DNA from: Lytechinus pictus
Taxonomy: Eukaryota
Length of the DNA: 64,000 nt
Assembly (NCBI RefSeq): GCF_037042905.1
Contig: NC_087260.1
Location: forward strand, 16,120,001 to 16,184,000
Direction of reading: 5' to 3'
Shown: positions 1-64,000 of the stretch, in pieces
Position numbering within the stretch: the first letter of the stretch is position 1
Layout: every line of letters begins with the position of its first letter
Position numbers and translations under genes: made by a program
Notes under the pieces: model-generated
The model's database searches: none
What the model saw: the letters and a program-made list of their open reading frames with translations, nothing else
What the model was told of the DNA's origin: nothing

Positions 1-147
1 GATTGTTGCTAAACGGAATAAACAAATAATTTTCCTTCTTATACAGATATAAAAATAAACATGTAGACGTTGAGAGCATTCATTCGATTTAAACGAGCTA
101 ATCCCCAAAAGCATCGCATCATCAATGCCTGCTGGGTTGAAAACAGC

Positions 148-2218
148 ATGACGAACTTCAAGCAGCTATCAGCCTCTTTTCCCGCCGACTCTTCCCCGAT
201 ATCGAGCGGGGAGTGGGTGAACCTATACACCCGGGCACACAGTCGAAGACAGAAGTGCATGAAGGATGCCGAAGTGATGCGGATAAATGTTCTGAAGCAG
301 CGGGAGAATGATCTGGAGAAGTACCGTCGGGAACAGCTGACGGGTGGACCGGGAAAATCGAAGATCAATTCACTGACGGTCTCAAAAACACCAGCAGGTT
401 GATTTTGTTATATTTCATATTTTTAACGATTCTATTGAATACAGTATAAATCTAAAATGTGATATGACATCAAACTATAAGCATAAAAAATAGGCATAAC
501 GAAAATGCCAATACCAATTAGTTTATTCCAATATAGAGCATATATAATCATTACAAGAAATGGAATAAGAAAGATAATTCAAGGACATTTCTTTTAATAG
601 AAAATATTTCATCATTTTGATATTTTCAGGCCTAATTAAATGCCAATACTTGGTTAATTATAATATTGCGCATATACTATTTCAAGAGAGGGATTTAAAA
701 GAGATGCAGGACAATTGAACACTAGAGAAAATAGAAGGATAATGAAAGAATGAAATTACGAAATACCAAAGGACTCAAAAGATAAACATTTTCTTTCCTA
801 TTTTTCTTAAATTCTAAACAATCAGTAGGCCTATATCACAAAATATAATTAATATTGACAAAACAAGTATATTAATTGTTTGGGCATTCTCAAATTTGAA
901 ATATCAGTGTTTTGAACTCCCCATGTATTTAACTCTGAATGCCATGATTATCACTCTATCACTAGCGTATCTACGGGGGGGGGGGGCAGTCTGCCCCCCC
1001 CTGACGAGCCACAACCCATGCAAAGGACGTATCCCTGCCCCCCTGACGAGCTTGAAAGACCTTTTTTGCCCCCCTGACGAGCTTGAAGACCTTTATTGCC
1101 CCCCCCTGACGAGCTTGAAGCTCTTTTTTTTTTTTTTTTGCTTGTCAAATTTTTTTTCTGGTACTAAATCCTTCATTTGTGATTGAAGACCTTTTTTTGT
1201 TTTTGCTTGTCAAATTTTTTGGCGGACGGTTTTGCCCCCCCCCCCCTGTGAAAAATCCTAGGTACGCCACTCCACTCTATTATAAATGTATTTAATTGTC
1301 AATCGAATGCAATAATAAGAAGGTATCACTCATAATTTATTGAATCACATTGTCCTATTCTTCTTTACAGCATTCAAGCCATCATCAAACAACTCACGCT
1401 CAACCGCACCCTCCAAAGTCTCTTTATATTCAGTATCATCTTCAAATTCCCTCTCACCCCCTGCAAAACTTAAATGGCCATCAAGTGTCCCACCGCGGTT
1501 GCGGAAACCTTGCAAAACAAGTCCACGTCGAAAGATACAGCCGACAACACTTCCCCCGCTCAGAGGGACTCTGGAAACAAATTACATCAACATCGCCAAC
1601 GTGTACGGAAATGCCTCCCGCCAGACACCGCAAGACACGACGATAGATTATAGACTCCCGCATAAAGAGTGGAGCCCGGCAGACAGCACCCCTAAAACCC
1701 TGGACGGAAACTTGTCAGGGTTGTGCGATATATCTAAAGTATGGGAACACGGGATGTGTATCTACTGCGAGCTGGAGCGAATCGAACGATCGATCCCGCG
1801 CACGCCGCGATTTTTCAAGTGGCGCTCTAAGGATAGGATGAAAAGTTTAAGTATGAATGTTGATATCGGCGGTGAAGGCGACGGTGCCTGTGTGATCGGT
1901 GCCTGTGTGATCGGTGGCAATAACAGACCAACGGAGAGGACTAAGGATGAATACGACGGCGACGATGACAACGGGATCGTGAGGAACCTCGAGTATGAGC
2001 CCGACATATATGTTGACACCACCTCAATAAGAGATGATTTGAGCATCAGGGAAAACTATAGTGGAACAAACAAAAGAAAAGTGGAAAGTGACGAGGAGGA
2101 AGTGGAAATCGACTACGAAGCCCTGGAGAAACTTGCAAAGTGGTATGAACGTTATCCAAGCACGCCCGTGTCTTTCTGGAAGCATCGCGATCAAAGGACG
2201 TTTCAGCCTTTGTTCTAG
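148..2218 (+). CDS. Uncharacterised protein, ~365 aa, 2 coding exons: 148-397, 1371-2218
   Basis: Exon 1 ORF (MTNFKQ...KTPA) ends at the phase-1 donor CAG|GTTGAT (397/398). It joins in frame to the acceptor ttctttacag|CA (1370/1371), which opens the long ORF ending at TAG 2218. Both exons are more GC-rich than their flanks. The start is uncertain: an in-frame TAG lies at 64-66 and an upstream acceptor at 46 may be in the 5'UTR. No recognisable domain. Confidence 0.6.
960..1272. mobile_element. Non-autonomous hAT-like element with internal ~30-bp repeats
   Basis: 8-bp target-site duplication CACTCTAT (952-959 and 1273-1280). Degenerate TIRs cactagcgtatcta / taggtacgccactc. Internal CCCCCCTGACGAGC repeated four times. 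Confidence 0.7.
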
Positions 2219-5102
2219 CCAAAAGATTGTCCGATGATTAATCACCTCTTAGAGATGTTGAGCTCTATGTTGCCATTTCATAAAGCTCTTCGTAAGTTAA
2301 GAACGACTGGTGAACCTTTCTAACGTGCTTAACCGTCGCCAATGAATATACCATTGTCCACAAGAAAGGATCACTAGTCGTTCTTAACTTACAAACAGCT
2401 TTATGAAACACCCACCTGCTTACACAATGTTGCATCACCTAAGAAGATCTAGTCTATCATTCAAGAATGTGTTTGAATTTCAAAATTGTTTTTGAAACAA
2501 TTCTTTTTCAAGTGTGGAAAAAAGCTTAAGTCCTCACACCATCAGTTCACAGTAATTCACATAGAAGTCAATGCATCAAATGATCTTGACATTTGTCATA
2601 AAATAATTTATTCCCACATAGAAATCTTTGAATAAGTTTGGAACTTGACACAATATATATTTGACATTTAGTCTTAATCTACTAGTCATTCACTTCAATA
2701 AATCAGTGAACAGAATACAGAATGTCAACAATGAAATGACAAATACCAATTTACCACTATATATGACATTTTGTCTTGATCTATCAGTAGTACACCAAAA
2801 TAATTCAGTGAAAAGAACACTTAATTTTGAAAATGAAATAATACCTCCATACCCAACATAGGAAAAAATTTTGAGCCATCAAAATGTAAATTAAAAGATT
2901 TTCTTTACATACATATGATAGAAGCACACATGATAAACTTAACTAGCATTCCAGCAAGAAATTAGATAAAACAGTACGACACATTTTGGATGCCTGTAAG
3001 TCCCTTATATGATCCAACTGTGATGCAGTTTTGAATAAATAATATTTTGCATTGAATATGAAAATTCAAACAAGTAAAATTATCTAATTTCAAGCTTGGA
3101 GTGATGCTAAGAATACTAAAATCAAACTTTAGATTTACTGTAGCCTTGTGGTCAGAGTGAAGTCCAAAAAAATATATTTATAAAAAATATGAGAATTTGA
3201 ACATTAGAAATGAAATCAACTGTAATTTTACTTACATGTACTTCAACTGTAAATTTGGGCTTTTGAACTTTATAATGATGGTAAGTGCAACTATTCTGTA
3301 ACCATTACACACAATTTGTATCATGACTTTTCATGTCACATGTAATTTAATGATCATTGTTTGCATTTCATTGTCATAAATGTATAAAACAACTATTCTT
3401 TCAGCCATCTTTAATTTATTACACTGTACAGTCAAACACAATTTAGTATTCCATATTTTGTTGCATTGATTCAGTATCATTTGTCAAAATTGTGAGAGAT
3501 AAGGGTTTTCATCATCAGATGACATTACAAAATTCAGTACCCTAAAGGATCTATTATAAATAGATCTTAATAAATGTTGATAATGATGTATTTTTATTAA
3601 TTATCAAGTCTAGTATACTGCTCTTATTGCTAAATATAGTCTTTTTTTAAGTATTTTTTTTTTACTTTTCAGGCAAAATAAAAATGGCCTCAATAAAAGT
3701 CAACTTTATACTCCAAATGGCATTTTCATCTGCAAGTATTATTGCTAGTGAACATGTATGAGGTGCAAAAACATTTGTGTAATTATTCCTTACCCATAAA
3801 GTAACAGAAAAATATCAAATGTGTATTTTATGATGCATGCTCATTAAAAAGTTGCCCAGATTGGACCTGAAGTTCTGTCGATACCTGTAGCGCACAAACA
3901 TCCGCTAGATGTACCTAGTTGGCATTCACAACCGTAACATTACCTTACATCCAAGTACTTCCCTCTGGAATGAAGTGTGCAACAAAATGCCAGATCATGG
4001 ACAGGTTGATAAAATCTTTTGACAGAGTTTGCATTTTTGAATGTTTCTTTTTTTCATCAACATAAGCATTATTATTATCCTATTTTTCTCCTGAGTGGGA
4101 GGAGGGGGTTCTTAATTTTGTTCTTGTCACCCTTCTCCATTCACTTTGATCTTATATCTATTTCTGGTCCTCCTTCTGTCCACCCCCCTTGATACAAACC
4201 CTCATTTATCTTCTTTCCCCCTCTCATTATATTTTTTTGGGCTCATTATACCAACCCACACCATCCCTTTTCCCAAATAATACAAAAGGAAATTCCTTCA
4301 TCTTATTTTCATATTCCCCAAAATGCAGCAATATATAGTCATCTTAGCAAATTATCAGAGAACTCGACAGCCCTTCAAAACTGAAACCACCATGGATTGT
4401 ACGAATACACACATATAGCCGACATTTGGTATGTTCAGGGGGCCAGTAACACCAAGCTCATCGTAGAAGAATATCTTTACAACTGATTGCATTGACTACA
4501 CTGTATAATTAATCATGAAAATCAAGCGTATGATTAATCACTAGTATTCGTGTTATGGGGCCCATGTCAATTTTTCATGAAACCTGTCAGCAAAGACAAG
4601 GTTGGTTGCCTTGGTTGCCATAGTAACAGTCAGAGGCCAGTGCTTCTTGGCCAATCAAAACCAAGAATTTCACTGAAATTGTAGGAGCTGATAATTTAAT
4701 CAGTTCTGACATCATCATTAATGAAAAGGTGCTCAGAGGAGAGTATCATTTTTATGAAAGAAATTGTTGGATAGCACATCCAACAATTTCTTGTTTTATC
4801 CCAGTTACCATAGTGCTTTTCAGCCAACCAAAATCAGGATTTGACAACTTGTCAGACGAAAATGTTGATGAAACGCTCCCGTTTTATCAGATTGTTACCA
4901 TAGAAACAGTCAGACACCTGTGCTTCTAATATGCTGATCAAAACCAAAGACAACAAAATGTTGATGAAATGCTCCCCTGAATTCCAAAATACACGGTCAC
5001 TGACACCTCACCAAATGACCACATATCCTGGACTTGCCAATATATTTCAGTTCCATTGATTGTTTACCCTATCTAACAAATGCTAATAGAAGCTTCTGCG
5101 GA

Positions 5103-19544
<14,442 letters not shown>

Positions 19545-19879
19545 ATTTATTCACTTCCGGTTGAAATAACTAAACAGCATATATCTACCTAAATTCACGT
19601 TTTAGGACTACAAAGTTGTCCAAAATCGATATGAATAGATATATTTGAAATATTGATTACATTTTCATTAGTATTTGTAGCAAAATAAACACGACCATTG
19701 TTTATTTCCAAGGGTCGTCTGGGTCAAAGTTCAGATCGTGACGTCAATAGCACCGGTAAACATCGATTTACAGCTTTTTTCTGGTATGTGACGCTTCTCT
19801 TGGCTTGATCAAGATTTGCTCGCTAAAAACGCTCGATAACGCGGGTTTTAACTCAAATTATTTCCATCAAAGTATCGAT
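19545..19879. promoter_or_regulatory. Bidirectional promoter and 5'UTRs shared by PCCB and MSL2
   Basis: The divergent ATGs are only 335 bp apart. The interval holds an ETS-type CACTTCCGG (19552-19560), a full CRE TGACGTCA (19739-19746), ATCGAT cores near 19625 and 19762, and TATCGATA (19873-19880). Confidence 0.75.
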
Positions 19880-21148
19880 ATGAATGCCACGGCACTTTAT
19901 GTGTCTACATGCAGGTATATATTGCAAGCGGATTTCGAAAATGGCGAATCTTGGGGCGATCTTTACCGCTTATTGCCCTATCTAAGACAGTCTTTGTCAT
20001 GTTGCGTTTGTGGGTCGCTCTTGAACGATCCTAGGGGACCAACGGATTCGAATTGTCAACATTTTGTTTGCCGGACTTGTGTTGGTGGGAAAATGCTGCT
20101 AAAGCCATCTTGCAGCTGGTGCAAAAATTATGACAAATTTGCCGAGGTGCGACAACTCAGAATACTATTATCTTGCTACAAAAAACTATGCGAATACATA
20201 GCTGCCACACCCATCGCGCGAAGTTTTATTGGAACGAACGGCGAATCGAACAGCACTTTGACTATTTTACAAGAGGGAATGGCGATCAACACGACCCACG
20301 GAAACAACAGCGCCGGTCCGGATAAGAATCCTCATATTCTGGATATCTTGGCGAGGGTTAATCGCGAGAAAACTGAGAACGCTGACACCAAATCACCAGG
20401 GAGACGCCGTGGGCGTCCCCGACGGGACAGAGAAGGCTCGGGGGCTTCCCCAAACCCGCATCTCTTTGAGAACCCGGAAGTTCTATCCCATACGCTGGAT
20501 TCGCCATTAGATGGACTTTGCAATGGCCTTGATAGTTCAGATCAGTTTGATATGAGTAGTGACCACTCTATTTACAGTGCATCATTTTCTTCTTGTGGTT
20601 CACCTCGGATCAAAATCAAACGCAAGCGACTAAGTAATGACCTGAAATTGAAGATCAAAAAGAAGAAAAAGAAGCATGACAAAATTAAAGAGCGAACATC
20701 GGATCGGGAAGCAAGGAATGAAAGGAAAAGGAGGAGGCATCGATATCGAAAAGCAAGCGATGAATCAGAAAGTCCAGTTGACTCTGAAAAGGAGAAGCTT
20801 GTGAACGGGGACTGGACAACTAGCTCGCCTGAAGAGGACACACCAAGGAAGCAATCCGTCGTGATCTCTGGACACAGAGCGAAGTTGCTGAAAATGGGAC
20901 GAATTCTACCGACGGTCGTGGGATGCCGCTGCGGAACCTGGGGAAAAACTCCCGGAGCCAACACCTGCAGAGGAAATAGATGCCCTTGCTTTATGTCTGA
21001 GAAAGGCTGTTATAAGTGCAAATGTAAAGGGTGTCGGAATCCTATCCCTCCCCCTGAGAGCCCTGCCCCAAAGAAGAGACAGCGCCATTCTTTCAGGACT
21101 GACATTCACGGTGAAAATGAACTGGACACTGATGCTAATGATATGTAG
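19880..21148 (+). CDS. MSL2: E3 ubiquitin ligase MSL2 (male-specific lethal 2 homolog), single coding exon, 422 aa
   Basis: The N-terminus MNATALYV...RLLPYLRQSLSCCVCG...CQHFVCRTC...KPSCSWCK...CYKKLCEYI is the MSL2 RING. The C-terminal GCRCG...TCRGNRCPCF...GCYKCKCKGCRNP is the CXC domain. The first ATG is at 19880; the ORF-track start at 19805 is a TTG. Confidence 0.95.
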   Translation: MNATALYVSTCRYILQADFENGESWGDLYRLLPYLRQSLSCCVCGSLLNDPRGPTDSNCQHFVCRTCVGGKMLLKPSCSWCKNYDKFAEVRQLRILLSCYKKLCEYIAATPIARSFIGTNGESNSTLTILQEGMAINTTHGNNSAGPDKNPHILDILARVNREKTENADTKSPGRRRGRPRRDREGSGASPNPHLFENPEVLSHTLDSPLDGLCNGLDSSDQFDMSSDHSIYSASFSSCGSPRIKIKRKRLSNDLKLKIKKKKKKHDKIKERTSDREARNERKRRRHRYRKASDESESPVDSEKEKLVNGDWTTSSPEEDTPRKQSVVISGHRAKLLKMGRILPTVVGCRCGTWGKTPGANTCRGNRCPCFMSEKGCYKCKCKGCRNPIPPPESPAPKKRQRHSFRTDIHGENELDTDANDM

Positions 21149-21573
21149 TTGTCAAGAATTTGGTTTAATCATTGATTTTAAATCTAGAATTTTCTGTTCT
21201 GTAGGGTCTCTCTCTTGTGCATCCTAAAAAAATTATGTTCTGATTCTTGTAATTTTTTTTAAAATTCTCACTGCTCTATGTTGTCTGTTGACTTAATTGT
21301 TAAGTACTTAATAATGTGGTATTTAGGATTAGAATTTGAGTACATGTGCTGGATTTGTTTATCAAATTCTACTCTTTCTATGTATATAAAAAAAGAATAT
21401 GCAGTTTATTGGTATTCATTGAATTTTCACGGCTATAAGAATTTATTCATGTCTCATTTTCTTTAAGATTAGGATGATGAAGGTCTTGAAGGAATTATTT
21501 GTAATAAATTATTTAAAAAAATAGGTTTGAAGTAGAATGGTTTGAAAATCTTTCATAAGACTCATCACTCCTG

Positions 21574-21785
21574 GGGGGTGTTTCACAAAGATTTAAGTAT
21601 GACTAAGAGTCGCACTTAAATACCGAGTTGCGTACGGTATGAAAGCCCTGATCGCATTGGTCAGATCGTGTCATGAGGATGCGCACTACTGCGTATCTAT
21701 CAATACGATCGCGCGTTGCATATCATGTATGCGTCGGCATTTAAGTGTGACTTAAGTCATACTTAAATCTTTGTGAAACACCCCC
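21574..21785. mobile_element. Palindromic Harbinger-like MITE in the probable MSL2 3'UTR
   Basis: Arms GGGGGTGTTTCACAAAGATTTAAGTATGACT / AGTCATACTTAAATCTTTGTGAAACACCCCC, with CTG on both flanks. Confidence 0.75.
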
Positions 21786-24700
21786 CTGTTTTTTCAATTG
21801 AATTTTATAATCAATCAGGTTCCCCAAAACATTTGCACCAAAGACTTTGTTTCCAGTTGAGAACCATGTTTAAGTGCAGAGAAAACTTAGATTGGAATTA
21901 ACAGAGTTGCTTGTATAATTGATAAGAAGTGATAATAATTGATAATGATAATAATAATGATAGAACTTTCTGTAGTCATGTTATGAGAGTAAAATAATGA
22001 AAATTATAATATTAGATAATAATAAACAAAGTGATCATGATGAACATTTTAGTAACCTTGTAGAGTAACTGATCATGGATCTGTATGAGAAAAGTATTTA
22101 TAAAGAATTGTTCTTTTTATTTCAGAGAACACCTTCGTACTTTTTGATAGGATCCAGCTGCCATATATACATTGTGATCACTAACATGCGATTGGTTTGT
22201 TTCATACACTTTTTGTAAAAACTATTGTGTTTACAATGACACCAATCAGTGTTGGACCACTCTTTCAAGTAATAAAAATACACAATGGAGTTTGGACATA
22301 TAACACCTAACACTATTGAAATACCAGAATATGTGGTAATTGCTAAGTAACACTAATGTGATCTAACACCAAGCTTTACAAATTGGTGTAAAATGCATGT
22401 TGTGGTTCTCTGTATACACTAACTGGTGATGCACATGATTTTAATACCACTTTTTGCTAGTCTGCAAGCACAGACTTAAAATGACACTTTAACCAATTTT
22501 ATAGTGTGTAGAGTTTAGAGACTAGACTCCAAACTCCTGATTTCTGCATATAAGGAGAAGCAGCCAGAGTGCATGAGTGAATCTAGTCTTACAACTTCAG
22601 ACTCTGCATTGCACTATGGCATGCAAATTGGGAAAAACTAAAGGTCTTGCTTGCAGACTAATTACTTTGCAGTGTAGGCACAGTGTAGGCGATTTTGAAG
22701 ACTCGTATGACTGATTGCCCCCCCCCCCCTATTCACTCATTCAAAATGTACCCTCTCCCCCATATTAAGTAATTATCCTCATTTGAAATTTTTAATTCTC
22801 TGAAAGTATTGTACTCTTTGTAAGATATTGTAAATATTAAGTGTACTTCACTAAGTCATCTTAATGCGGGTAATGTACATTCTAACTTATTTTTATAACA
22901 TGTATATAGTCGAAACTCATTGGTTGAAATTGTACTGATTTTTGTAAATACCAATCCTTCGGAATGTGAAATTTGTAAATATTGTACATAGGATACATTT
23001 TGATGACTGTATAGTATGCCATGTCCACAAGCAAGAATTACAATTGAATTGATAACAGACCGTTACAATTTTTTTCCTTCATAATGGTTGTTACTCTTTA
23101 TTTTCTGTAATACTCAGAGATAAAGCTCCAATGTAATCAAAATTATTTAATTCACCAGATAAAATATTGATAATGTTTTATCTGCCAATTGATTTTATAC
23201 TTTCCGGTTTTGTATATTTTATCACAAGGAAGTGTCCTTGTGTGTTCCTTTTAACATTAATTTAAAAAAAAACATTTAAGACCTCCCTCTTTCTATCCCT
23301 CTCTTAATCTATTTATTTTATTTTATTGTTTTTTTTTTTTTTTTTTTTTTTTTTTTTGGGGGGGGGGGGGGGTAGTTTTCATAACCATGATAAAGCTCAA
23401 GACCTTACATTCAAAGGATATTAACCTTAATGTAAATCAAAATCGATTCAAATTGGTAGTGCACAAAATATCACTGCTTGTACTGTAAGAGCTTGTGTTA
23501 TTTTCATATTTTAACCCAGGATCTATGTACATTAAAATCATGTCACATGGCTTAGCATAGTCCTCCCTCATTTCTTTATTCTGATCTGTTTATCAAGTCT
23601 TCTATGTGGGCATTGTTTTTGCAAATTACAGCTTTATAACCCGCTCAGTCTGATCTTTCCCGATGAAAGTGAACATAATTGTTTAAAGTGTTGTTTGACC
23701 ATGTGTTAAATAGGCATAGAGCTCCATGCTACAACTATCAAATGGAAAATTATGTTTTTCAGTATAATTGTGATTACAGTTATTGTTCAGTTTTTATTCA
23801 GTGTCATCGTAGATCATTCTGTTACCAATTGTACGTAAGTAGGATAGGAGACTTAAATCACCAAGATCATCATTATCAGATTGATTATTATTGTTGGAAA
23901 ATATACAAGAAGGGAGAGATGACCAATTTTAAGCAAAGCTTTAGCTTTAGGCATAGTGATATTCCTATAAAAAATAGTTTTACTTTGAAATACTTTTTTT
24001 GCATTTCTTTTCCTTAGCGTTTGATTTTAAAAATCATGGTTTCGATATTCAGATTAATTAGGAAGAAATCTTGCATATTTCTAATTGAATTTTTATCTTC
24101 AAATTTGATTTCTTGAATTTACTAATTGTTGATGTTTTTTATAAGGAATTGTAAGGATTTTTTGACGTAATATATACTAATTAATATTCTGCTGCCGATA
24201 TTCTGAAATCCCAACTTTATCATGTAATGGAATACCCTTTCTATAATTCCATATCTTTTTCGGACCAAAATCAAACTTAAATGATCCCTTAGTATTTCTC
24301 ATGGCATAAAATTGTACTTTCCCGCCATAACTTGAAAAAAATATCAAATTTTATAAATGCTATAACTTTGGGGGTATATTCCCCGCGATATTGAAATTGA
24401 CACATCTTTATCTCATTTTGGGGCGAGTGTCTTTATGAGGGTCATGTTACACGAAACTCATCAACTGTTCATGCGATTGATTCACATTGATAACATTGGT
24501 TGCCATTTGCAAGCAATCATGAAATTCATATGACCCTTTTCTTTTAAAAATAATTCATATACATGTAACAGGCGGAGAAAATAAATTGAAGCATTTGCTC
24601 TATTCGTAATCATTTGAAACTATTCCTTGTTAAAACATTGTGTGTGACCTCTGTGAATAAATGTCCAAATTGTTATTATTGAAATATTTTTTGTATGGTA

Positions 24701-26806
24701 TACAATTTCAAGTTCGTTCGAACCTCTAAAAATGTGAATTTGGCTAAGCCTCTTTAATTTGAATTATAGCGCATTAATTTGTAGAATTTGTAAAGTTATT
24801 TGTACTACTTGCTAGTATGTTATAGGCGTTTCGTCTCTCTGTGTTTGAATTTGAATAAATAAAACTCTGCTGATATTCATGCAGAAAATTATGACAAGAT
24901 TTCTTGATGTTTATGTTCATTTTATGTCTTGACTGAACTAGTCTTGTGATTCGTCTAGAATACTGAATGTATTCACATGCCGAATGTTTGTTATTATTAT
25001 TTATTTATTTGTTTGTCTTGTTTACACGGGTGGTCATGGTATTGATTAATTTTTTTTATAAGGACCATACACATATAATACAATGTAACGAGATAATTCT
25101 TAACAAAATGGCCAGTAAACCAAATACAGATTAAATGAAGATAAACTTGAAAATAAATAAACTTTACAAATATTTGCATTTCGATTCTCCACTACGATAT
25201 CGAGATTTGGACTGAAAATGTCTTCTGTTTCTGAAAACGGAAACTCCCGAACACATTGGAGATAAACCATAAATTTGTCTTTGGAAAAAAAATAAGAACG
25301 CCTTTTAATCTCACTGCTCTAAAAATAATTTCAACCCACTATAGATTATAAAACAGGCTTGCGATTTATGTTGAAAAATACGTGTACCTGCAATTTGTGA
25401 GATAATCATTTGATATTTAGATTTATTGAAAACTGCAGATGTTTTGCACGGTAAAATGATGGGTAAAACACCTGGCAATCGGAATAGAATAATCATTTAA
25501 AATAAAAAATAACATCGGAGTACAGATGTCTCCGGATTATGCTTATTGAAGCATGTGACTCATTTTTCACATTTTCTTTGCTTGGCAAATATACATTGCG
25601 CCCTGGGAGTCTAGGTAGGTACATTCATACATTTGATTCATTGTTGATAAGACAAATTTGATGATGATTGATCTGTTTTTTGAAAATGTAAATATAAAAG
25701 AAAAGCAATAAATCTCCTTTTATGCGTATAATGTACGTATAAAAGGAGATTTATTATTTATATCACATATCTATATTACAGGAATTCTTCCGCAGGCCTT
25801 TTCTCGCAGATCGAGAATCTTTGTACGGTGTATTTTTTTTTAACCTCGGTGGTTGTTCAGGGGTGACGGCCCTCATAGTTTTTCAAGTCAGATTGAAAAA
25901 AAAGGGAACAATAAAAGAAGAAAACAGTGCTTAGAGGGAAACAAAGAAAGAGAAGTGTATAAAAAAAAAGTTTTAATTCCCCTTTTATTCAATTAACAAA
26001 ACAGATGACGTCATGACCGGTGTCGTCTTGCCCCTCCTATAATCTTGATAAATATATATACCATCCCCATCTTATTCATTTTCTCTCAATTTTTCCTCAT
26101 ATTCCTATTTACAGTTTTATTGGAGGATGAATAATATTTCTTCATATCACACGATCATAGTTGAAGACTATATATTTTGTGAGGTTCTAGCGACCGGGAT
26201 TGATTCTGAATTGTGGGGGGGGGGGGGGCACTGATCAAACTTGTCAGGAGGGCATTTTGAACCATAACAAGTATTTGGTGCACAAATTCGTCAAAATCGT
26301 AAAATCTACCAATCTCCATAAATATTTGTCCTATATTTGTCCTTTAAAAGAGCTTATCGTGCTCTTGCCTGATATTTTTAATGGATTCATTAAACTAGTC
26401 AGCCCAACCGCGCGTTATTAAACACCCTCCTAAAGCGCCCAATAAACATTCTCTGTAAGGTTTGAAGTATAAGTTCAATGCGATTGCCATAAAAAAACAC
26501 ACACGTTGGATTTTTTATATCAATAATCATAACCAAATCCTTTTCAATCCCACATATTTACTATTACGGAAATTTGATATATCATACGTCCATACAATAA
26601 AAAATATGAGAGTGAGGAAATAAGTTAAAAACGAAATGAGTCCGAACACCAACTAAAGCCTGCATGAAAGTCATATCCCCGATCAAATATAATTATTTTA
26701 TAATTATAGTCAAATAAATGAAGTATAGGGGTGCCTACATCTGACCATGCAGAAACTCAATACCATCCTTAACCTATGGTATGGTTTGAGACAACCGAAT
26801 TATTAA

Positions 26807-27712
26807 AGGGATGATCCGGGCTGGAAATATCTATATCTAAATCACAAAGCAAAATGCTGAAAATTTCATCAAAATCGGATAACAATTAACGAAGTTATTG
26901 AATTTTAAAGTTTATCAATATTTTGTGAAAACAGTTCTGAATAAACCTACTTTCATATAATAAAATAAAACAGAACAAGTGGGGATATACTGTTTGACCG
27001 GAATAAAGCAAAATTTTGATGTAATTTTCAGCATTATGCTAGTTTGATTTTTCTCTATTTATTCAAATCTACATTTTTCTGGGGTGGACATGACATTTAA
27101 AGGGGTGGTCCGGGCTGAAAATATTTATATCTAAATAAATAGAGTAAAATTCACAAAGCAAAATGCTGAAAATTTCATCAAAATCGGATAACAAATAACG
27201 AAGTTATTGAATTTTAAAATTTATCAATATTTTGTGAAAACAGTTATATGCACATCGTCATGAATATTCATTAGGTGGGCTCATGATGTCACATCACTAC
27301 TTTCCCTTTTCTAGTGTTATTACCCGTTATTACATGAAATCATAAATGTTTCATTTTTTTCATACATGTGTAAATGATGTGTCTCCATTATGATGAAACA
27401 AGTGGCGGCAGTGAATAACTAATGCACTTAATCAGTTGTCAATCCAATTGTTTTAGTTCCGTAGAAAAATTCTGAATGAACCTAATTTCACATAATTAAA
27501 TACAAAAGAACAAGTGGGGATATGACATCATCAACCCACCTAATGAATATTCATAAAGACATGCCTAGAACTGTTTGACCGGAATAAAGCAAAAATTTTG
27601 AATTCAATAACTTTGTTATTTGTTATCCGATTTTGATCAAATTTTCAGCACTTGCTTTGTGAATTTTACTCTATTTATTGAGATATAAATATTTCCAGCC
27701 TGGACCATCCCC
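26807..27712. mobile_element. Two adjacent Kolobok-like MITE copies (deleted copy ~26807-27096, fuller copy 27101-27712)
   Basis: Both start AGGG...CCGGGCTG after TTAA and share the block caaagcaaaatgctgaaaatttcatcaaaatcggataac. The second copy has long inverted arms. Confidence 0.7.
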
Positions 27713-30700
27713 TTAAATTTTGTCATTTTTATGCTTTACCGTCGGGTTTATAGACAAAGATTCGCTCGGACAGGCAGGCCGGTGCGTACGTATATCAACT
27801 GGGAATCGAGTGTTCGATTTTCTATCAATGAGGTGCTTCAGTGCTTGTAAAGAAAAGACGAACAAGGACAAATAAGTTTGTTTCGCGATTCAAAGAGTTG
27901 CGTGCCCTTTGTGAATGTATTTTTGCCCCCTCTCATTATATTATTCGTTTGTTGATCATTTATCTTTCCTTTTCCATTTTGTTCACATTTTTAGTATAGC
28001 ACATTCTCCATATTTCATTTATGTATTTGAAATATCCATAGCGCATATTAGGAAATAAAATTGAGGGAAACTGAACCCACTGAAAAACATTTAAAATGTC
28101 GTTTCTCCCCTTTTTTACACTTTCATTGGCATATTGCCCGGGGATTTGTAGCAGCGGTAACACCTTTTTTCAAGGAAACGCCGCCCCAAAGAGATTCTAT
28201 TCTATATATGGATTTCAAAATTAAATACCAACAAAGAAATCCTTGAGTATATCCTGGAGCAAGGGTGGGTGGGGGGGGGGGGGAGACGATCTACAGATGA
28301 CGTCATATTTTTCTAAACTGAATTATAGGGGTATTATTATAGTGTACCGTAAATGGCTCACATCTTTCCTTTTTACACTCATCTTTCTTCATTATCCCGT
28401 TCTCTCCTTTTCACTACATTGAAAATCATAGGAAGGGGGGGGGGGGGTCACCCTTTGAATCCACTGTGGCACTGCCCCCCCCCCCAGTATCAAATGTTCT
28501 CATCCTTTTATTATTTCCTAACGATCCAGCTCTACTCTTCATCTTTTCCATCACCAAACTCTCTCTTCTTATCCCTTTATTTTTACCGGTCTCATGATTG
28601 CACGCATTAATTCTTCTTTTTGGAGGGGGTTCAAAGATACTAATAATCGATCGTTCAAGAACAGCTGATAACAGATTGGTGTATATTTTGTGTGGGAATT
28701 TTGAAAATGGGCAGTAATAAGTATATTTCAAGAAAAAAAAATAGGCTGGGGCTGGTCCATTGCAAACTCTACGCCCCTCCCCCTCCTGTTACACCCACTG
28801 ATGTCTACTTTCCCATCTCATCTCTATCTCTTTCTCTTTTCTCCACTCTCATCCATGGACGGAAATCCGGGGGGGGGGGGGGGGAACAGGGACCCCCTAC
28901 CCAAAATAGTAGGGGGGCACAATATCAAATGCCCCTCCTACTATTTTTTGTCTTTTTTTTTTTGCTTGTCAAATTAATTTTGGTCGAGATGACCGGACAT
29001 TTGGGGTGATAACCCTTTTTTTTTTTTTTGCTTGTCAAATTTTCCAGCCTCTGGTCCTCCCTTCCTTTGGGGAGAGATTTCCCCCCTTGCTCTCATCCTC
29101 CACCATTCTCCATTCCAAGATGAGTGAGTATCCGCCACAAATAACCAGAATTTAAACTTTGGCAATTAGGATTGCAAATATCTTCTTTTTTAATAATAAC
29201 TTTTTTTTGCAGAAAATCTATTTTCCTTTTCAATTGATCTCCCAGAGAATCAACATAAAAATGATTGATAAATCAAGCACACTAAATATTAAGACCTTTA
29301 CACCCCTATCATCTCTTCAACCAAAAACTACCAACTCTTGAAACGATACCAAAACAGGGGCGTATCCATGATGTCGGAGATGGAGCACATAAAATTGTGA
29401 AAAAAAGTTTTGCATTCAAAATAGGTTATTTTTTTCAGGATAATCTAATTTGCAAAAAAGTGGGATTCTTTCACTTCAAAATGGGAGGCAACTAATAAAA
29501 AAATATAACAAAAGTTCTGGGGTGGGGGAGGGGCACATTGTAAATTTTGCCTACAGTAGGGGGGGGGGGGGGTGGCACATGCCCCCTGTATCCAAACTCC
29601 TGGATCCATGTATGTAACATACTAAAATCGCCCCGGAAATAAAGTTTGGTTCATTAAAATAACACACATAATTATAATATCACAAAATGTATCACATAAT
29701 GTATTCATACATTCAAATACTTTCTGAAGTAATTGCAGGCCATTAATATTTATGCCGTTAGTTACTCCTTTCCTAGCTTTAAAAATCAAGGCAAGTGGTA
29801 CATCAACTATTCCATGAATCTAATTATTTAGATCTGATGTAGATATCACCATATAAGCTGATATTATTTTATAAATATGATTGGACTGCTATTGAAACAT
29901 CAAACAAGTTAACAGATTATAAGGTCTACTTTTTTTTGAGGGGGCTTTGTTATGACATCATTAAATGCCTTACATACATGTATAAGGTTCATGTGGAGAT
30001 GCTATTTTTAAGCATATTTGCTAGAAAAACATTTACAATACATTATCTTTTGTGGGGGATCATTTGAGATTTTAAAATTGAGAATGGAAAAGAGAAATAT
30101 AATCAATTAATACGAAGTTCACATTTAAATTTTCCCACAAGCAATTACTACAGAGGAAAATATAATTCCAAAAGTAGATTGGAATATAATTGTTACTTTT
30201 ACTGTGATTACGCATTCAAAGAATAAACATACTCATTTGTATTGGAGAATCTGAAGTGCACATTCGCATTCAAGTCATAAATCAAAGAATTACATTGCCA
30301 TTTGAACTACACGCATGCTTGAAATCATGATAAATCCATCAGTCAAATTAAACACAATTTAATCATCATGACACTTGTTACATATAGTCCATAATCAATA
30401 TCACATTTCATTTGAATGTTGAGACACTATGCCAGGCCTGCTAACTCTCATATAATTCATATTCCTTCTTATACACATAAATATCTATCCCCTGTACATA
30501 ATAAATAATCTCACAAATAATTAATTCCTATAATAGACAACTATTACAATAAATATTAGACTATCAATAAGGCATCCTGAATATAAATTTTACAAAAAAA
30601 AACTCCTTGCAAAAAGAAGAGAAAGAAGTGCACTTATAATTCTTGACACATCCTAAAGAGTCAATATAAGTAGTACTACAGCAAATTCATTGTATAATTC

Positions 30701-30860
30701 AAATTGAATTGAGATAGCTTTGTAGAGCAAAATATACAGACAAATATTGTTAGAAATACACCTATAGATAAAGACAGTATTACTGAACATTCTGATTATT
30801 AGCATCATGGCGGATTGCTTCACAAACCCAGCTCTAAAATGGCAACAATTATTACATATG

Positions 30861-31098
30861 CAGTGGCGGATCAAGGATTTCGAAACAAAGGGGGCGCAAA
30901 GAGCAATTTGTATTTTTTCTTTAAAATGTATTTTATTAATTTTCAATAACTCCAATACAATATACAACTGCAAAGAGCAAAATAGTGGAGGCATAGACAA
31001 TTTCTTCAGATTTTGCTATAAATATGCATATTAAATGGGTAATTTTCAAAATATAAAGGGGGTGTGTGACCCTTGCGCCCCGCCTGGATCCGCCACTG
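30861..31098. mobile_element. Short TIR element CAGTGGCGGATC...GATCCGCCACTG
   Basis: Perfect 12-bp TIR. No clear TSD. Confidence 0.6.
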
Positions 31099-34081
31099 TA
31101 ATAAAATGCATCATTCTCTAGCTGTGTATGATAAAGCTGTACATAGTAAAAGTACAGATGACTTTCAAAGTCCCTTGGTGTATTGCTTTAGAAAAATGAC
31201 ACTAAAAGAACATAGAATACATGGCCAGAATTAATGAATGAGGTTTAAACCAGAAAGAATAGTTTGACCTCCATATACACAACAGAATAAGTGCACATGA
31301 CCCATTGAGCTCTTAAAGAAATACAAACTACTGTTACTAGACAAATTTCTGAGTACGAGCACGTTTGAAAAAAATCTGAGGGGAGGGGAGAACCACCCCA
31401 TGTCTTACGTTTGGGTATAGATTCGATAATTTGAAAACACTGGATTAAATATTCTAAAATTCAAATAGTTATGATATAATTTTCCATCAATTTATTCTTT
31501 GTCAAAATTTGAAGTTGGTGATTAAATCTAATTCAGCGCCCTCTCTTGAGAATGATTTTTTCCCCCTTCTTCCTATAATACTTAGGTAAGGATTTAATTA
31601 TTACATTGTAGAAAACTGTTGATGAAGATTGTAAACAGAGAGAGAGGGAGAGAGAGGAGGGGGGGGGGGGGAGGGGAATACTGCAAGACATTCAAACTTT
31701 ATATCTTCACAACAAAGTTCATTTTAATTTGTTCATATGAAGCTCAGACATCTATTGCTTTCAATGTGCAGCTAGAATCACTGCATCATCACCTTGACAA
31801 ATACAACATCCAAATTATGCAAGTCTACAAAATTCATTGAAATTCTCAATAATATAAAAAGACAAGTAAAGTAAGAACCTGTACTCATCCACATTCTTAA
31901 ACTAGTTTAGTGGAAAGCAGTTTAACCTGAAGTAGAACACTCCAAGCAATCCTAGAAATGATTATAAGTGGTCCTGGAAATCTTATAGATAAATGCCAGT
32001 TGTGGTAACGATCTCAAAATGATTTCGAACAGATTATAATGTTTGAATGTATAAATAAGAAATATGTGCCATATGACTCTTGGAAAAAATTAGTAATTGC
32101 TGAGAAAGGAGCGAAATATGCACGGAATTCCATAAAACGTCAGGTATTTTTCCAAGTCATATTAATACATTGTCCCACATATGCATGTTTGTGTCAGTGA
32201 TCATCAGAATTATTGGTTTTCAGCTAAATTTCATGATTTCACAAAGATAAGTTTATTTCAATGTACCAGATCTAGATCTATGCTATTGTGGCAATTAACC
32301 TTGATTTTCAACACTTTCTCATGAAATAATTGTTTGCTGCAACTACTTTCTTTTACCTTTAACTAGTTCAGAGATTATGATGGGAACGCTTAAACAAAGC
32401 GATCTTCTAAATCAGTTTTGTAAAGTGGCATCCCTACACCAATGAAGTATGCATCTTCAAAACTCAAGCTGGAATAAGGCTACAGAGGTATCAAAAAGAT
32501 TTCTGAGAAATACTGAATAGCAGAACAAAAATAATAGAAGCAAGCCGCAACATGATAGAATACCAATCTCTAGTTGTTCAAAAGAGAGCTAGACTGTTAT
32601 TTAATACTGACCAACTTGTATGAGTGCAGCATCTAAAGTATATAGAAGCATCAAACTATGATAGTAGTCTTGGTATTAAAAAAAGAAATGCAAGTTACTA
32701 CACTACTGTCTCTACTGTCGTGAAAATGGTATCTAAACTAAGGATCTTAATATTCTGCTTACAAACTTGGATTGTAACGATATCTCAAAGCACTTTACAG
32801 ACGTATCATTACCCGTCATTGAGTTCTGGCTTGCCTGCACACAATGTATACACTCTCTCCAATCAAAGGGGGGGGGGGGTGGAGGGCATTTACGCTCTAG
32901 GCACTGAAAGCATCAATTGATTTGCTTTAACGAAAATTGATCTATCAATCAAAAATTTGTAATTGATATTTGATATCAATTGCAAAGAATATCCATGGAA
33001 TTAATCCATATGGATTACTGTTTGAAACATCATTACCTGCATACAACTGATTCCAAATCAGAAATTATTGCAAATTACAGTTATGCATATTGAGATGAAG
33101 CCCACAAGACACAATATAGGCATGATATTCACTGCAGATAGGTTATCTACAGGAAGCAATCTATTCAAAGGAATACTAGTTATACTACTTATACTAGTCA
33201 AGAGTTTAAAAATTCATATTCATTTTTGTATTTTAATAACAATAATATTCTGCATTATACATTAGTGATGTCTCTACGCACTTTACAAAATTATTACCCG
33301 GATCACTGGACTCTTGCATGCCTGCTCACAAGATATGCACTTTCTCCACTCCCTGGGGAGCATTCCAACAACCGTTCCAAGACTGGATTGCTAGGCATAC
33401 TTACATAGGTTTTCGCAATCCTCCCGGGTACCCATTGAACACCTGGGTGGAGAGAGGCAAAGTGTGGATTAACACCTTGCCACAGGAAGCGAGGTTGCAG
33501 TGGGATTCAAATACATGACCCAATGATTGCAAGGCAAGAGTCTGAACCACTCCACCACGATACTTCCACTATATCTTACATTCCGTAACGGCATAATTCT
33601 CCTAGTCTGTTGGCTCAGGACCCTATTAACAGGATATGCCCATGAGCATGAGGAACCTCAAGTAGTGGAAAAGGCGAGAGTCAGAACAGCTACACAACAC
33701 TTCAACTTTGACCACAATTATAATAGTTAATGAACTTCAGGCCATTTTATCTCGATCTCAGTCACTTTTTTTATAGTAATTCCATAAGATCATAGGATGG
33801 TTGTTAGCAGACTAACAGCTAGACACATGGACATCTTAGCCATCCAAAAGCAAGGAAGGTTGTCAGGTCTTGGCAACTTTTCAGACTTCAAATGTTGATG
33901 ACACAGCTCATATAATTCTTGTTAAAAGACGTGACCAAACGTGGCACTGACTTTTGTGGTGCCGTATTCAGAGGTGACCATTCACTAGGGATGGGGCCAT
34001 CTGGAAAAGACCTAAAACCAGAGCTCTTTATTACATGAAGATACATCAAGGCTACAGAATCACACTGTCTGGGGGCGATCG

Positions 34082-37000
34082 TCATAACCCCTTGCCCGAG
34101 TCGTCGCCCCCTTCCCCGATCCACTTGTTCCTCTGTGGTGGCTCCACCCCTGGCTCGGAAATGGTGGCCTTCTGCCGAAGGTCGATGGTGATAATGTCAT
34201 CCTCAGGCTCAAAGTCGTCCGCGTAGTCACTGTACGGAAAATTAAGAAGATAATCACAATAAGATGCAGGCAGTTACAATGATGATGACTTATAAATTTT
34301 GTTTTCACTTGAACACACATTTCAAATTTTTCACTTACAAAATGATAAGAAAAATAATAATACATACACAGCACTGCAATTTGACAGTTTACACTCCTTA
34401 CTGTAAGAAACAGATAAGCAATAAATTGCAAATGTGCGATTAATTGCAAGACATACAGTATCATTGATTTGGGGATCCCAAATTGAAGTAACTGACCGTA
34501 AGTTTCTTGAAATAGCCAATTAGTCTCATTACCTCCTCTGATAAGGTAACTAGATAATGGTGCTACACAAATTCCAGGTTTTGTTTACTTTGTCTACTTA
34601 AATGAAATACAAAGATTTTCAAAATGATGAATAAAATTGAAGATGTCAAGGGGGTTTGCCTGAAACTCACCAGTCATCCTCCTGCTGTGAGTGTTGTTGT
34701 GTATCCTGTCCTCCCTCCTCCGCTACCAGCATCTCGTATTCCTCGGCAGCATACTTCTCCCAGTCTGTTGGCTCCGGACCCTCGGTCTCATAATCCTGCA
34801 GAAAAAAAAAGATGATTATAAGCCCTTAAAAAATGTTCTGCAACTCAAGTTTGAGGGTGTAATAAATTTCCTATACCGTTTTCAGTAACTCATGATTTTG
34901 TTTGTCTTCACCATGCTTGCGCTAAAATAGTCTGCATTATAGTAACTGTAACAGATCCGCGCTTTGTACGCTTTTACGATGTTGCTGGTCTGGTGTTGAT
35001 AAAAGCAGCACCAAAATAGCCCGGGCATTCATGAACTCAAAATTTTACGAATTAGCACAGACCTGGTCTGGACCAGCAAATTACTGAAAGCGGTATTGGT
35101 GTGTCATCATCATATGTGAATATGGTATCATCAGAAAGCTTCATTATTTCTCTTTACAATGTGAATTTTGATGTGATTTCATAATCATGGAACGTGCAGT
35201 TACCCTAAATATAAGGCAAAGTCACAAGTGAAATGTTGCAAAATGCATCGTTTTCTAACCAGTCTCCATTTCCTTATAATTTTGCCTATGTAGGTGACAG
35301 TGAATGTTTTGTAAAAATTGTCTGTTGTGTCATTAAGATTGAAAGTAGTAATTTGTGTAGTTGAAGAGATGTGTTTCGACTGTTTGCGTGCGTAATCGAG
35401 CGTTTCACACGAAAAATCTCGAGCTCTCGAGCATTCAAGGAATTTCTTCCTACCGGGTACCCATTCACCTCACCTGGGTCGAGTGCAGCACAGTGTGGAT
35501 AAATTTCTTGCTGAAGGAAAACACGCCATGGCTAGGATTCGAACCCACGACCCTCTGTTTGAAAGGCGAGAGTCAGAACCACTAGACCACGACCAGCCCA
35601 CACTCTCATACTCTCTTCATCTTTGATGGATTTCCCTCAAACCTTCACCACTAATTCTTTTTGTAAACTTATTTTCAGGTTAGGATGAACTCTCCTTTTG
35701 GTGAAATGGTTTGTCAATTGTGCAAGGCATATATCCTGGCTAAAAAATCCAAGTGTGAGAAGTCCCTTAATCGTCTACAAGCTTACCCTATTGCTTGCGA
35801 AGGGATCCCTCTGCTCGTGTTCCAAGAATTTCTCCAGGTTAAAGAGCGTATCAAAGAAGATGTAAGCCAGCTTGCAGTTCTTGAGATCATGCAATGTTAT
35901 GAAGTCTGGATTCTTAGGTTTCACCAAATCTAGTAGCTATCGAGAGCCATAAAAAAGAGTAATATTATGAAATGATTATCAAACAATACTTCAGAATTAA
36001 AATAGTTGCAGATAGACTTAAGTATGACTTTAAAATAGATACTTAAATTCCCAGTAACAGGTTAGTGTAGTATTACCTAATTGCATTGGCCAGATCATGG
36101 TCAGGCAGTGCGTGAAACTGGGTGAGATATTATGCATTTACATACTATACGTGCAATGGCACTTTAATGGGGTCGACTTGATTGTCATACTCTTAGCTGT
36201 GGAAAATAAAAAAGAAAAAGATTCTGCGCTTTCAGATTATTTTCATGATATTTAGTGAGAATAGCATGAAAATTTTCTTCTGCCAACAATCTTTCACCAA
36301 ATTTCATTATATTGATTTTAGTTTTGATAATAGCTGAATGATTAGGCTGACAATTTGCATATAGTCCAATATTTTCACTTCTGTGTTGTCCACTGCAAAG
36401 GATTGCTCTTGGGACTCTACCACAACAATAACAAATGAGTTTCGATGACTTCACTCTCAACAATCATCATCATCATCAATACCAGTCTGAAATTAAATGA
36501 AGAGCTCCCTCTGTTGTCAAGGACAGACATACCTGACATAAACAGTCTTCAAACGGCAGGGTCTCAATACCAAGGCTCTCCATCTTGTTGAGTTGCTCCT
36601 CGTAGAAGAACTCCAGCTCAAACATTGAGAGGAGTCCATCCCCGTCCAGATCCATGCATCGGAACCAGTACTCTATACTGTGAATCAAAATAAAAACAAA
36701 GATTTGTTAAATAGTCAAATGGCAGTAAGGTGGTGGAGTGGAAGGGAGGGAAAGTATCAGTATTATCCATCGCATCATTAGGCAAGGTGTTATCTTTATT
36801 TGCCACTCTCCACTGAGGTGTAGTAAGTGGGAAGCTGGGAGGAAAAAAATCCTTGGGTACTCGAGCGCCCGATCAGAGTAGCTGTGCTACAGCTGGTGTT
36901 CTATGCAGTTCTTAGGAACTTTTCTCAAGCCAACTGATCAGTTGGCTTGAGAAAGTCAATAGGAGTGGACGAAAGCTCGCCCCGTATAAATTAAAGGTTG

Positions 37001-40000
37001 GTTGAATTTATTTAATTAATCATCCACAACTGATGAAAGTTTTCTGTATAGTTCTTAGAAACTTTCTATTGAGCGCTACATAAATGTTGCATATTGCTTT
37101 TTATTATTATTTAGTAGTTGGGTAATTCCATTAAATATTCATCCTTTTTTTTATATCCAACTCCCACTTTTCTTGTTTTCAACTTCACTTCGTGAACTGC
37201 GTAAGTCAAGAAAATGTGGGAACTTTACAACTTTCATACAAAGAGGAATGATTTCAGGACTGTCCCACATATAGAGGATTGGACAACATACATGACTTCA
37301 TGAAATTGTTCCGTGGTAATCAGAATTTTAAAGCTGGTTTATTAATTGATTATGAGGGTGGTCTAATTAACCTTGCACTCACACAACTTGCCCTTACTCA
37401 CTCTAATAATAGCTACTCTGCTAAGAAAAGCCAGGGTAATTATGTTGCATTATGGGAGAGCCATTACAGACTTCTGATATAAAAGTAAGTGTAAGATGGG
37501 ATATAAGTAAGATTGAAATTATTATCAACATTACATAATGTTATTAAATGTGACCATCCACCTCAAAACCAATACTAAGTCCCTACGCAAGGTTCTCTGT
37601 AATAAGCCAAAATAATAATTTGTTTTTTACAAATCAAAATAAGAAATATCAGCTTATCTGAAATAGTAACTTTTTTACTCTATGATGGCAACATTTGCCG
37701 TATCAAACCGAGAAACTAGATAAAGGGGCATCTTTGACACCATTTTCCCCAGAGTTCTGGTCATTCAACCCAATTTGTTCAGTATTATGACTTCAATTAT
37801 ACCACTCCCACAAACATTTGGTGTTGATATTTAGCTTTGTATTGTATGCAAAGTGGAGTTGTCAATACCTGAATGAATCTATTTGAAATTTGAAAATGAA
37901 ACACATTGGCTTTTCCATTATCTGATGCTCATTACAAATTAATGTGATCAACCTGCAAAGGTAATGCCATTTATTTCAATACCCCTTCCCCCCCCCCCCA
38001 TCCCAGGAAATGGAAGGGGAGGGTGTCTCAAAAATTCAAAACATGTGTTTGTCAAACCTGTATGTTATAGAACTACTTGACATTTGAATATGACACCCAT
38101 CTGTTTTTCCACTATCTCATGACAATTTGATTTTTTCAACCTGCAAAAGGAAGGTCATTTTTCAATATCACCCCCCCCCCTTCCTCTCAGTAAAAGGAAG
38201 GAAAGGTAGGAAGGGGGATCTAAAAACTTCAAAATTATGTGGGTTGTTTTACCCTGCATAAAAGTGTGGCATTCAAGAGGGAACCAAAATATACTTGAAG
38301 CCAAACGCAACAAATATCCCTATACTTGGACCTTTTTTTTGGGGGGGGGAGGGGGGGGGGGGGAGAGGAGAACTGATCTGAAATTGTTGCTAATTTTTTT
38401 TTTGTAAACTTATATTGATTAATCAGATTTAAATTGTCAACATTCATTATATAAGCCTATTTGCATAATTAGTGAACTATTGAAAATATTTACTTGTTTT
38501 GCTGAATGATTTACATTCAAATTTGCAAATTAACCCGGTATTTACAATCACACTATAATATCCCATAAATTTAAACATTCTAATTCTAGTTCTATACTTC
38601 AGTAGACTGTAGTTTATATCCCATAAATTTAAACATTCTAATTCTAGTTCTATACTTCAGTAGACTGTAGTTCATCCGTGTTAAATTTTTGGTATTCCTG
38701 GATAATTGAATTTTCATGATTCCTATGCAATTTCGTAAAATTTTATCATGTTGATTACTGTGCACTTTTTAAAGTTGGCTATGTCATTATTTCACTGGCT
38801 GGATGACATGATTTTATCAACAAACAACTCCAATGTTTATGAATGTCTAGTGGGTCTAAGTACCTGATTGGTTGTTTTTTGTCTTCCTCTGATAAAAGAA
38901 AAGAAACAAATTCATTGTAGCTCATCCGACCTTCTCTGACGGATGCAGGGCTGTAAGAGGAAAAGAGAAGACAAGAAAAATGACAATTTTGTAAAGACCT
39001 GGACTGGTATTCAAACTATTATTAATTTTGTTAAGTATTTTACTTAGTATTTACTTGGCTAAGCAAAATGCTTTAACTCGTATTTGTATTCACATCTAAG
39101 TATTTTACTTTATCAAGCCAAATTTAAGCGAAATACTAGCTAATAACCATTGTAACGTCGTAAATTTTGGACCAAATAACGAGCAATGTATGAATCCATC
39201 TGTGTGCAGAATGTTTGACTGCACGTATCAAGTTTGTAAATTGCACGCAAGCCAGACTTAAGTCTGGTAGGCAGCTGGCGTATGACTTCGATTGAAAAAA
39301 AAAATTCTGGCTTTGGTATCGAACTAAATACTGGCCCAATACTGCTCCTATTTCATAGCAAGACTTAACATCAGACAGGTATAAGTTTTCATGTGAAGTG
39401 AATTATTATGTGCTGACCCCAGACTTTGTGAAAAGTATTGGAAATACCTGTAACAGAAACATCTTTGGGGGAAAGCGAACTTGGTGTGCCAAGAGAAATT
39501 CTTCGACCAATCCTGCATGACCATAAGGCAATTTCCAGTGGCAGTACATAACGTCTACTAGTCATAAATCTTGATTTACCATGGTTGACCAAATGTGTGA
39601 ATTATATCTGAATGGTGTCAAATTCCCCATGAAACTACACAATAATCTTCCTTTAAAACGATGGCAACTTTGCTATTAGAGTCAGTACCACTGATTGATT
39701 GATTGTTGAGCCCTGATACCATGGTAGTTGCCGTATTGTCAAACATTACTCTTTACAAAATGAGCCCTTTATCAATAGGATAAAGTTTGTAAGACACAAG
39801 AGAATCAAAGAATGGCAATAGAAGAGAATAGTTAAAGATGGTTCAATTTATAAGAGAAAATATAGTGATTTCCAAAAATAAAGAATACAATATCACAAAT
39901 TTCAAAGCACAGAAGACATGGACAGAAAGGGAAACGAATAAAGTAGAGATGGAAAGAGACATGCATAGGTAAATAGAGGGGAAATTACAAAAGAGAGACA

Positions 40001-43000
40001 GAAATAGAGATAGAGAGACAGACAGAAAGACAGAGAAAGAGGAGAAGGACAGAGCACTTTGCAATCCCTCTTTGCTATTTTGGAAACATTTTACAAGGTT
40101 TTTACACATGTAACAGGATTTTCTAGCATTCTCAGTAAATGGATTTTTCTGATGGAATCAATATATTCAATACCCATCGATTCAGAGATCACTTGTTATT
40201 TATAAAAAAAATATCTTCATCAAACGGAAGAGCCAGCTTACCTGAGAACTGTTCCAGGAGAAAAAATTCTGTCAATCATTCGAGAAGAAATGGCTGCAAT
40301 AAAGCAAAAAATATATTTTGATTTTCAATGTGCCATTTGGTTAAAAATGTTTCATGAAATGCTCTTAAGTATGACCCTATCCTTTATAAGCTAATGACAC
40401 CCTTGCAACTGATTGGCTAAAAGCAAAATGTTTCTTGAAACCCTTCCCAGAACAACCCTATAGTACCATTGTCTTCATGTTGTACTAGATATTTCTTATG
40501 AGGAATTTCAGTATATGTTAAAAGCTACTGAAATCATTGCATCTGACTGGCTCAAAGCAAAATGTTTTGTGAAACAATTCCCAGTAATACCCATCGTACC
40601 ATTGTCTTCATGTTGTACTAGATATTTCTTATGAGGAATTTCAATATATATTAAAAGCTACTGAAATCCTTGCATCTGACTGGCTCAAAGCAAAATGTTT
40701 CTTGAAACCCTTCCCAATACGACCCTATCGTACCATTGTCTTCATGTTGTACTATATCTTTCTTATGAGGAATTTTCAATATTTGTTAAAGCTACTGAAA
40801 TCCTTGCATGTGATTTGCTCAAACAAAAATGCTTCATGAAATCCTTCTCCAGCGTGAGAAATGAGTTCAATCTTACCATGATCTTGATGTCGTGCCAGAT
40901 CTTTCTTGTCGATGTAAAGATCATGGTCCGCGTCGAGCTCCCAGAACTTACAGTAGATGACGTAGAAATGCTCGTAGGAGAAGAAATCTGTGATCTGATT
41001 GATGTCATCTTCTTCCTCTAATAGTGCAATGACCTAGGGTGAATAGATCGGAAGTTAAATGGTATATAATCCAAACATAAACTACAAGTGTACAATTTAT
41101 ATTTATGAATTAATGACCTAAATTGTACAATTGTTGCTGCACTTTATCAAACAAAATATTATGATTGATTGTAGGCATATCTTTCAATACCTGTCAACAT
41201 AAGTTTTCACATCAAATATATATATATATATACAGATTTTTTTTTTGGGGGGGAAGGGGTTCATAAAGATTTAAGTCTGACTAAATGCTGTGCTTAAATG
41301 AAGAGAAAATTATCTTAAGATTAAAGGGCAAGTCCACCTCAACAAAGAGTAGATTAAAAGGAGAAAAAGCAAACAAGCACAATGCTGTGAATTTCATCAA
41401 ACTCGGATGTAAAATTATCGCATATTAAAATTTCACTTATTAAAAAAAAACCCAGTTACATGTTACAACATAGCAGCATGAAAATGAGAGTGTTGATGTC
41501 ACTCACTCAGTTTATCTTTTGCATCTAAATACATGAGAATATTTCAATATTTGCAGGTTTTACAACAAGCGTCTTTATAAATCACAATAGGTTACAATAA
41601 TGGCAATCCTATATTTTCAGTGAAAAGTCAAAGCTTGTTTCACAATATAATAAGAAAAATTTAAGATACTTCATATTTCATGGAACAAAATACAAAATAA
41701 ATAGTGAGTGGGTGATGTCATCAGTCTGCTCATTTGCATACTGACCAGGTTGTGCATGCTGAGTTTTGTGAAATTAAGCGAAACTTAAAACTTCATAACT
41801 TTCTAATATTCTAATATACATCCGAATTTGATGAAATTTTCAGTTACTTTAATTTTTCTCTTTTCATTCAAATCAATTTTTGCTGGAACGGACTTGCACT
41901 TTAACCTTGGATGGATTTTAAAGGTAAAAGAAAGTAGTTGCAGTAAACAATTATTTCATGAGGAAGTCTTTAAATCAAGATTAATTTTCATTTTTCACCA
42001 TATTATCATATCTAGAACCGGTACATTACGGTAATGTAAACTTATCTTTGTAAAATCATGAAATCTCAAAACCGATAATTCTGTTGATCACAAACACAGA
42101 AAAGCATATGCAGGACAGTGTATTAATATTGCTTGGAAAAATACCTGACATTTGATGGAATTCCATGCTTATTTTGCTAATTTCTCAGCAATTACACAAT
42201 TTCTTCCAGAGCCATTTGGCACATATTATTTTATTCATACATACAATCACTAATTTCATTGGATTCTGTTCAAACTTATTCTGAGATCATTACCACAACT
42301 GGTAATCTTAAGATGGAGCAAACTCGGCTTACGAAGACTGCCTTTACTAGTTTCTAGGTCACAGGATTCTAGAGGGAATAGATACTCCCCTTTTTAAGCT
42401 TCTCTTATTGTAACAAAATCATTTGATATTTGAATGTGAAAAATGTCAATCCTCTTTGATTGCAACAATTCCAATGACTCAGTGTCAATACCAGATATCA
42501 ATTCCGAAAACAAGTCAAGGTACATTGTATGAAAATGCTGGCTTGTTGATGTTTAGTGTTAACAGTTTGTAAACTAACAAAAGCAAATCAAAACAGGAAA
42601 ATAGATTTCCCAAAACAGTGATCATGACTAAATGTCATGATACAAAATTATTAAAACCATGATACTGGAAGACTAAGGGTGTGTTTATGCTTCCATTGTG
42701 AGGACAGAATCAGCGTTTTCAAACGTCGATTCAAAACGCTGACCGTAAACGTGGTTCTGGGAGTGCTGTTTATGCTTACTTTTCAGAGGCCAAATCACGA
42801 TCTCCAGCCGGCTTCGCATCGTAATTTTCATTGAGCAGGAAAGTGAGGTCAAATTGGGCGCGCCCTTTTTCGATTTTTTTTTTCCGAGTGTTGTTATGGG
42901 GAAGGTACATCGACTGTTATATAAACATTGAACAATTTCCGATATTTTAGTCATTGCATGGAGCTTCTTGATGTAGCCATATAATTTCCACCATGGTGAG

Positions 43001-46000
43001 GATTATAGTAAGAAAAAAATAAAGAATATTAACTATACAAAATAATAAAATATCTATTTGTTTATGCTACTGGGGCATCTGGCGATGTCTCCTCATTATA
43101 ACTCATGTTCCAGGGTTTTTTTTGGTGTAAATCCCTCAACGTTCATCGTGATGACAAATTGGAAGAGTAATACTAGTAATAGTACTATACATGCAAAACA
43201 AGGGAGATGAGAGGTAATTTCGTGGAGGTAACATGCGACAATGGAGCAATGCGATTGTATTTGCCCGCGGATTTTCATCTCACCGGAAGCATGTACCAAA
43301 TGACGTCATTTAAACACGTTTACGATCGTGGTTCTGTTTATACTTCCCCAGAAAGCCTGATTCCGGTCAAACAACGTTTACAAACGCACCTTTTTGTGAG
43401 TTTACGATCGGCGTTTTGAAACAGCGTTTAAATGAAAGTAAGCATGGACCCAACCGTGTTTTGGACTAATCACGTTTGGAAACGCTGATTCTGGCCTGAA
43501 AAGTGGAAGCATAAACACGGCCTTAGTTAGTATGTCTATAATTCTCTGTATTAGTTTTGTGGTCTAGTGGATATGACCCTGGACGATAGATAATAAGGTA
43601 CAGGGTTCCAATCTTGCTGTGGCAATTTTATCCTTTTGCATCCTTTTGATATTTAACAGCATCTGCAACACTCAACCTAGGTGAGGAAAATGGTAACCTG
43701 GCAGGAAGTTATTCCTTGAAGTTAAAAAAGCTATGCTATACCCAGAGTAACAACATTCAGTTTGCTGGTATTTCAGCATTTAAATTTTATCATTTCACAA
43801 CATTTTATGTTTGTAGACTTACTAGATCAAGTGGGTGTTTCATAAAGCTGTTTGTAAGTTACCAGCGACTTTATGAATGACTGGAGATCCTTTCTTGTGG
43901 TACATGAAACATGCCAGATTTCCATCCACGTTGATTAAGCGCCGAAGAAAGGATCACCAGTCATTCGTAAAGTCGATTGTAACTTAAGAACAGCTTTATG
44001 AAACACTCACCTGGTTTTACAATGATATGGTAACATTTGACCTTGATTTCATTTACTTTTTCTCGTTGAATAATTGCTGCAGCTACATCAGTTTAGCTTT
44101 AAAGAGATCTACTTCATTTTGGTCTGAGGGCATTGACTGGGACTGAAAGTGCTCCATTCCATTTTCAATATTTATCAGCTCTATGTTTTGAAAAACTTCA
44201 GACAAAGTTTGGCTTTCTGGAGAGATAAACTCTGCAGCTAGTTGCACAGGTGCACGTTCCAGGCTTCAGGATACTCATTAAAAGAAGTGTTAAATAGCCT
44301 CGTAATTTGCTGCGGGACAGAGAGGGATAACCTGAACCCCCGCTGACCCTTGACTTCCTGTAGCCATGATGGAGTTTGACGACAGGTGATTGCCTGGTGG
44401 AATCATTCTCCCCCCCTTCTAAAATATAATCAATGAAAATGATAACACACTGAACCAAAGGCACCATCGTCTTTATATTTATTTGTGAAGAGAATATTAG
44501 TCTATTATTACATCATTTGACTTCCGAACAGATCTCCCAAAGTATACATGTGTTGTGGCTTAGTGGACAGGTCTCCAGAACATGAACCATAAATTCCAGG
44601 TCCAAATCCCATCGCAGAACTCATGGCCTTTGGCAAGGTGTCAATTTGCCACTCTCCACCCAGGAGTATTAAATGAGTAACGGCTGGAAGGAATTCCTTG
44701 AATACCCAAGCACCTAATCAGGGCAGCCATGCTAAAGCTAGGGTAACAGTTTGCAATGCTTAGAAACATTGTATAAAGCGTTACTGCATATTATTATAGT
44801 TAACCCGCAATAATTCACAGTGGGAAAAAAATCAAACTTGCTTCTCTCAGAAATCTCTCTAAGTACACAAAACTGATTTATTTGAGAAAGCAAATGTCCA
44901 ACTCTACGCTCTGGAGTAAACACAACCTTATCACATTTAAAAAAAAAGGTCTGACTTGCACTAAAAAATGTTGTGTAATATTGGAACTACGAACATGGAT
45001 GTCGCAATTTGGATCTCGAGAGTGGGCAAGACTGTAATGAACAATGCAGCACAAATTTTAATGTCATTGACTTATAACAAAATATGTTAACGGGGCGGGT
45101 GGTAAATAAACCTTCCCTTACCGTGTTTACACGCTGCCCCGGCTCTTAGTGCAGATCTGTGAAACGGGCAAGACTCGCCTTTTTTTATGCGTGTAAACGC
45201 GATTAACTTGCCTCGGCTCGCGTAGCAAACATCTGTATTTTTGCCCTGCAAACCAAGTCTGATTCGAGAGCTGGGACAACCTGTAAACGCGATGCAGGAT
45301 AACCCACGAGCCGAGTCTGCACCGGCTCGCGGATCTGCACCACGAGTCAGGGCAGCGTGTAAACACGGTACCTGTCTTATCGGGGTTAAGATTTGACTTA
45401 CCGAAAGTAGATTACTCCTCCTGAGTTCTGGTAATGTTATTCTCCCTGTCCATGATCTGTTGATGGTGTAGAATATTCTCGATACAACCTGGAACAAAGA
45501 GAAATTGCCAATTTGTTAATTGGTCTAATTACCAAGGGCTGGTCTCATGAAGCTGTTTGTAAATTATGCACAATCACTTAAGGTCTCTCTGCCTTCTAAT
45601 GAGGCACATAGAAAAATTAAAGACAATTGATAACTTCATTATGCTTTGCATGTGTGTGGCTTTTTAACACTGTACTAGTAACTCATATCGGTTAAAGCTG
45701 GGGCTTCTAAATTAAAGCATACAAGTAACTATGCAAGGTTATAGATATGTTTCTATTTCACTATTGTTTTATTCTTGCCTATCATATTAAATATTTCAAT
45801 TAAAATTCTCACCAAATGTGGATAAAAAGAGCAAAGAACAACCCCCCAAAAAATCAGTGGTTAACATTAATATAACCATCTTTCCTATTAAATACAACAT
45901 ATCAGCAAAGCACATAATGTCAGAAGTGTCAAATATATATTCCATTTCTCCAAAATATTCCATTATCCAAAAGCAATGTTTAGTCTGGCACTGTGGATAT

Positions 46001-49000
46001 ATCTTAACCCACAACAATTGCGTATTTGTATTTTGAAAGTTATCAGCTCTCACAAACACTTAATAATAATCTTCACTCAGAAAGTCACGACAAGTCAGAA
46101 AAGTGCAAAATCTCCTATCATTTACACTTTTGCTGACCTGAATTTCACCCCATTATTTCTTTCTCAGTGCTAAAATGACCCAAACTGCTTTCCTTCTAGA
46201 CAGCTTCTAACAGCGTTCTTATTTCTCTCTCTTTCTCTTTTCCTACAACTCTTGCTTCTTGAGATTTCTTTTTCTCTGTTCGCTTTCTCCTCCCATCTAC
46301 ACTGTTAGAAAATTTATCCTTAAAGGACAAGTCCACCCCAACAAAACCTTGATTTGAATAAAAAGAGAAAAATCCAACAAGCATAACATTGAAAATTTCA
46401 TCAAAATCGGATGTAAAATAAGAAAGTTATGACATTTTAAAATTTTGCTTAATTTCACAAAACAGTTATATGCACATCCTGTTGGGTATGCAAATGAGTA
46501 GACTGATGACGTCATCCACTCATTATTTCTTTTGTATTTTATTATATATGATATACAGAATATTCTATTTTTCTCCTCATTGTCAAGTGAAACAACGATC
46601 AATTCCTCCCTGAACATATGAATGAGCATTTTTTTATACTATATGATTCAGTCAAGTTGGTCCTTATTGTCAAATCTGTAAAAAAAAAAAAAATAAGCAA
46701 AACTTTAAAGTGTCATAACTTTCTTATTTTACATCCGATTTTGATGAAATTTTCAGCGTTTTGATAGTTTGATTTTTCTCTATTTATTCAAACTAACATT
46801 TTTCTGGGGTGGACTTGACCTTTAAAATAAAAGAAGTTCCTGCAGCAGAGTCTTGAGAACACTTGTAATCTTACCAGATTGTGTAATCTTACAGGAAATT
46901 GGTATTTGGTGTATGGAATCTTACAAATTTCCTTCAATAAAACACCCTTTTTAAACACACCTGTTCTGTTAAATTGCAGAAAAATTCCTGTTTTATGAAT
47001 TTACAGAATGATTCTGTTATTGCTTTTTGCAAAATCTTTTTTTTTCCTGTAAAATCACGTTTTTTTAAACAGTGTACTCTCTCTTAACTCTTCAACTTTG
47101 AACTGCTCCAGTTATCTTTGTCTAGCTTAGTTTCTTTAACTCTTTCTCTAAAAAAACCCCCTCCTTTTTATAAACAGTATCAAATCTACATGTAGATATC
47201 TCTTTTTACTTGCAGCTACAGTGTATATAAATGTTACCATTTTCATTCTTTCTCTTTTCAAGGCTGGTGGGTGGGAGGGGGGAGGGGGGGGGTGCTCTCT
47301 GCATATCCTTTTTTACCACTTCTCTCATATGCTCCTATCATATGCTTTCATTGTGTCTATCCATCTCTTCTTCCCAAAACGATTGCTACCTATCTCTTTC
47401 TTTCTTTCTCCATCCCCCATTTGACCCTTTCCGTGTCCGTGGAAATTTTAATGCATCTTGTTCTGTTACTCCCAATCCCTCTTTACCTCCATCCCTCTCT
47501 CCCTCCACCCCCATCACCCTCAACCCCCATCGCCCTCCACCCCCTCTCACATACCCTCTCTATCCCTCATCCCCTCTCCCCTTTTACCCCTTCTATCTTT
47601 CCATCTCCTCTCCATAACCCCCTCTCCCTGACCCATGCCTCCTCCACCCATTTCCACCCCATCACCCTCAAGCCCCTCTCACTGCTTTAACCCTTCTATC
47701 TTTCCATCCCCTCTCCATATCCCTCCTCCCTGACCCATCTCTCTCTTCCATCCCAATACCCTCAACCACCTCTCACCTTTTACCCCTTCTCTCTCCAACC
47801 TCTCTCTTACTCATTCCCTCTCCCCTTTTACCCCTCTATCTTTCCATCCCCTCTCCATATCCCTCCTCCCTCACCCCTCTTTCTTTCCATCCATCTCTCC
47901 ATAACCCCCTCTCCCTGACCCATGCCTCCTCCACCCATTTCTCCTCATACCCTCCCCTTTTACCCCCTCTTTCTTTCCATCCCCTCTCCATATCCCTCCT
48001 CCTTGACCCATCTCTCTCCTCCACCCCATCACCCTCAACCACCTCTAACCTTTTACCCCTTCCCCCAACCTCTCTTCCTCATCCCCTCTCCCTATTACCC
48101 CCTCTATCTTTCCATCCCCTCTCCATATCCCTCCTCTCTGACCCATCTCTCTCCTCCACCCCTTCACCCTCATCCCCTTTAACCCCTCTATATTTCCATC
48201 CCTTTCTTCATAACCCCCTCGCCCTGATCCACCTAGTTCTCCTCATACCCTCCCCTTTCACCCCTCTGTCTCCCCCTCTCTCTAGCCCCATCACTTTCCT
48301 CCCTCATCCCTCTCCCTTCCCTCACCCTTCCACCCACAACACTCTCCTTCAATCCTTCCCTCTTACCCCTATCTCTCTCATACCACTTTCAATCTTAACC
48401 TCTTCTTGCTTATCTACCAAAATTGTTTTCATCAACATTTACAAAAGTTTTCTTGTTACCATAGCGACGTAAAAATAACTATGTACATATCTTCCGGCTA
48501 ATAACAAACTCTTTACACCCTACCTCCCCCATCCCCCACACTCCTTAGGCCAATGCTCCCCCAAGTGCCGCCCACGCTACGTCATCCATTGGTTCATAAA
48601 GTCAAGCGGGAGGAGTCATGTTGACTCTCAACCAATCAAATCCAAATGAACACGCATTCCTAAAAATACAACATTAAACCTAAACATTGATGAACAAAGT
48701 ACTTGGGAAGCTTGAAGAAGCAACCTGCAATCTGATTTTGATCCTCTTTTGCTGATTGTGAGCTGCTTAAACATTCACTCCGCTTTCATGAAATGATATT
48801 TGGAGACTTTTTAAAGAAATTCAGCAAGCACCAAGTACATTCAATATCGATCGAGGAAAGAGGAATATCAAATGGGGTAAGTGGTACACTGGTTTCCTCT
48901 GAACTGTCTCCTAATTCTTTATAATGAAGTTTGATTAATCTACTTTTGACGAAATTAAGTTGATGATACTGGAGTCGATGATGTGGAGCGTTGTGGCCCA

Positions 49001-52000
49001 GTGGATTAGTCTTCTGACTTAGAAACAGAAGGTCGTGGGTTTGAATCCCAGCCATGGTGTAATTCCCTTCAGCAAGAAATTTTTCCACATTGTGCTGCAC
49101 TCAACCCAGGTGAGGTGAATGGGTATCCGGCAGGATTAATTCCTTGAATGCACTGAGCGCTGAAAGGCAGCTCGAGCTAAAGCCGGGGTAATAATAATAA
49201 TAAACAATGCGCCTCGGAATAGAATAATTCTAGATAGATAGCGCTATATAAATGCCTATTATTATCATTATACTGTTATCTTGGGTATCAATCTGTCAAA
49301 ATCTTGGAACTTGCTAGTAATGCTGATTGTGACAACATGTAGTCTTAGGATAACTATATTCAAATTTTGAGCAAAACTGTTTACCTATTCAAGAATAGAA
49401 TATGAGTTCACAGTTCTCATATCACAAGGTATGATGGGTAAAATTTGAATACATTATGAAGCGAGCATTGATTGAAATATCCATGGTTGCACTATTAATT
49501 CTCGCACTTTGCTGATCATTACTCTTAAAATAGCACTCAAAATTATTGTAAGAATGCAGTAATACAAAGAATGAAAATAGTGATGTAAAACAGATCAAAG
49601 CAATAAATACAAATTTGATGATCGTCATAGTGAAGCACAAGTAGGAGATGACATTCAATAAAGTAACATTTCACATTCAATTTGAAAAAAAAATCAGGGT
49701 TACACTTGTTTATTTTTTCTCTGTTCATTCAAAGTAAGTTTGTAGTTGATTTGGCTTTAAAAATGACATTAATGAATTGAACACCATGTGTAATATGAAG
49801 AAGGGAAGGAAATACAGGCAGAAAATTTAAATGGAAAGACGAGATAGGATGAAAAGAGGAAATTAGAAGTATTCTTTTTTGAAAGTGAGTTAAGTCCTGA
49901 AAAGGACTGTAAACCAGATGAGGGGTTATTTTTTTAAAACTTATAAATGAGGGTTAATTTTTTAATTATTCTTCTTCCTAGGCCCCACTCTCCCCATCTT
50001 TATGATGGTCAAATATGCAGTTAAAGAGGGTAACTCAACTATGAGGAGATGTTGCATGCAGTGAATCTTCTGCCATAGGTTTATGCATGTTGGGATAGTC
50101 TTGCTACCGATACCCTTTCATTAAACAAACAGAAATATATTGTGTATTTTGGTTGATAATTTATTATTGCTTTCGATCCTTATTAAAAACAGGGATGTTT
50201 GGAAAAGTACTCTAAATATTTTGGTTTTGGGAGGAATATGGGTATTGTTGTAGGAATGGTGTTGGGATAAGAAAATTACTAATTGTTTAACTGGGTATAC
50301 ATCACAAGACTAAGTGATGAAATTGTTGAATCCTGGGTATGATCATGGACCTAGTAGGTCCATGATATGATCAAGGGTTTGTCAGAGTAGTTTATGTCTT
50401 GAGCTGGCATTGTTCAATCACTAAAGTGTGTGTGGTATCTTGGCTTTAAATGGGAAGCTCACCCTGACTTTATGTTGGTTTTAATAAACCAGAAAAATTG
50501 GAGAAAAATATTGGTCAATGTTTGATATAAAGCTATCACAGAATAAGAGATTTATGAATTTTCAAAGTTTTTAATTTGTGAGGTCATTTGCAAGCAGCCC
50601 CCCATATATCATGTAATATAATACCCCTTTCATAAACCCAATAAAACATATCCTCCAATTAGCCGCCTAAGAGTAATGCGGATAATTCAATAAAAATTGC
50701 GTTCACAAACTCCATAAATTATTTTCACGAGCGCCCGTCCTGAAAAAGGCGGATAATCGTCATGACAACTGGACACGCCCCCTCCAATGCGGTTGTGTTG
50801 GAAAAAGGTGACCTTGTGACCGCACCATGGCAATTATCCGCATTATTTGGAAATACGTTCATAAACTTCATAAACTTGTCCCGATGCCGCTATTATGCGG
50901 ATAATAGCAGCATCAGAATAATGCGGATAACTCTTGTCCTCCTCTGATTTTACGACCAAATTATGCTGCTATTAGCCGCATAATTGTGTTTTATTGGGTT
51001 TATGAAAGGGGTATTCATTCCATTCTTATTTCTTAATGGAAAATGATTAATTCAATATTTCTTATATAAGGGGGTATTAAATGATGAGCCTGATGATATA
51101 TCCACTACACAAATAATAACACTTCTAATTTTTATTATTATCTTGTTACTGAATGGTTTTAAGAGTTAGTAATAATTTCAATGCCAGAATTTTCTGATTC
51201 CCTACAGGACTCAGAGAAGTATTGCATTTCTTCTGCTTCTTCTTCTGTGCTGCGGAGTGGAACAGAACAATGCTATTCCAATCCCCGGACCCACAGCCCA
51301 AGAGTTCTACACAGAAACATACACAGAGGTTATAACTGAGACTGTGCCATCTTCTGAAACAGAGGGCGCTACACAAGAAAGACAGCAGAGGCCATTGACT
51401 GGTACAGCTGGAGAAGTGAGTATTTCAGGGGAACTTTTCATGAAAGGCTGTGCCAAGTGTTGAATTTCATTTTCTTTGTTACATACTCAATGAAATAATG
51501 ACAACCTCTTGAAGGTCAAATCCACCCCAGAAAAATGTTGATTTTAATCAATAGACAAAAATTGAACAAGCATAACACTGAAAATTTCATCAAAATCGGA
51601 TGCAAAATCAGACATTTTTAAGTGTTGAATTTCATTTTCTTTGTTACATACTCAATGAAATAATGACAACCTCTTGAAGGTCAAATCCACCCCAGAAAAA
51701 TGTTGATTTTAATCAATAGACAAAAATTGAACAAGCATAACACCGAAAATTTCATCAAAATCGGATGCAAAATCAGACATTTTAAAGTTTCGGTTATTTT
51801 TCACATAACAATTATATGCACAACTCAGTGACATGTTAATGAGAGACTCGATGATGTCTCTCACTCATTATTTATCTTTTTTTGTCATTGTTTGAATTAT
51901 TTCAATTTTACAGATTTGACATTAAGGACCAAGTTAACTGAACCATCTAATGTTATGCCACATGTTCAGGGAGGAATAGAACTTTGTTTCAGAGGACAAT

Positions 52001-55000
52001 GAAAAGAATATTACAATATTTCATAATTAAATACGAAAGAAAAGTGAGTGTGTGATGTTGTTAGTCTCCTCATTTACATACCGATCAGGGTGTGCATCTA
52101 ACTGTTTTGTGAAATTAAGTGGAATCTAATCAGTCATGTCATAACTTTCTTATTTTACATCAGATTTTGATGAAGTTTTCTGTGTTATGCTTGTCAGATA
52201 TTATTCTTTTTGTTCAAATCAACATTTTGTTCTGGTGGACTTGTCCTTTAAAAATAGAGTTTCTAAAATATTTTAGTTCAAGCAGGTAGATTTTTATTGT
52301 CATAATTATTAAAATTACTTTAAGACTATAACATTACATCAGTCTTGTTTAAAATAAAAATCCTTGAACTTTGTATGTGTAATATTTAGTACTGTCAAGA
52401 CATCCCAGAAGAAACAGAGATCAATCTTGTGCAAATTTCTTTCAAACAAGCATTTTAGATGTTCCCGTGGCTTTTTGTAAGACGGGGCCCCAGTATATGG
52501 AATAAAATTGGGATGGTGCTTCAGGGCACTTGTATATTTTCACTTTTTGAAGCATTGAATATTCATACAGGAAAAATAACCTTTGACTGCTTTCAGCACT
52601 GGAATAGCACCATCTTTGCTGGTGATTGCATATCATGCCATTTTTCCATTCAAAAAAATTGTGGCATTTTTTTTTTAATTTTGCCTTTCATGTAAACCAC
52701 AAAAAACACCCCTTTCATAGTATTATAATGGAATTAAAACATTTCACTTTCAAAAGCTGCTGTCTAAAAACATTTCAAAACTTTTAGCAAATTGGGAAGA
52801 AAATAATCAAAAGGACTTGTACATGTAGTATAAAAATTAACATTATTTGCAGACTTGTAGAAAAAACAGTGCATATAAATTAATGATAACCTGTTTTTTT
52901 AAGTCTATAATTTTCACTTTTTCTTTGCATTATTTAGCCACCCATTGAGACTGTAAAAAATGAAAGCCAACAGATTATCGACACTGGGGATAGTATCACC
53001 TTACACCAAACTGATACACTCAGAGCCAACACCAGTAACACAGCATTGCCTGAATCCAACACCACATCAGGTGAAAGTGAGGACTCGGAACATGCAGCTG
53101 CAGTTGTTGGCGGTGTTAACACTATGGCTGCAAGCACTGGATCTACACCCCATGTCATGCCTAATAACACCATTTTCAGTCCTGTTAGCACTGGTTCAGC
53201 ACAAAGCACCTTGGGGAATACACCTCCAACTACATCACTTTATTTGACAACGACTACAGCTGAACAACCACCAAGTCATCATAAAAAGTCCACTGAAAAT
53301 GATATCACAATATCGTATGTGACAGAAATTTATACAGAAATTATTGACAGGACAGAACTTGTGGTGTCTGACACCGATTCCAAGGATGTAGCTGCAGTTC
53401 ATGAAGGAGTTAACACTACAGCTACAAGCACCAGATCTGCATCACAAGGTAGTACAAGTAGTGAGGATGGGAGATCACATGATGTTTTAAACCAAGATGA
53501 AGACTCTGAAACATCTCCATCAGCTCATCTTTCAACAACTAGCACTTTACACCACACACCTCCAACTACAGCTCATCATTCAACAGCTAGCACTTTACAC
53601 CATACACCTCCAACTACAGCTCATCATTTGACACTGATTACAACTGATCAGCCAACAAGCCGTCACGAAAAGCCCAGTGAAAATGAAGAAACAGTATCTA
53701 TTGAACCATATGTGACAGAAATTTATACCGAAATTATTGACAGGACAGAACTTGTGGTATCTGACACCAATTCCAAGGATGCAGCTGCAGTTCATGATGG
53801 TGTTAACACTACAGCTACAAGCACCAGATCTGCACTAAAAGGTAGTGCAAGTAATGAGGATGGGAGATCACATGATGTTTTAAACCAAGATGAAGACTCT
53901 GCAACACCTCCATCATCTCATCATTCAACAACTAGCACTTTACACCATACACCTCCAACTATAGCTCATCATTTGACACTGATTACTGCTAATCAGCCAA
54001 CAAGCCGTCATGAAAAGCCTAGTGAAAATGAAGCCACAGTATCCACTGAACCATATGTGACAGAAATTTATACAGAAATTATTGACATGACAGAACTTGT
54101 GGTGTCTGACACCGATTCCAAGGATCTAGCTGCAGCTCATGAAGGAGTTAACACTACAGCTACAAGCACCAGATCTTCACTACAAGGTAGTGCCAGTAGT
54201 GAGGATGGGAGATTGCATCATGTTTTAGACCAAGATGAAGACTCTGCAACATCTCCATCAGCTCATCATTCAACACCTGGAAATTTACACCATACACTTC
54301 CAACTACAACTCATCATTCAACAGCTAGCACTTTACACCATACACCCTCAACCACATCTCACTTGACACCAAGTACAACTGGACAAACAACAAGCCGTCA
54401 GGAAAAGCCTACTGAAACTGAAGTCACAGTATCCACTGAACCTTATGTGACAGAAATTTATACAGAAATTATTGAAAGGACTGAACTTGTGGGGTCTGAT
54501 ACGGATTCCAAATCTGATCAAATCGTTTCAACTGAAGATGAGGAAGATTCTGAGCAAGCGGACAACACGGCTGATATGTCTCAAGACCTGGCAAACATTA
54601 CTCCACCTATAAGCAGAACTACTCCACACGACACTGATCAAAGCACCATCCTATCAATCTCTTACTCCAGAACTGAGCCACTCATCTTTGCAGACAGGGT
54701 GGTCATGACACCACCTTACACCGGATCAAGTCCAAACATGACAGCTCCTCAAATTACCAGCACCAGTTTTACACCAGACAGTCAAAATCTTACACCAACA
54801 CCAGCTGATCCTTCTTCACCAATATCTGATGTAACACCAGAGAATGGGGCAAGCACCAAAAGTGCATATGTATCTCCTGTAACTAGTTCTGCTGCACCTC
54901 CTGAACCAGAGGTGACAGAAATTTACACAGAAATAATGGAAATCACAGAACTAGTTATGTCTGAAGCTGAATCTGTTGATACCCCCTCAATACAAGAATT

Positions 55001-58000
55001 GGAGCAAAGAGATTCTGCCCAAAGTAGCTCCAGTTCAAGGTCAGATATTTCAAGTCCCGAAGAGATTTCTCCAACTCCAGTGTTAAGTCCAAATATTACA
55101 CCACAGCAGGAACATACAACATCTGAATGGTCTGAAAATACACCTGACCCATCTGAAATCACTGATAGTGAAACAGAGGAATATGAAATTAATGTATATC
55201 AGTATGAGAGTGTACGAGACGAGTCTGATGGAACACCAGAGCAGTATGATAGTACACCAGATCAGTCTGATAGTACACCAGATCAGTCTGATAGTACACC
55301 AGATCAGTCTGATAGTACACCAGATCAGTACAATAGTACACCGGAGCAGTATGACATTACACCGGATCAGTCTCCAAGTACACCAGAGCAGTATGATATT
55401 ATACCGGATCAGTCTGCTAATACACCAGATCAGTATGATAGTACACCAGATCAGTCTGCTAGTACACCGGAACAGTATGATATTACACCAGAGCAGTATG
55501 ATATTACACCGGATCAGTCTGCTAGAACACCAGATCAGTATGATAGTACACCAGATCAGTATGATAGTACACCGGAGCAGTATGATATTACACCAGATCA
55601 GTCTGCTAGTACACAGGAACAGTATTATAATACACCGGAGCAGTATGATATTACACCTGATCAGTCTGCTAGTGCACTGGAACAGTATGATAGTACACCA
55701 GATAAGTCTGAGAGTACTCCAGATCAGTATGATAGCACATCACAGCAGGAGCATGTTAAAAACAGTTTATCTTCTGCATCATATGTCACTGAGACCTACA
55801 CAGAAATCGTGGAAATTACCGAGATTTCAATACCTGACACTAAACCTGAGACACAATCAAAGGAAAGTATCTTACATGAGTCATCACTATCAGAAGTAAC
55901 AAGCAAACCTATGCCTTCGACAGAAGGTTATCGTACGGAAGACAGTGACTCAACTCAACAAGGTACTAGATCATCACCAGTCGGTTCAAGCAATATTGCA
56001 AAGACGAATACAGTTCAACCTGATGCCGCTTACACCTTTAGTCCACCTTCACAAAATGCCAGTGCCATACAACCTGGCCCAAACTCTACCACTGATGCTT
56101 CTGCACCTACAGAGCATTCAGTTGCTTCAACAATTACATATTCAACACTAACAGAACCCCAGGCTCAACAGCCTGCGACTTCATTGGATAGACCAAATTC
56201 AGCAACTGCTTTGCAGGATGAAATGCCTCAGGGTGACCAACTGGATGATACAGAACCATCATCAGAACCCTTTATTATGGAAGTCAACACAGAAGTGATA
56301 GAATATACCGAACTTGTGATGGCTGACTCTGATGGAGAGTCTGATTACAATCCTGTAGACTCAGACGATGAGGGTTCCGTGTTGAGAGATGCCAACGCCA
56401 ATGACGGGGTGGATAGTGGCGACGCACCGGGTTCTGATGAAAGTCAGATCAAGGAACCCGAAGGTGTTGCATCTGCTGATAACAGTTCTACCACGCAGAG
56501 GTCTGCTTCCACAGTGGATACCTCTGATTGGACAACAAACAGCTCTGACTCTGCATCACACATTCCTGTGTACGCGATGGACCGAGTTGATTACGTACTA
56601 GACAATTCTTATTCAATATCAGAGAGTCTTGAGTATACATTACACAGTAACGATTACAGTCTGGACAGTTCAACACCAGACAGCTCTGATTCCTTACAGG
56701 GCAGTTCTGAATTGACACCAGACAGTTCTGATTCTACACCAGGCAGCCCAGATTCCATACTAAGCAGTTCTGATTCGATAACAAACAGTTCTGATTCTAC
56801 ACCAGGCAGCTCTGATTCCATACTGGGCAGTTCTAATTTAACACCAGACAGTTCTGATTCTACACCAGTCAGCTCTGATTCCAAACTGGGCAGTTCTGAT
56901 TCCACACGAGACAGTTCTGATTCTACACCAGGCAGCTCAGCTTCCTTACCAGACAGTTCTGATTCCACACGAGACAGTTCTGATTCTACACCAGGCAGCT
57001 CTGATTCCATACTGGGCAGTTCTAATTCGACGCCAGACAGTTCTGATTCTGCACCAGGCAGCTCAGCTTCCTTACCAGACAGTTCTGATTCCACACAAGA
57101 CAGTTCTGATTCTACATCAGGCAGCTCTTATTCCATACTGGGCAGTTCTAATTCGACACTAGGAAGTTCTGATTCCACACTAGGCAGCTCATCTTCCTTA
57201 CCAGACAGTTCTGATTCGATGGTGGATATCGTTTATTACATGGACAGTTCCGACTCTATATTGAATAGTTCTGATATTATAGTAGAAATCTCTGATTCTA
57301 TATCAGATAGGGATGATTATACACCAGATAGTTTTGATAATACAATGAACACTTCGGATTCTTCACAAGACAGTGGTGATTCTACACTAGTTAGTTCATC
57401 TTCCACACAAGACAGCAAAGATTATACACTGGACACGTCTTATTTTACACTAGATATTTCTAGTATGAATAGTTCTGATTATACACTTGGCAGTGTCAGT
57501 TTGACACAAGACAGTCCAGATTATTCACTGGACAGTCCTGATTATACACCAGAAAATTCTGATTACACACTGGATAGTGCTGAGGCTACACCAGACAGTC
57601 CTAGTTATACACCTAATGATGTTGACTCTACACCAGACAATCGTGAAGCAACACCAGACCGTCCCAATTACACACTCAACGGTGCTGGAGACACATCAGA
57701 TAGTCCTGATTATACTACACGGGCTAGTCCACAGTCCACACCAGCCAGTGTCAATTCTGCTTCGAACACCCCCAGTGCTACACTAAATGACACTGTTGAC
57801 CCTTCAACAACAGCAGAATCTGCACTTCAGGAACCAAGTCAATTGAATAAAACAGTAAGTAATACGGCTCTCACAGAGACCCCTGTTAGTGATGACATCA
57901 CCTCTCCCCAAGACTCAAGTTTGACTGAAACTTACACAGAAACCGTGGAAATTACAGAGCTGTTCATAGGTGATGAAAATGACTGAAAATCTTTCAACTT

Positions 58001-61000
58001 TGTGTACCAAAACACAAGTTCCACTGGGGTGACTGATATACTTTGAACTCTCTCTACCAAAACGGAAGTTCCATCGGTCATGCACAGAATATCACCCCCT
58101 CCCCCAAAACCATTTTGACTGAAACTTACAATGAAGCCATGGAAATTACAGAACTGAAGATAGGTGAAAGAAAAAGACAAAGCTTTCTTCATCAAAAACA
58201 GTGCTTCAATTGGTCCTGCAAAGACTATTATAGCAAGAGGTGAAACTTATTGTTTGATAGGACCAAAGATGGTCAAAAGCTGCTGTATGTTGTCAAGAAT
58301 TCTGTGCTATTTTAAGATAATGTTTCTGTGCAGGTATCATCACAATCACTGCAGGGTTGACCGAACCTTGAACATGTGTCTTCAAAATGTAATATATTGG
58401 GAAAGTGTAAAAACATGGCTCTTTATTTGTAGAGAACTACGAAAGTGCAAAGTAATCACTTTCCTATTCAGCAAATTCAGTATTTTCATGACTATATTTC
58501 TGTAGCGCATGATGAAAAATGTCCACACACCAAATTTGTAGACTATCAGTTCATGCTGGCTCAAGGATGGCCACATAAATACCCAATGGCCTCATTCAAA
58601 TCAGATCAGGAAATTGGCCTAGTTCATAACTGTTTGAATCTGCTATGTTTTTAACAAAGCTGTTCATAAATTAGGAGCAATTTTACAGTCAGTCGGCAGG
58701 TCCCAAGAAAGTGGCTTCTTTCATCCAAGTGATATTCATGACTAGAGAGGTTTTGCATATTTAATGAGCTTGATGCGGACCAAAACACCTCTTTTCATTC
58801 GGTCATTGCTGCTCTAATTGGGCATCGAATTTCATGATTTTGGTATCATTGTAAAGGAGAAGAATCATTCTTTTAGGTCATGTGTTTGCATTTATTCAAA
58901 GATTTTGTAATATAGATTAAAATTTTGATCTAAAATATGCTACAAAATAATTATTTTCACCTGACAAAAGCTGCTATTTTTACACTTTATCTTTGTTTGA
59001 GCCCAAATTATTTTTAGATCATCATAAAGCTGAATATGTATGCTTTAAAATGGTATAGGTTTCAAAACAAGAATACTGCACTCTGATTGGTCAAAGAGAC
59101 CACACACTGGCAAATTCCAACGGTTCCAGTGCCTGGGTTCATGGGAAGGTCACACTTCCCATGTGGTAATCTCCTCAAATTACCTGCTCCTGTTGTTTTG
59201 TGAACCTTATCCAGCCAATCAGAACTCTGGATTTCATGCAAGTACAAAATTTCAGAAATCTCGTCTTGTACCTTGGTGGGAAAAGTGTGATCTTGACCCG
59301 ATTAAAAGGTGCCGCATATCAAGAGTGGCATTGTGAGAAAGTACAGAAGTTAAGCTTTATGGTGATATATATCATTGAGGCTCAAAATAAAAAGTTTTGC
59401 ACAATTTGCAAAAGAAAACAGAGGAAGAAAATTCAGTTGTGAGGCACATTTTCAGGCCAGAAATTCACTTATTTATCAAAATATTGTATACAAAATAAAT
59501 GACCAATATGAAAGAGTAACATTTACTCTATCTGATGGTGCAATGATATTTCATTTGACTTGAGGTTAAATCAGGTAAATTCTTAGAGAAAGAAAATATC
59601 ACGAATCACAAGATTTTGCAAGAAGGATTCAGCCACGAGATGATTTGGATGAATCTGGCCTTTTTGCTCATTAGCATAGGGGCCTGCGGTCTGACTGTTT
59701 ACAAACAACTGGTGATCCTTTCTTAAGGTAAGATTATGCACACCAAGTTTTCATTGGTGTGGATTTAGCTCCTAAGAAAGGATCATCAGTCATTTGTTAA
59801 GTTGCTCGTATCTTACGAAAAGCTTTATGAAACACACACCAGGTGCAATTTGCACTGATTTCAACGAGGCTAGGTATTCATAAGACCACATCTCTGACCC
59901 TACAAGCCAATTCTCACAATATTTGGGCTGCGGACGTTTCTCTATCATGTTGAATCGCAAATAATTTCTTATTTTTCATTTCATCACTTCAGAACAGTAT
60001 CCATTTTGATAAGGTGCTTCCTGGCATTATGACCAAGTGGTGATCAGTAACAAATTATTCTCCACCACCACCATTTGTGATAGATAACATATTTTATTCT
60101 CTTTATTGGCAGTATCTTGATGTATAATATGTCTCAATGCAATAATAATGCACCGCATTACAAATGATCTAAGCCATGCCCAGTTGCCCCGTGTCATAAG
60201 AAACTTCGTCATACATTAAAATGTCAACAACAAAAAAAATCACAATTTTGGCACTCCATATACTCCCACTTCTTAAACTCATGAACAACTTGAAATGTAC
60301 ATTATAGAATGCCCGAGGGTAGAGAACCACTTTTTTCAGATATATATTTATACTTACTGTTGTTATATATCTTGAGTGAAACTCGGGGGCATCCTGTAAA
60401 AACGTTAAGCCAGGATGAGAATCAACTATATCCTGGAAAAAAAAGAAGAAAGAAATGGTTAAAGAGAAAAATACTTCTGAAAAGATTTCTGGTTTAAGTA
60501 TCAAATTGAATACCTGCCCAGGGCTCTGCTACACAACGATTTGCAATCAATCACTAAATGGCAATGACCAATCAAATTCATTGTTCTATGTGCCTTAGGT
60601 TCTAAACACTGGCCAGGACCCAATCAACAATGATCTTTCATATTTATGGTCAATCACAAACCTTTGTGTTACGGGGCCTTTAACTAAATGAAAGGCACCT
60701 TACCAAGAGTCAGAGCTTAGTCTTTTCCACAGGAATCCTGTCAGGCATCTTTTCATGGCTAATTCTCACATTTTATCAGAGACAAAATAATTGGGGAATC
60801 TGGAAAATATGCAGGGAAAGATGCTTTGTGCCTTTATAGTGAAATTCCTGCCAAAAGACAAGTCATAGGATCTTGGTAAGGTGCCTTGAAATCAAATCTT
60901 CTGGGCTCTGTCTTACAAAGACTTACGATTGATCCGATTAACCACAACTATAGGAGGCCAGCAACGCCAACATCCAGAATGCATGTTTGTTCAATATGTT

Positions 61001-62569
61001 TTCTAAATATGATGTATATTCATACAATCATCGTTTTCTTGACAATGCAGTATGTTTATCCCTGTTTAAAAAAGGACATGTGCTGATTTCCTGTAGAAAC
61101 AAATGGAGCGCCTCTGGCAGTCTCGCCTTCATTACACGATTTAATATAGCAGCAGTGCTGACTTTGAAAATGACTATAAAATAATAATTCACAAAAAACA
61201 CCATTCATAAATATGCCACTATGTTCATTGACCCTAAATGACATTTGACCTTGGTCATGTGACCTGAAACTCGCACAGGGTGTTGAGTGATACTTGATTA
61301 CTCTTATATCCAAGTTTTATGAACTAGATCCATAAACTTTGAAGTTATGATGGTAATTCAACAAATATCCCCAACATGGCTAAAATTCATTGACCCTTAA
61401 TAACCTTTCAACTTGGTCTTGTGACCTGAAACTTGCACATGATGTTCAGTGATACTTGTTTACTCTTATGTCCAAGCTTCATGAATCAGATCCATAAACT
61501 TTCAAAGTTATGATGGTAATTCAACGGATAACCCCAACTTTCCCAAAGTTCATTGACCGTAAATGACCTTTGACCTTGGTCATGTGACCTGAAACCAAGG
61601 CAGGATGTTCAGTAATATTTTATTACCCTTAAGTGTCCAAGTTTCATGAACCCGGTCCATATACATTCTAAGTTATGATGTCATTTCAAAAACTTAAACC
61701 TTAGGTTAAGATTTATGTTGAAGGCGCCACCGTCACCATCGGAAAAGTGGCGTCTATAGTCTTGCTCTGCTATGCAGGCGAGACAAAAATTATGACATTG
61801 CTGGAATTCCATATAGTAGATGTTAATTGGATCAATTGTAACTCTTTGTAAGACAGGGCACAGGTATTGAAGGGTGTACAAATCAGAACTATCCAGTTGA
61901 AAACGACCTGGGCCCCGTTCTATAAAAGGTTGATATGATAGCAACTCTTGCTGACAATTCAACTACCATGAAAACAGTGAGATATCTGTTTCTTGATTGG
62001 CTCTTCCATTGAAAGTTACATTCCAGCAAGATTTACTATCATAGTAACTTTTTTAATGAAATGGGGGCCCTGGTTGGTGTTTCATAAAGCTGTGTGTAAG
62101 TAACGAGTGACTCTACAAAGACTGGGAACCCTTTCTTACGGTAAATGATACACATCAGATTTTCAATGGTATTGATTTAGTTCCTAAGAAAGGGTCACCA
62201 CTCACTTGTAAATTTGCTTGTGCCTTACAAACAGCTTTATGAAATACCCACCAGAACTATCAAGTTGAAACCTGAATATATTAGAGACCTCAGGGCCATT
62301 TCATGAATCAAATACCAATAGTCAGGAATTTTGTTAGTGCAAATCCTTGCATTTGATTTGCTTAGAGAAAATTAGTCGGTGAAAGTCACTGATAAAACCT
62401 TTCATGAAATGCTCTCTATAACTATCAAGTTGTAATCTGAAAGTAAGAAATTATATATGTACAAACCTGAACTATCGGGTTGAAATCCTCTGGTAAAAGA
62501 TGGTTCGCTCCCGGCCTGGACAGCAACCTGAAGAAGCGGGAGGCATCATCGTGACATTGTTTGGTTATT
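34082..62569 (-). CDS. PPP2R3A: PP2A regulatory subunit B'' (PR72/PR70 family, EF-hand), 5'-partial. Exons in window: 62467-62569, 60358-60432, 45402-45488, 40877-41033, 40242-40293, 38864-38950, 36533-36677, 35787-35936, 34671-34795, 34082-34229
   Basis: The spliced translation contains [107 protein letters not shown] and [17 protein letters not shown], ending ...DDSGKGL*. Splice phases are consistent. It is probably a co-ortholog of PPP2R3A and PPP2R3B. Confidence 0.95.
35397..35600 (-). mobile_element. tRNA-derived SINE, partial (more degraded copies ~33270-33570 on -, ~43556-43760 and ~44550-44800 on +)
   Basis: The reverse complement carries A box tggtctagtgg, B box ggttcgaatcc and the body cacactgtgctgcactcgacccaggtgaggtgaatgggtacc shared with 48985-49270. 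Confidence 0.75.
40424..40850. repeat. ~133-bp tandem repeat, three copies plus a partial, in a PPP2R3 intron
   Basis: The unit caaaatgtttcttgaaaccc...gtaccattgtcttcatgttgtacta...aaagctactgaaatc recurs at 40424, 40558, 40691 and ~40824. Confidence 0.85.
42677..43522. mobile_element. Harbinger-like non-autonomous element, ~850 bp
   Basis: TIRs gtgtttatgcttcca...cagaatcagcgttt / aaacgctgattctg...tggaagcataaacac, flanked by TAA and TTA. Confidence 0.7.
45121..45368. mobile_element. TA-flanked MITE
   Basis: TIR CCGTGTTTACACGCTGCCC / GGGCAGCGTGTAAACACGG with TA on each side. It explains the read-through tail of ORF 45087-45497. Confidence 0.75.
47460..48410. repeat. ~950-bp polypyrimidine (C/T) degenerate minisatellite
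   Basis: Almost G-free on the + strand. Blocks tctatctttccatcccctctccatatccctcctc and ccttttacccc recur. Confidence 0.9.
48450..48660 (+). promoter_or_regulatory. Candidate promoter of the nested gene
   Basis: Motif cluster ~230-420 bp upstream of the proposed ATG: CCAAT 48550, GC box CCGCCC 48568, CRE-like TACGTCA 48578, ATTGG 48588, CCAAT 48632 and X-box-like GTTACCATAGCGAC 48455. Confidence 0.5.
48872..57986 (+). CDS. Nested gene: ~1753-aa secreted Ser/Thr/Asp-rich repetitive protein. Exons: 48872-48876, 51208-51415, 52938-57986
   Basis: ATGGG|GTAAGT (phase 2) joins cctacag|G and yields the signal peptide [27 protein letters not shown]. The exon 2 donor GAA|GTGAGT (phase 0) joins tatttag|CCA, in frame with the 1646-aa ORF. 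Exon 2 already carries the TETYTEVI motif that recurs in the 5-kb exon. The 5-nt first coding exon is the least certain part. Confidence 0.85.
48985..49270 (+). mobile_element. Full-length tRNA-derived SINE in intron 1 of the nested gene
   Basis: A box TGGCCCAGTGG, B box GGTTTGAATCC, conserved body, and a 3' end GCGCTATATAAAT followed by a (TAT)n-like tail. Confidence 0.8.
50621..51013. mobile_element. MITE with 28-bp TIRs
   Basis: ATACCCCTTTCATAAACCCAATAAAACA / TGTTTTATTGGGTTTATGAAAGGGGTAT, with internal ATGCGGATAA repeats. Confidence 0.75.
51456..51785. repeat. Near-perfect 165-bp tandem duplication spanning the left junction of a Kolobok-like MITE
   Basis: agtgttgaatttcattttc...cagacatttt starts at 51456 and again at 51621. 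Confidence 0.85.
53316..54510 (+). repeat. Coding tandem repeat with units of 393, 345 and 390 bp plus a partial (His/Thr-rich)
   Basis: TATGTGACAGAAATTTATAC occurs at 53316, 53709, 54054 and 54444. Units differ mainly by a 48-bp sub-repeat ([16 protein letters not shown]). Confidence 0.9.
55233..55736 (+). repeat. Coding 21-bp minisatellite, 24 x TP[DE]Q[YS][DA][SI]
   Basis: 24 consecutive heptads counted in the translation, with DNA unit ACACCAGATCAGTATGATAGT. Confidence 0.9.
56673..57720 (+). repeat. Coding 21-bp minisatellite, TPDSSDS-type heptads (26 clean units to 57218, then degenerate TxDSxDY)
   Basis: DNA unit ACACCAGACAGTTCTGATTCT. The heptad register persists, with small slips, to ~57720. 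Confidence 0.9.
58686..59697. mobile_element. 1.0-kb TIR element inserted into a palindromic MITE
   Basis: Imperfect TIRs CAGTCAGTCGGCAGGTCCC / GGGCCTGCGGTCTGACTG with TTTA on both flanks. The flanks rejoin into the 15237-15408 family. Confidence 0.7.
61097..61790. mobile_element. Helentron/HINE-like non-autonomous element with a central ~162-bp tandem array
   Basis: Subterminal inverted repeat GTCTCGCCT / AGGCGAGAC, a short hairpin near the right end, and three ~162-bp units containing TGACCTTTGACCTTGGTCATGTGACCTGAAAC (61224, 61386, 61549). Confidence 0.6.
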
Positions 62570-62868
62570 CTGGAAAAAATACAAGGGTATGAGAAAGGAA
62601 GGAGGAAAACATGTAAACAATCATATATTAATATATTAGTTTCAACGATGTATTTCAAAGCTTGCAATCGTCTTGTTTCACAAAGATTAAGGTCTGACTG
62701 AAATTGCATATAAATTTTGAGTTGTGTGTGGTATACAATGCATCATCACATTGGCAAGATCAAGCTTTTGGGATGAGCTCCTGTGCATTTATTAATGAGA
62801 AATTTTATTGAATATCGTGTGCATTGACACTTAAAATCACAACTTTTAGTCAGACTTCTTAACTCTAT

Positions 62869-63183
62869 GGCCCGTATTCTGAAGTCGGGTTTAACTTAGA
62901 CTACGGTCTAAATCTGTATCAAAATTATGAGAAGCCAAACATGTCAAAACTTTGTTTACATTGTCTGTTTCATATGTTGACTGTGCTCTTCCCTAATTCT
63001 TTAATAGTAGTGAAAACAACTATCTTATTTTATCTTCCCAGACAGTTAAGAATGATTTGAGAGTCAAATGAGCTGATTCGTTGATCCTCTACTATTAGAA
63101 ATTTATGCCACAATTGGCTATCCATAGTTAAACCACAACTTTACACCAGAGTTAAAAATAAACCAGAGTTCAGAATACGGGCC
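62869..63183. mobile_element. Harbinger-like MITE (copies ~9896-10175 and ~12331-12818)
   Basis: TIR GGCCCGTATTCTGAA / TTCAGAATACGGGCC with 3-bp TSD TAT. Confidence 0.75.
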
Positions 63184-63340
63184 TATGGGAAGTATCACCA
63201 TAAGTTCCATACTTTGAAGGTCATAACACAACTTACAACTGGTCTACGATACGAATTGGGAAGAATTTGGATATTTCAAAATATCCTTTTCAATGTATAG
63301 GTTCAGACTATCAATCAAAACACTAAAAAAAATGTTTTGA

Positions 63341-63840
63341 TAATAATAATAATAATAATAATGCTCAATTCTTGTATAGCGCATCACACATAGCATAGCA
63401 TGTCCCTATGCGCTTAAAGAAGGAATAGTGTAAGGTAAGAATAAAGTAATCAAGATATTGATATTGGACCATTAGTTCAAAGTTGGTATTTTATGCATTG
63501 AATAGATATGTTTTAAGGGACTTTCTGAACCTGCATAAATCACTCTGATATCTCATTGAATTAGGTAAAGCATTCCAGAGGACAGCAGAGACATGAGTAA
63601 AAGCACGCTCACCATATGACTTTGTAGAGACAGAGGGAACAATGAATAATGCTTTTGAGCTTGATCTAAGATTTCGGGATGGCTGGTAATAGGATACTAA
63701 ATCGAGTAAATAGGATGGGGCAATTTTATAAAAACAGTTGTGTGCAAAAACTAAAAGCTTGAATACAATGCGGGAACGGACAGGGAGCCAATGTAATTCT
63801 CTGAGAACTGGAGTAATTGCTTCATACTTGCTTCATACTT
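63341..63840 (-). mobile_element. 5'-truncated L2/CR1-group LINE 3' end
   Basis: The open frame 63829-63491 reads ITPVLRELHWLPVRSRIVFKLL...APSYL...RNLRS...YGERAF...LWNALP...FRKSLKTYLF*, the typical L2-clade ORF2 C-terminus. It is followed by a GCGCTATACAA-containing 3'UTR and an (ATT)n tail. Confidence 0.85.
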
Positions 63841-64000
63841 GATCAACTCCAAGCCTATAGTTAAGAGTAAAGACCAAAGATTGCTAAGATTGTAGCAGAT
63901 GGTACGATCGCTATGACGTCACCATGTTTACGAATTGACTTTGGTTTTACCAGAAGAAACAGTACCATAAGCTTTAAAGTTCAATCATATCAAATGTTGA

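Follow-up and report, generated by a model that had tools for sequence, protein, structure and literature searches.

A conserved three-exon gene nested antisense in a PP2A B'' intron of Lytechinus pictus and its predicted secreted, motif-punctuated product

Introduction

By far the longest open reading frame in the window, that is, the whole 64-kb stretch of Lytechinus pictus DNA that was analysed, occupies positions 53046..57986 of the plus strand, starts with TTG and would encode 1646 aa inside an intron of a gene read from the opposite strand. The question raised by this locus is whether such a repeat-rich intronic frame belongs to a functional gene and, if so, what kind of protein it specifies. 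An earlier note on this DNA had proposed that two upstream exons extend the frame in phase and that the whole gene lies antisense within an intron of PPP2R3, and both proposals agree with the evidence described below.

Gene structure and genomic context

The frame of the 1646-codon ORF opens at 52938, directly 3' of the TAG in the acceptor ttatttAG, and continues for 1682 codons without a stop (log10 P = -50.6, based on base composition), while the other five frames contain 55-210 stops. Joined to the two upstream exons it yields a spliced CDS of 5262 nt, which is divisible by three, carries one terminal stop and translates into 1753 aa, and the splice sites and the N-terminus of the Strongylocentrotus purpuratus ortholog are in agreement with this model. 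The elements of the gene are the following:

48590..48670 (+): putative core promoter elements, ~200 nt 5' of the ATG, judged from sequence features, with candidate CCAAT/ATTGG boxes at ~48596 and ~48641 and a putative TATA-like TAAAAATA at ~48662 (+)
48872..48876 (+): coding portion of exon 1, ATGGG, with GTAAGT as its donor, in the Kozak-like context atcaaATGG; the S. purpuratus ortholog begins MG/T
51208..51415 (+): exon 2, 208 nt, acceptor ccctacAG and donor GTGAGT, encoding the remaining signal peptide, motif copy 1 and a conserved RPLTG
52938..57986 (+): exon 3, 1682 codons plus stop, containing the 1646-aa ORF and collinear with S. purpuratus XP_011678194.1 through the last residue

A coding exon 1 of 5 nt is thus followed by an exon 2 running from phase 2 to phase 0 and by a giant exon 3. 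The 11-mer ATGGGGTRAGT has a single occurrence on both strands of the 64 kb, at exon 1, against 0.04 expected. The first plus-strand AATAAA 3' of the stop is found at 59386, inside the host intron, and a scan of the 5' region for promoters and terminators of bacterial type, which is irrelevant here, was negative.

All coding exons (48872-57986, plus strand) fall within one intron of the host gene, which is defined by these features:

60358..60432 (-): host PP2A B'' exon upstream of the intron, matching Pfam EF-hand_13 positions 26-59 (E 4e-9)
45489..60357 (-): host intron, 14,869 nt, gt..ag
45402..45488 (-): host PP2A B'' exon downstream of the intron, matching EF-hand_13 positions 54-85 (E 6e-9)

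Both EF-hand_13 and the PP2A B'' chains in the PDB show the two flanking exons to be contiguous, and the downstream one matches 4mew, 4i5j and 4i5l (PP2A B'' alpha and beta) with E ~3e-9. Based on the ORF statistics, the in-phase consensus splice sites, the unique 11-mer of exon 1 and the conserved layout of the ortholog, the gene was judged to be real. We therefore regard the nested locus as a functional three-exon sea-urchin gene and not as a stand-alone ORF.

Orthology and constraint

Homology searches retrieved S. purpuratus XP_011678194.1 (P0001; 'PREDICTED: mucin-12-like', 1411 aa) with E 1e-145 and 39% identity over 75% of the query. The alignment extends from end to end, and the N-terminus of XP_011678194.1 matches the L. 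pictus protein across both splice junctions. The two proteins share the signal peptide MGT.R.IAF..LLCC..VE.NNA.PIP, collinear motifs, a Cys-free mature chain and the same order of blocks, namely HH/TP repeats, TPEQYD heptads, SSDSTP/DYT heptads and a C-terminal motif right before the stop. In contrast, the S. purpuratus protein is 342 aa shorter, with two N-terminal long repeats instead of four and a shorter SSDS block. On these sequence grounds the L. pictus gene is considered the ortholog of XP_011678194.1. The description of the gene as hidden was consequently overstated, since RefSeq already lists a model of the S. purpuratus ortholog with both junctions, albeit an automatically named computational prediction. 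This counterpart, although predicted, is unstudied, and paper searches with its accession, its RefSeq name or its peptide strings found no publications.

A genomic contig from a Strongylocentrotus-like urchin (L001) carries exon 2 (76-304) and exon 3 (starting at 876) in the same phases. DNA alignable with L. pictus is limited to exons 2 and 3, and the intron between them is unalignable. Frameshifts or stops and a dN/dS near 1 had been named in advance as observations speaking against the gene; on this contig the indels in coding exons are multiples of three and dN/dS is ~0.5 (0.46 for exon 2 alone). A dN/dS near 0.5 shows only moderate constraint outside the motifs. Homology and profile searches found no homologs beyond the urchin ortholog, and word-index homology searches gave no match for exon 2 alone or for the two-species alignment from motif 6 to motif 7.

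Composition and predicted properties of the protein

The N-terminus is organised as MGTQR (n-region), a hydrophobic 14-residue core and EQNNA, with a peak 11-aa Kyte-Doolittle (KD) window of 3.35 and candidate cleavage sites after CCG18 or after NNA24. This n/h/c layout is conserved in the S. purpuratus ortholog, and the signal peptide claimed earlier stands with one correction, as it contains six Leu and not five. Cys occurs at residues 16-17 only, within the signal peptide, and in neither species does the mature chain contain Cys. Past the signal peptide no TM segment or GPI-like tail was found (maximum 19-aa KD window 0.71) up to the C-terminal end ...ELFIGDEND, as had also been stated. The product is thus predicted to enter the secretory pathway via a cleavable N-terminal signal peptide with no later TM segment.

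The mature chain consists of 33% Ser+Thr, 18% Asp+Glu and 8% Pro and has a net charge of ~-250 (308 Asp+Glu vs 56 Lys+Arg). It contains 26 N-x-S/T and 18 S-x-E sites, which bears out the acidic, Ser/Thr-rich character and the abundance of both site types reported in the earlier note, as well as 21 SSD and 14 DSS sites located in the heptads. Furthermore, 24 of the 59 Tyr residues have at least three Asp/Glu and no basic residue within +-5, and such acidic surroundings are the context of Tyr sulfation by TPST. Glycosylation, Ser phosphate and Tyr sulfate are predicted from this composition. Much of the chain is organised in repeat blocks:

53176..54511 (+): four His/Thr/Pro-rich repeats of 345-393 nt (115-131 codons; TRF period 345), each closed by a motif copy; DNA repeat families D4, D6, D10 and D15
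55078..55811 (+): ~26 x 21-nt array of heptads TP[DE]Q[YS]D[SI], with Tyr in acidic context; the same heptads occur in the S. purpuratus ortholog
56606..57298 (+): ~26 x 21-nt array (63-nt super-unit) of heptads SSDSTP[GD]
57477-57612 (+): DYT-type heptad array

The His-rich HHTP repeats are found in both species, with 13-15 HH pairs.

A Pfam search revealed no credible domain in the L. pictus protein, in line with the earlier statement that none could be recognised. Pfam Cdh1_DBD_1 (PF18196), with bit scores of 29 for the window ORF and 16 for the S. purpuratus protein, was rejected: a motif copy marks the start of both alignments, and no stretch reaches significance on its own. We treat it as a compositional match, implausible in a secreted protein. 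A single-sequence AlphaFold2 run on 1018 aa gave a mean pLDDT of 33 and no fold, and modelling thus indicates that the mature chain is disordered. Motif-motif assembly was absent from the same model, a single-sequence run that cannot decide self-association.

A conserved motif between the repeat blocks

The most distinctive feature of the protein, which the earlier note does not describe, is a conserved punctuating motif of ~20 residues, EP.VTE.YTE[IV].E.TELV.SD (the longer form ends ..SK), which is present in nine copies:

51308-51355, 53319..53366, 53712-53759, 54057-54104, 54447-54494 (+): motif copies 1-5 (copy 2 at 53319..53366; DNA family D7)
54912-54959, 55785-55832, 56274-56321, 57921-57968 (+): motif copies 6-9

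The copies are placed between compositionally different blocks, just past the signal peptide and at the extreme C-terminus, and the presence of the motif in exon 2 as well as in exon 3 ties these exons together. The S. purpuratus ortholog has seven copies at collinear positions, and identity between the species is 73% in motif cores vs 47% elsewhere. Old paralogous copies show a pN of 0.31 while synonymous sites are near saturation (pS 0.67), and hence the motif is constrained at the peptide level.

Concerning its physical character, motifs account for eight of the 15 local hydropathy peaks past the signal peptide; the other seven, including the three strongest, lie outside motifs. In six of the seven copies tested, the hydrophobic moment is highest at 85-105 degrees. 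From the motif alignment, AlphaFold2 produced an extended conformation without helix or strand (pLDDT 80), while single-sequence mode produced a low-confidence helix at the motif. A motif profile search against 1.84 billion representatives gave matches confined to the L. pictus/S. purpuratus family, two further matches (P0002 and P0003) being spurious, unrelated short tandem-repeat proteins. A PDB profile search with the motif had no match at E <= 10.

Candidate functions

The interpretation that we favour, with moderate confidence, is that of a functional nested gene whose secreted disordered polyanion combines spacer blocks and sticker motifs as a mucin-type extracellular scaffold. The fast-evolving repeat blocks (His/Thr/Pro repeats, TP[DE]QYD heptads, SSDSTP heptads) would serve as extended polyanionic spacers, predicted to be decorated with mucin-type O-glycans, with Ser phosphate and possibly with Tyr sulfate, and they would bind water and Ca2+. 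The nine order-prone amphipathic acidic motifs, as the putative sole conserved hydrophobic elements of the mature chain, would act as multivalent stickers docking onto one another or onto a folded partner, and such docking could lead to a gel, coat or matrix outside the cell that is reversible and free of disulfide cross-links. More tentatively, and as a possibility that we place on the unlikely side, the motif may be an undescribed extracellular interaction module: an acidic amphipathic segment that folds conditionally and, being present nine times, cross-links a Cys-free mucin-like polyanion. It could link the polyanion to itself, to Ca2+/mineral or, by adding a strand or helix, to a folded partner. 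If this is true, the protein would form an extracellular stickers-and-spacers network of a kind known up to now only from strongylocentrotid and related urchins.

Several other explanations were weighed against the scaffold. According to one of them, the product is a biomineral-matrix phosphoprotein secreted by skeletogenic, tooth or spine cells, heavily phosphorylated at its SSDS runs, occluded in calcite and controlling mineral growth like phosphophoryn or phosphodontin. The pronounced acidity, the SSD/DSS-rich heptads, the S-x-E sites and the Cys-free disorder found in many matrix proteins are all consistent with it, and phosphodontin is a precedent for acidic repeat phosphoproteins in urchins. 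However, the protein differs from phosphodontin and lacks the C-type lectin, MSP130-like or Pro/Gly-rich features of known urchin matrix families. In addition, neither the tryptic peptides derived from the motif nor heptad peptides occur in the supplements of the S. purpuratus proteomes of tooth and spicule and of the test/tooth phospho-proteome (PMC2614417, PMC2909932, PMC2830187), a weak negative since these studies used the 2006 Glean3 gene models, with no deglycosylation, and the same peptide strings had zero matches in the searched paper texts. The biomineral role suggested by the earlier note has therefore gained no support, and we consider it unlikely. An adhesive or cohesive secretion (tube-foot footprint, larval attachment, egg coat), with beta-rich motif cross-links and metal-coordinating His-rich and acidic blocks, would be in keeping with the HHTP repeats conserved in both species, with motifs rich in beta-branched residues and modelled as extended, and with the multivalent architecture. 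Nevertheless, the protein has zero sequence matches to described adhesive proteins and no proteome match in the paper texts. Described urchin and sea-star adhesive proteins such as Nectin and Sfp1 are Cys-rich and multi-domain, a type opposite to this Cys-free, domain-less chain, and an adhesive role is decidedly improbable.

It is also conceivable that the protein is a polyprotein precursor, in which the motifs direct processing or sorting and the intervening blocks are released as separate acidic glycopeptides, as their placement precisely between differing blocks, at the extreme C-terminus and just past the signal peptide could suggest. Furin R.[KR]R sites are, however, absent in both species, where only a single dibasic pair occurs overall, the motif copy at the C-terminus leaves nothing to be released, and such a motif is not known to be recognised by any protease; we thus find this reading very unlikely. 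Finally, the locus could be non-functional, either a repeat-driven open frame or a decaying intronic pseudogene. The 21-nt tandem arrays, which make up about a third of the ORF, may indeed remain open by chance, and they do create spurious ORFs in other frames (55168-55899 on the plus strand and 56654-57094 on the minus strand). Against this stand the non-repetitive two thirds that are also open, the collinearity with another genus from Met to stop, exon boundaries kept while the intron diverged, repeat periods that are all multiples of three, indels in threes, and a motif peptide conserved despite near-saturated synonymous sites. The non-functional reading is close to refuted, and we give it hardly any credence.

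Relation to known systems

Phosphodontin (Glean3:18919) has a signal peptide, 35 EISSGEGEQPK repeats, an Asp-rich tail and 25% Glu (PMC2830187). It resembles the L. pictus protein in combining a signal peptide with many short acidic repeats in a lineage-specific, disordered chain (PMC2830187), but its repeat unit differs, it has no YTE motif and the sequences are unrelated, and identity was therefore rejected. With DSPP phosphophoryn and the SIBLING/SCPP proteins the protein shares Ser/Asp-rich repeats, acidity, disorder and secretion. In contrast to DSPP, it has no RGD, its DSS occurs only within 7-aa SSDSTPx units (here SSDSTP[GD]) and not as (DSS)n, sequence homology is absent and the gene structure differs. 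The earlier remark that the SSDS runs resemble phosphophoryn in composition only is thus upheld.

The likeness to vertebrate mucins (MUC12 and others) consists in a long Pro/Thr/Ser tandem-repeat region, an expected O-glycosylation target, in a secretory-pathway protein. The L. pictus protein is far more acidic, and it differs from membrane mucins in having no SEA, EGF-like or C-terminal TM segment and from gel-forming mucins in having no vWD, CysD or cystine-knot and zero Cys past the signal peptide. MUC12 orthology was rejected on the lack of SEA, TM and EGF; the RefSeq label 'mucin-12-like' reflects composition and not orthology, which is a lesson for annotation. Disordered multivalent binders, such as bacterial Fn_bind and stickers-and-spacers scaffolds, offer an analogy of short order-prone segments repeated in a disordered chain. 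Fn_bind and viral mucin-like G-protein clusters were among the neighbours in an ESM Atlas feature search (0.70-0.74, far below significance), but Fn_bind has no homology to the L. pictus protein.

What had appeared as an intronic TTG-start ORF proves to be a complete, conserved secreted-protein gene with its gene structure now fixed. In its product, nature offers a clean case of a mucin-like polyanion that lacks disulfides and is conserved only in short, repeated, moderately hydrophobic motifs. If the motifs mediate assembly or docking, the gene would be a tractable system in which to learn how disordered proteins outside the cell give rise to gels, coats or mineral-associated matrices. A decayed duplicate of the C-terminal motif DNA (family D14, 77% identity to 57897-57973) is also present in the 3' UTR:

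58091..58167 (+): decayed second copy of the C-terminal motif DNA

Structure and genomic setting of the nested gene

According to the ORF list, the longest open frame encodes 1646 aa at 53046..57986 on the plus strand and is more than three times as long as any other in the 64-kb window. The frame is open already from 52938, directly after the TAG within the exon 3 acceptor, and the chance of the resulting 1682 open codons, calculated from the base composition of the window, is about 10^-50.6; the remaining five frames of the exon 3 DNA contain 55-210 stops each. The earlier note had proposed that this frame is the last of three exons of a gene nested in antisense orientation within an intron of the PP2A B'' gene (PPP2R3), and reading of the DNA confirmed the exons together with their splice sites:

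48872-48876, plus strand: coding part of exon 1, ATGGG followed by a GTAAGT donor, with A at -3 and G at +4
51208-51415, plus strand: exon 2, acceptor ccctacAG, donor GTGAGT
from 52938, plus strand: exon 3, acceptor ttatttAG
45402-45488, minus strand: host PP2A B'' exon, beginning after a ttccag acceptor
60358-60432, minus strand: host PP2A B'' exon, ending at a gtaagt donor

The joined exons amount to 5262 nt, which is divisible by three and contains one stop, at its end, and therefore encode a protein of 1753 aa. The 11-mer ATGGGGTRAGT (0.04 occurrences expected) was found once in the window on both strands, at exon 1, and the tandem-repeat periods of the gene (345, 48, 63 and 21 nt) are all multiples of three. 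The two host exons match contiguous positions of the Pfam domain EF-hand_13 (26-59 for the exon at 60358-60432 and 54-85 for that at 45402-45488), and the latter also matches the PP2A B'' alpha/beta PDB chains 4mew, 4i5j and 4i5l with E about 3e-9. Reading of these flanking exons showed that the host intron, 45489-60357, had been delimited exactly and encloses the nested gene completely; past the nested stop, a plus-strand AATAAA first occurs at 59386, also within this intron.

Two further ORFs, of 243 aa (55168-55899, plus strand) and 146 aa (56654-57094, minus strand), lie in other frames wholly within the 21-nt tandem arrays and are repeat artefacts, not genes. About 105 nt past the stop, the DNA of the C-terminal motif recurs in decayed form at 58091-58167 (plus strand, 77% identity), apparently left over from a terminal duplication and now part of the 3' UTR. 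The CCAAT and TATA-like elements of the presumed promoter are immediately preceded, on their upstream side, by a C/T-rich low-complexity tract of about 1.1 kb (47450-48550) with a GC skew of about -0.5 and numerous degenerate direct repeats. Elsewhere in the window, a 292-aa ORF at 1340-2218 (plus strand) had no Pfam match, and a single-exon ORF of 447 aa at 19805-21148 (plus strand) encodes an MSL2 homolog (zf-RING_10, E 4e-30; MSL2-CXC, E 3e-13). MSL2 and PPP2R3A are neighbours in human 3q22 as well, and their adjacency would be a conserved microsynteny.

Conservation in other sea urchins

Among 5.8 billion clustered proteins, a single relative was recovered, S. purpuratus XP_011678194.1 ("PREDICTED: mucin-12-like"; 1411 aa, E 1e-145, 39% identity). 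Its N-terminus, MGTLRTIAFVFLLCCALVEKNNAVPIP...RPLTGPVAE/PS, matches the products of the exon 1/2 and exon 2/3 junctions in the window, and the two proteins are collinear to their last residues (C-terminal ends compared including EITELLMSDEKD). A profile search additionally recovered a 96-aa fragment (P0004) encoded on L001, a 1.5-kb genomic contig from the Logan assembly of SRR28370579, a Strongylocentrotus-like urchin. In this contig, exon 2 (76-304) has its acceptor, GTGAGT donor and phases as in the window and differs in length by 21 nt, i.e., seven codons, while exon 3 begins at 876 and is preceded by cacttAG. With blastn, the contig could be aligned to the window over exon 2 (75% identity) and over parts of exon 3, but not over intron 2. 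Nei-Gojobori estimates of dN/dS between window and contig were 0.46 for exon 2 (dS 0.49) and about 0.53 for the beginning of exon 3, the dS of the latter (0.85) being close to saturation. These values indicate moderate purifying selection, typical for disordered secreted proteins. The ortholog, the exon boundaries of the contig, the dN/dS values and the repeat periods in multiples of three together argue that the nested gene is real. Its description as "hidden" holds for the ORF list only, since the ortholog is already a RefSeq model.

Intron 2 measures about 570 nt in the contig versus 1522 nt in the window, and for this reason its extra length in the window is probably due to a transposable-element insertion. 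In the window it contains a 165-nt tandem duplication (51455-51788, 98% identity) as well as MITE-like inverted-repeat arms, which are found again 5 kb farther upstream within the host intron (46305-46825 / 51509-52266).

Features of the encoded protein

The N-terminus (MGTQR, a hydrophobic core of 14 residues, EQNNA; 11-aa hydropathy window 3.35) is predicted to be a classical signal peptide, whose cleavage could occur after CCG18 or NNA24. Past it no 19-aa window exceeds a hydropathy of 0.71, and hence there is no TM segment and no GPI-type tail. Cys is confined to the signal peptide in both the window protein and its ortholog; neither protein contains an RGD or a furin site, and dibasic pairs number at most one. 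Hydropathy and Cys positions thus agree with the secreted, Cys-free chain originally described, and the Pfam search, which returned nothing credible, bears out the absence of a known domain. The mature chain is rich in Ser (18.8%), Thr (14.4%), Asp (10.3%), Pro (8.0%) and Glu (7.5%), with 308 acidic versus 56 basic residues, and carries 26 N-x-S/T sequons. Of its 59 Tyr residues, 24 are in an acidic, base-free context, which is of the tyrosylprotein-sulfotransferase type. AlphaFold2 on 1018 residues returned a mean pLDDT of 33 and practically no secondary structure.

Order of blocks along the window protein
1: signal peptide
2: motif
3: N-terminal region rich in S/T
4: four His/Thr/Pro repeats of 115-131 aa, each with a motif at its end
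5: unique PTS stretch
6: motif
7: about 26 TP[DE]Q[YS]D[SI] heptads
8: motif
9: unique stretch
10: motif
11: acidic stretch
12: about 26 SSDSTP[GD] heptads, then DYT heptads
13: C-terminal motif, then stop

The conserved motif

An alignment of the 16 copies of the motif (nine in the window protein, seven in the ortholog) needs no internal gaps and gives EP.VTE.YTE[IV].E.TELV.SD..SK, in which T13, E14 and T19 never vary and T9, E10 and Y12 hardly do. Their positions are collinear between the two proteins, and copy number differs solely in the N-terminal long repeats (four versus two in S. purpuratus). Interspecies identity reaches 73% in motif cores versus 47% in other aligned residues, a further 405 residues being unalignable. 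Among the older paralogous copies of the window, 67% of synonymous versus 31% of non-synonymous sites differ; what is constrained is therefore the peptide rather than some element of the DNA or RNA.

Past the signal peptide, eight of the 15 local hydropathy maxima fall in motifs; the other seven, which include the three strongest, do not. In 6/7 copies tested the hydrophobic moment is greatest at 85-105 degrees, as in a helix, and the only helix of the single-sequence AlphaFold2 run on 1018 residues falls on motif copy 3. With the 16-row alignment, AlphaFold2 reached a pLDDT of 80 (core 84-91) with neither helix nor sheet. As the conformational evidence is mixed, the motif may be described as an order-prone, conditionally folding segment, be it helix or strand. 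No PDB chain matched it at E <= 10. Its profile, searched against 1.84 billion representatives, retrieved only the S. purpuratus protein (eight stretches, E 6e-93), the exon 2 fragment and two unrelated tandem-repeat proteins, in libraries where echinoderm proteomes are evidently very scarce and even the window's own protein is missing.

Possible function and relation to known families

The product is a Cys-free, domain-free polyanion of the secretory pathway, predicted to be disordered and punctuated by conserved motifs. We are nearly certain that the gene is real and its product secreted, and a disordered polyanion is very probable. The spacer blocks would be modified by O-glycans on the PTS stretches, phosphate on SSDS and S-x-E sites and perhaps sulfate on acidic Tyr, resulting in an extended, hydrated, Ca2+-binding brush. 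Classical mucins multimerise by disulfides; here the nine motifs could instead provide multivalent, non-covalent attachment to one another or to a folded partner. The overall picture of modified polyanionic spacers with motif stickers is one that we moderately favor, while the sticker role of the motif itself is tentative.

A biomineral matrix protein would fit the composition. However, the window protein is not phosphodontin, an acidic repeat phosphoprotein of sea urchins (repeat EISSGEGEQPK), and motif and heptad peptide strings were absent from S. purpuratus tooth, spicule and phospho-proteome supplements, a weak negative because those papers used old gene models, as well as from the paper texts searched; we regard this role as unlikely. 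Conserved His-rich repeats and beta-branched motifs would suit an adhesive or egg-coat material, but known echinoderm adhesive proteins are Cys-rich and multi-domain, making such a function quite improbable. A polyprotein cut at the motifs is very doubtful given the absence of basic processing sites, and a non-functional ORF, which goes against all the conservation evidence, is hardly credible.

As far as sequence comparison can tell, the sole homolog found, in libraries poor in echinoderm proteomes, is the unstudied prediction XP_011678194.1; a literature search yielded no mention of this accession, of the "mucin-12-like" name with sea urchin, or of the peptides. The name is compositional, as the SEA, EGF and TM regions of MUC12-type mucins and all Cys-rich mucin domains are missing. 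The likeness to dentin phosphophoryn is likewise one of composition, as had been supposed, with no RGD, a different repeat unit and no homology. The observation in the earlier note is confirmed and its interpretation supported in part. The protein is uncharacterised and belongs to the broad class of acidic, mucin-like repeat proteins that are secreted and restricted to particular lineages. Its one unusual feature is the conserved punctuating motif, which is worth experiment.

Follow-up and report, generated by a model that had tools for sequence, protein, structure and literature searches.

A recurrent, probably helical motif in a predicted acidic, mucin-like protein from a sea-urchin gene nested antisense in a PP2A B'' intron

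Analysis of a 64,000-nucleotide window of the Lytechinus pictus genome revealed, on the + strand, what appears from its sequence to be a real gene with three exons, predicted to code for a protein of 1753 amino acids. The coding part of exon 1 (48872..48876, +) consists of ATGGG followed by a gtaagt donor and provides the Met and two bases of codon 2; this start agrees with the MGT start of the orthologue in S. purpuratus. Exon 2 (51208..51415, +; acceptor cag before G, donor gtgagt after GAA) encodes the rest of the signal peptide, the first copy of a recurrent motif (copy A) and a conserved ERQQRPLTG, and exhibited 58% identity to residues 3-79 of the orthologue in tblastn. Exon 3 (52938..57986, +; acceptor ttatttag before CC) is an open frame of 1682 codons plus a TGA stop, which aligns to the orthologue and codes for every motif copy except A as well as for disordered acidic blocks. 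The splice sites are canonical GT-AG, and the N-terminus is signal-peptide-like. One sequencing run matched exon 3; since its contigs pass the border between the intron and exon 3 without a joint, this run represents genomic DNA. The gene is nested antisense within an intron of a PP2A B'' gene, wholly between two host exons on the - strand that match the PP2A B'' EF-hand_13 profile at positions 53-85 (45393..45491; 36.1 bits, above the Pfam cut-off) and 25-59 (60340..60444; 36.4 bits), and it is so far known only from sea urchins.

The original prediction had described nine copies of a motif of about 16 residues, and a six-frame scan recovered all of them, on the + strand only: copy A (51305..51346), a 14-residue variant without positions 11-12 of the other copies; the 16-residue copies B1 (53316..53363), B2 (53709..53756), B3 (54054..54101) and B4 (54444..54491); and copies C (54909..54956), D (55782..55829), E (56271..56318) and F (57918..57965), the last of which ends six residues ahead of the stop codon. 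The count of 9 compares with a mean of 0.0005 and a maximum of 1 in 2000 shuffles of the protein. The motif indeed lies near both ends of the mature chain, at residues 35-48 and 1732-1747 of 1753. Each core (phi-V-T-E-phi-Y-T-E-phi-phi-E-x-T-E-L-V) belongs to an island of about 24 residues, usually opened by EP and closed by an acidic Ser-rich tail (e.g. M-S-D-T-D-S; SDTDS and SEAES also stand for this tail), and the copies show little or no variation at three Thr and at the Tyr. A motif profile run over the 812-Mb genome in six frames matched at ten places only, all in this gene region. The tenth copy (58112..58159, +; 28 bits, E 0.0015) is decayed and lies past the stop codon, within the presumed 3' UTR, where it duplicates the final ~100 nt of coding sequence.

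Copies B1-B4 (53316-54444) are held by a recent tandem duplication of a 345-393-nt unit, composed of a His/Thr/Pro-rich spacer and the motif, which TRF detected at 53569..54318 (+; period 345, 90% matches); their motif codons differ at only 0-3 of 48 bases. Because four of the nine copies are thus recent duplicates, the motif represents about six independent classes (A-F). The statement that the spacers change completely while the motif is kept holds among these six classes, but not among B1-B4, which all have His-rich spacers.

The mature chain contains 0 Cys and has a pI of 4.05 and a net charge of -248, and the protein consists of 18.6% Ser, 14.2% Thr and 8% Pro. Long tandem repeats rich in Pro, Thr and Ser are present as two heptad arrays of about 26 units each: TP[DE]Q[YS]D[SI] between copies C and D (55198..55739, +; TRF period 21) and [TL][PG][DG]SSDS between copies E and F (56669..57219, +; TRF periods 21 and 63; 35% Ser, 18% Asp). 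The mature chain carries 26 N-x-S/T sequons, 65 S-x-[ED] sites and 70 S-x-S sites, and 41 of 59 Tyr stand in acidic contexts without basic residues, resembling sulfation sites. No transmembrane helix was detected (best 19-residue hydropathy outside the signal peptide 0.71; 0.97 in S. purpuratus). Pfam searches with the whole exon-3 product, its three pieces and the orthologue gave no match to SEA or EGF domains, nor did Pfam match the VWD, CysD or cystine-knot domains of gel-forming mucins. The predicted protein is best explained as mucin-like and phosphoprotein-like, that is, Cys-free, extremely acidic and rich in Ser, Thr, Pro and Asp. We infer, rather than observe, its putative secretion, its glycosylation or phosphorylation, and its function.

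The only relative found was the S. purpuratus protein XP_011678194.1, an uncharacterised predicted protein named 'mucin-12-like'. It shares with the L. pictus protein the signal peptide, the N-terminus, the order of blocks (His-rich, unique, heptads, unique, DSSDS heptads), with both heptad arrays in place, and every motif class at the corresponding position, including copy A and the copy at the extreme C-terminus. The two proteins differ in length (1411 vs 1753 residues), in the number of copies (7 vs 9) and in the number of B units (two vs four), and their spacers either cannot be aligned or are 47% identical. Two Logan contigs (L011, L012) contain exon 2, with its copy A in L011, and the start of exon 3 from a strongylocentrotid. 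The introns of the compared species no longer align with those of L. pictus, yet the motif classes remain at the same places.

Wider searches agreed with the expectation that the motif would match no described domain. In Pfam, no described domain carries it; only sub-threshold or zero-stretch noise appeared (Cdh1_DBD_1, TPR_CAND1), and the matches to Cdh1_DBD_1, TPR_CAND1 and DUF4214 were rejected since no stretch passes alone, all of them falling on the predicted helix. The motif profile found 0 matches in PDB sequences at E <= 10. Among 1.84 billion protein representatives, its only matches were the orthologue, a single fragment of the orthologue and three hits attributable to chance in low-complexity sequence; P0002, P0005 and P0004, an oyster protein carrying STEMYTEAVGGQSW repeats, were set aside on that ground. 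In homologue searches neither the exon-2 peptide nor the motif-C region retrieved any protein, the ESM Atlas search returned no usable match, and literature searches including full text (accession, 'mucin-12-like', motif peptides and general terms) retrieved no paper on the protein or on another carrier of the motif.

We compared the motif with the rest of the protein between L. pictus and S. purpuratus, within a between-species sample of two or three sea-urchin species. Motif residues were identical at 81 of 111 positions (73%), versus 571 of 1204 (47%) elsewhere (Fisher p = 3e-7), and the stretch of copy C and its tail was identical at 16 of 16. Among classes B1, C, D, E and F, identity at codon positions 1, 2 and 3 was 71, 80 and 45%, respectively, with upstream flanks at about 30-39%; the synonymous and non-synonymous comparison of motif copies gave pooled values of pS 0.61 and pN 0.27. 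The rest of the protein is fast-evolving, as in the N-terminal part of exon 3 (pS 0.51, pN 0.36). These patterns support purifying selection on the motif as a peptide, in line with the original prediction.

The same data bear on whether the copies have any function of their own, as they might instead be remnants of an ancestral repeat unit that gene conversion has kept similar, or reflect a DNA- or RNA-level constraint linked to the host intron. Recent duplication does account for the likeness of B1-B4. However, conversion or nucleotide constraint would preserve all three codon positions, so the 45% third-position identity of the older classes, whose amino acids are kept, counts against both. 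Moreover, the classes are kept in place in a species whose introns can no longer be aligned, and the untranslated tenth copy has decayed at a conserved Thr and lost its flanks. This reading is thus largely refuted and highly improbable.

The motif had been described as beta-prone, a view that the present data do not favour. Its residues alternate as hydrophobic pairs and polar pairs with a period of 4, and the hydrophobic moment is greatest at 80-110 degrees per residue rather than at 170, where the copies rank an unremarkable 258-1542 of 1738 windows. On a helical wheel, hydrophobic residues span 0-180 degrees and Glu and Thr 200-340 degrees, with Glu at i, i+4, i+7 and i+10 on one face. From a 16-row motif alignment AlphaFold2 predicted one helix over residues 3-30 (mean pLDDT 79, best 10-residue block 92), and in a natural 331-residue segment the sole secondary structure was three helices on three motif copies (B3, B4 and C), the rest being coil; 10-residue block means were 52-65 at the motif copies and mostly <50 elsewhere, a moderate confidence in natural context from a program that tends to render short isolated peptides as helices. 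ESMFold2 gave a pLDDT of about 30 for a 32-mer motif segment. With the signal peptide set aside, the copies rank near the top for hydrophobicity among the 16-residue windows of both species' proteins. The motif is therefore modelled as, and probably is, an amphipathic alpha-helix flanked by disorder. The invariant Thr are not typical of a simple amphipathic helix, and the beta propensity of Thr, Ile, Val and Tyr is high; composition alone is ambivalent.

An alternative would have the copies form strands that stack in cross-beta fashion or add onto a strand of a partner, as known from bacterial adhesins with their disordered fibronectin-binding repeats. The abundance of beta-branched and aromatic residues (Thr, Ile, Val, Tyr), the near invariance of three Thr and the Tyr, the position of the copies as hydrophobic islands within a disordered chain and the want of a confident helix from ESMFold2 all accord with such stickers, but the alternation of hydrophobic and polar pairs yields no amphipathic strand, the moment at 170 degrees is unremarkable, both AlphaFold2 runs gave helices, and the presence of four Glu among 16 residues works against beta aggregation at neutral pH. 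We consider strand formation rather unlikely.

We tentatively favour another explanation, plausible though short of probable, in which this nested urchin gene yields a disordered, acidic, secreted chain with the helical motifs as its contact points. The chain would be disordered except for about nine short islands, each folding into a predicted amphipathic helix with Tyr, Ile, Val and Leu on one face and a Glu stripe with Thr on the opposite one. These helices would be the only sticky elements of the polyanion and might act as multivalent contacts, helix to helix or helix to partner, that tie chains into a network. Because the hydrophobic face lies opposite the Glu face, helix formation should depend on neutralisation of Glu, and the stripe could make both folding and association dependent on charge neutralisation by Ca2+ or low pH. 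We infer this association and its trigger; when the 32-residue motif segment was modelled as a complex of four copies, the prediction scored 0.01 where the mark stood at 0.32, a result that speaks neither for nor against binding. If such a neutralisation-triggered module exists, an urchin-specific mucin-like protein could gel, coacervate or coat mineral on demand.

A skeletal matrix protein, in which the Glu stripe would bind Ca2+ on calcite or amorphous CaCO3 much as the Gla helix of osteocalcin binds apatite, and the Ser/Asp blocks would act in the manner of phosphophoryn, offers a different use for the same helix. Extreme acidity, the DSS-like SSDS heptads, the 65 S-x-E/D sites and the alignment of Glu along one helical face fit this idea, as does the presence of acidic, disordered, lineage-specific phosphoproteins in sea-urchin mineral matrices reported in the main text of PMC2830187. 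No peptide of the S. purpuratus orthologue, however, appears among the test and tooth phosphoproteins of that main text, and a half-hydrophobic face is not needed for binding mineral. Extensive modification and a scarcity of Lys and Arg could let such a protein go unnoticed in tryptic proteomics. Phosphodontin, which comprises 35 EISSGEGEQPK-type repeats and an Asp-rich C-terminus (PMC2830187), exhibits no sequence relation to the motif protein: this repeat is absent from both urchin proteins and, as far as that account goes, phosphodontin has no copy of the motif. It and the other test and tooth phosphoproteins in the main text of PMC2830187 were rejected as unrelated. A mineral-binding role is quite unlikely on this evidence.

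Like DSPP/phosphophoryn, DMP1 and phosphodontin, the motif protein combines a signal peptide, a pI near 4, disorder and short Ser/Asp-rich tandem repeats, and its SSDS heptads resemble the DSS repeats of phosphophoryn; these proteins are likewise lineage-restricted and fast-evolving (PMC2830187). Unlike DSPP/phosphophoryn and DMP1, to which it has no sequence similarity, the motif protein contains no RGD. Sequence searches bearing on SIBLING/SCPP homology found only the urchin orthologue, and the characteristic motifs (RGD, ASARM) did not point to membership.

The motif might also be a repeated recognition site, where a Golgi kinase, a glycosyltransferase or sulfotransferase, a sorting receptor or the granule membrane would dock or where a protease would cleave the chain into pieces. 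Its spacing along the chain and at both ends, the acidic Ser-rich tail after each copy and the 41 of 59 Tyr in sulfation-like contexts suit such a site, and the Glu-rich amphipathic C-terminal helix recalls granule-sorting helices. Against this, neither species has a furin site or a conserved dibasic site; the proposed processing by a protease is rejected because conserved basic sites are absent. A general enzyme-docking signal would also be odd, since no other gene in the L. pictus genome carries the motif. We regard recognition as decidedly unlikely.

Large disordered polyanions that are secreted (mucins, caseins, mineral-matrix phosphoproteins) are common, and the means of tying them into materials is known for few. 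The present protein has a clean layout, with one strongly selected, probably helical module set between four compositionally different disordered blocks, and this layout persists in two urchin species even as the spacers drift. If the module were a switchable contact, it would offer both basic study and materials design a compact sticker that is easy to synthesise, and would give an unannotated lineage-restricted urchin gene a function. If the gene is just another fast-evolving, mucin-like one whose motif binds something, the gain would be modest, consisting of a corrected gene model and a newly defined motif.

Among known systems, human MUC12 shares Ser/Thr/Pro-rich tandem repeats with the motif protein, but as a membrane mucin MUC12 has a transmembrane helix together with SEA and EGF domains, and the motif protein has none of these; the automatic name 'mucin-12-like' reflects composition only. 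The synthetic, pH-switchable GALA peptide and the C-terminal helices by which granule enzymes such as carboxypeptidase E are sorted place a hydrophobic face opposite Glu spaced i, i+4, as the predicted motif helix does. Those helices are single, act on membranes and have no invariant Thr and Tyr, in contrast to nine copies with invariant Thr and Tyr in a putative extracellular polyanion; the likeness is a resemblance only. In the mucins MUC2 and MUC5AC/B, CysD domains are small, foldable, part-hydrophobic modules between O-glycosylated disordered repeats, and in gel-forming mucins they are thought to give non-covalent cross-links. CysD is Cys-rich and about 110 residues long, whereas the modules here comprise 16-24 residues of a Cys-free chain, and there is no homology. 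That the motif is a new Cys-free cross-linking module, unfolded while charged and forming helix contacts on neutralisation by Ca2+ or acid, seems an unlikely extension of the favoured reading; common to the CysD mucins and the motif protein is the design principle of small modules interrupting disordered repeats.

All nine motif copies of the original prediction were found, at 51305, 53316, 53709, 54054, 54444, 54909, 55782, 56271 and 57918, and shuffling of the protein yielded a mean of 0.0005 motifs (2000 shuffles) against the nine observed, which excludes a chance origin. A profile of the copies matched nowhere else in the whole 812-Mb genome. The copies are spaced 115–550 residues apart and occupy both ends of the chain, from the N-terminal class A (14 aa) to the C-terminal class F. 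In its extended form the motif usually consists of EP, a 16-residue core and an acidic tail rich in Ser. Invariant or almost invariant positions are the Tyr, the Thr in each of the three TE pairs and the Glu in the first two of them. Spacers had been described as changing completely between copies, but this does not hold for B1–B4, whose spacers are alike in a protein alignment of the units. These four copies lie inside a recent tandem array (unit 345–393 nt; 90% matches in TRF) and differ at 0–3 of 48 bases in the motif codons; because they are recent tandem duplicates, the independent evidence amounts to about six classes (A, B, C, D, E and F).

The three exons of the gene, all on the + strand, join to give a 1753-aa product. 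The coding part of exon 1 (48872–48876; ATGGG, then a gtaagt donor) was read from the sequence and fits the MGT start of XP_011678194.1, the Strongylocentrotus purpuratus orthologue, which is the sole relative found and the ground for reading the window as sea-urchin DNA. Exon 2 (51208–51415, preceded by ccctacag and followed by a gtgagt donor) and exon 3 (52938–57986, preceded by ttatttag, with 1682 open codons to TGA) are supported by tblastn with the orthologue. The gene is probably unannotated. The pyrimidine-rich, low-complexity sequence at 47.2–48.2 kb, just 5' of exon 1, contains long + strand ORFs rich in Pro, Ser and Leu and probably represents a simple CT-rich repeat; strand asymmetry is strong at 46000–49000, with a GC skew of -0.50 at 46–48 kb and -0.24 at 48–50 kb.

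The entire gene lies antisense within a ~14.8-kb intron of a PP2A B'' gene of PPP2R3 type, between two minus-strand exons (60340–60444 and 45393–45491) that each encode part of EF-hand_13. Its own intron 2 contains two repeats of a 165-bp unit with 98% identity (51455–51788). The stretch 51350–52350 showed summed contig depths of 2,800–36,800 in a genomic run, compared with about 6 for exon 3, and therefore belongs to a very high-copy repeat family; many joints and loose ends were present there among the genomic contigs. Two strongylocentrotid genomic contigs carrying exon 2, intron 2 and the start of exon 3 (L011:1-1490, SRR28370579; L012:1-1489, SRR28370573) have an intron 2 of ~720 nt, compared with 1522 nt here. 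The alignment to these contigs has a gap where copy B1 and the sequence around it lie, so species differ in their number of B units.

Comparison of B1, C, D, E and F revealed identities of 71%, 80% and 45% at codon positions 1, 2 and 3, respectively, against 29–39% in the upstream flanks, and 39 of the 91 identical residues are encoded by different codons. Pooled Nei-Gojobori estimates were pS 0.61 and pN 0.27, a corrected omega of about 0.27, although the pairs are not independent. Third positions have thus diverged while residues were kept, and neither gene conversion nor nucleotide-level constraint explains the likeness. In the presumed 3' UTR, the stretch 58050–58200 contains a decaying duplicate of the last ~100 coding nt, including copy F, about 195 nt downstream and with 76% column identity. 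The degenerate tenth copy within it (58112–58159, about 125 nt beyond the stop codon) no longer has its flanks or the conserved Thr in YTE, and is a natural control in which an untranslated copy drifts.

The orthologue (1411 aa) shares this architecture. After its signal peptide come copy A and a His-rich block that holds two B copies, then a unique PTS stretch and copy C; TPEQYDI heptads separate copies C and D, further unique sequence lies between D and E, and DSSDS heptads lead to copy F at the C-terminus. Between the species, 81 of 111 motif columns are identical (73%), compared with 571 of 1204 other aligned columns (47%; Fisher p = 3e-7), a count that leaves outside it 405 further non-motif residues that could not be aligned. 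The top-scoring windows of 16 columns consist of motif copies or of heptads that align trivially, and one 16-residue stretch at copy C is the same in the two proteins. Divergence was pS 0.36 and pN 0.19 in exon 2, and pS 0.51 and pN 0.36 at the start of exon 3; introns of the gene did not align between the species. A conserved islet also occurs outside the motif at 54700–54760 (residues about 660–675), where 15 aa correspond to EPFDFADRMAMTPYD in S. purpuratus. Outside the motifs, the protein evolves fast between the species. Amino-acid conservation of the copies thus exceeds DNA conservation, the opposite of what the original prediction named as refuting it; this supports the predicted selection on the motif itself, which is purifying; that the motif has no function is hardly credible.

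The proposed novelty of the motif was borne out in Pfam, PDB sequences and 1.84 billion representatives, where no described domain matched. The Pfam family Cdh1_DBD_1 reached 29 bits over the whole protein, yet no single stretch passed, and TPR_CAND1 and DUF4214 remained under the cut-off; all three were regarded as noise on the helix region. The motif profile gave no match to any PDB sequence at E <= 10. Among the representatives, a library that includes RefSeq invertebrate proteins (as an oyster match shows), it matched five proteins: the orthologue (7 stretches, E 8e-91), a 96-aa strongylocentrotid genomic fragment of the same gene, and three low-complexity chance matches. A full-text literature search found no paper on the orthologue or the motif peptides. 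The motif is thus real, under selection and unmatched in the libraries and papers searched; provisionally, the protein appears restricted to echinoids.

The core alternates hydrophobic and polar pairs with a period of 4, a pattern that makes a helix amphipathic but not a strand. Plotted on a helical wheel, hydrophobic residues occupy 0–180 degrees, and Glu 4, 8, 11 and 14 with Thr 3 and 7 occupy 200–340 degrees; the hydrophobic moment is highest at 80–110 degrees per residue, and nothing stands out at 170 degrees. Signal peptide aside, few 16-residue windows in either protein are as hydrophobic as the copies. AlphaFold2, which is biased to helices in short peptides, predicted from a 16-row motif alignment one helix at residues 3–30 (mean pLDDT 79; best 10-residue block 92). 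For a natural 331-aa segment without alignment, the only predicted secondary structure was three helices (13–58, 143–165 and 301–320) coinciding with copies B3, B4 and C, with 10-residue block pLDDT means of 52–65 at the copies and mostly <50 elsewhere. ESMFold2 was unconfident on the motif segment (pLDDT about 30). The motif had been proposed as beta-prone, and its Thr/Ile/Val/Tyr composition is indeed compatible with a beta sticker or strand-addition site; however, pair periodicity, hydrophobic moment and the AlphaFold2 helices oppose this reading, which we consider unlikely. A predicted helix is the better-supported reading, not a proven one.

The mature chain (~1735 aa) has a computed pI of 4.05, a net charge of about -248 and no Cys, contains 18.6% Ser, 14.2% Thr, 10% Asp and 8% Pro, and carries 26 N-x-S/T sequons. 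Neither a transmembrane segment, RGD or furin site nor a conserved dibasic site was found in the protein. The chain is a polyanion that presumably bears O-glycans and may be phosphorylated at S-x-E/D and SSDS sites; since 41 of 59 Tyr lie in acidic contexts without basic residues, sulfation is also possible. About nine sticky amphipathic helices along this chain would give a sticker-and-spacer layout, in which multivalent contacts, mutual or with a partner surface, could tie chains into a network. Because one helix face is a Glu stripe, neutralization by Ca2+ or acid should favor folding and association. We hold this network model tentatively, at somewhat less than even chances; it retains the functional idea of the original prediction and replaces cross-beta structure with helices. 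A calcite- or ACC-binding helix of a skeletal matrix protein is quite unlikely; the test and tooth phosphopeptides listed in the main text of PMC2830187 include none from the orthologue. A docking or sorting signal is decidedly unlikely.

The findings would be of greater interest if the helix acted as a Ca2+/pH switch, or if urchin mucus, adhesive, egg coat or mineral proved to contain the protein as a main constituent. Likeness to MUC12 is limited to composition, and identity with phosphodontin is ruled out by the different repeat of the latter, given as EISSGEGEQPK in PMC2830187. In its way of working the protein resembles mucins with interspersed CysD modules, but has no Cys, mucin domains or homology to them, and likewise acidic matrix phosphoproteins, but without RGD or homology. 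By sequence it belongs to neither group, and it is best classed as a secreted polyanion of sticker-and-spacer type, with a predicted structure and a function that we infer.
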